Assembly: GCA_964106915.2 (NCBI GenBank)
Contig: OZ066919.1
From: Podarcis gaigeae
Taxonomy: Eukaryota
Reading direction: 5' to 3' (one strand)
DNA: 64,000 bases
The notes under the pieces: model-generated
Told to the model about the DNA's origin: nothing
Database searches by the model: none
Seen by the model: only the letters and a program-made list of their open reading frames with translations
Program-made: the position numbers and the translations under genes
Shown: piece after piece, positions 1-64,000 of the stretch
Numbering within the stretch: position 1 is the stretch's first letter
Layout: each line of letters opens with the position of its first letter

Positions 1-1968
1 TTGCCAATGTGATTTCTCCAGTCTAGGAGAAGGAACAGAGTGGGAGTAACCTCACTCCCTGTGGTTGAGGCCAAAAGACCAAAAACCTCCCCTGTTCCAC
101 CCCATCCCTTCCTCACACATATGGCCTGCCTTTGCATTTTCCTACCATGCTCTGATCAATACAAGAAAGAATATGGTTCCAACACCAAGTGGCAGCTTCC
201 TTTAAGGTGGGACTTATTGCTGCGTCATTATTATTTTTTAGCATCTAGCATATGATTGTTCAACATGGTGCCAGTCATCATAGATGCCAGTGACATGCTC
301 ATGTTTCAAGGAGAAATGAGCATATGGAAAAAAGAGTCATGCAGTGGGTGAAATATAATGGGTAGTATTCTGCTCCCATGTACACATGGGTGTCTTAAAA
401 TGATGACCACAAATAAGGAGCAAAATAAGTAAGTTTGTGTAATGCAGATTAGATAGAGCAAAACAACTTCTTCATCTTAAAATGAAGATTAATTTGTCAC
501 ATAAGAATCAATTTCGTTTTTGATTGACCTAGCTTTGCATAGCTGTTGAAGGATCATGGCGTTAAGCCTTCAGACCAATTATTGGTTTTGCTTCATTCTC
601 CAGGACTTGAGAAGTACTGCTGTGCATTTTTATTCAGAAGTAATCCGCAGTGTAATAAGAATTCGTTTAAAATAAGTGTACATAGGACTGCAGCTCTAGC
701 TGCCTTTAATCTTTCATCTACATTGGAATTCTCATCAAATGGTTAACATTTTATACCCTTCCTACAACAGGGTTCTTGTAGAAGCATTAGCCCCATAGAA
801 TCAGAGTCCTAAAGCAGGTGAAAAAGAATAATTTTGTATGGGAGAAAAGTCTAAAAGCAGAATTTGTATGCCACTTTCAGCAATGTTTGGGTGCTGCTAA
901 AATGTCCACATCGGGAAGAGTCCATAATTAGTTGAATATCTTAGTTTGTACATATCAGAGGTTCTATATTCACATGAAATAGGAAATTGCAGTGTGTTAC
1001 ATACTGTGAGCAAATGCTTCAAATTTACTTCTCTTGCACGTGAAGAGGAAATTTGAGAATCTGAAAGTTGATACAATAAACCATGGTTTAGTATTATGTC
1101 CGAATGTGGCCCATGCAAAGAGATAACCTTAGCAACTGTCGCTCTCCCTTGCAATTATTATTGACTACTATCCTTGGACAGTTAGAGGGTGTGATCTTAA
1201 GTTATGTGGAGATGGCATGTTTTTATAGCACGAGTCCACAAATGGCTACTAGTACTTAGTTATGTACTTACAAAGCTCTTTTATTTGGAGATCCTTTGCA
1301 GATTAGTCTGGGTACTGCATGAAGAAAGCTGATGCTTTCAAGAGTGATGGCATTTCTAAAATTAATCAATTTTCTTTACGTCATTTTGTTATTTACCAGT
1401 AGCTCCAGATTTGCATGGAGTCCAAACCGCATACAGATCAACTGGGCGTATTTTGAAAAACCACATGTCTGGAACAGGGAGTGAGGAGCCTGTGTCCCTC
1501 CAGATATTTTAAAACTCCATATCCTACCAGCTCCAGCCAGCAGAGCCAATTGTCAGGGCTGATGATAGTTTGATTACACAACACCCAGATGGACACAGGT
1601 TCACCACCCCTGGTCTGAAGAGATATACATTCCCTATTGGTTGGTTCGCACCTGTTGAACTTGCCAAACAAAAAAGGCTGACTCTGCTCTGTTTAATCAA
1701 ACAGTGGTGCCATCAGTTTGGGGAAGGGAGAGGCACAGCTTTGCACTTGGAACAGCTTGACAAGTATTGCACTTGTCTCAGTGTTTTGCTTCAAATCTGT
1801 GTGGCAACGAGGCAATCTCTCTGGATTTCTCTTTATTTATTCACTCATTTTTCAAACCATTCTGTAGCTGACCTTTAAAGTTTTTTAATGAGTTTCTCAG
1901 AAGACCTTTGCTTTTTTCCATAGTAAATGAGGAATGCTGCAGAGCAAAAAGACTCAGTAGCTAACTTT

Positions 1969-1971
<3 letters not shown>

Positions 1972-2003
<32 letters not shown>
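1972..2003. repeat. (TA)n microsatellite
   Basis: Direct reading. Confidence 0.95.
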
Positions 2004-2004
<1 letters not shown>

Positions 2005-3469
2005 CCCTGGTAGCTGCTGGGCTTTTAAGTTGATGGTGTCTTTATCTCTTGGCCAGAATGCTGTTCTTTTGAGGAACATCTCAGATGAAGAATAGCCATT
2101 TGTCTTTCTCCAGCTCCCTTTCATCTGAAAATCTGAAAGAGGTTCACAACCTCTACACACTTCTGCTTAGGCAGAAACTGGGCAGCAGCTAGGAGACAAG
2201 ACTGGAAGTTGAAGGCAGTTTGAAATAAGGGACACTGCTCCTGTTGTGTACATTCTGCCACTTTTGAATCTGGTAATTAGGTTTTGCAGGGATTTGTTTT
2301 GTTTCAGAAATCTACTAGAACTGTTTCAATGCAGGCAACTTAGCATGGCAAAAGAGATATGTGTGCATGGGTGCATGGGAAGTGAAGCCTCACACAAACT
2401 CCTTTCCACTCCCTGGAAAAATATTGGCTGTCTCCAGCCTAGAGATGTTGGAGCATTCAGATGAAAATGGAAACAAGAGTGTAAATTGGCAATGTTTGCT
2501 GATTTGTCTCATGTCTAGAATAGAAATCAACCCAACAAATACAATCAGTATTCACTGTTGTTGTTTTCAGTCTGCAAATGATGCATAACAACATGTAATT
2601 GATGACTACCCCCCACCCGATTTACATTGTGTTTCATTTCCATTGGAAATGAATGGGAAAATGTAATGATAATGTAATTCACAACTCCACCATAGCAGAT
2701 GGCAAGATGACTAACATATTTTTCTCAGAACCTGAACTGCAGCTGAATGGAAACAGCACTGCCAAATGCAGAGCAGAGCAAAAACCAATGCCTTCTTAAA
2801 CCCCTGTACCAGCCCCATGTTCTTTCCAACATATCCCATACGCTATATGATGACTGTGAACTTGCCGCATGGTCATGATGTTTAACAGCTCACAAAATCA
2901 GTGAGCCTCCCTCCTTTCTCTGCATGCAGTTATTAAAGCAGGTGTGCAGGGCAAGGGAAGGATATGACCTGGGGAGAGTGCTGAGGGCCAGGTAGAGATA
3001 CCTGGAGGGCCACATCCAGGCCCCAGACCTGAGGGCCACCCCCCATTAAGCAGATAACAATACACTAGTTAATGCCCATATGATTTAGGTTTCCTTTTCA
3101 AAAGTGTCAGAATCTGTGCAAACCAGCCTGTGCACTGAGGGAAGTGATCCTAAATACACCAAAAGGGCAGGGGCGGGAATCTAGGGCCCCAAATGATTAG
3201 TATGGGGTTGACTTGCCATATTTTGAATCAAGTGAAGCAATACACAGGGGCCCCCGTAAGCCCATTAAGTCCAGAGCCTCAAGTTACCTAACTGCACCAC
3301 TGCTAATGGATGCTAAAAATGATTCCAACTAGCATATGCTCTGCTCAGCATCCCCACCAGAAAAAAAAATTGTAACAAAAGTGAACTAAACCGTGTGCAA
3401 ACTTACTGTTGTAAAAGACGTGAAAAGTTAGGGGAGAGATTATTGAGATTTGCTACTGATATACTACTA

Positions 3470-4457
3470 CCGTATTTTTCGCCCTATAAGACGCACTTTT
3501 TCCCCTCCAAAAATGAAGGGGAAATGTGTGTGCGTCCTATGGGGCGAATGCAGGCTTTCGCTGAAGCCTGGAGAGCTAGAGGCGTCAGTGCGCACCGACG
3601 TCTCTCGCTCTCCAGGCTCCAGGAAGCTATCCGCAAGCATTGCACGCCCGGAGGGAGTTCCCCCGGGCGCGCAAGGCTTGCAGGTGGCAGCCTGCAGCGC
3701 GGAGCACGGGGCGCCCTCCAGAGGACGCCCTGTGCTCCACGCAGGTGTCCGCAAGCCTTGCGCAGCCGGGGATCTCCCCCGGGAGCCGAAGGCTTGCGGG
3801 CGACAGTGCGGAGCACGGGGCACCCTTCGGAGGCCGCCCCGTGCTCCGCGCTGGTGTCTCCCCCCCCCCCCGTGAGCGCAAGGCTTGCGGGCGGCAGCCG
3901 GCAGCATGGAGCACGGGGCGCCCTTTGGAGGACGCCCAGTGCTTCGCGCAGGTGTCCGCTAGCCTTGCGCAGCCGGGGGATCTCCCCCCGAGAGCGCAAG
4001 GCTTGCGGGCGGAAGCCGGCAGCATGGAGCACGGGGCGCCCTTTGGAGGCCGCCCCGTGCTCCGCACTGGTGAGCGCAAGGCTTGCGGGTGGAAGCCGGC
4101 AGCACGGAGCACCAGGCGCCCTTCGGAGGCCGCCCCGTGCTCCGCGCTGGTGTTGGCAAGCCTTGCGCACCCGGGGGGCGCGTGGGGCACCCTGAAACAG
4201 AGGGTTCCCCATGCTGCGGACTGTAGCCTGCCGCCCGACGCGCGGGGCGCCCTGAAGCAGAGCGCCCCTCGCGCCAGGCAGACATGGGCCAGCCCCACAA
4301 GCTCGGGGGACAGCGGGGTGGCGCAGCACCGCCATCCCACTGTTCCCCGACCTGGTTTTGGGGGGGGAAATAAAGGGAAAAAAATTTCCTTTATTTCCCC
4401 CCCAAAAAAGTAGGTGCGTCCTATGGGACCGAGCGTCCTATGGGACGAAAAATACGG
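3470..4457 (+). mobile_element. Non-autonomous Tc1/mariner (Tc2/pogo-type) element with internal GC-rich hairpin array, in FMOD intron
   Basis: TA-CCGTATTTTTCG...CGAAAAATACGG-TA termini. No transposase. Five internal copies of a palindromic module. Confidence 0.85.
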
Positions 4458-5960
4458 TATATAGTGCCATCAGTATGTGTGATGCTTTATAAAACACAAG
4501 ATGACAGGTCCCTGCCCTAAGGAGCTTACAATCTAAGATTTTTAGAAGGTAACAATCAGTGTGAACATGACACTATTCACGCACAGTATCTGCAACTTGG
4601 GATCATCCCCTAATTTTCAACACACTAAAGGAATTACTTTTCACCAATACAATAATTCACTTGGGAGATTTATTGTCAAAAGATGTTTGCTCAGCCATGA
4701 GAGTAAATGTATTTGCAAATGATTCTGCGAGTGCATGGAGAATAGAATTACCCTTTGCTTCATGCTAGCCAAAAGGTCAGTCACCAGGCTCCAAGAGAGT
4801 GTGGTCTGAAGGCACATGGGATTTACTGAAGGTAAGCAAATCAGTACCTGGATTGTAGAGCTCCTGCGAACCATATGTTACACCACCATGGGTTTCACGG
4901 TGGAAGAAAGGCAGGATATAAACCTGGGAAAACAAATAAGGTATATATTTAGCAACCAGTAAAAGATGGATCTCATGCCTAGGCAGCAAGCTTGCATATG
5001 GGATCAGTCAGGCAACTGTGGGAAGCCAGAATGCTTTCATGTGGACTGCTGGCCTGACTCAGCCAGGATGGCAGTTTGCAATGGCCTAGCATACTTCTGC
5101 TCTTCCCCAATTCTCGTCTTGACTCACTCTCTACATTTTACTTTCCATAAAGAGTTTCTTGCACAGCAGCAATCATGCAAGGCATATCTGGCCCAGCCAG
5201 CAGCCTTCCCCTTCCTCAACAAAGTGTGAAAGATGGACTCTTGCATTTCCAAATCTGTCCAGTGTTATACTGCCCTTACAGCATATGCAGTTTTTTCCGG
5301 TTTTAAAGCAGCAGCAGCTGTTTCAAGGAAATGTATAAATTTGCTGCCAAGTTCTAGACTTTGGTTGCCCTCTGGCTGCTTATAAGAAGCATTGCAGCAG
5401 GACACACACCTCCATTAATCCATTTCCCTGCACCCTGTCTTTGAATCTTTCAGAGTTCACTGAAGGATTAGGGGTGCTTCTATTTAAAACAACAACAACA
5501 GAGAGGGATGCTAGAGCTTGAGTCTAATATTCTGCATGGTCTCTTTGTATTCTCTTGACAGTAGGGAATCCTTTCCCCAGAGATATTTCAGCTTCCATAA
5601 AGCATTGCTGTCCTTCATATAGAGCCCATCGAGATGCAAAGCACTTTACAGAGTAAGCAACAAAAAGACTGGGTCCATTGACAGGAGAAAGGCAATAAAT
5701 AAATGGAAGGAAGATGGAAAAGAGAGTAAGCAATAAAATAATATACTAATAATATTACTTTATTTACACAAAGGCTACATTGCACACATATGAAGCACAT
5801 TTAAGGCTCATGACTCTTCCCAAGGAATCCTGAAAATGGTAGTTTTTCGCAAAGTTATAATTCCCACCACTATTAACAAATGACAGTTCCCAAAATTCTT
5901 TAGAGGAAGTAGTGTGCTTTAAATGTGTGGTGTGTATGCAACCATTGTGTTAACTAGCAG

Positions 5961-6098
5961 CAGTGCTATTTCTCTAGAAAAAGAAGTGCCGGAACTCACC
6001 ATGAATGCCTCCCTTTTTCTCTTTTAATGGCAATGGCGCCCACCTGAGAGGTGCCGGAACTGAGTTCTGGTGATTTCTGGCTGGGAACAAAAGCCCTG
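5961..6098 (+). mobile_element. hAT-type MITE family (other copies 51217-51359 on - and 51811-51930 on +)
   Basis: Three copies share CAGTGCTATTTYTCTAGAAAAAGARGTGCCRGAACTC...AAAGCCCTG. Confidence 0.7.
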
Positions 6099-7464
6099 AT
6101 TAATAGTAAGAATACTTTTTAACCCTTCTTTAAACTTCTGGATGCAGATCTCAAAGTGGCATATTGCATACAAGAGAGCCTAAAGATGGCCTCAGACTGT
6201 CACAATTTTATGGGAGGGATTCAAGTGTATTGGAACTTTTGATTTGCACAATTAAAACTCTGCCATCCTAGCACAAGAAATCTACCTTAAAAAGATCCTG
6301 ACTTTTTGTGGTTTGGAAACTGATGAGGAAATGCCTTGAAAATTGTGAGACAAATAAATGATTAAGAGGAAGACATGTAAACACCCCACAAGCCAATCAG
6401 GATTAATACTCATTGGCATATAACCACTGTAAACAAATAGGGGAGGGGAGCTCAAAAAAGACTAGACATAGACTAACTACCATGCAAACTTTCTGCAAGC
6501 AAATCTGGTTGAATGCTTAATAAACACCCCAGGAAGAATTGCTGGGGTGCTTCCAGGGGTGGATTATTTAACAACACTGCCATTGCTGTTCAGCTTTAAG
6601 TTACAATAACCACTCATATCATAGAATTGTAGAGTTGAAGTGCAGGGATATCAATTAGATCATACATGATAGATGCCCCCCTCAAAAAACCTCTGCTTAA
6701 AAACCTCCAAGGTTAAGTATTCTTGACTACTAACATTCTGTAGCCAAGTGGACAGTCCCAGCTTTCCTCAGCCCCAAACGTTGGGAGAAGGCAGGGGTGG
6801 GAGGCAATTCCACAAGAAATTACAGCATGAACAGTGTGTACTGATGTAATTGACAATTTATTTTCTGGATCCCAGCTCCTCTTGGGAGGAGGAAAGACCG
6901 TCTCTCGGTCTAAAAGATGGAAATGAGTTGAATTCAGAATGCAAAAATGCTACAGTGTATAAAACGTCCCTAATCCCTGGTATTTGTGATTCTTCATGGA
7001 ATAGGGTGCAATTTAAACTGTGATTTCTCTATCGTCCATGAAAATGGCCTAAAACGTTAGGCCTTCAAAAATATTAAATCCTCCAGCAGCTCCTGCTGCG
7101 TCAGCTTTATGGCAGGAGCTCAGCAGACTAGCTAAAGAAAATCTGCTCTTTACTCAGGCTTCATCCTCGCCGAGACGTCAAAGGTCAGTGTGCTGAATTT
7201 CCAGCAAATTACCATCATAATTTTACATCTGGTACCCTTGCTTCTGGAATGCAGGTGGTGAGAAAGCTACTCTTGGGGTGTATACAGTTTTAGGATAACT
7301 GCAGCTTCTCAGGAACCGGTTCATTCCTGAATTGGGAATTAGATACTCATGCGGTTGTTTGCCTGTGTGTGCATGTAGTTCATATTAATACTTGAAAAGC
7401 ACTAATCCAGACATTTGGTTAGAAGAGCCGAAGTGATGCAAGATTCCTTTCTTCTTCTTCCCAG

Positions 7465-7616
7465 AATTCACCATCAGCAGCTTCTGCACCATCGTAGACA
7501 TCATGAATTTTTCCAGGCTACAAGTTTTGAGGTTGGACGGGAATGAGCTCCGTCGGAATAACCTGCCCTCCGACGCCCCACTCTGCCTGCGATGGGCGAG
7601 CGTAATAGAGATTTAG
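7465..7616 (+). CDS. FMOD: Fibromodulin, last coding exon (partial gene; upstream exons lie before the window, 1-7464 is intron)
   Basis: Pyrimidine tract tttcttcttcttcccAG (AG 7463-7464), then phase-1 exon reading (E)FTISSFCTIVDIMNFSRLQVLRLDGNELRRNNLPSDAPLCLRWASVIEI* with TAG at 7614-7616. Matches the fibromodulin C-terminus (final LRR, two terminal Cys, NFS sequon). Too short for the ORF track. Syntenic with BTG2. Confidence 0.95.
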
Positions 7617-9152
7617 CCATTGCTCCGGATCCTTTCCTTAACCCCTTCCCTCCTTACAAGGCCAGACCCCTCCTGCGATCACACGGGAGCGCAGAGGCCA
7701 ACATTCTCAATTTTAACGCTGCTTCATTTGACTCAGCTTCTGCATTTATATAATGTAAGGGGGGGTTGATAAACTTGATCCAACAGATGCTGCCCCATTA
7801 TTAGCCAGTCAGGTGACAACAACTATGCAGGCAAAAAAATATTTATTTTTTTTTGCCCACCTTCTTTCAGTCTCTTCAGCAACTAATCAGTTATTTGGTC
7901 TTCATGCTGTCAGGCAGCGTGTATCTCTCCATTTAGGTGGGTGGTAAGGCAAGCTTTTGTTTCATTTCACATGTATAGCTTTAGAAGTTTGATGCCAGCT
8001 GGGATGCCTTTGGGATTTGTTTTTCCTTGTAGGAGGGTCGCCATGAGAGAAAGAGTGTGTACATGGTGGGGGCGGATGAGATTGAATCCAAACAAAATGA
8101 AAACAGATTAAACAGTTGCCCACACAGCAAGGAGCAATTAGAGACAAGAGGGTGGGGAAATGGGGAAAAGAGAAAAGGAGAGAGAAAATTACTAACATGA
8201 GAGGATCCAGGTCTTTAGCTGGTTTTCAAAGATGAATAGAGCTCCCCTGGTGATGACTTGGCTTTTTCTCCCCCTCTTTTCAATTTATTTGGTTTTCTAT
8301 GCTGATTAAAAGTCCTACAAATAAATGCAATAGCATAAGTTATCTAATCTTAGCAAACTAATATCATCCACAATGTGTTCACAATTTACCCTGGAAAGAC
8401 ACAAATTTTTCTGATATTCCTGCAGTTCCAGAGGGAGCAACTTCCCCATTTTTTACCATCCTTACATTTTCCTCAATTTAACAACCATGTATTATTCTCC
8501 CTATTGATTTTTAATTCTTATTTCTTATTTCTTCCAGTTTTGTGCAATCTGTAATGTTGTAACGGAAAGATTTAATCCAGCGGGGATTTTGACACTGTTG
8601 CATTTAGATAAAGAGCAGCCATTGGATCAAATAGTAAAAGGGTCCCCACAATCTAATATAGGTTTTATTGTTTATATGTGTAGGTCCATCATACATGTAG
8701 AAAATTTCCTCTGTCTGTACCATAATTGTAGGAGGAAAAAATCCTTTCATTTTCAGAGGAAATAAATTTTTATGGATTTGTAAATTTTTGATAGCATTAA
8801 GCCTCAGTTGGGGCTTTGAACACACTGCATATCATTAATCTCTTCCAACCCAGAAAGGAAAGAGTTTTTTTCCAACCTCTGCTATAATGCAGTTCAGTTT
8901 ATTAGCCAGTGCTTGCAGAAGACATATTACTTTCCATGCACTCCTTGGGTGCATATAAAGAATGCTGCAGTTATTGAAGCAACATTCCTGGCCAGTTATA
9001 AAATACAACATGAGCCAAGTTGGCATTAAAATACCTGGCAAGACTCACCATCATTCAGTAAAGCAGATGACTTGACTTGCCAGCATAGCATGAGAAACTG
9101 GGGGCTTTATAATTGTACTGCTCTACAAGTGCCCATTCAGGTACTGCAGTTC

Positions 9153-9158
9153 AATAAA
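9153..9158 (+). terminator. Candidate FMOD polyadenylation signal (alternative AATAAA at 9527-9532)
   Basis: AATAAA followed by T/GT-rich sequence about 1.5 kb after the stop; the second candidate also has a T-rich downstream tract. Usage cannot be determined from DNA alone. Confidence 0.45.
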
Positions 9159-10321
9159 AGTTGTATCCCAAATTGTTTTGTACAGCAGAATCCCATTCTA
9201 GCGTCCCATGTGTTTCATTGCATTTGTTGTAACTTGTTTGCTTGGCTATAGAGTTGTCTCAGCTGAATTTCATACACATGGCAGCACCAGGTCTTGCTCT
9301 AAGAATGTATGCTTCTTTCGTCTCGAGGTTCTTCCCCCTCATTCACTCAATCCTTTCATTTGTGTGTGGCTCACGGAGGAGAGGAGACGTAGAAGGAGGA
9401 GCAAATGAGTTTTACGGGGATCTTGGGAAGTTCAAGATGCCATCGAAACTGCCTTGTGTTTAAAGTGTATGCTGATAATATAAAAGAAATATATAAAAGC
9501 ATGAATTGTAGATATCATTACTGATCAATAAAACCCTTTTTGTAATTGCATGGGATGCCTTCGAAACTACCATTTACCAGATTACATTTGAAATATCTGA
9601 TGTGATCAAGGAAAGAAATGAAGCCTCCCTTGGATGATTGGAAGAGATTAAGGTAGAATCTACATACATATAAAAACCGTTCTGAAAAAGTGTTTTTAAA
9701 AATACATTGAATCTTCCATAAGGCTCACCATCGCTATCTAGTGTCACATTTTATATTGCACTTAAAACACACTTAAAATGTTTGATTTGCAGCTGTATAG
9801 TTGAGTCCTGAACTTGTTTCTTCATAGGACATTTGGGGAATCAGATACTTGTATTGGTAGTTACTGTGTACCTTCTCCACATGCCCACCCACACAGGAAC
9901 TCCAGCTCAGCAGGCCCGGCATGAGCATGATGAGTGTAGACCACATAGACAAAGGTGGGAGATCTTGCTAGGAAACTTTTCATATCACATTTTATTCTCT
10001 TGGAAAGGGGTCTGGTACTGCACTGCAAACTTTTTGCTTTAATGTTTATAGCCACACTGAAAGTGCAGCAAGATGCAAAGACAGACACACCTTAAAAAGG
10101 GTCTGGCGATCACTGTGGTTATAAAAATATGTTTCTTCACAAAATATCCTCCTGTTCGTCAGATTATCTCCAGTCAGTATTCACACTGGAAAATTTCTGC
10201 TTTAGAAACTGAGCCAGGATTCGGAGGTATTGCACTGTGAATTCCCTTATCACTGCACCCAATTTGTCAGGCTTCATCTACTTATAAAAGTAGCTAATGC
10301 AGCTGCAAATTGCATCCAATC

Positions 10322-12490
10322 CTATATTTAAATAATATTTATTACTTTTAAAGCTTACAAAAAGGGAAAAGAAGAGAAAAAAAGACAAGAGGGAAAAAAC
10401 AAAAGAGAGAAAAAACAATACAATACAATATAAAAACAATACAAAACACAACCTTAACACATTAAACTAAACACATTAAACTAAACTAAACAAAACCCTA
10501 ACCCTAACCCTAAACAAAACAAAACAAAAACAATTTAAAAACATACATCACACCTTTTCCATACTCTATCTTTCATTCCCTTGTTTCCTCGACCTCCTCT
10601 CACCTCCCTTTTTGTATTCCACTTCTATTAATTGTTTCAGCAAATCCTTTCCATCTTTCTCTATTTTCTATCATATTATAAATATCTTAATATATTTTTA
10701 ACCTTATTTTCCATTAAAACTAAAATACTTATATATGCTTAACTCCTTATAACATTTCTACTAAGGCCATAAAATTTCATTCCACCATTTTTCTATCACT
10801 CATTAATTTTACAGTATTTCTATATATAAACTTTAAATTTTCCAATCTTCTTCCACCATCTCCTCTCCCTGGTTTCGGATTCTGCCAGTCCTTTCTGTCA
10901 ATTACATATATTCCATCAACCTGGAGATCTTATATCCGAGGCTCTTAACTCTTTTCCAGGTCCCTTCTGCAGGTCTTCTTCATATTCTTTAATGCTAAAG
11001 AGCAGATCTCGGGAAGACTCCGACCTAACAATGCTTTTATTCCTTCTCGACAGGTCAGGCAAATTTCCATAGTTGAAGCTAAGATCCATAAAGTGTTTCA
11101 GGACATGTTTCAAGATTCCTCCAAATCCAAAGGCCCCCAGAACTTCAATCTCCTCCAGACCGAAGTCCATGTCCCAAAAGTCAGTTAATCCCTGCATAGA
11201 AGGATCTTTCCAACTTTCCTTCTTCAGTCCAAGCTGGGATCCGATCCTCAAAATCTGACTTTTTCTAGATTCAATCATAAAAGGCCTCAACTTATAGTCC
11301 TCAATTTGCTTCTGTAAGACTGAGGATCCCGCTTGTATTACTTTAGGTTCAACAACAACAGCTTTCTCCTTCTCCTCCACAATTTGTCCTGCCAAAGTAG
11401 ATTCCTGTACCAAGTCCTGAATTATTTCTGTGTTGGTGCTCACTTTTTGTCTCAAATTAATCACATTTTGTCCCAAGTTAACAATTTTAGTAGTCATATA
11501 ATCCGTCTTGTTGTGAAGCTGTTCCAGTGAATAGCTTATCTTACATAATACAGTCACTATGGCTTCTCCTGTCAACATTCTTAAATGGTCCAAGGTCAAT
11601 CCCTGGTTCTCACAATTTCTTATCTTGCAGCTGGAGATTCCCCAGTTCCACTCCTGTAACAGTTTCAAAAGCTCCCTCTAGAGGGATACAATCTCCACTT
11701 GTATCAATCCTTTCAAACACAACTCAAGCAATAAAGATAGTTTCAATTTTCAGTTACTTTTCCTCCTTTTTAAATGCAGAAGAGGACAATGGAAACAGTA
11801 TACTTCTCTTATTTAGTTAGCTGTCAAATACGTTCTGTTCACAGTCAATGAACTCTCCCAAAATATCACTCTTTCTAGCAGCCCGTTTCCAGGTTCAGAG
11901 TGGTGGTAATTTGATTTTTCACTCTCTCCTGCAGGCTCGCTAGGTTCAAAATTTCCCCCCTCTTCTCCTGCTTCCAAGGGGGGTTTGGTGATTTTAACCG
12001 ATGGAAATTTAATCCTTTACCAAAGGTTTTCCAAGACTTTAGCTTGTAACATCTTTGCTTCAATCTATTTACAAAAGAGGAAGGCGGACTTCCTGTTTAA
12101 AACCTTCCCATTTCGATGCCAAATTAAGATATTTAAAGATCCAATTTTCCGTTCTACTCATGGGTAGTTGTTTAAAGTCCAATTGTCCATAGGAAAAAGT
12201 CAGCGCTCTCCGGCAACAGCAATGCGCCTTCACTCCATGAAAAAAGCAGTCGATTTGAAGTACCACGCCACTCACCCCACGTCGCTCCGGATCCCCAAAA
12301 CAGGGTTTCCCCGCGAGTAGGGGAGGCGCAAAAGGTGCCAGCCGAATCCCAGGTTCACAGGCTTCTCCCGCCTGTGATTTCAGTGGGTCTCCGCCTTCGC
12401 CGTGGCGGTCAGACCCTGGTTTCCACGGAGCAAGTTCCTCCCGATCGGAGGAGCTCTGCCATTGCCGGAGGCGCCAACCCAGAAGTCGCC
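10322..12490 (-). mobile_element. Full-length non-autonomous L1-derived retroposon (HAL1-like, ORF1 only)
   Basis: Exact 16-bp TSD caaattgcatccaatc (10306-10321 and 12491-12506). CpG-rich 5' end about 12200-12490. One long coiled-coil ORF. Sequence at about 10800-10920 is homologous to the L1 ORF2 end at 37091-37222. AT-rich 3'UTR with AATAAA at 10338-10343. No RT or EN. Confidence 0.8.
10916..11578 (-). CDS. L1 ORF1p-like coiled-coil protein of the HAL1-like element (220 aa from first ATG; frame is open from 11668)
   Basis: Heptad pattern ISYSLEQLHNKTDYMTTKIVNLGQNVINLRQKVSTNTEIIQDLV, then IESRKSQILRIG, loosely resembling the L1 ORF1p coiled-coil/RRM junction. Position after the 5'UTR fits ORF1. 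Confidence 0.55.
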   Translation of the reverse strand: MLTGEAIVTVLCKISYSLEQLHNKTDYMTTKIVNLGQNVINLRQKVSTNTEIIQDLVQESTLAGQIVEEKEKAVVVEPKVIQAGSSVLQKQIEDYKLRPFMIESRKSQILRIGSQLGLKKESWKDPSMQGLTDFWDMDFGLEEIEVLGAFGFGGILKHVLKHFMDLSFNYGNLPDLSRRNKSIVRSESSRDLLFSIKEYEEDLQKGPGKELRASDIRSPG

Positions 12491-13677
12491 CAAATTGCAT
12501 CCAATCTTGTCAAAATGTAAAAGAATTACAGCTATGACAAAATAATAACAATAATAATAATGGAAAATACAACAGTTCAGCTGAAGAAAAGAAGTGAATT
12601 ATTTCCAGATAAGTGTGCACAGGAATGCAAGATAAGGTACCTTGAAGTGAATAGCAACTCGTTTCACACGCAGCAGCTGGCAAACTTTGCCTTCAACTGT
12701 TAAGCATGGTGACATATTTCTAAACAATCCCCACTTTACCAAATGGGCCACTGCTATTTGGAGTTTGGAAGAGAAACCACAGAGACATGTGCTGCTTTGT
12801 GATATCTGGTCTGATTCACAGATAGAGAACATAGATGGAGGCAACTGGCCTACACACTCCTACCAGGCAAAAGAGATGCTATCCATTAGAGAAATATACC
12901 TGCACCCTACCCCCAGATGCCTCCAGCTACAGCCCTCTGCCTGTGTCTTCTTGCTTCTTCCTGCCCCTGCAAAACACTGCTGCTTCTGTTGCCTCACACA
13001 CAGAGACTTTATGTCCATCTCCTCCTCCCAGCAAGGGTGAAGGGGAAAGGTTCACTGTTGGCCCCACCCATTCAAATCACTCCGAGTCCTTCAGCTATTT
13101 CCTGACCTTTTAAATTGGTTGGTAAACATCAGCTGCAAGGTTTAGGATAGGGTTGCCATATTTCAAAAACTTGAAAGTTGTTGAGCCAAGAAAAAGTGAC
13201 TTGCCTTTAGAAAATTCCTCCCCGATGTCAGTTCCGCCTTTGAAATCCCAGACGTATGGCAGCCCTGTTTAAAAATACAATATATACAGTAAGCAGAGCT
13301 TTCAGCAATCTGCAACAATGACAAGTGAAGACTCTATCAATACTGCTTAATTAATTTCTAGAAGCTCAGGTTCATATGTGTCTGAAAGGAATATCCTCTG
13401 ATCTAGAAATCTGCAGACTTTATCTGCGTACTAAATGTGGTTTAAATGCATTCTGATTTTGTTTGGGGGTGTTTTAAATGCTTCAAATAATCCTGGATTA
13501 AGCCTTGGCATTGAAACAAGATGCCAAAACTGAGCTTGGCACAGATTCCGCCATGCCCAGTAGCCATTCTTGGTGTGGGAATAAGGGTGTTGCAAGGAAC
13601 CAAAAGCATCCTTACTTTGATTTCTGAAATGCAGGGAGGTATGCAATTAATCAGCAACAGAAATCATGTGATCTAGT

Positions 13678-13696
13678 TTTGCCCTCTAGTGGCAGA
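13678..13696 (-). promoter_or_regulatory. Candidate CTCF site
   Basis: Minus strand reads TGCCACTAGAGGGCA, matching the CTCF core CCASYAGRKGGCR. Confidence 0.5.
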
Positions 13697-13871
13697 AACT
13701 TGGCACTTGCAGCAACATAGCAAACGCTTCAACATTGAGTTTGTTTCTTATATGCCACAACCCTACAAGTTAACATACCTACTCTTCAGCCTCTTTTTGA
13801 ACAGTACCACATGTCTGGGTTGCTGCCAGTGGAATTGTGTGTGTGTTCTCCCAACTGCGTCAACTGAAAGA

Positions 13872-14530
13872 TAGTGTCCTGGTCAAGGTAAGTAATAATA
13901 CCACTCTATTCTGCCTTGGTCAGACCACACCTGGAATACTGTGTCCAGTTCTGGGCACCACAATTTAAGAAGGATATTGACAAGCTGGAACGTGTGCAGA
14001 GGAAGACAACCAAGATGATCAAGGGTCTGAAAACCAAGCCTTATGAAGAACGGTTGAGGGAATTGGGTATGTTTAAGTCTGGATAAGACAGATATGAGAT
14101 ATGATAGGTAAAGGTAAAGGTACCCCTGCCCTTACGGGCCAGTCTTGCCAGACTCTAGGGTTGTGCGCTCATCTCACTCTATAGGCCGGGAGCCAGCGCT
14201 GTCCGCAGACACTTCCGGGTCACGTGGCCAGCGTGACAAGCTGCATCTGGCGAGCCAGCGCAGCACATGGAAAGCCGTTTACCTTCCCGCTGGTAAGCGG
14301 TCCCTATTTATCTACTTGCACCCAGAGGTGCTTTCGAACTGCTAGGTTGGCAGGCGCTGGGACCGAACGACGGGAGCACACCCCACCGTGGGGATTCGAA
14401 CCGCCGACCATGCGATCGGCAAATCCTAGGTGCTGAGGTTTTACCCACAGCGCCACCCGCGTCCCATGAGATACGATAGCTATCTTCAAATATCTAAAGG
14501 GTCATCACATAGAAGATGGAGCAAGCTTGA
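13872..14530 (+). mobile_element. CR1 LINE fragment (ORF2 3' region) interrupted by a Sauria SINE
   Basis: Encodes the typical CR1 motif [34 protein letters not shown] and resumes after 14466 (AIFKYLKG). Confidence 0.85.
14108..14465 (-). mobile_element. Sauria SINE (Squam1), full length
   Basis: On - strand begins GGGACGCGGGTGGCGCTGTGGGT, has box B GGTTCGAATCC and an (ACCTTT)n tail. 14-bp TSD atgagataYgatag. Confidence 0.9.
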
Positions 14531-15930
14531 AGACACTGTCTACTTTAGCTGGGCAGCTCCATCATGGGTCGCAGCACTGAATAAGTCAGTGAAATTATCT
14601 GTGCCTTGCCTCACTTCCTCTCCTTAAAGGAGGGAACTTACTGCTTCATCTCACCTTAGCTGGGCAATCTCAGCTGAGATGAAGTGGCCAGGGATAGAAA
14701 TGGAGGAGAAATAAAAGCAGCATTCAAAGGTGAAATTAGCACATTTGTATTTTATTTTATTTTACAATACAATACACAAACTGAAACACAGGCATCCTTC
14801 CAAATTTGCATGAATCTTGCAGTGCAGTTTCTCAGCCAAGTAGGTGTACATATGCCAGGGCAAAGTGGCCACCAAAAAGCCTATATAAGTAAAAACAACA
14901 TCCAAAACACAATATATTAAAGGATATTGCCTTGCAAAAATGTGCATATTAGTCCAAAGAGCATACCAAACTGTTTATTAGAAGAAATGTTCATTTTTAA
15001 AAAATATATATTACAGATATTTGCAGAAATGTTGAGAACTAAACAAATCAGTCTGAATGAAACAGGTTGCCTGGAAAATCCCCCCATCTTAACCCCAAGC
15101 ATGTTCACTAGGCCGAGTCTAAAATATCCCCTTTTCTCACCATTCCTGCCACAGGTTGGGGCTAGCTAATGTTTAGTTTTTCCCTCCCCACCTGCTGACT
15201 AAAAGGCCAGGAGGGCCTTGCTGAAAATCCTTTATAAACAGGTCATACCCTTTAACAGACAGGTTGATCCCATTATCCCTATAGAACTGAGCAGTTGAAA
15301 GCTTAATCCCTCCTGGAAGGGCAACAGGGGCTTCCCTAAATCCTGCTTAACTCTACATCTATCTCTGTCATCTTTCTTAGGGCACTGAACCCCTTTCCAA
15401 ACCCACCTAAGCAGCATTCCAAAGATAAATGACATTTTCAGTGCCCAAGTCCTTCCCACCTCTAGATTGTGGCCTCACCTGGTGGCTCATGGACAGTCTT
15501 GTCCTCAGGACTTTGGGGAAAGACCAGGTGACACAAGGTGGGCAGCAGTTGATTCTAAAACACCTGCCATCACCTCCCACTTCCACTCTGGCCCACTTGC
15601 CAAACCCCAGTTGCATTCCAGTTAGCGATGGATGAGCCTGTCAGTTTCAGTTCCTCTCATTTCCTCCTTTTTCCAATCTTAAATTCAGTTTGCCCAATTT
15701 CCTCAACAGTTTGCAAAAAAATAAAAATAAAGTCCTCACAAAAACCAATATTCATTTTCATACACATTTTTCCTAATAGTATATTTTTTGTACACAATTT
15801 TTCCTAATATAGCTATTTTTGCCTTCTGTTCCCTCTAACACAATGCATTTGGCAGTGATTTCATTAATATACACATTTTGTGGTCACTCTTTTCCCTAAT
15901 ATATACATTTTTGCACTGCTGTTGTTGCTA

Positions 15931-16134
15931 CAGTGGTAGCTCTAGTTATGAACTTAATTCATTCCGGAGGTCCGTTCTTAACCTGAAACGGTGCTTTTGC
16001 CAATGGGGCCTCTTGCTGCCACTGCACCACCAGCACACGATTTCTGTTCTCATCCTGGGGGGCAAAGTTCTCAACTCGAGGTAACTCTTCCAGCTTAGTG
16101 GAGTTTGTAACCTGAAGCATTCAAGGTACCACTG
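15931..16134 (+). mobile_element. Tigger/mariner-like MITE (family A)
   Basis: TA-CAGTGGTA...TACCACTG termini; interior similar to 26253-26494. Confidence 0.75.
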
Positions 16135-16194
16135 TGTTATTCTTTTAATCTTTGCCACTCCAGAAGATTGCCATAGTTGATAGTATTGAAGACC

Positions 16195-16345
16195 TCTGAG
16201 AAATCAAGGAAAAGTCACATGAACATACTCACTGTCTCTGTCTCCCAACAGAGGTCATCATGTAGGGTGACCAAGGCAGTTTTCATGCCAAAACCAGACC
16301 TAAACCCCAAATGAAATTGAACTAGAAAAACTGGATTCATCCAAG
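16195..16345 (-). mobile_element. L2 RT fragment, degenerate
   Basis: Translation FHLGFRSGFGMKTALVTLHDDL resembles the L2 RT motif QSGFRPGYGTETALVALVDDL. Confidence 0.6.
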
Positions 16346-16887
16346 AGCTGCCTGGTTGGAAAGCTGCATTGTGAAATTCAGAAACACGTGTATTTTGAAG
16401 GATAGCTGTGTTCACAAGTCAGGATGTGTGCATTCAAGAGGCTCACATTAAAACAGAAACTGAACAGATTTCCCCCCCACCCCAATTTTAGTGCTGGAGT
16501 GGCTTACACACTTGTTCACCCAAAAGACAATAGAATGGCCACATATGAAACCTGGTAGAAGCTGTCAGCAAACACTGGTTGAAGAGAACACAATGTTATC
16601 TTCTGTAATAAACAGAGGGCCATGTATCCTCACCTAGGCAACTCATGATGCTCTAGAGCTGTCTGGTTACCTCTTATGCCAAGATTATCATGGGCATAGG
16701 CTTTGGAAGGCTACACAGTCCCACCTGCCAATGCGTTTGATGCCCCACTCTCTAAGGTCTACCTGCTCTACTGAAGTGGTGGCCCAAGACTAGAAGGAAT
16801 GAGACCCCAAAACTATTTGGGCCAAGCATCTCAGCAACCAGGGCAGATTAGATAACTGCCCAAAACTGGTATCAGGTTAGAAGCCCG

Positions 16888-16934
<47 letters not shown>
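16888..16934. repeat. (TTTC)n microsatellite
   Basis: Direct reading. Confidence 0.95.
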
Positions 16935-16935
<1 letters not shown>

Positions 16936-17035
16936 TTGCTTTGCTCACCCAACTTGACTTTGTAAAGTTTGAGTGCTAGCACCAGGCTAAGGGGATCACA
17001 AATACTACACTTAAGTAGGATATTATTCCACCTGC

Positions 17036-17295
17036 TAGGGTTGCCATATTTCAAAAAGTAAAAGCCAGGACAAATTTAGGAGGACCCCTAAATTGTTGAG
17101 TTTTTTAAAGGAAGACATGAAAGTTGTTGAGCCTTTTGTTAAAACAAAAACGCCAAAAAGACACAATTTTTCAATTGACTTGCCTAAGAACCAGGACAAA
17201 GTGCCGCCTTTCAGAAATCCCCCCCCCCCCGGATGTCACTTCCGCCTTTGAAATCCTGGTAACGTCCAGGAAAATCTGGACATATAGCAGGCCTA
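17036..17295 (+). mobile_element. hAT (Blackjack-like) MITE; shorter relative at 13148-13267
   Basis: Both begin TAGGGTTGCCATATTTCAAAAA and share TTCCGCCTTTGAAATCC. Confidence 0.6.
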
Positions 17296-18937
17296 CCGCC
17301 TGCCCTTCTGATCTATGTTAAACTTATGGAGCTTTATAGAGATACTTCAGCTTTTAAGTATGGTGACAGCTGCCACTAAGGTGCTGTTTGATCTATCCCA
17401 CAAATATGCAAGGATGGCAGCAGCCGAAAATAAGACAGCCTCAAAGGCAAAATAGCAAAGACTGGGGAATTGCTATAACATAAACATCAAAACAACTGGT
17501 GTCACTGGTTGCCTCTTGTCAGGGCTTGGGGGCGGGGGGTGGGGGGCAACCCTGCAATAGTCCCCTTTGTCAAAAGTCCCCTGATGTTATCTATACAGCC
17601 TTCCAACTTAGCCTTAAAGACCACCCCTTCCTTGTGCTCCAACCAGATGTGTGCAAATCAGAAAAGCTTAAATAAAAAAAGAGGGAAACAGTGGGGTTGG
17701 TTCCAACAAACAGCCCATCTCAAGTGTGTTTACTTTGAAGTCTTGCTCACTTGAATGTGCTTGATCTCAAATAAGTGAGCACTGGGTGGCGACTGACAAA
17801 ATAGTCTCACACAGTTCATTTGGAAGTTGCAGAATCATCAGTGGCACTTATTTCCATGCCAGCTTAGGATGGATGTATTTAAAACTGAGGCATTTAAAAC
17901 ATTTCTCTTTTTTTAAAAAAAAGAAACCTGATCAGCCTTTGTTGCCATTAGGAACTTTTGTTACTTTCAATTAACGCAGGAATCTTTGTCAGGCACAATG
18001 TTGACAGGGAAGCAGCTGGGAACACAACAAACTCCCCCTTTCTCCATATGACTATCCCCTCCCCAACTTTAACAGAAAGAAACTAATTTGCATACAACAG
18101 TCATTAAAGGACTATTGTGCACTATTAGATCAGCTTAAATAAAAGGGGGCAATCTGGCTTGGGGGAGGAACACAAGGAGACTGAGTTGAGAGAGGACAGC
18201 TGCAAGAGACTTACTCAGGAGCAAGGGAAGCAGGCATCCACCTCACAGAAGCACTCACATGGGTATTTCAGACTTTACTCCAATGCGGGGGTGGCACATT
18301 TAAAGGAGGGAAGAGTCTGGGGCAGCACTGGGAAGAAAAGACCATTGTGTGGGTGCCCATACATTAATGGGGCCTGTGTGAATCCACATTTTGTTTTGTT
18401 GCCTCTTCCTCCAAGTACAGTTTCTTCTCTGTTTAGTGAAATTGCTTGCAATTCTTCGTTTCTGCCACTGGATGACAATGTTGCATTTCCAATGCATGTT
18501 CCTGCTCCACTAGAGAAATGGAGCTTCTCCCAGTATAGCTGTGTCCCTCTTTCTTAGCAGCAGAAACAAGAGTTTTATGTGCCTTAGAGGCTAAAAAAAA
18601 TGTAAAGTGGCACGAGCTCTTGTAGGCTGCTTCATAAGAAGCAGAGACACAGTAGGATGAGAAGGCCATTAAAATTAAATGGAATATGCCTGCTTTCTCT
18701 TAGTACTTTACTTGCCTCGCACTGGCCGTATCAAGCCCTATATTCCTGTTACGACAGAATGGAAAGGAGCTGGACCACTATTGGATACAACTTTGTTATA
18801 GATAGAGAACTGTGCAGTTGTGTTTTTTGTTTTTTGTTTTTAAAGATAATAGGAAGTGGACAGTAAAAGAAAACAGGGGGTGGATGGGTGAAGCACTGCC
18901 TAATCCTAAACTCCTGTCACTAATATGCCCCTTTATC

Positions 18938-19215
18938 CAGGCCTGGCCCACCCATGAGGCAGGCTGAAGCTGCAGCCCCCAAGTTCTCCACCACCAGTGG
19001 AGAAGCAGTGCTGATTTCTGGTAAGAGCTTGCAAGATCTCACTGAAACCTCGCAAGATCTTGCAGCGTGCATGAGATCTTGCAAGATTTCGGTGAGTTGT
19101 TGCAAAAAGATGGGCACCAATGCCAGTGCCTCTTCTCTGCCAGCGATGGTGGCGGCAGGGCAGGGCGGCACTTCCCGTTTTGCCTCAAGTGGCGAAACAG
19201 AATGCGCCAACCCTG
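18938..19215. mobile_element. hAT-type MITE, moderately diverged
   Basis: CAGG...CCCTG termini; 8-bp TSD cctttatc / cctttagc; internal GCAAGATCT palindromic motifs. Confidence 0.65.
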
Positions 19216-19848
19216 CCTTTAGCTCTTAAAATGGGAATGAAATTCAACCTGATTGGAGCAGATCTGTGCTTAAGTATACAAATCTGCTACTGTCATGCCT
19301 TACTTCATCCACTGATGAGATGGAAACTGCCCCATCTTTCCTTAAAACAGTTTGTTACTGGGAACAGAGCCATACCTAGGTGATCTTGCACCCCTGGCAG
19401 AACCACCCAGATTGTGCCCCATAGCCATGGACAAATTAGCTCTTCTTTCTGCCTCTCCTCCAACCCCCCCCCACACACACACACACACACTCCACACATT
19501 CAATTCACACTCTGTTTAAAACCATTTCTTATGAGGCAATAATCAATATTTATATTTATGGACACATTTTTAAGCTGGTTTTGTGCGCCTCAATCGTGCG
19601 CCCTGGCAGAGGCCCACCTCACCACCCCCTAGCTACAGCCCTGATTGTGAATGTAAAATCTATTAATGGACAAAATGCTTGTAGATTACGAAAGTTAGGT
19701 TTCTGGCTTCTATTCTATTTTACTAACAATAATTGGACATGCCCACAAACAGTGCTAGTAAGCCAGACAATTTAAGCATCACTTGTGAAAATTCCCTAAG
19801 ACTCTTCTCCGGGGGGGGGGGACACACACACGCACGCACATGTGTACA

Positions 19849-19886
<38 letters not shown>

Positions 19887-21344
19887 AACAATATGTTTTC
19901 ATATTGCCTTCTAAAGCATCTTGCCAGTCTCTTGCAGCACAAGCAACAAAGGCTCCTGACATACCTTAAAAACTAACCTTAGAAAGGCATGCACCAACCA
20001 GGAGTAAATGAGAGAAGTTAGTCTGTGCACCCCAGTGATGGTGAGCTGCAACGCTTGCAACAACAGGTTATGAAACCTGTGCTCCATTCACAAGGACAAG
20101 TCACCAAACCAATCAAAGGCTACAAGCAAGTACATAATGTGTCTGGAAACGCTGTGTAGACCCTTTCAGAAATGAAGGCATCAAGTTATTGCAGCTGGAT
20201 TAAGGAAGTCGGTGAGGTAAGAGATTGTCTGGCAGGGAAACTGGGGCAGGAAAACAAAAAAAAGTGGTGCGATGCAATCAAAGCCTGACCCATTTGCCAG
20301 GCCGCAGGTGTTCAGGACCGAAGTACCTAACAAAAGAAGGGAGACAGTGGTTGTGTGTTTTGAAAGAGACTAACTATGTAACCCCTGTCTCCCTCCTTTT
20401 GTCTGTAGTTGTGCTCCTCCAGCCTTGCCAACAGCATCTTAAGGGATCAGCTTTCAGCCTGACCCAAATTGTCATTTAAACAGGCCAGCAGCACCCACAT
20501 AAGCAGGGTGAACATATCTGCACACCTCCATCAAAGAGAGGCATGAGGTTGAGGGAGCACATACACAAATGATAGGGAAGGAAAGTCTTTAAAATTTGCT
20601 GGGTCTGTAAGCCAGTTTATTCTTTTATGCACATACATTTTGCCCAGTGAGGCCTTCTTTATTTTGCACACTTGTTCTTCCTCTCCATCCACTGCAGGAA
20701 TCCTAGGTATATTATGGCTGCTCTAAATGCCAGTGGGCAGCAGCGTCTACAATCCAGTTGGCTTGAGCTTGCTACCATATGCAGAACTGAGCCGTTTATG
20801 CGCTGCCATAAACCTCACCCAATGATTTGCTTCTGAACAGAGAAACCTTTCATTGGTTAGGTCTGTGCCCTCCAACCTAATCTATGCAGCTGCCAAAGGC
20901 CAGATTACACGATTGCCTCATGTCGCAGCAGCCGCAAGTTTTATTCACCCTACAATGCTGACTTTAGCCACACTGCCATGAATTAAGGCAGTCATGTGAC
21001 TGCTGACTGTCATGTGCAGAATGCTTTCTATAACCACTTTTAGTATTTTAACTGCCCTAAAAGCTGCGGTCGCAACTGGTTACAAAATCCACTGCACACA
21101 GAATTCTGTACATGCCTGCAGGCAATCACAGAACTGCCTTTGCCAGTGTGGCTAAAAAAAGAGAGTCTGCAGTGAGCAGATTAAATAAAAGTGCTCTAGG
21201 CTATGAAACTTTCATGTTAATGCATCTGAGCCTGCAAAGAGTTGGAATAACAGTTCTGAAATTTATTACTCAGTGCTATTTATTAAAATGCAATCATATT
21301 TTGACTAATATATAATGCTTTCTGGATCCTGGCAACATGTGTCA

Positions 21345-21480
21345 CATCCACATGATACATTAAAGCACATGGCTTCCCCCTGCCCCCCAAAAATCCTGTA
21401 GTTTGCTAAGGGTGCTGGGAATTATAGTTCCCTGGATACTTTGGAGAAAGCCGTGTTCTTTAAATATGTTGTGAATGTGT
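21345..21480. repeat. Old small palindromic MITE-like family (also about 5770-5945, 26815-27010, 48915-49040)
   Basis: Each has ttaaagcac...aatcctg..tagttt...gtgctttaaat inverted organisation. Confidence 0.5.
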
Positions 21481-23154
21481 GATGTGAATGTGAACCAGTT
21501 TCATCAGGACAGCTTGTGTGATAATGAGTGGCAAACAACGGGGCACACATACAGATGGGAAACGTGGCTCTAAGTTTATACACTGTGTTTTAGCAGGGCT
21601 TCAAACCAATGTTTCTCATATTCAGGACCAAACCACATTTTACAGGCTATAGTGGGTTTTCCCAAAAGCTGAGATATTACAAATACTTGCAAATATGTAA
21701 TCTGTATTGCGGCAAAAGGCCTCATAATAGTGAATTCTGCAAAAACCAAAGCAGGCTTTCACTAAATAGAAAACCATGCTACTTTATTTGTGTTTTGTAA
21801 AGTTTTGTGGGAATAACACAAGTGCTGATATGACTCCATACGGTGGATTGTGGTACCTTGAAGGAACAGGAAGAGTGCTTCCAACTTCTGCAGTGCCCAC
21901 ACAAGCAAGCATTTATTTCTTGTGAAGGTGGACAGAGGTTTCACTGTCCCACCAATTTTAAGGCCCGCAAAGAACAGCAAAAAATAATTTTTGCTGACTT
22001 AGGAGAACAAGGGCTGTGAAAAATGACTTTTATTCAGGAAACACAGACAATTACACCGCCAAACAAAGACCTCATAATTGTGATGTTTTCTACACGTAAG
22101 GCCTAAACCAGCTTTGTATACAAAATGGCTCCCATGACTGCTGTGTGCATTCTCTTCCACATTCAGATTAAGAACCTTCACACAATGGCACAAAGAGCAC
22201 AAGGTAGCTTCAAAGAACTGTTTACGCTTCGTGTGTGAATACACCCTTTGATTTCAATGTTAATGGTTAATGATTCATGTTAATAGAAACTGTGGCCTCT
22301 GAAGCTGTGGAGGCAAATTTACCTGACTCAGAGAATCTCTGGTCAATTTACTCTATAAAGTCAACTCGCCACACAGTACTATATACCATGTAGTATTATC
22401 AATGATAGGACCTTGTTTGAGCAGATTGGTGCATCTAGAATGATGAATTGCCACAGGGCTTTCTGTAGCTGGAACAACATTTGGAAGTAATGGGTTACCT
22501 CTAGAGTTGTGGCAGCAGCACACACTGGCATTCTGGCAGTCGCCTAAAGTCCATCTTATATGTCTTGAAAAGCCCCTGCTAGAAACCACACCACAATTTT
22601 CTGCCTGCTGCTTTTCATTCTGTAGAATAGCAACATATTCCAGCTCAAAGACGGCCACTTGGGCTAGGAATCCAACAGCCCGGCTGCTGTTGTGGTGGAG
22701 CAGGCATTTGTGCTATAAACTATTTGTGTTTCAAGGAAGATTGTAAATTCCTGCTCATTCAGCTGCTCAGCAGCACCCTCCCTTTTCCTGTGCACGGAAG
22801 CCCAATACACACCAGTCTTTGTTCCCTGGACAGAACCTTGCCTTAGAGTGCCAAGATCCCTTACAAAACTAACACAGTTACTCAAGCAGCAGAGGAATGC
22901 TAGACGCCCCCCACCCCATGTGTTTCAAGTGTAGGGCCCCTCATCCAGAGACCCACCCTCTAGCCCAGTGCCCTCAAGTTTGGCCTAGTTATAAGAACAG
23001 AAGCAATCAGGCAAGTAACAGTACACTTGCAGGGGTTGGTTATTCTGGCACAGACATGCATTTCAAAGGTTTGGTTCAGAGGAAGGGGCAAGAGACACAG
23101 TGGGAAGCAACGCAGCACAGATGCAGATCCCATAACCAAGTAAATGAGCTACAA

Positions 23155-23554
23155 ATAGAGATGGAGGAGAAATTGGATTCCATATCCATTTAGAAGCAAA
23201 CCTACAAAATTTGCACTCTCCAGAACAAAGTACAAACCAAAACACAACCATAAATTTGCACTTCTCTGAATTTTGCAATGCAGCCCCCTAGCCAAGTAAT
23301 GTGCACAAAAATGGATATACTAGGGGAAAGTGTGCACATAAATGCATATAATAGGGTTTTTTTAAGTGTAGAAAAATAAGGGGAAATGCATTGTAAATAT
23401 GTGTGTGTTAGGAGATATTCACAATAAAATGCTGATAAATTATCATGAGAACTTTTCAAAGATAAATAAATCTCCACGTGCTGTAGAAATGTGACAAACA
23501 GAATTTATGATTGGGAGAAAAAGTGAGAAAAAGGTATGGATTCATTCATCCCTA
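23155..23554 (+). repeat. Old interspersed repeat of about 400 bp (relatives about 14690-15060, 15620-16480 on -, 51981-52406)
   Basis: Shared motifs (ggaggagaaat, ttttgcartg, caaaaatgYRYatattagggga) in four places; class not determined. Confidence 0.55.
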
Positions 23555-24393
23555 ACTATAAGGACATGTAAGTCACAGTGCGAAAGGCTGCTGAACCCAT
23601 TCTCTGGATTCTTCCTCCATTGTCTATAAAGCAAAGTCAGATAAAAAGAATTATCCCATTGTTACTGCATTTTCATTAGATCTGTAGCAAAATTGTGTCA
23701 AATGCCTGTCTTCTTCTGTACTGGAAATAGTAAGTTTAGATTAGAACCAAAACATTTAGATTTATTTAGACAAAATAACTCTGCTTGGCTGTATTGAAGT
23801 TTGTGAACGAGCACATTCCCACAGCTTTTTGAACTCATGATGATAGCAGTGTTTTTGGTCAGCCTTTTCCCCATGCTGCCATATTCTGAACAGGTGTGTG
23901 TGCAGCTCAGACAGGACAAATTATTTGTAGCTGGCTGTAATCACAGCCCCACAGGCCAAACCACCACTACCATAGACTTGAGCTGTGTAGACACTCTGCA
24001 TCCAGTGTGCTCCTGCTGGTGATTCAAGAAGCAGTATACACAGGACATAAGTCACAATCCATTTTTATTCTGTTGTTTCTTATGAAATACTGTGTTTTGA
24101 TTCCCCCCCCCCAAAAAAAATAAACACCCAGCTTCAATCTGAACTGAGAAAAGAACAAACTGACTGCACTTTAAACCTGGAAAGCATCACTGAAAAGTCC
24201 TGTGGCATTAAATGTGGCATTGAAATGGAGTTAACCAGTCTTCAAAGAAGGGGAGCCAACTGCAGCAGTCGATATCTTGGCCCCTGAAACTGTTCAACCC
24301 CACAAACCTCAACATGCTCCAAAGGAGCTGAAACCCTCTTCAAATCATGTGTCAAATCCTCTTCAAATTATGAGTCCTTTTGGGGTAGCTTAA

Positions 24394-24718
24394 ACACATA
24401 AGAACATAACACCCTGCTGGCCCATGTAGTCCAGCATCCCATTCTCACAGTGGCCAAGCAGGTGTGTGGGAAACCCATAAACAGGATTCGAGCACAAGAG
24501 CACAAGAGCACTCTCTCCCTGTGCTTCCCAGCAACTAGTATTCATATTATGGCCTCTGTGGAGGCAGAGCATAGCAATTACGGCCAGTAGCCATCAATAG
24601 TCCTCTCCTCCATGAATGTTTCCTCTTTTAAGGCCATCCAAGTTGGTGGGCATCACTGCTTCCTGGGGGAGCAAGCTCCACAGCTTAACTACAAGCTGCG
24701 TGAAAAAGTACTTTCTTT
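24394..24718 (-). mobile_element. CR1-type 3' end, degenerate
   Basis: acataagaacataa is a (TTCTTATG)n tail on the - strand, followed by CR1-like 3'UTR sequence. Confidence 0.55.
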
Positions 24719-26252
24719 GGAGCTTTTTGATACTGTTACCGATATTTTTGTTTCATTATTTTGTATCATTATCTTACCACGTGGATATTGTTTCATTATG
24801 GTTGATGTGTTTTATTTACTGTTTACGGCTACTTTTGTTGTTTGGAATTAACTAATCCTTTTCTCATTGTTGTAAACCACCTTGAGCAGCTATGGAAAGG
24901 CAGCATACAAATGAGATGGTGCTGATGATAAACTTGTGCCGTGACACGTCTTGTCTTGCTTGCCTTGTCTTTAAACGAAAATCTCCCAAATGCCGCAACT
25001 TTTCTTCTGAGGGGAATCACTCGCTTTCCTTGATCATAAATGTATCAGTGCAGGTTTCCAACTCTGTGGCGTGTGTGTGTGAGGGGGGAGGCGGAGAGAG
25101 AGGGAGAGGGAGGGAGAGATCTGGGAAACAAAAGCCTGGCTGGGACAGAGGGCAGAGGCAGAGATCCCAGGCTGGCTGAAGCGACTGTCCTGCCTAATGC
25201 AGCTGCGTCAGCAAGGATGGAGGGGGGTGAATGAGGAGGCGTCTTTCATGCCCCACTCAATGGAGCAGGTTCAGGCCTCAGGAAAAGCAGGTCAGAGATG
25301 GGAAAATATGCTGCAGAAACAACAAACAGCTGCCAAGACACCCCTCCTTAATCTCCCCGCCACCAGGCTCAGTTCTAAGGGCCTCCCCCCACCTCTCTTT
25401 TGCAACAGGGCACAAACCCTTTAACAGCCCTGAAAGGGAATCCACGCCTCTCCTTTTTATCTCCCCGGAGTGCAACAGCCCCCATTGGCCCGCCAGCCTT
25501 TGCCAGCCAACCAATCGGATGACTGTTGCCAAGATGAGTTTGTTTGAACTAGGGCGTATGTGGGGAAAGGAGGGACGGAGGCTTTTTCATTCTGTTGCCA
25601 GGAGAGAAAGGCAGACTCCAGAGAGGAGCTGGCCTGATACAACAGGTGGCCCTGCAGGGCTGGGAGTAGGCAAAGTTGCATCCCTCAACAGCTTGTCAGC
25701 CCAGCAGCTCTGCTCCCACCCTGCAGGGATGGAGTGGAATTATTTGGGATTCTTGGCTGAACACAAACTCTGTACCAAAGTTCCCAGAACCTCCAATCTC
25801 ATGCATCTAGGAAATTACATTGCTTTCTTCAAAGGCTGCCAAACATCCTGCATTTTAAAGCTGCCTTCACACACACACACACACACACCCCAGAAGCCTT
25901 TGACTTGACACAAAACTAACCCCATAGGGTTAGGGTTTCCCAAACTGAATCTGCAGGTCATGGGCAAAGGTCAGGTCAAGACGCGGAGGGCAAGGGCAGT
26001 GTCAACACCAGACGGCCTCCACGGGAGAAAGATTATCGTGCTTTTGTTTCCATTTTTTTCTGGGGAGTTGAAGGATGGCGTGTTTGATGGTGGAGCTGGC
26101 AGCCCTGATCTGCAGACACTCCTCCAGGCTGTTGCCTTCTTCAGTTGTTTTGCAAGGCCTTGGCAGTATTTTGATTATGCATTGAATGCTATGGTTATTT
26201 TGTACCGCAAGCCATCTTGGGCTACATCAGTCTGAAGCATGGGACACAAATA

Positions 26253-26494
26253 CAGTGGTACCTCGGGTTAAGTACTGAATTCGTTCCAGAGGTCCGTTCT
26301 TAACCTGAAACTGTTCTTAACCTGAAGCACCACTTTAGCTAATGGGGCCTCCAGCTGCTGCCGTGCCGCCAGAGCACGATTTTTGTTCTCATCCTGAAGC
26401 AAAGTTCTTAACCTGAAGCACTATTTCTGAGTTAGCGGAGTCTGTAACCTGAAGCATATGTAACCTGAAGCGTATGTAACCTGTGGTACCACTG
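26253..26494 (+). mobile_element. Tigger/mariner-like MITE (family A)
   Basis: TA-CAGTGGTACC...GGTACCACTG-TA, repeated TAACCTGAAG subterminal motifs. Confidence 0.85.
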
Positions 26495-26496
26495 TA

Positions 26497-26754
26497 CAGT
26501 CATACCTCAGGTTGAAGTAGCTTCAGGTTAAGTGTTTTCAGGTTGCGCTCTGCGGCGACCCAGAAGTAACGGAGCACGTTACTTCCGGGTTTCGCCACTT
26601 GTGCAGACGCTCAAAATGATGTCACGCGCATGCGCGTGCGGAAGCAGCGAAATGTGACCCACACACACGCAGACGCACAGTCACATGTTACGTTCTACTC
26701 AGGATGCGAACAGGGCTCCAGAACGGATCCCGTTCACATCCAGAGGTACCACTG
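26497..26754. mobile_element. Tigger/mariner-like MITE (family B), directly abutting the previous element
   Basis: CAGTCATACCTC...GAGGTACCACTG-TA; shares the TA at 26495-26496. Confidence 0.8.
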
Positions 26755-28087
26755 TACTTTAGTAAAACCCTGTAAAAGCGCAGACCAAACGGGGGACCAA
26801 ATAAATGTAGGTAGACCAAAGGTCACATGCATTTAAAGCACTTCAGCAATCATGGCTTTTCCCAAGGAATTCGGTGAATTGTAGTTTACCCCTCACAGAG
26901 CTACAATTCCTGGGACTCTTAACAACAACAATTTTCTTAGTTATACCCCGCCCATCTGGCCACAGTTTTCTTTGTGGGAAGCCATGTGCTTCAAGCGTAT
27001 GGTGTGGGTGTGACTGATAATGACTCAATCATTCCACCTTAAATTCTTTTTAAAAAAACAAACATTGTTTGTCTCCATTTTTCTCTAGCCTAGATGGTGT
27101 CATGCTCATTGACAACCCAGGTATTACACAGGCGGCTATCTGGGTTTAATCAACATATCTACTGTAGATTTGCTGAGGGGCCTTGGACAAGTCATTATCT
27201 ATCAGGCTTACATGCTCTAACTTTGCTTGTTTACCAGGGACAGTGTCTATTGCATTTTGGGGGGAGATCTGGATGTCTAAAAGTTATATTTCTATTGTGG
27301 TGCTGGGAGAGTTTTTAATGTTTAGAAGTTACTTTTTTTTTTAGTGGTCGGGAATGTATTTTGGCCCTACTGCATATGCATGTAAATGCACACACAGGGA
27401 CAAAACACAAAACAGCAGCATATAATGCATCTTTTGCATTTGCATCTCCCTTCCCTATCTCCCCATTTTTAAAAAATGCAGCTAGGGGAGCTATTCATAA
27501 GTACAGCCAGATCCACTGTGTGACTCAACATTCTATTCAACACTCAACATTCTGATTAAAATGGTCAGGCAGCGATGTGTAAAGGGAGACTCAAACTACA
27601 ATTGTGGCTGTGATAGTCAGGCTCTTGCAAATTTTGCACAAGAAGTATGTTCCTATTTTCATCTGTGAAATGTTGGAGGATGAGCAGACTTAATTTTTCA
27701 TCTGCAAGCGACTCATTTCCCCTTTAAATAATTTCCCCTTTAAGTATATTGGGTAAGAAGAAATGACATAGAATGCACTTTCCTTAATGCAGTTCAAGTA
27801 TGCAAAATAAACCAATAAATCTCTATAGCACATTTCATTCCTGGAAATTTCATTCCTGGAATTCTTTCATAAATTTATCCACTTTCTGGCCATGGGGAAA
27901 ATGCTAACCTTCCACTGGCCTGATGTGCAAGTGGGAGTGCCATTAGGCACAGCACTGAAAACCATTAAGGCCCAAGGGAGCAAACTGGATGTGATGTGGT
28001 GATCAATGGCTTTGCTTAAAAGAAGCCACAGGAAAGGGTTTGAGTTAAAGCTATGGTTCTGGGGGAGATGTGGTTTAAACAGAGAGA

Positions 28088-28312
28088 GAGCTAGTATGGT
28101 ACAGTGGTTAGAGTGTTGGATTAGGACATCAGAGGCCTGGGTTCAAATCCCTGCTCAGCCATAGAACTCACTGGGTGATCTTGGGTCAGACACCATCTTT
28201 CAGCCTGACCTACCTCACAGGGTTGTTGTGATGATAAAATGGGGAGGAAGAGAATGTGTACCCCACCTTGAGCTTCTTGGAGGAAAGGGAGGGTATAAAT
28301 GCAATAAATAAA
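28088..28312 (+). mobile_element. tRNA-derived CORE-type SINE (Squam3/MIR-like)
   Basis: Box A TGGTACAGTGG (28097), box B GGTTCAAATCC (28140), CORE-like cctacctcacagggttgttgtg, (TAAA)n tail. Confidence 0.8.
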
Positions 28313-28318
28313 CTATAT

Positions 28319-28322
<4 letters not shown>

Positions 28323-28404
<82 letters not shown>
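28323..28404. repeat. Compound (TC)16(AC)13(AG)12 microsatellite
   Basis: Direct reading. Confidence 0.95.
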
Positions 28405-31400
28405 CAAATATAGCTTTTAAGTGTTATTTCCATCAGAGAAATAGCACGAGACACAAGGATATTACAGTCTCTTCCACCAGCATTGCATACCATCCAACTT
28501 TTCCAGACCCAAAACCAGGGTGTGCATCTTCCAGGATGTGCTCCCAGATAAATCATATGACCCGTGACTCAATCTCGCACAAAAATGTGCTTTTTCAGGG
28601 CGAGAGTGCAGCAGGAAAGCATATGAGATCATGGCACCCAAAATGGCCTCTGCAATCTTGTGCAAAAAAAATTGATGTCCCATTTTCCCAGGGCACTTGG
28701 CACATATGGCATTGTGGCCAACCTGTATCCTGCCACCCATAGCTGCTTTTAAGAAAAGAGAAAGACTTCAGCTCCAATAATGGATTTTCCATAGCATTTC
28801 TAGTTGGGCCAATAGTAACAGCAGAAAAAAAAACCTGAGAGGCTCTCAATTTTGTCCTGTTCTTTAACCACTAGACACTGATTTACCAGATGCAGTAGCC
28901 ATATCACCCTGACTGTTAGAAGAACTGCAAACTTCTGCTTTCCAAGAAATGACAAATCTCAGGAGGCCTGATTTGCAAGCCTCTTTTTATTATTCCTCTT
29001 ACAAGCTGCACCCCAGAGAGGTTTTGACTTGCCACCTACTTCACAGACTCTCTTAAACCCCACACTGTTCCTGATACAAAGGCAATAATTAATGTCTAAC
29101 TCTTGCCATCTCTAGATCCAAGTCACAGTTTTCTTTTGGGATAGTCAGGAATCTCACCTAGTCATCAGGCATGTCCTGACAACACTGTATATTTCCCTTG
29201 CTCTCACCCCCTAAAATAGTCAAGAAGTATTTTTAGGCTTTGTGGATAAGAAATTCCCCATCCCTTCGGATTTCATTCATGCCTTCCCCTCTTTGTTTAA
29301 CTGGCCATCTGTCTCACTGTACTGTACAGCATGCGCCATTATGCGCTGGGAAGCGTGTGTGCCGTAAATATCAAGTCGTGCTTTGTTTTGCTTTCAAAAA
29401 GGCATGTTGGTGATCGGTGCCGTGGCTCCAAGAAGAGGCCTGCAAAGGACAAAGGCAATGTATTGCCTGCGGAGAATTCTGTGCCATTTTGGCTTTGCTC
29501 TGTGATTACACTTGACAAGGTCAGGATTCTGCAAGGCGAGGTTCATGGATGCTCGTACCTCCTTTAAAACCTGGCAGTTTTTCACCCTAACACCAGAGAA
29601 AGGGGGACAGTTACACTGGGGTCCCCTTAACTCACAAGGCACGCTGCATGGGAACTGCAAAGAGTGAAAAGGCACCAACCCAACCCCGCTGGCTACAAGC
29701 GTGTGTGTGTGCACTCCAGGGTTACCCTTGGAAACAGTGCTTCAGCTAACATCTGCCGTGCCTGTTCTTTTAGAGGGCGGAGGGAGAGAGAGGGAGGCAG
29801 ACATTCTTCCTGCCCTTTTGTCCATGTTTCAAGCAGAGGTGCAAAGAAAGCACAATATTTCTGGCTTTCATGTCGAAGGGTTGCCCCTCATCCACTCCGA
29901 TGTACAATAGGTAGCTGATCCACTGAAGTGGAAAAAAGGAGGAATAATAAAATAAATAGCAATACGTACTGCTTGCTCAAAGGACCCAGAGTGGTAGCTA
30001 ATTCATATACCTGTGAACTACATATCTCCCACAATTGTAATTCTAACATAGAAATTTAGAATCTAGATTTAAAATAATTCTTTTTTTTTTTTGTCTGCTG
30101 CTTTCTCTCCTGTACAAATAGCTCACGAGGCTCGAGTGAAAGGCACTTCTAATGTGTGAAAAAGCCCTCAGGATAAACTTCAGTTTCTCTAAAATCTTTC
30201 ATCAATTTGATCTTATGTCAGCTCCACAAAATGCCCTGTCAGCTATTTAAAACAATCTCTTCTTAAACTAAAAGGGGGGGGGGATATATTTTCCAGCTAC
30301 CTTCAGCATCCTCAGCATGTCCTTGTGTTTACTGGTCTTACTGCAATATCATCGTTTAACCAAGAGATGGGGAACCTGTGTGGCTTTCAGATGTTGCTGG
30401 ATTTCATATCCCATCACCCCTGACCATTGGCCATGCAGACTTGGTGGATCTGGAGTCCCACAACATTTGGAGGGCTACAGGTTCCCCATCCCTTGTTTAA
30501 CCTCATACCCTTTAAAACAAAGTCAGAAATGGGCATTAGAGGACAGTGTGTGTGTGTCACTCATCATCAGCATGGTCCAGTTATGACCAATAAACCATGA
30601 CACTAGCCAATTCAATGAAACCAATGATATTTTCGTATGCTGTAAATACCCATTTCTCCTTTCCAACTGGAAAAAAATATATTTTCCCACACCTGAATCG
30701 CTGCTTTCAAAAACACCATTCTGCAACAATTGAGCAACACCTATGCATTTCCTGAACAATAAAGCAATTATTTGGAAAGTTCGCCCAAAGCCCAGACCGG
30801 GCAGGGAGGGAAGGGTTTTTGTTTAGAACCAGGAAAGCCCTGCCCCAAGACTGGTGCAGACTGGTGAGAAGACCAAGTGCCTCTTGCCCTTTTAATTTGC
30901 CCCTTCCTACCACATACACTCAGAAATCTCTTTTGGGACTATGAGCTGCTGACTCTCATGTGCTAACATTCTGCACAAGTGAAGGTATGGGAAGAGAAGG
31001 TTGGGAAATAGATCTTTTATTGCTGAGGAGGAACATTCCTACTGAAATAACAGCTGAGGGTTCACTGAGGGTGTCTGGCAGCGCCTTCTCGAGAAAGAGC
31101 TTTGATCCTATCCCATATCCCCGGCCAGCTAGTGCCAGGACACTCCAAGCTGCCTTTGGGGCATGGGGTGGGGTGGTTTCCATGAGTCACTAATGCAGGC
31201 AAGACCCAAACAGGAGACAGTAAAAAGAGCCAGTGTGGAGATTAGTGTAAAAATTACAAGGGTGTCTGAGCCAGGCTTCTAAGCCCTCAGATATTAAGTA
31301 GTGCTCAGAGCAGAGAAGGCAGTGGAGAGCGGTTCAATGAGGCCCCACAGCTAAAAAACATCTCCAGTCTTTTCTAGTTGCTTGTTCATCCAGTCTGTGC

Positions 31401-32065
31401 CTGCCTCTTGTACCTCTCTCTTTCTCCTCGTGTTTATATTACCTCCTCTGCCTCCTAAAACGGCCATCTCTCTCCAGGGTGCCTCAAGCTGTTGAGGTGG
31501 GGAGGGAGAGGGGAGGTGATGCAAATCACAAGTTATTCTTTTCCTGTCTGGCCATGTCTGGTGCTTGTGTGTGTTTGCACACACGTCTCTCTCTATCTCT
31601 GTCTGTGTGTGGTGATTAGTCTCAGATTGTAAGGTTGATGAATCAGCACAAGGAGAAGGAGGAGAGGATTGCAGTCTGGCCCTTGACTCAGGGGAAAAAC
31701 CTTACACCTTCCTATAGTACCTATTCTCAATCTGGCTTCGTTTACTGAGGTTCCCCCTCCCATTTTTGCAGTTAACAAACAAGAGAAAAACCATATCATT
31801 ACAACATTGAATCATAAGGAATCATTATTTTTTTGTTACTTTTCAATATGATTTTCACAAACGTGGTTTTTTTTCCTCCCATCAAAAACATATAAAATTA
31901 TATACCAGCAACAATTATGACATCTGCAATATTAATGAAGTTTTCTGTACATTAATCAACCTCTTTTGTTGCCAGGGCAGACTCCCTTATTTTTCTAACA
32001 GTATAGCACTGAATATACTATTATGTGCCATACAGTTTTAATAACTAACCTGTGTTCCTCTAGTG

Positions 32066-32201
32066 CAGTGTTTCCCAACCTTGTGCCTCCAGATGTTTTT
32101 GGCCTACAACTCCCATCATCCCTGACCACTGGTCTTGCTAGCTAGGGATGATGGGAGTTGTAGGCCAAAAACATCTGGAGGCACAAGGTTGGGAAACACT
32201 G
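32066..32201. mobile_element. hAT (Charlie-like) fold-back MITE, 136 bp
   Basis: Perfect 58-bp inverted arms, 20-nt loop, exact 8-bp TSD ctctagtg. Decayed relatives near 1475-1612, 30361-30493, 41130-41245, 43399-43500, 59275-59395. Confidence 0.92.
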
Positions 32202-35183
32202 CTCTAGTGAGTGTTTTTCCAGGAATGTTGATTATTAATAGAAATCAAATGACAAATGCAAACATGTCTTGTAGTTTTCAAATACATCTAGGGATTTGAT
32301 TTGTTGAGGTCTGGGTTTTGCTGATAATGAAACAAACAGGAATGCAATACTGTGGCTTGCCTGTCCTCAGCAGAAACCTTCTGTAGAAGGTGGCTCTAAG
32401 GGCCAAACTAGACTCTCATGATTCACGCACCCGATAATCCCATTTGGAATAGGAGGCACAGATAACTCCCAGAGCCCACATAAGACATGATGTCACCCAA
32501 GATGGTGAACTCCACTGCTGCCCCTCTTCCTCTACCCTCTTCCCATAATTTTAGAGTTCACTAGAGATCTCTCCAACCTCCACATGGTATCGTTCTGAGG
32601 AAGGGGGTTTAATGTATTGCTATTATAGTTATTCCATCAGTGCAAGCATTTCTACTTGCCAGATAGAATGGTCTCCCTTCTCTTTCCCCTGCATTCTGTT
32701 CTGTGGGTTCCTTGACCCACCAACTAGGCACAGGACGAGCAGAAGTGTGGTCGAGCCCTAAGTGTATAGTATTACAGCCTAAGACTGCAACTTATTGGGA
32801 GTAAATCCCATTGAACTCTGTAGGATCTACTTAAGAAGCTGCCGTATCTGAGTCAGATCATCAGGCCCATCTCTCTCTGTACTGGCTACACTGACTGGCA
32901 TTGGCTCACCAGGATTTGAGACTGTCCTATCTGGAGATTGGAACTGGGGCTTTCTGCATGAGAAGTATTTGTCACAGTCCTTTCCTAAATGCATGTTTCT
33001 GAGCATGCATGGATACAAGAATACAGAATGAGAGCGAAGAGTTTGCTATTTGGGCATTTGCCAGAACACCTTTGCCAAGATCAGCAAAGGACAATCACTT
33101 CAAAAAAAAAAAACTCCACCATTCTCCCTTTCAACAGAGCAACCAAAAAGGTCAAAAGAACAGGGGGTTGTTGGTTGGCACACCCTGTGACTTCCAAGTT
33201 AAAGAGGTCCACTGAGTGTGAAGGGTGGACCAAAGCCTGGAACTAGCATAACACGCATGGGCTCAGGCGGCACTTCCTTCTTTTCATAGAAAGGGCTTGT
33301 TATCAGGATTGGGATCTTAGGCTAACAAGCTGAGGATCACAATGGCAATGAAAAACAAGACTTAAAGGAGCAATAAAAAGAGATCACTCATTGCTGCCTT
33401 TAAAGCCTACAGCTATAAAACTGTTGTTGGGATTTTGGATTTAAAAAGGTACAGAAATAAATCCAGAGCAGCCTCTATACACATAAAAATGTACACATAT
33501 GGAATCTCTCCATGTTATTGGGGATACTGCACTGAGACAAACACACAAAAATTTGTACACACATAGCAAGCTTCCAGACTGTTTTGGGGTGGGATTCAAT
33601 CACATACCAGCAAACTGAGGTTGCATAATTAAAGTCCAATAGGGCTCTTGCACGGCAAGTCCACTTCTCCCCCAAATTGGATTTTTTGCAGTGAGGAAAG
33701 TGTCACTAAAATGCAAAATGGAAAGTGTGGGATAACAACAGATTGATGTAATGTTGTATAACCTCCACATAAACAAATTAGAATGAATGCTCAATGAACA
33801 AGTCATCTGGAAGTGAGCATAATCTCTGTCCCAACCTTCCAGTAAATATGTGGAGACTAGGGGCAGGACCAGAGGTCAATGTAATCCCATTTCCCCCTCG
33901 CCCACATAGTTATGGGTGTGAGGGCATCTTACATCTGGGAAATCATCTGTGCAAGGAGTAAATGGTCCTGTTAGGTTGATGTCTAAAATATAATGCCAAC
34001 ACTGAAAAGCTGTGGTGGTTCTTATAATGGCATTTCTACAGAGACATAATATCCTAAATTCATTGCATAGTGTGGAGCTCTGATGGAAGCTTCTTCTCCC
34101 TGCATTAAAGGGAAAGTCAAAAGATATCTGATACCTATAAAGCATGAACCATGCACCTAACACAATATGAGCTGACCTTACAAATACCTACCAGTGAAAT
34201 CTTATATATATGTCTGTTCAGAATTAAAACCCATTGAGTTCAGCAGATGTGTACAGTTTGCAGTGTAAAGTGATTAATTGTAATGTAATGCAAGTGACAG
34301 TAGCTGATGTTGCTGGTGACAATTCTTGCGGATGGCCAGGCTCTTCGCATCTGATGTCCGGGCTACCAAGATTCTGAATATCGCCATTATGAATGGGCAG
34401 CTAAAATTCCAGTAGGTTAGTGCAGATCAATGTTCACCATCATAAAGAGCCAAGAATAGAGTTAGTATATATACCATGTACAAACAGAGCCTGGAGGAAT
34501 TTTAAACTTTCCACACTCTTTGAAATAATTTCCTAACACAAACCCAGGACTTCACACATACCCCAGATCCCCTTCCCCAATAAAAAAAGCCTGCCTAGAG
34601 GCACAAATCATGTGTTTTATTTGGCTGTCTCACTGCACAAATAAAGGCCAGGCTGTGTTTCAATTTGCTGTGAAACTTTACAGCTCGTTTTCATCCTCTC
34701 AGTCTGTAGTGTCTGGATTTTCTTGTCCTTGGAGTTTAGGGGCTGCTGGGAGCGGCACTGGCAACTATTTTCTTCTTCAACCATCCTCACCTTCCGAGAA
34801 TCACACACATGCATTTGCTCTAACACAAGATTACCTCATTCAAACGAGTTGCCAGATTGGGCTGCAGTCTTGCACACTGACCTAGAAATGAGCCCCAGAG
34901 AACACAGGGCAACTAAACCTCTGGATAAATGTGCGCAGAAGCCCAGCACCAAACTATTTTATTAAAATGCAAGTTTGAATAAAATCCAAAATGCAATTTA
35001 AGTAACAAGAATTCTGTAATGCCTGTTCTCCCTCACATCTTCATCTGCAGAGGAACAAGCAGTGGTTTTGTGATATGGCCACTGAGGCTGCAGTCCTATA
35101 CATACTTACCTAGGAGAAAGTACCATTAATCTCAGTGGGTCTTACTTCTGAGTAGAAATGCATATTATTGCACTGAAGGCAAT

Positions 35184-35679
35184 GCGCTCTACATGGGGCT
35201 ACCTTTGAAGGTGACCCAGAAACTACAAGTAATCCAGAACGCGGCACTTAGACTGGTGACTGGGAACAGCTGCCGAGACCACGTAACACCGGTCCTGAAA
35301 GACTTACATTAGCTCCCAGTACGTTTCCAAGCACAATTCAAAGTGTTGGTGCTGACCTTTAAAGGCCTAAACGGCCTCTGCCCAGGAGCGTCTCCACCCC
35401 CATCGTTCTGCCCAGACACTGAGGTCCAGCACCAAGGGCCTTCTGGCGGTACCCTCATTGCAAGAAGTGAAGTTACAGGGAACCAGACAGAGGGCCTTCT
35501 CGGTAGTGGCACCCGCCCTGTGGAACGCCCTCCCAGCAGATGTCAAGGAAATAAACAACTATCTGACTTTTAGAAAACATCTGAAGGCAGCCCTGTTTAG
35601 GGAAGTTTTTAATATCTGATGATTTATTGTATTTTTAATATTTTGTTGGAAGCTGCCCAGATGGGTTGTGTATAAATAA

Positions 35680-35728
<49 letters not shown>
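35184..35728 (+). mobile_element. L2-clade LINE 3' fragment with (ATT)n tail
   Basis: Translates ALYMGLPLKVTQKLQVIQNAALRLVTG...HVTPVLKDLH*LPVRFQAQFKVLVLTFKGLNG, typical L2 ORF2 end; (ATT)n 35680-35728. Confidence 0.85.
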
Positions 35729-35733
<5 letters not shown>

Positions 35734-36350
35734 GTATGCTATGATTGCAAGTTTGGGTGGAGTCATTTAATCTCCATCTATACTCATGATAAAAGACAAA
35801 ATATCCTCCATATAGAAAAAACACAGCCATAGAGTTTTGCAAACAATGCTCTTGCTAAGCAATTGTGGTCCTTTAAGGTGCCACAAGATATAGAGCCCTT
35901 GACCCAGCCCATTCCCTGACCTCATTGGGTTACTTACAGACACTCTGAGGCAAGGGTCCCTGAATTGTTTGTGGAGAGATAAGACAACTACAGCAGATCC
36001 TTAATGGGCATTCATGCTCATTTGTTTTGGGGGAGATTAGATGGCTGTTGAGTCAAGCAAGTGTCATCCCACACTTTCCCTATCACTTCTCTTACCACAA
36101 AATGTCCGATCTTTTGGAGAGCCTGATGCCATTTTGCAAGAGCTCCAGATAAGTTTTAACTGCACAGCTTGAATTTGCCAGTATGCAATTGATTGCCAGC
36201 AATAGGGACTATCTGAAAGCACACAAATGCAAAACAACTCTGGCAATCCTGAGGACAAGACATGACCCCTCATCTCCATCCCTAAACTTGAAATTTGGAG
36301 TATCCAGGACACTGATTTCAGTGCCAAGTACAAAATTCACACTACAATGA

Positions 36351-37613
36351 GACTTAACATGGAGGCCCATTGGCCTAAATATTGGGAAATAATTGAAAAA
36401 ATTGGAGACAATTGGAGGTTGTTAAGTTTGGAGAAATTGAAAACTAAGGTACGAGACTGGCTGCACTATGCGCAAATTCAAGAGGTATTTAAAATAGATA
36501 AAAAAGTTGGATTCCAGGTGGAAAAATCGAAACTAGAGACTGAATTGTTAGAGCCAAAAAGTAAACTATTTTCGAGAATGTATAATTTGCTGCTTAAGTG
36601 GAATACACAGGATGAGACAGTCAAATCCGCCATGATAAAATGGGCGCAGGATGTGGGGCACAACATTATGTTTGTAGACTGGGAAAGGTTATGGAACACC
36701 GGTTTGAAATTTACGGCATGCACTGCCCTGAAGGAAAATATTATGAAAATTGTATACCGGTGGTACATGACCCCAGTCAAGCTAGCTAAGATATACCATC
36801 TGTCTGACAATAAATGTTGGAAATGTAGAGAGGCGGAAGGGACATTCTTTCATCTCTGGTGGACCTGCCCGAAAGTGAAGGTCTTCTGGGAAATGATCCA
36901 TAATGAACTAAAAAAGGTACTGAGATTTACCTTACCTAAGAAACCAGAGGCCTTCCTTCTGGGCATGGTGGACCAGAGAGTGCTTAAGAAGGACAGAACC
37001 TTTTTCATGTATGCTACCACAGCAGCAAGGATCCTGATTGCAAAATATTGGAAGACACAAGATTTACCCACGCTGGAGGAATGGCAATCGCAGTTGATGG
37101 ACTATATGGAATTGGCTGAAATGACTGGCAGAATCCGAGACGCGGGAGAAGAAACAATTGAGGAGGACTGGGAAAAGTTTAAGGACTATTTGAAAAAACA
37201 CTATAAGCTGTATGAATGTTAAAAAATGCACCTTTCAGGAAATTCTAGCTTCAGCAAATGTAAGTTAATGAAATGAAAATTAAGACACAAGAATTCAGAG
37301 GTAAAATAATGAAACAACTTTATTGTGTTTAATATAAAACATATAAGAATTGAGTTACAGTAAAATTGAAAATAGGGAACATGATAAAATGGAAGTTACA
37401 ATAAGTTTTGAAATAAGTTAACAAATTGCTGATGCTTTATAAGACAGAGAACGCAGGGTTCGGAGGATGTGGGGAAGTCCTATAGATTAGATGGAAAAAG
37501 AATATGGAAATTTGTTATTTTTTTACTTTACTTTCTTATAACCACTCTTTATTCTTTTTTCTGTATTTCTGTATTTCTAAAAAGCAATAAAAATATTTAA
37601 AACAAAAACAAAA
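36351..37613 (+). mobile_element. 5'-truncated young L1 LINE (ORF2 C-terminal about 290 codons, 3'UTR, A-rich tail)
   Basis: 21-bp TSD acaaaattcacactacaatga (36330-36350 and 37614-37634). Uninterrupted frame to 37222 containing the L1 ORF2 zinc-knuckle CWKCREAEGTFFHLWWTC. AATAAA then an (AAAAAC)n tail. Confidence 0.92.
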
Positions 37614-38377
37614 ACAAAATTCACACTACAATGAATACACATGAACCATGAGATTAGTCTTGGCATAAGCTTCCAATCTCCTGCAAGCCTTGGTGCTAGA
37701 ACTGAGTTGTGCCACTGTGCTGCTGCTGAGACTCCTGATTCTGAACCTCTGAGGGCAGATTGACACCTCAACAGCTGCTTCTTGTAGGGGAAAGCGTCTT
37801 TGGGAGTAAGCAATTTGAAGAGAGAAGAGGCAGGGAGAGGGAATGCTTTCCCTCTGAAAATCACCCTCCCCCTTCGTCCTTAGCTACAGGATTATTTTGT
37901 TCCCATTAACTATGGACCCCAAATTTGGGATCCTCTCCAAACCTGTGCCAAACAATTTTGCAGTTGTTTTGTAGCACCCCATGAACTGAGTAACTGGCAT
38001 ATCAAACACGGGGTTTGTAGTTAACACCCCAAAATCCAACAATGTTCAGATCACAGTTTTCAGCTATGTGTTTATAACGGTGAATATCTAGAACTATGGA
38101 AGGTGCACAGCAGCTTGGAGCAATGTTACAACCCAGACACTTCTCCCATCAAATTTGCCTCTTTTACACTAAGAGAAGCAGGTGTTGGAATTTTGTCACA
38201 TCAACTGACATGTCACACAGTAGTTTACCCACAAGCTTCTGTGCCAATGAACCAGCTCATAGGATGGAGATGTAAGATTTCCTAGCGTACTCAAACTTGA
38301 TGTAACACATTCACCCTTCGGTTGGCATGATCAAGCATGCTCTAATTTGTCCAAATGCTGGATATACAAATATGGTA

Positions 38378-38844
38378 CAGTGGTACCTTGGTTCTCAAAC
38401 GCCTTGGTACTCAAACAACTTGGAACCCAAATACTGCAAACTCAGAAGTAAGTGTTCCGGTTTACAAACATTTTTCGGAAGCCAAACGTGCTCCGTTTCG
38501 AGTGTTACGCTGAGGTCTGTCTGTTTTTGCTATTTATTTTGCGTTTTTGCTTTTGCAGCTTTTTTGTTCTGTTTTTGTGATTGTGTGGAACCCAGTTCAG
38601 CTACTGATTGACTGATTGTGTGACTGCAGTACATTGTTTATTGCTTTCATTTTATGGATCAATGGTCTCGTTAGGTAGTAAAATTCATGTTAAATTGCTG
38701 TTTTAGGGGTTGTTTTTAAATGTCTGGAATGGATTAATCCATTTTGCATTACTATCTAAGGGAAAGCATGCCTTGGTTTTGGAACACTGTGGTTTAGGAA
38801 CTGACTTCCGGAATGGATTAAATTTGAGAACCAAGGCACCACTG
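38378..38844. mobile_element. Tigger/mariner-like MITE (467 bp)
   Basis: TA-CAGTGGTACCTTGGTTCTCAAA...TTTGAGAACCAAGGCACCACTG-TA (22-bp TIR, 1 mismatch). Confidence 0.88.
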
Positions 38845-38908
38845 TATTGTATTGTATTGTATTGTATTGTATTGTATTGTATTGTATTGTATTGTATTGT
38901 ATTGTATT
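38843..38908. repeat. (TGTAT)n microsatellite
   Basis: Direct reading; starts in the MITE terminus. Confidence 0.95.
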
Positions 38909-39058
38909 ATTCCTTTGCTGGAACCAGCATGTCCCATAAGACCTGATCAGGCATGCCCTGCAAGCCTCAACTAGTCCAGAATGGTGCATGACATGCTGCT
39001 TCATGACCTCTTTCAGCATTGCATGCCTGGACCTGCTGACACCCTAAAACAATTGAGC

Positions 39059-39078
39059 TAACATGCTCCAACATGCCC
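39059..39078. promoter_or_regulatory. Candidate p53-family response element
   Basis: TAACATGCTC-CAACATGCCC: two RRRCWWGYYY half-sites, zero spacer, both CATG cores, one mismatch each at position 1. Sits in a cluster of further half-sites. Confidence 0.5.
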
Positions 39079-41251
39079 TTAGCATATATCCCGGTGTGAA
39101 ACACTAGTTCAGTTGTGCCTCTGAGGGATAGTTCTTAGCTCAGTGGGACTTACTTCTGATTGAACACATATGTACTGAACTGTACTGTTATTATACCTGA
39201 TGCTGCATAATGGTAGCCTAGTAGTCAAGTATCTTCTTTTATGTAATGCAGCCAAACTAAAGAATGGTGACCAGAAAAGCACAGCAACAAAAATCAGTCC
39301 TATGATACCTGGTGACATTACTTACATGGGTGAGTTCCTGTTATCTCAAACGCATGGAAGGAAGGAAGTTGGTAGGTTTATGGAACAATCTTACAAAGAG
39401 GCTAAAAAGTAAAATTCAAGAGGCAGAGATTAACAGTGCAGGAGTAAACAAACCAGACAAGCAATTTACTTCAAAGGGTGTTTCAAAATATACCTTGCTC
39501 AGCAAGTCTGAAAAGCACACATTTAACTGTTATAAAGTTGCATATTGCATGGTGCATGCCACTCCAGTCTTCGATTGGTGCAAGATTCCAAGGGTTCGAG
39601 GCACTTGACATGTTTCTTTTGGAAATGAGGCATAGCAAAGACTATGATGTCTTTATGATATATGGCTTATTTACACATATATACAACTTGAGCCCATGGT
39701 GGAGGGGTAAACACAGTCATAGCACACTGACAATTTGTATGTTATCATGGGTATGTTAGAAAGGTATGTTATCATGGAATAAATATGTGCTTCTTGCTCC
39801 CCCTGTTTATGAATAACCAACTTGATATGGACTAGTATTTTCTTGGTACTTTAAGGGTCTTTGAAGGTATCATATTCCTCTTTGAAAGTAGCCTCAAAAC
39901 AAGAAATGTCTCAAATAAGATGTATCACAGGGCTTGTGGCACTGCTGTTTTGCTGCCCACCGTGAACATTCTGTTTGAGCAGGACTAGCCTCAGATACAG
40001 CCACCTGAGTCTCACAAACCTGTCTATCAGGGAGCATCATTTGTCTACCACACAAACTCATTGTAGCAAATTGATGCAATTGAAATGTACTCAGGAAAAT
40101 AACAGCATTCCCTAGCTTAAATGAAAACATCTCAGTTTTTATCTGGCAGTTACAGATGCCTGGGAACATAACAGAGTTTTATTGAGGTGGTTGCATATTA
40201 GATGGATTTTCTCTAGCAATCTCTGGAGCAATAATTGCAATGTACAACAGGAAAATCATGCAGTCACAATTCCTTCAGCAGTAAGTTATTAAAATGCTGG
40301 ATTGATGCCAAAGAAGGGAAAGAGGTGCAGGTTTCATGGAACATGACAGTTTTAGGGAAGAGAAGGGAAACCGGAAAGGGCTATAGATCTGCAATGGGTT
40401 TACAAAAGTTATGGAACCTGACATGAATTGGTAGCGATGTGCCCACAATGGTTAAGTATTTCAGATATGTTCCTGTTCTCTCACAGAACATTTGGCTGGC
40501 ATAATATGGCCTAGATGCTGTTCTGGCCATAAACTCCAGCAGGCCTATTTATCTAGAACACTGGCATTCTCTAGCATCTAAAGCTACTGTAGAAGCCTAA
40601 AACAGAAAGAAAGAAAGAAAGAAAATCAGGATTAAATCAAAATAATCTTTCCTTCAATTGCATTGACGTGTCTTTGGATTAAGAAAGGATTCAAAACAGC
40701 TTTTTCCTTAATCTGCATTGACTTTTCCAGCCATCATGTGGTGAAAATCAGATGGGAGGGACTATTATTCTAGATTACCGCAGTGTGTGTTCCTGGGATT
40801 GCCTTTGAAAACACCTGGCACAGATTTTGGCACAGGAGCAGCTGGTGGGGAGAGGAAGTGGCACAAACCCGGCCTCCTTGCACTTGCATCACTATGACTT
40901 ACCAAGAGGGAGACGGGCAAAGCAGCAGGGAGGTCAGGGAGGTGTGGATGCACTGGGGAGAGTGTCATCTTGCTCCCACCAGTGCATCTGCAGTGCACTA
41001 ACCTCTTTGTCAACTTACCTGTGCCCCTCTTCTTTTTAGCAAGCCACAGCGATGCTGGTGAAAGAGGGCAGGTGTGTGCCACTGCCCCTTCCAGCTGCTC
41101 CTGGTTCAGAGTTCTTCAAACTCAAGTCCCCATATGTTGTTGGACGACAACTCTCATCATCCCCAACCACCTCAGCAAATGGCCAGGGATTCTGGGAGTT
41201 GTAGTCCAGCAACATCTGGAGACCCGCAGCTGAAGAAGGTTCCTGTAGTTA

Positions 41252-41666
41252 CCATATTTTTCGCCCCATAGGGCGCACCTAGTTTTTTGGGGGGGAAATA
41301 AAGAAAAAAAATTATTTTTCCCCCCCCCAGGCGCAGGGCTAGGGCAGGGGAAGCCCGAGCTTCCCCCAACCCCAGCCCCCAGAACAGGCTGCTATCCGCA
41401 ACCCTTGGGAGCCCGGCGGGAAGTCGCGCCGGTCTCCCCAGGCTTGCGGATATCTGCCTGAAGCCCGGGGCGCGCTCCGCTGTGCTCCCTGGGTTTCGGG
41501 CTGCAGGCTGCTGTCTACAAGCCTTGGGAGCCTGGCGGGAACTCCCACGGGCTCCCAAGGCTTGCGGATAGCTTCCTGAAGCCTGTATTCGCCCCATAGG
41601 ACGCACACACATTTCCCCTTCATTTTTGGAGGGGGAAAAGTGCATCCTATAGGGCGAAAAATACGG
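41252..41666 (-). mobile_element. Second, shorter member of the same Tc2-type MITE family
   Basis: TA-CCATATTTTTCG...CGAAAAATACGG-TA. 41560-41666 is largely the reverse complement of the left end of the 3470 copy. Interior much shorter (415 vs 988 bp total). Confidence 0.85.
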
Positions 41667-43659
41667 TATATCCAAAATAGGGCTACAATATAGTTAACTA
41701 GGACTTGGGTCATTTCACACCAGTTTTTTATCAGCTGCAATGGCTACCAGTCCATTTTCAAGTTCCATATTCAAGGTGCTGGTTTTAAAGTTCATAATGT
41801 CTTGGGACTAGGATACCTGAAAAACTGTGAAATAAAAAACTATAGCGCATGGGCGTAGCCACTGAGGGCAGGGCGGGGCAGCTGCTTCCCTAGATCAAGT
41901 AAAACAATAGGAATACAGTACTGAACTAACTGACCAATCACATCAGTTCTCCCCCCCCCCATCCTGGCTATGCCCATGCTACAGTGAGAGTGGTGGCACT
42001 CTGGATATGGAATGCTCTCCCCAGATAGGCGAGCCTGGTACTGTCTCTGTGTGAAAATAAACACAAGAGATGTTAACATATAACAATTTGCCATTTTGTC
42101 CAACATAAGAGGACTCTGTGCGTAATCTGGGACAACCATCAAACTGTCCCAAACCAGTCCTGTATCCTAAAGTATTTATTATTGTTTGTGCAGCACCATC
42201 AGAGCATCTAGTGCTTTGCAGAGTATAAGGTAATCTGCTTGGAGGAGCTTACAAATGAAAATTAGATACAGTGGAAACAACAGAGGATGGGGAGGCAAAA
42301 GTAAAACAGGGAAGCTATATGTGTTTATTTCAGCTGCATGTCCTTTCTTAGGCTAGTTACTTAGGCTAGTGATATATCTCTCACTAGCTTCCCATTGCCT
42401 GTCTCTGCCTAACCTTAGAACCCCACCTCCTATTCTATTTCTGCTTGTAGAACTATATATCTACAGTGACAATAATAAAATAAATGAGCAACTCACGCAA
42501 CACATCTATTTTGTCCCCTTTCTCTTCTGGCAGTTGCTCCCTGGCTGAGTGTATCTTTTATTGTATTCATTTATTTGCCTCATTTATAATCTGCCCTTCA
42601 TCACATTGCAATCTCAGGACTGTTTCCTATAAAATGGTTACAACAGAACACAATAAGTACATCCAAACTCTAGTAAGATAAAATTAAACAATGTAAAACA
42701 GATACCAAATAAGAGCAGCTAAGCATAACATTGAGGCCAGTTTACCCCTCCTACAGGGGAGAGAGGTGGTGAAACTTGAGCAATCCATCCTTCTGTCCTC
42801 TGTTGCATACACATACTGTAACCTCCAATTTATGATGTTTCATGAATGCACCAGCAAAGCCTTACTGTCAAAATGATTTGGTGATTTTAGAACAACTTGT
42901 TGCAATCCATGCTCAGAGCCTTTTACTGAAAAGGGAGGTGAGTTGAATTCCCACTATTCCATTCCTTTTACATTCAACTAAACAGGGAGAGACCCTCCAA
43001 GTGTCCCTATTTTCCAGAGATGACCCTGATTTAGAGAAACCATCCCAGTTTCTGATTTGATCCCGGAATGTCCCGCTTTTCCTTAGGAAGTCCCTATTTT
43101 CATTGGAGAAATGTTGGAGGATATGGAGTTGTCCGAACCCCAAGCCGTCTGAAGGCAATTGTGTATAGGGAAGTGTTTTTAAATGCTTAATGTTTTGTTA
43201 TATTTTTATATATGTTGGAAACTGGACAGAGTGGCTGGGGCAACCCAGTAAGACTTGTGAGGTATAAATAGTAAAATTATCATTATGGAATGGGATGTCC
43301 CTATTTTCATCAGAGAAATGTTGGAGGGTGTGCAGGGAAAGAGTTAGAAGAAGGTTGTGGTGTAGCAAATTAGCTAGTCAGCCACAAACTATTTAGTCCA
43401 GGGATGGGGAACCTGTGGCCCTCAAAATGTTGTTGGGCTGCAACTCCCATTATCTGAGGCAATTTGCCATGCTGGATGAGGCTGATGTTCCCTAACCTTG
43501 GCCTTGGTAGTCTTGGACAAGTCATACTCCCTTCTCCGTAAAATGTGAATAAAATACCTCTGACCTCAAAAAGATTTTGTGATGGTGAAATGAAATAATT
43601 AATGTGAAAAATTCCAGTGTGTTGTGCTCAGACCAATTTGTCTCACTTTTTGGACTTGG

Positions 43660-43660
43660 A

Positions 43661-43716
<56 letters not shown>
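43660..43716. repeat. Compound (AC)n(AG)n microsatellite
   Basis: Direct reading. Confidence 0.9.
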
Positions 43717-43718
<2 letters not shown>

Positions 43719-44672
43719 CATGAAGAGCAATGAATAAACCCAACGTACCTCTCTCTTTAAGTTTTTAAAAATAGGAAGTTAAAGAGTCCCTTTCACCCAC
43801 CTAGCCTTCGAACCAAGATGTCTCACTTATTCCTTCTAGTCCAAAGGGCCTATGATGGGAAAGAAGGGGAGCACTGGTGATGGTGGGGACCAGGAGAGAA
43901 AGTGGGGTTCAGTTTGGGCTATTAAGTTGCACAAGGCCAGAGAAAAAACTCTGTGAACAGAAATCAACATGCAAATCCTGAAGATGTGAGTGAGCTCTGC
44001 CCTGACCTGTGTAATGAACAAATAATAGGAGGCCACTTTGCTCCCAAGCTCCCTCAGCCCAGTTCCCCCCCTCCTCTCGCCTCCCCAAAAGACAAAAGGT
44101 GCAGCTTAGTGATGCATGAAAGAAGAAACAAAACAACAAGGCCACCTCCCCTTCCCAGCCCACTAAGCTCCCCCACTAGACAGATGGCAACAGTTGCCCC
44201 CACACCAGTTGCGTGTCGCGGTGAACAAGCCTCTTTTTATCCCACAACAGGTCATAAATGAGAATGGTGCAGACAGCAGCCAAACACTTCGCTGAGGGAT
44301 GGCACTGGGAACGGAGTCGTGGGGGGAGGCAGGGAGGCAAGGCTGCTGCTGTCACGAAACCAGGGAGAATATAATAAGCAAGCCGAGGGTCACTCCCATG
44401 TGAGCCCATCTGTCCGCGTCCGGGAGCAACCTTGCCCATGTGCTTTTCGTTCTGGAAGATTGCCAGCACAGATCTATGTATGCGCAAGCAGCCATTGCAT
44501 TAGGAGCAGATAATACGCAGAGCTGCCTTTCTCATATATAATTTGTTGCCTCCGTGTTCATGTCAGTTTCTCAAAGGAGGTTTGTTTAGCCCCCTTTTAA
44601 ATTGGCTCTTATTGCCATTTTATTCTGAGATTCCAGGATTATTTGTTTTTAAGTTTGCTGCCTGCTGGTACT

Positions 44673-44675
<3 letters not shown>

Positions 44676-44707
<32 letters not shown>
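44676..44707. repeat. (GAT)n microsatellite
   Basis: Direct reading. Confidence 0.95.
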
Positions 44708-45190
44708 CTGTTGCTGTGTGTGTGTTACTGCTGTTTGCGCTTGTTTTCCTGTTTCTTTAAATTTGATGTGATACAGATTTATAGGGGGGGTGTTTCTGTA
44801 CAAACAGAGAGATATATTTGTAAGCCTCCCTTAATATGAGTTATTTAAGAGGTATAATAATTAAGGTATAAACATTGAGACATAGATATTTAATATAACT
44901 CATCTAAAAGAACTGCCAGCTCTGGCCGTGTATTTGCGCAATCACTTAACCCATAACAATGACAGGGTAGAAAAACCCCTTTTACTGGTTGGATTGTGAT
45001 TAACAAAGGTAAACATGTGCTGACTAAGGCTGAAATCCCAACCCTGCTTGTCTATTGAATTCAATAGCACTTCTGAGTAGACATGTCTAGGATTGCAGGC
45101 TAACAGAGCAATCCTATGCGTATTCCATTGCAAGTCTCATTGAGCTCCATGGGCCATACACCTTAGCTGTACTAATTGCAGCTGAATATA

Positions 45191-45370
45191 CAGTGCTTTT
45201 TTTCAGTGGGGGACGTAGGGGTATGCATACCCCTAAACATTTTGTGAATCTTTGTACTTTTGTCCATTTGCTGTATTTATTTTTCCCGATTTGAACTATA
45301 AAATGGTGATTTTCTTGGATCAAAATGAGAATACCCCTAAACATTTTTTTGAAAGGGAAAAAAAGCACTG
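45191..45370. mobile_element. hAT MITE (180 bp)
   Basis: TIR CAGTGCTTTTTTT / AAAAAAAGCACTG; 8-bp TSD tgaatata / tgaataca. Confidence 0.82.
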
Positions 45371-47412
45371 TGAATACATATTAAGTGACTTGAACAGGCA
45401 CTCACCTACACAGAATAAATGTCTTTGTCTTTGTGTGTCCATATACATTCAAGAAAGTTTAAACTTCAGTAGGGACCTGTGAATGGGCTGTGGCCATCAA
45501 GTGCCAGGCTCTGTACAATCGCAGAGCAAGAAGACGGACCCTACTTACCCCAGGGCTTTGATGTTAAATGTGAGACAACTGCTGAGTGCAACAAGCCAGA
45601 CAAAGAACCAGAGGACACAATGAGACAATGCAGTCAGCACAATGGGCAGCAGCAGCCTGTGCATACCAGCTGTCTAAGCTGCAGTGCTACTTATTCTGTC
45701 CAGGATCGTCGGCTCTCATGTGTTCATCACAAAGCTCACCATTTCATCAAGCTTTCTTCAATCTCCAGACTGCGAGGCTTGTAATAAAATGATGAAATTT
45801 GCAGGTTCCTTTTATTTCTGAGCGTGATGTTTTGCCTCTGTCAGTGGTGAATACATTCCTTGCGTAACCAGCAAATAAGCACTGTGCAGGTTCAAAGGGC
45901 GAGCAATAACACCAAGAGGAGGAGGGTCAAACTTGGTCACGATGAGTCCAAACTGAATCACATAATGCTTTCAATGCCCTACTTACCTGAGATTTCAACA
46001 GTTCTGCAGTACAGTTTAATCACATTTTATATTGCCCATTCCTGTTATGGGGATGTTTGCTGCTTGTGCCCTTTGGGTAAACATTTTTTCCAGGCAAACT
46101 AAGCCACAGCGGTCATCTTGAATCTGGAGTACACAGTGGCTCTTGGCTCTTTTCGATGGCAATGGCAGAATGGAAGTGTAGGGAGAAGCACCCTCTCAAA
46201 CAAGTAGCGCCCCCCATTCCCCATTGCTGAACCCCTGTGGCTACTTAAAGGAAAGGCACTTTTCACATACAAAACTGTAAGCGAGCCATGAGCCACAAAC
46301 TAGCAATTGAAACAAGGTTTTGTCATTCATATCTGATGCTTGGGGGCTGAGGCAGAAGATTGGCAAATAAATATTCTGCTGAGGTATCCACGGGCAACAC
46401 TTCACACCTACCCTAGCCTCATATTCTTTTATTTTTCTTCACTCATTGGTTCAAATACTTCTTAGGAGAGTATCTATCCTTTTGCAAGCAAGTGGAGAGT
46501 GTGTGTTTCTACTCAGAGTCGTTTTGCCTCTCAGGCCTAACCAGGATGGCGCCTTTGGCCTCCCATTGTTCTTTACTGGGAAGTCCCATAGAGTCAGGAA
46601 GTGTGACAGAAAATGTTGCTTACATTCCTTTTTTAAAAAAAAAATTAAAAAGGGAACTTGGATATTTAAGGGGTCCCACCCACAGCCTTAGCTTTGTAGT
46701 CTCCATTCCTGCAGCTCTATGCAAAAGGAAATAGGTTGACAATGAAATTAAGATAATGCCAAGTTCTTCAGACTGGAAAGTCTCTGGCTGTGTGCTACAC
46801 GCTGCTTCTTATGGTTAGCATTCAGCAACACATCATTCCGATTTATTGTCAGATTAGGAAGCCTCTGTCCAGACCTAGTCTTACAGAGGATATCTTCTGC
46901 TCCCTATAAAGGGAGAGGGATGCAAGGGTAAGGTGAGGCAGGTCTTGGCCTACTAGTGAGAGCCGCTTCCCCAATGGTGAGGTCCCGCAGTGCTGAGGAG
47001 CATATGAAAAATCAGAACCACATAGGCATGGACAACCAGAGGATCTTTCCCTCTCAGTAGTTGCATGAGCAGATTCTAGGCCACGAAGTGCATGGGAAAG
47101 AACCAAAAGATCAGGCTTAACCACATGACTGAGATGCTCACATACGTGCCTCTTCAGCAACATGAAATTACCACACCACTGGAAAAGGCATGCCACTCTG
47201 TGTAAATGTAAGAATCGGAGAGAGAAATTGGTTTTACTATTATCTGTTTGCATAACCGAGCCTTTAAAAAGTAGTTATTTCTATGATGCAACTGGTTCCT
47301 TAACAGAGATGCACATTAACCAGCCTATTGACTCCAACTGGAAATTCCATGTAGATTTTCAGTGTTGAACAAGAAAGCAGTGTGGTGGTGGTTACACTGA
47401 ACAGCCTTCTAG

Positions 47413-47414
<2 letters not shown>

Positions 47415-47448
<34 letters not shown>
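47415..47448. repeat. (GT)n microsatellite
   Basis: Direct reading. Confidence 0.95.
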
Positions 47449-47452
<4 letters not shown>

Positions 47453-48038
47453 GTTTTTGTTTTTTTGCATTATGCAGCCCATTGCTATAACATGTCATCA
47501 AGGCCAAGAATGCAACAGGGCAGAAACAGAAATTAAGCATTGTTAGGGGTATGTGGAATAACTTGGTGAATGAGTATTCCAAACTAAACAAGTAAACAGG
47601 TATTGCATAAGCAACATTATTCCTTCTTCTTTTTTAAATAAACGGCCAATCCAAATTTACCCATAGCAGCAGGAGTATTAGAATGGTTAATCTCTAGACA
47701 ATTTAAGAGACCCATGTGGGAAGTTGAGTGGAACTGAATCCAGTACATAGTGCTGCCATACACACACCAGCATGTCGTGGGCAGTGACAACTGGAACTCA
47801 ACACAAGCTAAACATTTCCCCACAGCCTCACCACATTGCAAATGCAGACTGTAGGAGCATGTCACACAGGGAAGGCCCAGGGCATTTTGCTACCTGAAGT
47901 GAAGGTCAAGATGGCTTACCCTCTCAGTTCCATACAGGCACAATGGCAGTTGATTCTTTCTTCAACAAAGGCAACAGGACATCATCCTGCACCACATTTG
48001 AAGGCAGCAGACTAGTTTAGGTGGTGTAAGACAAGCTG

Positions 48039-48730
48039 CAGGGCCATCTTTACCCGGGGGTGCAAGGGATGCAGGGCACCCGGGTGCCGAATTCTGGGGG
48101 GCGCCAGGCGCCCACCACTGAAGCCGCCTAAGCTCTTAACTATTTACCTGTTATGAAATAATAAATAATTTTGATCAAGCTAGAAAAAAAAAATGCATAT
48201 ATACCTAGCTATTACCAAAATGTATACCTACTGTTTCATTAAAGGACTTTCGACTTTGTGCACTCATTTACCAAAGACATGTCGCGGGCAGCCTCCGTGG
48301 GAACCAGCGCACCTCTCCTTGTCCCCCTCCTGGTCCTATTCCAGGCGGCGCTCCAGGGCAACCAGACCTGCAAAGGTGAGAAGCTCCTTGAGATGCCTCC
48401 CTTCCGGCCCGGGACCCTCCTTCTCTCGCTCCCCCGATGCCACGCTCTGACAAGCCAGCTTGAGTGCCAACGGAGGAGAGCCGTACTGCCCCAAGACGGA
48501 GCGGGACAGGCTGCCTCTTGGCCGGCTTCAGGGCTGGTGGGTTGAGGGTCGCTTCTGCTCACCAGTGTGGCAAAAAAATGTGGGGGTTTTTTCGCTTTGG
48601 CTAACTCCTCTGCCCCCTGCCCTAAGGCGTAAGCATGGTGTCTGACATAAGCATAATAAAAGTTAATTTGGGGGCTAAACTAAAATTGGGGGCGCTGGGC
48701 GGATCTTTGCACATGCTAAAGATGGCCCTG
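48039..48730. mobile_element. Non-autonomous hAT element (692 bp)
   Basis: 14-bp TIR CAGGGCCATCTTTA / TAAAGATGGCCCTG; degenerate 8-bp TSD acaagctg / gctagctg; CpG-rich interior. Confidence 0.75.
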
Positions 48731-49195
48731 GCTAGCTGTGTCTGGGTCATAGCTCTGTCCTCCAGCATCTTACCACCACCCCATGTCCCCCAGCATCTGC
48801 CACCCGAGGCAACTACCTCACGCTACCTAATGATAGAACCAGTCCTGATTACACATCCAAGTCCATTGGATGGCATTATATCCTTGGCTCCATCGTTTGA
48901 ATTATGGGCCTGATTCTTAGGCTGCACACACCCCATGTATTTCCCTCAAAATGCACAGTGTTTCCCAAAAAGTCATAGGAAATATAATTAACCCCTCATG
49001 GTTCCCAGGATTATTTGGGGGAAATGTGCTTTAAATGAACGGTATCTTTCCAGCCTTAATCTTTCCTGCATCTAGGTAAAATATCATTATCTGAGTTTGC
49101 TTGGCTTTCTTTTGTGTGCAGCACCATATTTCCTAGCACTGCATCTACCATGAAGGAGAATGCCCCAAAGGATTCCAAATTAAAAGTCATGCATG

Positions 49196-49429
49196 CAGTG
49201 GTGTAGCGTGGGGGGTGCAGGGGGGGCCGGCCGCACCGGGCGCAAAATATGGGGTTATGGTTAGGGGGCGCAAATCCACGGGTTAGGGGGCGCAAATCCA
49301 CGGGTTAGGGGGCGCAAATCCACGAGTTAGGGGGCGCAAATCCATGGGTTAGGGGGCGCAAATCCATGGGTTAGGGGGTGCAAATTACTTGCCTTGCCCC
49401 GGGTGCTGACAACCCACGCTACGCCACTG
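49196..49429. mobile_element. hAT MITE carrying a 22-bp minisatellite
   Basis: 17-bp TIR CAGTGGTGTAGCGTGGG / CCCACGCTACGCCACTG (1 mismatch); exact 8-bp TSD catgcatg. Confidence 0.9.
49259..49386 (+). repeat. 22-bp tandem repeat (GGTTAGGGGGCGCAAATCCAYG) x about 5.8
   Basis: Units start at 49259, 49281, 49303, 49325, 49347, 49369. Confidence 0.95.
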
Positions 49430-49491
49430 CATGCATGCACCAGCCCACCCCCAGCTGGGGGTTTGCAACACTAAAGGGGCAGGATGGCTTT

Positions 49492-50056
49492 CTGTTTTTG
49501 GTGGTCTTGTGGTAAGGTTAAAGCTTACTGGGAAATGATATACAATGAAATGAAAAGGATGTTTAAAATAATGTTTGCAAAACAAACCAGAAACCTTTCT
49601 CTTGGGAATTATAAGGATAGGACTACCTAAATTGTATAGAAACTTATTCATGTATGCGACTACAGCGGCAAGAATGCTACTTGCCCAAAAATGGAAAGAA
49701 GAAGTCCCAGTAAAGGAAGAACGGATTCAAAAACTTATGGAATATGCAGAAATGGCGAAACTTACTGGAAGAATAAGAAATCAAGATAACAAACTTTTTA
49801 TATGGTTTATTGAATATTTACAGATAAATTGTAAACAGGTAAAAACACTGGCAGGATTATTGTAATAACCTGCAGTTACATAAGAGCATATATTTAAAGA
49901 AGATAAATAAATGAGTAAGCTAAGTTAATTTGGATATTAAAAATAAATTGAAGGAACTGCAGAAAGAGGGAGAAGGAAGTCAAGTTTTAAAATGTCAAAA
50001 TGATTGTAAAATCAGTGAAATATATATATCTGAAAAGTATAAATAAAAATTGTAAA
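49492..50056 (+). mobile_element. Older, 5'-truncated L1 3' fragment
   Basis: Translates KPETFLLG...FMYATTAARMLLAQKWK...LMEYAEMAKLTGRIRNQ, homologous to 36940-37222 with indels. AATAAA near 50042. Degenerate TSD core gatggcttt (49483-49491 and 50069-50077). Confidence 0.85.
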
Positions 50057-50860
50057 AGGGGGGGGAGAGATGGCTTTGTCTTTAACACACTGAGAAGGGA
50101 GCATGTGGTTGAAACTTCAAAGAAACCTGCTCTTCAGCATTTCCCTCTTGTCATTTTCACTGTGATTCTGGGGGGACATTGGTGGTCCTGGGATGATCAC
50201 AGTTTAACCATTACTGCTTTAATTTATACAGTGTGCATGATGATGTGTTTGGCCTATGCGTCTCTCCTCCCTGACACATTAATGAGACCGGATTTGTGGT
50301 AAATTGAACTTTGGTGTCCTCGGCAGCTGAAACGAATGAGAAGCGCTGAAGCCACAACTTGAATTAATTCTCTCTCCTCCCTCCCTCCTCCCCCTTGTAG
50401 GTTTCAGGCAGGCAGGTGTTGAAACTGGGCTGTAGGCTACAGACTGATTTCCCCAGATACAAGAGCTTGTCGTTTTGCTTACACTGTTGCCTGACAGGTC
50501 TTTAACAGAGCCCGGCGCAATGTCTCCTCCTCCCCCACATCAGAAAACAAAAAGAGCTCAGGAAACACCTGGAGGCCAAGTGCTGCCACACTGGAGAAGG
50601 GCTCTTCAGCTTGCTTCGCTCTCCGCCAGCTGCTTAAAAATAAAGGCTGAATCATTCATCGGTGCCCCACCCAGGGGCCCTGAAATGTTTACCTCCCTGA
50701 CATGAGCACAAGCTCAAACGTGTTTCCCAGCTCCAGAATGCTCCCTTTCTGCAGAGTTTTAGCACCATGCGCTTTTTTAAATATTGAATTTTATTCTTTT
50801 CATTCTTTGGGAGATGCCCAGAGGACATGAAACATTGGGTGGCCATTTTTTCTATGTAAC

Positions 50861-51082
50861 CTCGAGTTACATACGCTTCAGGTTACATACGCTTCAGGTT
50901 ACAGACTCAGCTAACCCAGAAATAGTACCTCAGGTTAAGAACTTTGCTTCAGGATGAGAACAGAAATCGTGCAGCGGCAGCGGGAGGCCCCATTAGCTAA
51001 AGTGGTGCTTCAGGTTAAGAACAGTTTCAGGTTAAGAACGGACCTCCGGAACGAATTAAGTACTTAACCTGCGGTACCAATG
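50861..51082 (-). mobile_element. Tigger/mariner-like MITE (family A), one terminus rearranged
   Basis: Reverse complement of 26253-26494; right end GGTACCAATG-TA; left TIR missing. Confidence 0.8.
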
Positions 51083-53172
51083 TATTGCAAATCGATTAAT
51101 AAATAGGGCCATCATCATCGTGCAGACTTCAAACAGTAGCACACGGCTGACTAAGTGTTCTAAAAAGCACCAACACTGAGATTTTACTCGAATCTTATTT
51201 TTATTTTTTTCTACTCAGGACTCTCCCCCCCTCCCCCAGCTGGAACTTGAAGGAATTCAGTTCCGGCCCCTCTCAGGTGGGTGCCCTTGCCATTCTAAGA
51301 GAACGAGGGAGATGTTCGTGGTAGGTTCCGGCACCTCTTTTCCTAGAAAAATAACACTGTTTTTATTTATTAAGTTTCTATACCACCTTCAATTAAAAGA
51401 GAAGAGATATTTAAAATACGCTAAAACAACCAGTGGAAATGGATTTGAAGGAAAGGCTACCTCCTTTTACCTGGAGCATTCTTGTACATCTAAGATAATT
51501 ATATAGGCTGTTTTCTGTGTCTGGTTAGAGAGGAGGCAGCTGGGAACAAGGAACTTGGTGCCACTGTAAAACATGCAAAATAAAGGCTTGGCAGCTGCGA
51601 TAAGTTCCGCACCACATAACTCCCAGCCCTTTCTTGAGTCATCTGGGGTTTTTTTGGTGCCTGTGCATTGTGCATCTGTCTCCATTTATGAGGAAACAGG
51701 GAGCTTCCCAACACACAAACAAAAACTGTAGAATTTTGTGAAAGATGGGCAAGCAAGTCAGGAAGAACCACCCTCGTTCTCAGCTCTTGCTATTTTCTTT
51801 TGCTCCTACCCAGTGCTATTTTTCTAGAAAAAGAGGTGCCAGAACTCGCCATGAACGCCTCCCTTGTTATCTTATAATGGCAAGGGCAACCTCCTGCACG
51901 GTCCCACAACTGAGTTGGAAAAAAGCCCTGCTTCTATCTTATATAATCTAAAACTCTGTAGAGGGTTGTTGACTTCACACTAGGGGTGCAGGAGAAATCC
52001 CAGTCAGTTCAAAGGCAAACTTTCAAGGTGATCTTAACTAATTCAGTTTCCAAAACAATATGCAAACCAAAATCTAACCATCCTTAAAAATTCACGCTTC
52101 TCCAAATTTTGCAGTGTAGCAATTAGTGTGTACAAAAACATATACTAAAGTGTGCATGTATTACCGAAAGTAACAGGCAAAAATGCAGTATATTAAGTAA
52201 AATTCCTTGCAAAAATGTGCATATTAGGGGGAAATGCATTTAAAAACATGTATAGCAGGAGAAATATGCACAAAAATGCTGAAGAATTTTCAAGAGAACA
52301 TTTGAAAAAAGACATTTACAAACATGTGAAAATGTGGAGAAGTGAACTTAAAACTGGGAAAACAAGAAACTGGGATAAACCAAAATTGACATATTCACCC
52401 ACACTTATTTCACACAGAGAGACATCTTATCCTTATCTACATGTCTGGAGCTGCACAGATAGAAAGGGGTAGTCCCTCGTGAACTGCATCTTATATCTAT
52501 ATTACTATTCATACACCCAGGAAACTGTTTTGTGTCTCCAATAAAATGTATTTAGGCATGAATTCCCACATTACAATGGTGTTTGGGCTTTTTCTTTCAC
52601 ACATTGAAAGAACATGTAAGGAGCTTGCAGAGTTGTACAGAATAGCCCAGGTTCTTGCTGGTGAGGTAAGTGTCCCCAATGGCCACATGCAAGTCTTGCA
52701 CACATAGAACTCCTAGATATGAATTGTCTAAACAGGGTCGCCTCACACATACATCCCACACACAGAAGAGCTGTACATGCATGTCTTTCAGAGAGCTGAG
52801 AACAAACACATGGATAGTAGAGTGTGTGACCAACAGACAAGTCAAGGACAGCAGGTGTATACAACTTGACCATGCATTGGGTGAACATGTGATATCTTGT
52901 GTGTATTCTCTGTTAACCAAAATACAAGAGTGGCTTCCCCTCACCCACTCCATTGTATGCCTATGTATATTTTATTGCATTGCATTGCATTTGCATTCTT
53001 GGCTCTGTGCCATCTTGAGCAACGATTGGTAGAAGCGTAGGAAGCAAGTTTAACAAACAAACAAATATGTATGATGCAACCCTTGAAACACTACTTGTAT
53101 CTGGCCTAAAATACTCCACATGACATGGCAGCCACCACATGACACACATTTCACATAGCAATTTCGTTTGTA

Positions 53173-53535
53173 AAGGTAAAGGTAAAGGTACCCCTGCCCG
53201 TACGGGCCAGTCTTGACAGACTCTGGGGTTGTGCGCCCATCTCACTTAAGAGGCCAGGGGCCAGCGCCGTTCGGAGACACTTCCGGGTCACGTGGCCAGC
53301 GTGACATCGCTGCTCTGGCGAGCCAGAGCCGCACACGGAAACGCCGTTTACCTTCCCGCTGGTAAGCGGTCCCTATTTATCTACTTGCACCCGGAGGTGC
53401 TTTCGAACTGCTAGGTTGGCAGGCGCTGGGACCGAGCAGCGGGAGCGCACCCCGCCGCAGGGATTCGAACCGCCGACCTTTCAATCGGCAAGTCCTAGGC
53501 GCTGAGGCTTTAACCCACAGCGCCACCTGCGTCCC
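53173..53535 (-). mobile_element. Sauria SINE (Squam1), full length
   Basis: Same structure; TSD caatttcRtttgta (53159-53172 and 53536-53549). Confidence 0.9.
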
Positions 53536-53638
53536 CAATTTCATTTGTACTATGATGCTTTCCTTCTAAGGCCATTCAAAATGAATCCTGACAGGGAATC
53601 CTAAAGGGAGTGAAAGGCGGGATATCAAATCCAAACTC

Positions 53639-53691
53639 CTTCTTCTTCTTCTTCTTCTTCTTCTTCTTCTTCTTCTTCTTCTTCTTCTTCT
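53639..53691. repeat. (TTC)n microsatellite, probably the tail of a 5'-truncated SINE remnant (about 53597-53691)
   Basis: Direct reading. Preceded by gaaaggcgggatatcaaat, similar to the SINE 3' end gaaagggagggtataaat near 28284. Confidence 0.8.
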
Positions 53692-53990
53692 AATCACAGA
53701 ATTTAAAAAAAAACCTGATTAGCAAAAGAGATATATTTAAAAAGAAAAGAAGAAGAAAAGAATTGAGAGTTTAAATAACCCTTAATATCCATTTTCATAT
53801 TTCAATACGCATTATAACTTTTTTATTTTAGTTTTGTACAGATCTCTTTACAGGACAGGACCTGAGTTTTTTCAAGGCTCAAGCACTTAACAAAACTTCC
53901 CTCGTGGTAAATGCTGGTGGCATGTTTTCTTCTTGTTTGTTGGCATTGTTAATAATTTTTATTTCCCATTTTCAAAGAGATAAATAATAA

Positions 53991-54262
53991 TTGTTTATTT
54001 ATTGCATGCACATCCTGTCCTTCCTCCAAGGAATTCAGAGCAACATGAGTGGGTCACCCTGCCTCTTTCTTTTATTTGAATTTAGGAAGCTGCCTTATTC
54101 CAGGTCAGATCATTGGCCCATCTAGGGCAGTACAGTCTGTAATGAGTGATGGCAATGACAGGCCCAAGGTTACTCAAGGAGCTTCATGGCTTAATAGAGA
54201 TTTTAATTCTCGTTTCCTCAGGCCTAGGCTGACATTCTAACCACTACACCATATTGGCTCTC
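53991..54262 (-). mobile_element. Degenerate Squam3-like SINE
   Basis: Reverse-complement similarity to the 28088 copy at head (ctaaccactacaccatattggctctc) and tail (tttatttattgca...ccttcctccaagga). Confidence 0.55.
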
Positions 54263-55055
54263 ATTTAAAAGCCCACTGGCTGGGAAGCAGTGTTGGTTGT
54301 GGCATATGCTTGCTACTAGCAACCTACAAATACCTTTTGGTACTGGGGACACAGACCCATTTAGCACTGTAATTATTTTATTACCTGTGTTAACTACCAT
54401 AGTGCTTGGTCATATAAACATGCCTGAAAGGAGTCTGCGACACAGGCAGGGATACCAATGGTGTGATAACTACTGTTGCAGGTCACACAGGAAGTCTGCT
54501 GGACCAGGAAACTGATGTTGCATATTGACCATAAAAGAGCTAGCTAGCATCTTCCGCTAGCTCCTTCACTGAAAAAAAGGATGGGAAAGGAAGACTTTGG
54601 CTTCCAACACGTGGAAGAAGTAAGCTGCACACAGTATAGAGGCCTTGTGGAGGAAGAGACTGGCTATCAAGATGACCAGGAAAATCCTGAGTAGTAAGTA
54701 AAGATTGAGGGCTGGCGCTTAACATAATTGCTAAGCCTGTTTGCCAGGCTCCATGGAAGTAGGTTACCTCGCTGCTGGGAGGAGCTCTGGGAGACAACTC
54801 CCATTGGTTCCAGGTTAAGCCATTGATTCAGGTTTGCGGGTGGGGAGATAAATTCAGGATGCAATCCACACCTCATTAAAGTCAACTGGAAAACTCCCAC
54901 TGAATCAGTGGCTCTGGATTGCACTCATACAGTATGGGCTAACCCAAACAGGTTCTGAGAATCCCAGTGGACTTTACGTACACAGCAATGCAGGGAAAAA
55001 GAAATCAAACTGAGTAGCACTTCTTTGATTTCAATAATAATAATAATACAGTATA

Positions 55056-55305
55056 TAATCATACCTTGGAAGTCGAATGGAATCCGTTCCAGAAGTCCGT
55101 TTGACTTCCAAAACATTCAAAAACCAAAGCATGGCTTCTGATTGGCTGCAGGAAATTCCTGCAGCCAATCGGAAGCCATGGAAGCCCCATTGGACATTCA
55201 GTTTCCAAAGAACATTCGCAAACCGGAACAGACACTTCCAGGTTTGCGACGTTCAGGAGCCAAAACGTTCAGGAACTAAGCTGTTCAACTTCCAAGGTAC
55301 GACTG
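55056..55305. mobile_element. Tigger/mariner-like MITE
   Basis: Degenerate left TIR TAATCATACCTTGGAAGT and right TIR ACTTCCAAGGTACGACTG-TA; internal palindrome gattggctgcaggaaattcctgcagccaatc. Confidence 0.75.
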
Positions 55306-56144
55306 TAATAATAGTACCTCGCTCATCTGGCTGGGTTTCCCCAGCCAATCTGGGCAGCTTACATCACATATAAAAACATAGTAAAACGTCAAACCTTACA
55401 AATTTCCCAATACAGGGCTACCTTCATATGTGTTCTAAAGGTTGCATAGTTCTTTATCTCCTTGACTTCTGATGAGAGGGCGTTCCACAGGGAGTGCACC
55501 ACTGCTGAGAAGGCCCTCTGCAACTGACATCCCCAGAGCACTGCAATTGGTTTAGCATTGGGGTGGACTTAGAAGAGCAATAGCAAAACAACAACCAATT
55601 ATCCTTCAAATGCTCACAAATGCAGAGTTTCAAAGTTCCATCCAAAGATAAAGACTCTTATGCCAGCTGAAACACAACCACTGGCGAATTAGATGTTGTT
55701 ATTTATTAAAGAGTCATGGTATCATGGTGATTGTTGTGCAGACACAATTAACCATGCACCAACAGCAATAATAATACACCTGCAATCTTTTTTGTCATCT
55801 TGATTGCCAGTGACTCAATGTAAATGATGGTGAATCATCTCATCACCTGAGAAACTTCTCCCAAACATAGCTTTTATATCAGGCACTTGGGTCAAATGGA
55901 GGGTGTGCATCTCCTTCTAAATAGAGTTCTGGAATCTACATGATTGCTTGGTAATCAGCCACTATTTTAAAAGCTCTCTTACAAGCTCGGGATCTTTCAA
56001 ATACCTGTATATGTAGTAGTGGAGAGCGTTAAAAAGAGCTTTTATTCCCCCCCCCCCTTGAAGAGCTAAATTGCTGCAAATGTGCATGATGCTAACAGTA
56101 CAGTGCCAACATGGTTTGTGTGAGAGTGATTAGCTCAAGTTTAT

Positions 56145-56498
56145 GGGACGCGGGTGGCACTGTGGGTTAAACCACAGATCCTAGGACTTGCCAATCAGAA
56201 CGTCGGCGGTTCAAATCCCCGCGATGAGGTGAGCTCCCGTTGCTCGGTCCCTGCTCCTGCCAACCTAGCAGTTTGAAAGCACATTGAAGTGTAAGTAGAT
56301 AAATAGGTACCACTCCGGGGGAAGGTAAACGCCATTTCCGTGCGCTGCTCTGGTTCGGCAGAAGCGGCTTAGTCATGCTGGCCACATGACCTGGAAGCTG
56401 TACGCCAGCTCCCTCGGCCAATAAAGCGAGATGAACACCGCAACCCCAGAGTCGGCCACGACTGGACCTAATAGTCAGGGGTCCCTTTGCCTTTACCC
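56145..56498 (+). mobile_element. Sauria SINE, different subfamily
   Basis: Head GGGACGCGGGTGGCACTGTGGGTTAAACC, box B GGTTCAAATCC, CCTTTGCCTTTACC tail. 3' half diverges from the three minus-strand copies. Confidence 0.88.
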
Positions 56499-57337
56499 TT
56501 ATGGTACAATGGGCCTTCATTTTCTGGGCCAAATACAACCCTAATAATAAAACAGCAACATGGATCAAAACCCCAAAGTTTCACCAAGCAATGTGTTATT
56601 TGTACCACAACAAATCATGGCAAAAATTAACTGAACAAGTCTGAAAGAGATGGCAAAAACACAGGAGGACAACAGGCTCCCCCTAGGCATCATGCCAGAT
56701 TGCTAATGTTAATAGGTATTTTTGTTTACTCGCATGCTTGTACATTATAAAATGAAGGTGAGTTGGCACAAACCTTCCCAGGCAAAGTGGTTCAAGCACA
56801 GTATCTCAGGACTCAGCTTTGTACAAATGCTACTGATTGGATATTGCACTAAATTCACGTTAAATAGATCCTTTGGTGCTATTATTGTGCTATCTGAAAG
56901 GAATCACACAGATTACTGATATAGGATCCAGACAGCAAACCTTCTTCATGGCTGCAAGAAAAGAATTAGCATACAAATGAAAAAATCCAAATCCACCAGT
57001 GGCTGAATACTGGTTATGTTGTAAGGACTATAAGATATCATTGGTGTGATCAAATTGACTTGTACAAGAGGGTAGAATGTATATATCTAATATAGTAATG
57101 GCAGATCTAGATAAATGTTTATTTTCAATACTGTATGGTCATATTTTAATAAAAATATAAATATTGAAGCACGCATACACACATTTAGATTCTTCTGCTC
57201 GTGCCTGCTTTAATCTTGTAATGCATTTGCCATTTTACAATCACACACTGTTATCTATTGTCCCAAGACAGGTGCCACTGTTAATATGACTTTATTTTGG
57301 TTCGATTTTATTATCCAAAGTCCAGAGATTGAGATTA

Positions 57338-57698
57338 GGTAAAGGTAAAGGTACCCCTGCCCGTACGGGCCAGTCTTGACAGACTCTGGGGTTGTGCGCC
57401 CATCTCACTTAAGAGGCCAGGGGCCAGCGCTGTCCGGAGACACTTCCGGGTCACGTGGCCAGCGTGACATCGCTGCTCTGGCGAGCCAGAGCCGCACACG
57501 GAAACGCCGTTTACCTTCCCGCTGGTAAGCGGTCCCTATTTATCTACTTGCACCCAGAGGTGCTTTCGAACTGCTAGGTTGGCAGGCGCTGGGACCGAGC
57601 AGCGGGAGCGCACCCCGCCGCAGGGATTCGAACCGCCGACCTTTCGATTGGCAAGCCCTAGGCGCTGAGGCTTTAACCCACAGCACCACCTGCATCCC
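57338..57698 (-). mobile_element. Sauria SINE (Squam1), full length
   Basis: Near-identical to the 53173 copy; TSD gagattgagatta (57325-57337 and 57701-57713). Confidence 0.9.
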
Positions 57699-59674
57699 AT
57701 GAGATTGAGATTACTTTTGCTTTAAGGGTGCAATTAGATTCTGAGGTAAGACCAACTTGCCTTTGCTCTTCTGGATCAAATTCAGAACACCCTGAAATGT
57801 GCCAGAACTCACTTAGTTGAATAATCTAAAGCACAAGAGAAATATGACCTGAAAGAATAAGATCCTTATTAAAGTGAGACAAAGGCTTTGCTTTCTTTTA
57901 TGCTACTAGAATTGGGCATCCAATATTCTTTCATTTCATACTGTGTTCTTGGAATTGCTATTTCTGGAGAACGATGTCCCAGCCTTTTCTCAGCCAATTA
58001 CTTTGAAATTGCATAACCTTGGCAAGGAAGTCAGAGTCATGAAGGATGGCATTAAACATAGACTCCTGCCTGTCATTTCCTTGACAACTGATTAGGGAAA
58101 TGCAGCTTCTCCCAACTCTTTTGTTTTGTTTAGAAGTCCAATCTGTCCCCTCAAAACACTCCATTGGAGCACTGTGCTTTTAAAAAAAATCTCAGTACAA
58201 GTTAAAATGTAAAGATAATATGTGGAAAAATTTTTTTGGAGTGAACTGTAAAAAAGTGGTATTTTTAAGCAATGAGGTTGGCGTGTTTGTTGCAAGTTAT
58301 GTTGTTTTAACATGTGGAAAAATGGAAATTAATAAAAAAAAATATTAAAAAGGTAGAGATCATAGTAGCTTGGCCAAGGGATGCGGAACCAAACTCCAGG
58401 GACCTCCATAAAACCCTTTATGACTTGGCAAACTGGGGACAGATAGCAATACAGGCAGTCCTTGCAAGGCAGAAGTCAGATCACTTGGAAAGCAACTGTA
58501 TTTTGAGATCCTGTCTAGTGTAACAACTGGCACATTTCATTTATCATCACCACCACCATCATCATCATTATTTATGGGAAGCAATCAGCACCTGTTCTGC
58601 ATTTGGGCACACAACCTTGCAGAGCTGTTTCCTTGCCAGCATCACTTGTCCCCTTGGTACCTGGAAGGGCTCTGCAGTGCCTTTAATTCTGGGAGCCATC
58701 ACAGCATACCCTCAAGCACAGCTGGCTAAATGCAACCCATTCAACTGCTACCCACATCCCTGCTGCCTCTTCCCCTTGCAAAACACAAGGTATTCAGATG
58801 ACACCATTCACAAGCAGCCCTAGAGTTTCTAGGACACTTGGAATGAGGTGTACGATTCAGATGTACTAACTCCTTAAAGTAATCCCGTTATTGCATCTTC
58901 GTACTTACTACAAATAATCCACCTAAACTGCTATCCACTGGCACAGTTAGGCGACACAGAAACGCTTCTTTCAATAGCCACATGTATTACTTCACTTCAA
59001 AATGTGGCCAGTTAGCCCTGCTGTGGGGAGATGAGAGGGGGCTGTCCTGCTCATTGGCCAATCAGAGCCCTGGACTTCCCCTCCCCTCCCCAGGTCTTGC
59101 CTTGAAGGCACACATCATAAATCCCCGTTAGGGCTGCTTCTGTGCATTTCTGGTAGTCCCAAGCACTGTTTGAGATATGGGTACAGTGTCTTGAAAAAAC
59201 AGCTTGACCAGAGGCCCATAGGAGGATGGAGGAAAAAATGGGAGATATAACCAGCAAACTATAGCAGCTCTATAACAGGGGTGGGGAATCTATTGTTGAG
59301 TCTACCACTCGCAACATCTCTGCTGGAGCTGATGGAAATTGGCAGGTCTATCATTACCATCATCATCTGAAGGGCCACAAGATCCCCATCCTTTTTCTAC
59401 ATTACCTACATTACCTTAATCACCAATAAGCTATTTTTCAAACACAAAATTATCAGATTGTAGACATAGTGTTGCAGTCAATCAACTAAGTCCTACTCAC
59501 AGTAGGACCCTAGCCCATTGCAACTAACAAGCCCAAGTTAGTTATGCCTGTTGACTATAATGGGCCTACTCTGAGTAGGAACAGCATTGTTGCAATGCTC
59601 TTTATTTAAGAGCCAGATAGGTTGGACCCCTTATTGCAAAGAATGAGCCAGTGCCTCGGATTATTTCCAGCAAC

Positions 59675-62184
59675 GTATTTAAATTGCTACATTTTTATTA
59701 AAGTAACAAAAGTGTACATTTTTCAATATATCTGTACATTTTGCATATAAAAACACTATTGTACAATAATCATCCCCCCAAACACAAAATAGCTTACAAA
59801 CTTTGTATTATTTTCACCAATTATGAAAAGTAGGTCCCGCTCAACAGTCCAGCTCAAGTTTTGCAAACGTTTTTGAAAGGGAGGAAAGGGCACACACTCA
59901 CACCCATAAGCTGTTCCTAAATCACAGCTAGTCAGCACTGCAACAGTTTGTGTCAGGCTTGTAGTCAGAAGGCAACAAAGAGCATACATCAATTCACAGC
60001 TTTTACATGCACATTACAAAACAGATTTTGGCCAAATTTGGTTGGCTTAATGCTAACAACAACAAAAATCTTAATACTAGATTCCATGCCTGGTACAATA
60101 GCATGATATTTGGTAACCTTTTCTGTTCCCTCAATCAATCCTTCAAAGATGTTGGGGAGTGGGGGGAACAAAGGAGATGGAATAGAGCTTGTTTTTTCAG
60201 AAGCACCCTTCGTTGGTAAAGAAGGAATAAGTGGAAATACTAAGATACATTTAAACAGAGTTGCATTGATCATGCCAACCTGGCAAGCCAAACAAGTACT
60301 GGCATTAGGGAAATTCCATGTAGAGGCAGGGAGTGTAGCAAAACAAACTTTTTTCCTGGACATGTTACAGTTCCCACTCGTATCATGTTTTCAATGCACC
60401 AGATAAGGAACAAACCTCCCAGGTAGACTTTGAACAGAATCTTTCCTCGGAGGGGGGAAAGCTACAGTGCAGAAAGTGTTCCCCTTGTCATGCTACCAAA
60501 TATTGCACAAGTATGCTAACGGAGTGGCAGCACATCTTTTAAGCTTATAGGAGACCCTTAGTGCTTTACAACCTTTGCATTTATTGACTGGAGGGTCTGA
60601 TGCTCAAACACTAGAAGCTTCACATATTGAGCTTGAAGAAATTAAAATGATTTCACAGATGGGCTGATGCACCTGCTAGAAAATTTGGGGTGCAAGGAAG
60701 TTCCCACCATGCAAACCCAACTGAAATGAATAGGAACTCTGTAGTTGACACTCTTGTTAAACTTCTACCCATCTCAATAGAGGTTGCCCAGGAGAACTTC
60801 CTGGCAAGTTCCAGCTTTTTAAAAAGGTGGTCTTTAAAAAAACCCTATTCTGTACAATACCCCTTCAATGGTATGCCACTGCGGTGCTGAGATTTCCCTG
60901 TTCAAACATTCATACACTCGAGCACAAAACATCTTAAGAGTTGTGTGAGAAAATGTTTTGAAAAGTTAACAGATGCTTCGAGAACAGAAAACTGTCCCTC
61001 AGAAGCCTCTCCTCCTCCAGAGTGCCCAAATTTTAGAAAAATATATTGCACAGTGTCTTGAGAACTCAATTCACGAAAGGCAGAGGAGGAAAAGCTCTGG
61101 GGATGGCAAAGCAGTCATCCCTTCAAAGCAAGAGATAAACCAAGAACACCTTGTGCTCTGAAGATGTTGGTCTTTAAAAAAAGAAAAGTTAAGTGCCCTG
61201 GTTTTGAAATCACATCTCAGCAGTTATTGGCAGCATAGTCAGGAATTTTACAAGGTCAAGATAAAGGCATCAGAACAGATAAAACCCTGATCAAGGCCAT
61301 CTCCCAGTAGGTAGGTTAGTTCACATTGGCCTGGCCATTGCACTTTTTTGTTTTATGGGAGTTGACTGCTACAGAGTAACCAGCCAGTGATTCAGCCCAG
61401 ATCCTGGTTCTCCTCCCCAAGCAAATCTTATGATTTTAGAAACCATACATTTGTGTGCCAACTGGAATTTTGCATGAGCACGAGGTACAGGATGCAGTGC
61501 AGTGCAGAAAGAAAGAAATCAAGTTTTGTGCAAAAAGATGGGCTGGCACTTAAGAAACTCAACACCCAATAGACCAAAGAAAGTGGCTATCATTGAGACT
61601 GTGTTTTAGTAAAATGCTTTTAAGCCATGAGAAGGCAGAAGGAATTGCTCAGATTAGGATAGTGGGTGAAGCTGGTGGTGAAGCAGAACTTGTATACCAG
61701 TTTAATAAAAATGAACGGACTTTTAAGGAAAACTGTCACAGCTAGAATGAGGCCATGACACCCCGATCTCAACATGTAGGGTTCATGACTTAAGTACTAC
61801 CATCCTGGCCTTTAGATTCACAGTTGTTGTAGCACTTACCCCATAGTTAGTCACTGCTGAAAAGTGCTGTGCCCTGCCCCACCCCCCTTGTTTCCAACCC
61901 TGCATTTCCCAGGTAGGTAGGTCAACCCTCCAGAATTGTCATCCAACACCAATTAGGTAGATATTGGCTTTTTTTTTTTTTTAATAGACTCGCAAGCTTG
62001 CAACAGCTTTTAAAAAGGCACCTCAACACCACTCCACGGAAGAGTGGTGCCTACTATTTGATTTCATTTTGGATTTTCACTTTTTAAAAAAAATATAAAT
62101 AGCTCTTCATTTTTAAAAAAATACATCCTCAGGTGAGGTATACAGTAGCCCATGTCTTGGCAGTGTAAGGACAACAGGGAGTGC
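59675..62184 (-). other. BTG2: BTG2 3'UTR (about 2.5 kb, apparently TE-free; distal end approximate)
   Basis: Runs from the stop codon to an AATAAA (59694-59699 on -) preceded by several TGTA motifs. AU-rich with many miRNA seed matches. Confidence 0.75.
59694..59699 (-). terminator. BTG2 polyadenylation signal
   Basis: Minus strand reads TGTACACTTTTGTTACTTTAATAAAAATGTAGC, with upstream TGTA (CFIm-type) elements. Confidence 0.75.
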
Positions 62185-62522
62185 TTAGCTGGAGACTGTC
62201 ATCATGTAACTTTTGGAAGGGCTGGTGCGCCCCAGCATCATCTGATTTTTGCAGGTGAGCATCCCATAGGAGCTCACAGGTGCTGCAGGTGCTTCATATA
62301 GAACACAGATGGATCCATCCTCACCAATCCGGTAGGATACCTCGTAAGGGTCCACCCAGAGTGTGAGTTCACTGGGCAGGAGCTGATATAGCTGCTGGAG
62401 GTTGAGTCCAATCTGGCTAGCTGCCTTGTTGATGATAGGGTCCATTTTATGGTTGATACGGATGCAGCGATAGCCAGAACCTTTGAAGGGTTTCTCAGGA
62501 AACCAGTGATGTTTATAATGCT
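62185..62522 (-). CDS. BTG2: BTG anti-proliferation factor 2, exon 2 (exon 1 lies beyond the window end)
   Basis: Acceptor cttgcAG (62524-62523 on -), then phase-1 exon (E)[28 protein letters not shown]...[29 protein letters not shown]...[26 protein letters not shown]/Tob boxes A, B and C are present and the C-terminus is BTG2-type. The ORF-track N-terminus [13 protein letters not shown] is intronic. Confidence 0.96.
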
Positions 62523-64000
62523 CTGCAAGGGCACAAAAAGAAACACCAAGAATGGTAAGCAATCACAGTGAATAGTTGCTGAAATACAAGAGACATTTTA
62601 CACAAAGCAATGTACAGCTGCTAGCTTGGTGTTTTATTTGGGTTCCCATCCTATGCCTTCGGTTTGATAGAGACTTTGACATCAATCAATCATCCTGACT
62701 TCAACTTCCATATGCTCTCAATCTTTTCAAAAAATTATTAAGGCAAACCTTTTACACAGACCAAGTCCTAGCACCATAAAAGGTTTGTTCTAATATTGAA
62801 CCCTTTGAGTTCAATAGGGCTTTTTTTCCCATTGACAACTCAACCATCATTTCCCATGAGGAATATAAAAAAAAAGATACAGGAATAGTTGTGGACAAGT
62901 TCTGAGGCTTGGCAGTAAGGAAGTGTTTTTTGTGTGTGTGCTTTTTGTCAGGAGTACCAGAAACCTAGAAGTTTCCAGGAGGTTTAACTGATGCATTAGC
63001 CAGAGTACTTTACTAATCACTTAAAGCTCCTTGGCAGACAATGTAATTAGCATGCATCCCTGGCAATCCTCACCTCTGTACCCCAAACTGACAGTACAGC
63101 TCTATCCCATAATTAATTTGTTAGGAAAACCCTTCTAATTGCATTATATATCCAGTAACACAATAGAGGGGCAGTGATTAAGATAGCCTTCTCAATAGAG
63201 GCTACTCAGTTGCTAGCAGCTCCTGAATGTTAGTGCCATTAAACTCAGTGGAGATACACTTCTGAGTAAAGGTGTCTGGGATTGCACTTCGGGAGAGTAA
63301 ATTATCCAAAAAGCACAAACACCATGGCTATTAAGTTTGCGGCAGAAGAATTACGCCTTTACTTCAAGCAGCTGTAGAACAAATTTAACTATAAGCAAAG
63401 ATTCTCTAAAACTATTGACACTAGTTGCTTCAGACAAAGCCATGTAGTTCGCAGGAGCTCAGCAAAGGGGTTCAGATCTCCTCCACAGAACCCATTAACT
63501 AGCATGCCCTTCTGATCCTCCCAGTTCTTTGGGGCAGAGATTGCACAAAACGAACTTCCTAGTGGCTTCTGCCACTATCAAGCTTCCTCTTTGACAAGAA
63601 CAAAGAGCTCTCGTCTCCCACACCCTTGTAGCTCAAAAAAGTTTTTGTCTGATGTCATAACATTAACGTGGGGAGGGGAAGAGGAAGAGAGAAGGGAGAA
63701 AGCACAGCCAACAGATTGTGTTGATGCTTTCCAGTCTGAATTTTTTATTATTACAGCAATGATATACCCAGTTAGAGAATGCTTTGCTAGAAACAAAAAA
63801 AGTCTCCCACCGAAGCGGAGGTAATTCTCTCCAACCACTGCATCTTTACGCAGTTATAGGTGAGGATTTTTTATTTTTTTAAAGAGTTTTGCGTTTGGCT
63901 TTGGGAGGTGGGGTGGGGAGAAGAGAGACACAAGCTGAACTAAGTAACCCAAGACTTTTCCTAGGGATGCTGACATCTAGAAAACTGACGGGGGTGGGGA

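Follow-up and report, generated by a model that had tools for sequence, protein, structure and literature searches.

A complete retroposon unit of 2169 bp occupies positions 10322-12490 of the 64-kb stretch of DNA analysed here (the window) and, like every feature described below except for one L1 fragment, lies on the minus strand. It is bracketed by an exact 16-bp TSD, CAAATTGCATCCAATC, one copy of which stands upstream of the element's 5' end (12491-12506) and the other downstream of its 3' end (10306-10321); the 16-mer has only these two occurrences in the window. The same limits are drawn by contig depth in public runs, which rises from about 30 to thousands exactly within them. At the 5' end the unit opens with a CpG-rich head (12241-12490), a likely internal promoter whose 250 nt have 61.6% GC and a CpG o/e of 0.85, against 0.29 for the whole window. 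Logan contigs from one further organism (organism H) stop at 12486-12487, which argues that the 5' end of the family is identical to that of this copy. The remainder of the leader (5'UTR, 11579-12240) contains six upstream ATGs and no long frame in the ORF list, is high-copy in all four runs, and brings the leader to 912 nt up to the first ATG of the gene. The gene (10916-11578) is followed by a broken piece of L1 ORF2 (10793-10918) and by an AT-rich 3'UTR of L1 type (10322-10792, 27.8% GC). In every run this last segment is more abundant than any other part of the unit. It contains a microsatellite block (10359-10529, with three TTAGGG units at 10496-10513) and an AATAAA at 10338-10343, 16 nt ahead of the unit end. 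There is no poly(A) tail; the unit terminus, ...TTTAAATATAG, abuts the TSD directly.

Neither endonuclease nor RT sequence was found in the 2169-bp unit by the ORF list or by tblastx, and tblastx detected no other L1 similarity within it. The only long frame in the complete, TSD-flanked unit is an ORF of 250 codons, an Rfam search at E up to 1 gave no match in the unit, and no second copy of the element lies inside the window. The anatomy that a preliminary description had read from the letters of the DNA, namely intact ends, a CpG-rich head, a leader of about 0.9 kb, an AT-rich 3'UTR with AATAAA, and the lack of both endonuclease and RT, is accordingly confirmed at each point. In two of the runs (X1 and X3) single contigs, spanning 9800-10356 on one side and ~12443/12458-13000 on the other, join the flanks to the element ends, and the insertion therefore occupies this site in organisms A and B. 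The X1 and X3 flanks differ from each other at about 0.8% of positions.

The gene of the unit is a long open frame (10916-11668) that extends for 250 codons from a TTG (11668) and for 220 codons from an ATG (11578), just as had been claimed. The other two frames across the same interval contain 23 and 20 stops, and the probability of 220 open codons by chance, calculated from composition, is about 6e-8. The ATG at 11578 aligns with the start Met of the closest relatives of the protein (group A, below), and the reduced ORF1p-like product of 220 aa ends at a TGA at 10916-10918. Its coiled-coil portion includes a 21-nt tandem duplication (11440-11488; TRF period 21, 2.4 copies) that amounts to one extra heptad and corresponds to seven residues that the other group A proteins do not have. 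The terminal TGA overlaps the ATG that opens the ORF2 remnant (TGATG). Nucleotide alignment to an L1 elsewhere in the window identifies this remnant as the last 42 codons of L1 ORF2, with 74% identity over 137 nt to the ORF2 end at 37093-37222 (BLASTN). Its frame is interrupted by a single stop, where TAA stands in place of GAA, and by a deletion of 2 nt, and its translation reads MEYM, stop, LTERTGRIRNQGEEMVEEDWKI, stop. A decayed ORF2 tail had previously been put at about 40 codons; the tail is indeed present and broken, and its length is corrected here to about 42. Its decay may have taken place in the replicating source lineage, as the preliminary description proposed. The junction of ORF1 with the ORF2 tail is placed at 10919-10932 by nucleotide alignment and by the points at which contigs diverge, and the stop codon of the ORF sits within an ORF2-derived TTGATGG, which in another frame encodes the ..L-M-D.. 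of ORF2 itself.

An exhaustive HMMER search with the ORF protein returned 13 relatives, and all of the named ones come from the genus Podarcis. General resources yielded little: the protein had no Pfam match at E up to 10, Transposase_22 included, and nothing usable emerged from PDB phmmer, the ESM Atlas, or a word-index protein search. With the alignment of group A as query, the word-index search returned two known members only and a profile search of PDB found no ORF1p. Group A comprises P0001, P0003, P0006 (with P0014-16), P0012, P0013, P0002, and the fragment P0008; P0013, from Podarcis lilfordi, is annotated as a 'hypothetical predicted protein', and the others derive from Logan contigs of about 1 kb. 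Its full-length members measure 199-215 aa and are 24-41% identical to the query over its length, the fragment P0008 is 48% identical, and P0002 (174 aa, 38% identity) is without the C-terminal block, ..RDL..K..QKG.ERDLRASD.RSPG, that is conserved in all the rest. P0001, P0003, P0006, P0012, and P0013 align through the last residue of the query, and P0008 ends in the same motif; since these relatives end at the same residue, they most simply have the junction in common.

Group B consists of full-size, ORF1p-like proteins, namely P0004 (Podarcis raffonei), P0005 (P. lilfordi), and P0007, P0011 (P. muralis). P0004 is 48% identical to the query over 125 aa. The match between P0007 and human L1 ORF1p (2ykp, E 0.0046) begins where the coiled coil ends, takes in the RRM and CTD, and extends as far as the LRDF motif. 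Aligned to each other, the profiles of groups A and B are collinear over 199 columns (hhalign 99.1%, E 5e-19). The ORF is thus homologous to lizard L1 ORF1p, itself a match to human L1 ORF1p, and the anticipated similarity to ORF1p is upheld. All members of group A lack the same two internal stretches, ~40 aa in the RRM and ~17 aa in the CTD (hhalign, MAFFT), together with the basic N-terminus and the last 30-40 residues of lizard ORF1p. What they retain are traces: RRM strand 1 (..ILRI..), an AF.(L/F)G motif, and the CTD motifs (N)Y..L and LRD. In terms of the architecture of Transposase_22, or type II ORF1p, the RRM is incomplete, the CTD is reduced to (N)Y..L..R and LRD, and the trimerising N-terminal coiled coil is present by prediction. 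The term 'ORF1-only' in the preliminary description consequently holds for the derivation of the gene and fails for its extent, given that both ends are missing, along with about half of the RRM and a portion of the CTD. On these alignments the frame encodes a much-shortened derivative of ORF1p and is no intact ORF1.

The deletions and the protein end shared within group A point to one founder. Branches within group A are long, at 0.4-1.7 changes per site, which suggests that the family is old or fast-evolving, and the present copy forms a short branch near the base of the group. Its two parts differ in their affinities. The coiled coil is 46% identical to that of P0004, 45% identical to that of a decayed copy (P0009), and 16-36% identical to those of the intact group A proteins, and the C-terminal part is closest to group A. 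Partition trees (coiled coil vs the rest), which bear on a possible mosaic origin of the coiled coil, contained no supported conflict.

Copy number and junction sharing were assessed in Logan contigs of four public runs (X1, X3, X14, and X15), placed on 9800-13000 at 80% likeness. In X1 the flanks have a depth of about 30 and the summed depth reaches 8,000-12,000 over the ORF, 11,000-46,000 over the leader, and 150,000-233,000 over the 3' part (10549-10976), values that are contig depths and not copy numbers and that in the 3' part are dominated by true L1s; X1 includes 491 contigs with a likeness of 99% or more. Repetition is hundreds-fold in all parts of the unit and absent from the flanks, and the same pattern is found in X3, X14, and X15. 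The 3' part is far deeper than the rest, as expected if true L1s and 5'-truncated copies contain it too. The same pile-up, with no flank sequence, occurs in organisms G (X14) and H (X15). Among the pieces listed, one 355-nt contig of organism H covers 10640-10993 and so crosses the junction, with 13 mismatches, one gap, and 73 nt on the ORF side. Also among the pieces listed, L1 contigs that match the 3' side only part from the element at 10918/10920, and this divergence fixes the breakpoint there; one of them reads LPTLEEWQS (reverse complement), which is real ORF2. Two junction patterns had no match in metagenome contigs, as is expected for lizard DNA. The earlier proposal of a real family, and not a post-insertion deletion, is therefore supported by the high copy of the whole unit, by the contig that bridges ~10920 in organism H, and by the diverged relatives, whose C-termini end at the stop that the junction creates. 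That other copies would share the junction itself is suggested by this one bridging contig together with the common protein C-terminus.

The gene also appears to have been kept. At 24-48% identity, frames of about 200 codons are still open between the same start and stop, in a set of relatives that is biased inasmuch as gene callers report open frames only. In six other lineages the heptad core is hydrophobic in 69% of residues, against 31% elsewhere (Mann-Whitney p=0.0003). Open frames and a heptad core conserved despite a coiled-coil identity of just 16-36% are indirect indications that the ORF is maintained by selection in replicating lineages. The 14 listed family variants inside the ORF are distributed as 3, 5, and 6 over codon positions 1, 2, and 3, without a third-position excess and in numbers too few to be informative.

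Structure prediction with AF2, based on a 13-sequence alignment, yielded a single confident part, the coiled-coil helix of residues 4-75 (11354-11569; pLDDT 82-95), with residues 100-220 at pLDDT 30-46. A three-copy model of residues 1-100 scored 0.78, against 0.49 for the best control, on a measure whose mark was reached by 21 of 30 proteins solved as one-chain pairs and by none of 23 solved as single chains, a calibration that used two copies (three in the present job), is weaker on eukaryotes, and might be passed through memory of solved ORF1p coiled coils. The three-copy runs agree in at least 82% of contacts with a partner pLDDT of at least 74, and over residues 2-60 the chains meet in register at heptad intervals, like those of a parallel coiled coil of the ORF1p type. 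The prediction supports oligomerisation of the protein via a parallel, predicted trimerising coiled coil. An ORF1p-like RNA-binding activity of the small protein is doubtful, because its C-terminal 120 residues are predicted at low confidence and go unrecognised by Pfam and by the PDB profile search.

Three other explanations deserve consideration. The locus might be a one-off, that is, an autonomous 6-kb L1 that was internally deleted at or after insertion, with the high-copy signal contributed only by its intact parents. The 5' and 3' parts of any deleted L1 would likewise look high-copy in pile-ups, and the junction evidence comes from the few pieces listed among ~14,800 contig pieces. This explanation is nevertheless very improbable, given that the bridging contig belongs to another organism without the flank sequence, that five diverged proteins (199-215 aa) all finish at the stop made by the junction, where a full lizard ORF1p runs 30-40 aa further, and that two further deletions in the ORF relative to full ORF1p are common to the relatives. 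The bridging contig, the relatives' common end, and the common deletions are the grounds on which it was rejected. It is scarcely more credible, and if anything less so, that an autonomous L1 lineage with an unusually small ORF1p has this frame as its regular ORF1, and that this copy and a few others have lost ORF2. Leader and ORF are both multi-copy, and the stretch examined cannot show what most copies carry downstream. However, the stop codon lies inside the homologue of the ORF2 end and the full-length relatives end there, and the contigs that can be read at 10918/10920 match the 3' side only, with ORF2 upstream in place of the ORF.

The third explanation grants that the family is real and L1-dependent and holds that the small protein is dispensable for its own mobilisation, being either a decaying relic or a factor that acts on L1, for example as a coiled-coil poison or adaptor in ORF1p trimers. 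Although unlikely on balance, it has a good deal more in its favour than the two preceding ones. The loss of half of the RRM and part of the CTD would fit a dispensable protein, as would the low-confidence prediction of the C-terminal half. Mixed oligomers are conceivable, since the coiled coil is closer to that of a Podarcis L1 ORF1p (P0004, 46%) than to those of intact group A proteins (16-36%), and a protein acting on L1 has a precedent in the truncated human ORF1 proteins that are reported to suppress L1 in trans (PMC5605252). A pure relic is difficult to reconcile with the relatives, as 200-codon frames, the start, the stop, and the heptad pattern would not be expected to persist across lineages that are 24-48% identical.

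In light of this evidence, it is probable that the element is a full-length, apparently coding-competent copy of an L1-derived, non-autonomous family in wall lizards (Podarcis), of which the origin and the mobilisation in trans are reconstructed from the sequences. Its derivation from L1 is evident in the likeness of the ORF2 tail and 3'UTR to the L1 in the window and of the ORF to lizard ORF1p. A founder L1 would have lost everything from the end of ORF1 to the last 42 codons of ORF2, and its descendants would then have diversified into several subfamilies. The unit carries a CpG-rich head, a 0.9-kb leader, one gene for a remodelled ORF1p of 220 aa, and an L1 3' end. Of ORF1p its protein keeps the predicted parallel coiled coil, the beginning of the RRM, and a fragment of the CTD, and it has the conserved C-terminal motif given above. 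Transcription may start from the CpG-rich head, the small protein would be translated, and ORF2p provided in trans by autonomous L1s with the shared 3' end would reverse-transcribe the RNA at a nick in the target, a step suggested by that common 3' end and by the L1-size TSD. Target-primed reverse transcription of this kind would yield the 16-bp TSD. The small protein would most likely oligomerise by its coiled coil and thereby help the RNA to reach, or to compete for, the L1 machinery.

A broader proposition can be put forward tentatively, and is clearly less secure than the existence of the family: lacertids may harbour old, diversified, protein-coding parasites of L1 whose gene, comprising a trimeric coiled coil and a short C-terminal motif, is kept by selection. 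If so, access to the L1 machinery, perhaps by co-assembly with L1 ORF1p, would require of ORF1p no more than a minimal module in which neither RRM nor CTD works, and these elements would constitute a natural dissection of ORF1p function in trans-mobilisation. There are consequences for annotation as well, because such proteins escape Pfam and are entered as 'hypothetical protein' in Podarcis gene sets (CAI7935145.1).

Among known systems, one comparison is with the 3' fragment of an autonomous L1 in the same window (36347-37620, plus strand), whose ORF2 extends to 37222 and which ends in a (CAAAA)n tail. The element and this fragment have in common a G-rich block in the 3'UTR and the terminal AG(Y)AATAAA..TTTAAA motif (L1 3' end at ~37585-37600). 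The fragment nonetheless belongs to another L1 lineage, with ORF2 sequence upstream of the shared part and with the (CAAAA)n tail. Vertebrate L1 ORF1p (PDB 2ykp, 2ldy; Transposase_22) resembles the lizard protein in its collinear homology and in its N-terminal parallel coiled coil, which is predicted here. The lizard protein differs in the deletion of ~40 aa of RRM and ~17 aa of CTD, in the replacement of the basic residues of the NLRI motif, and in having neither a Pfam or PDB match nor a confident fold past the helix. Truncated human ORF1 proteins, described in PMC5605252 as suppressors of L1 in trans, offer another parallel, as they too are shortened ORF1p that retain the oligomerisation helix. 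These are products of decayed human L1 loci, whereas the lizard protein is carried by a replicating family, and an inhibitory role of the lizard protein on L1 is, by analogy, a matter of speculation.

The closest counterpart is HAL1, or half-L1 (Smit 1999 and Bao and Jurka 2010, both cited in PMC5753468). PMC5753468 describes it as a non-autonomous derivative of L1 that codes for ORF1p only and arose on several occasions in mammals. HAL1 and the lizard element are both derived from L1, have lost ORF2, possess one ORF1-derived gene, are multi-copy, and bear insertion marks of L1 type, and for both the use of L1 ORF2p in trans is a presumption. Searches of the full-text literature turned up no publication that connects HAL1 or half-L1 with lizards or lacertids, and as far as the searchable literature shows, half-L1 elements are known in mammals only. 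The lizard element appears to be of independent origin within lizard L1s, with Podarcis proteins as the nearest full ORF1p relatives; descent from mammalian L1 or HAL1 lineages is not indicated, and the link to human ORF1p is an indirect one. In contrast to HAL1, which in the account cited encodes ORF1p, the lizard element has a protein with neither terminus, only about half of the RRM, and an incomplete CTD, which goes unrecognised by Pfam. It further differs from HAL1 in that the lizard element retains the last 42 codons of ORF2 in broken form and this copy is without an A tail. The element may thus be regarded as a lizard analogue of HAL1 of independent origin, with a far more reduced protein and a mobilisation in trans that is presumed by analogy, and such an independent lizard family provides a comparative test of which part of ORF1p an L1 parasite needs.

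Among the public runs whose contigs were placed on window 9800-13000, X14 (organism G) stands out: 1,130 of its contigs matched parts of the element at 99% likeness or better. Its depth summed over the element, which is not a measure of copy number, was about 10 times that of X1, the run from organism A. Almost no flank sequence was recovered from X14 at 80% likeness across the same interval. Either the locus is absent from the organism behind this run, or that organism is a distant species that still shares near-identical members of the family. Depth was also uneven within the element itself: the 5' third of the leader (12047-12474) reached 2.5-4 times the contig depth of the ORF, and the head may therefore be common to other families, which could include sister subfamilies or the partner L1.

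The coiled coil of the element's protein carries exactly one extra heptad, the product of a 21-nt tandem duplication at 11440-11488. Given that further heptad repeats of this kind are present in the full lizard ORF1p relatives, coiled-coil length seems, from these sequences, to change by heptad steps.

Elsewhere in the window, an L1 of the autonomous type is represented by its 3' portion (36347-37620, + strand), in which an ORF2 C-terminus that is open over 291 codons is followed by a 3'UTR, roughly 400 nt long, with the terminus AGCAATAAAAATATTTAAAA(CAAAA)n; upstream of the 291-codon stretch, no open frame longer than 106 codons was found. Within the microsatellite block of the element's own 3'UTR lie three perfect vertebrate telomere units (10496-10513; TTAGGG on the element's strand). 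At 38843-38911 the window has a (TGTAT)n microsatellite with some 14 units, whose BLAST matches to the repeats of the element's 3'UTR were spurious.

Outside the window, one relative of the element's protein merits separate mention, namely P0011 (XP_028576234.1), a Podarcis muralis protein annotated 'TRIM39-like'. Its gene model begins with a RING, B-box and coiled-coil arrangement (Pfam E 1e-12 and 6e-11) and continues into an RRM and CTD resembling those of L1 ORF1p, at the position where a PRY/SPRY would be expected in a TRIM39-like protein. Either the annotation has run through into an L1, or the model represents a fusion of TRIM and ORF1p; were it the fusion, it would be a possible anti-L1 factor and would deserve attention.
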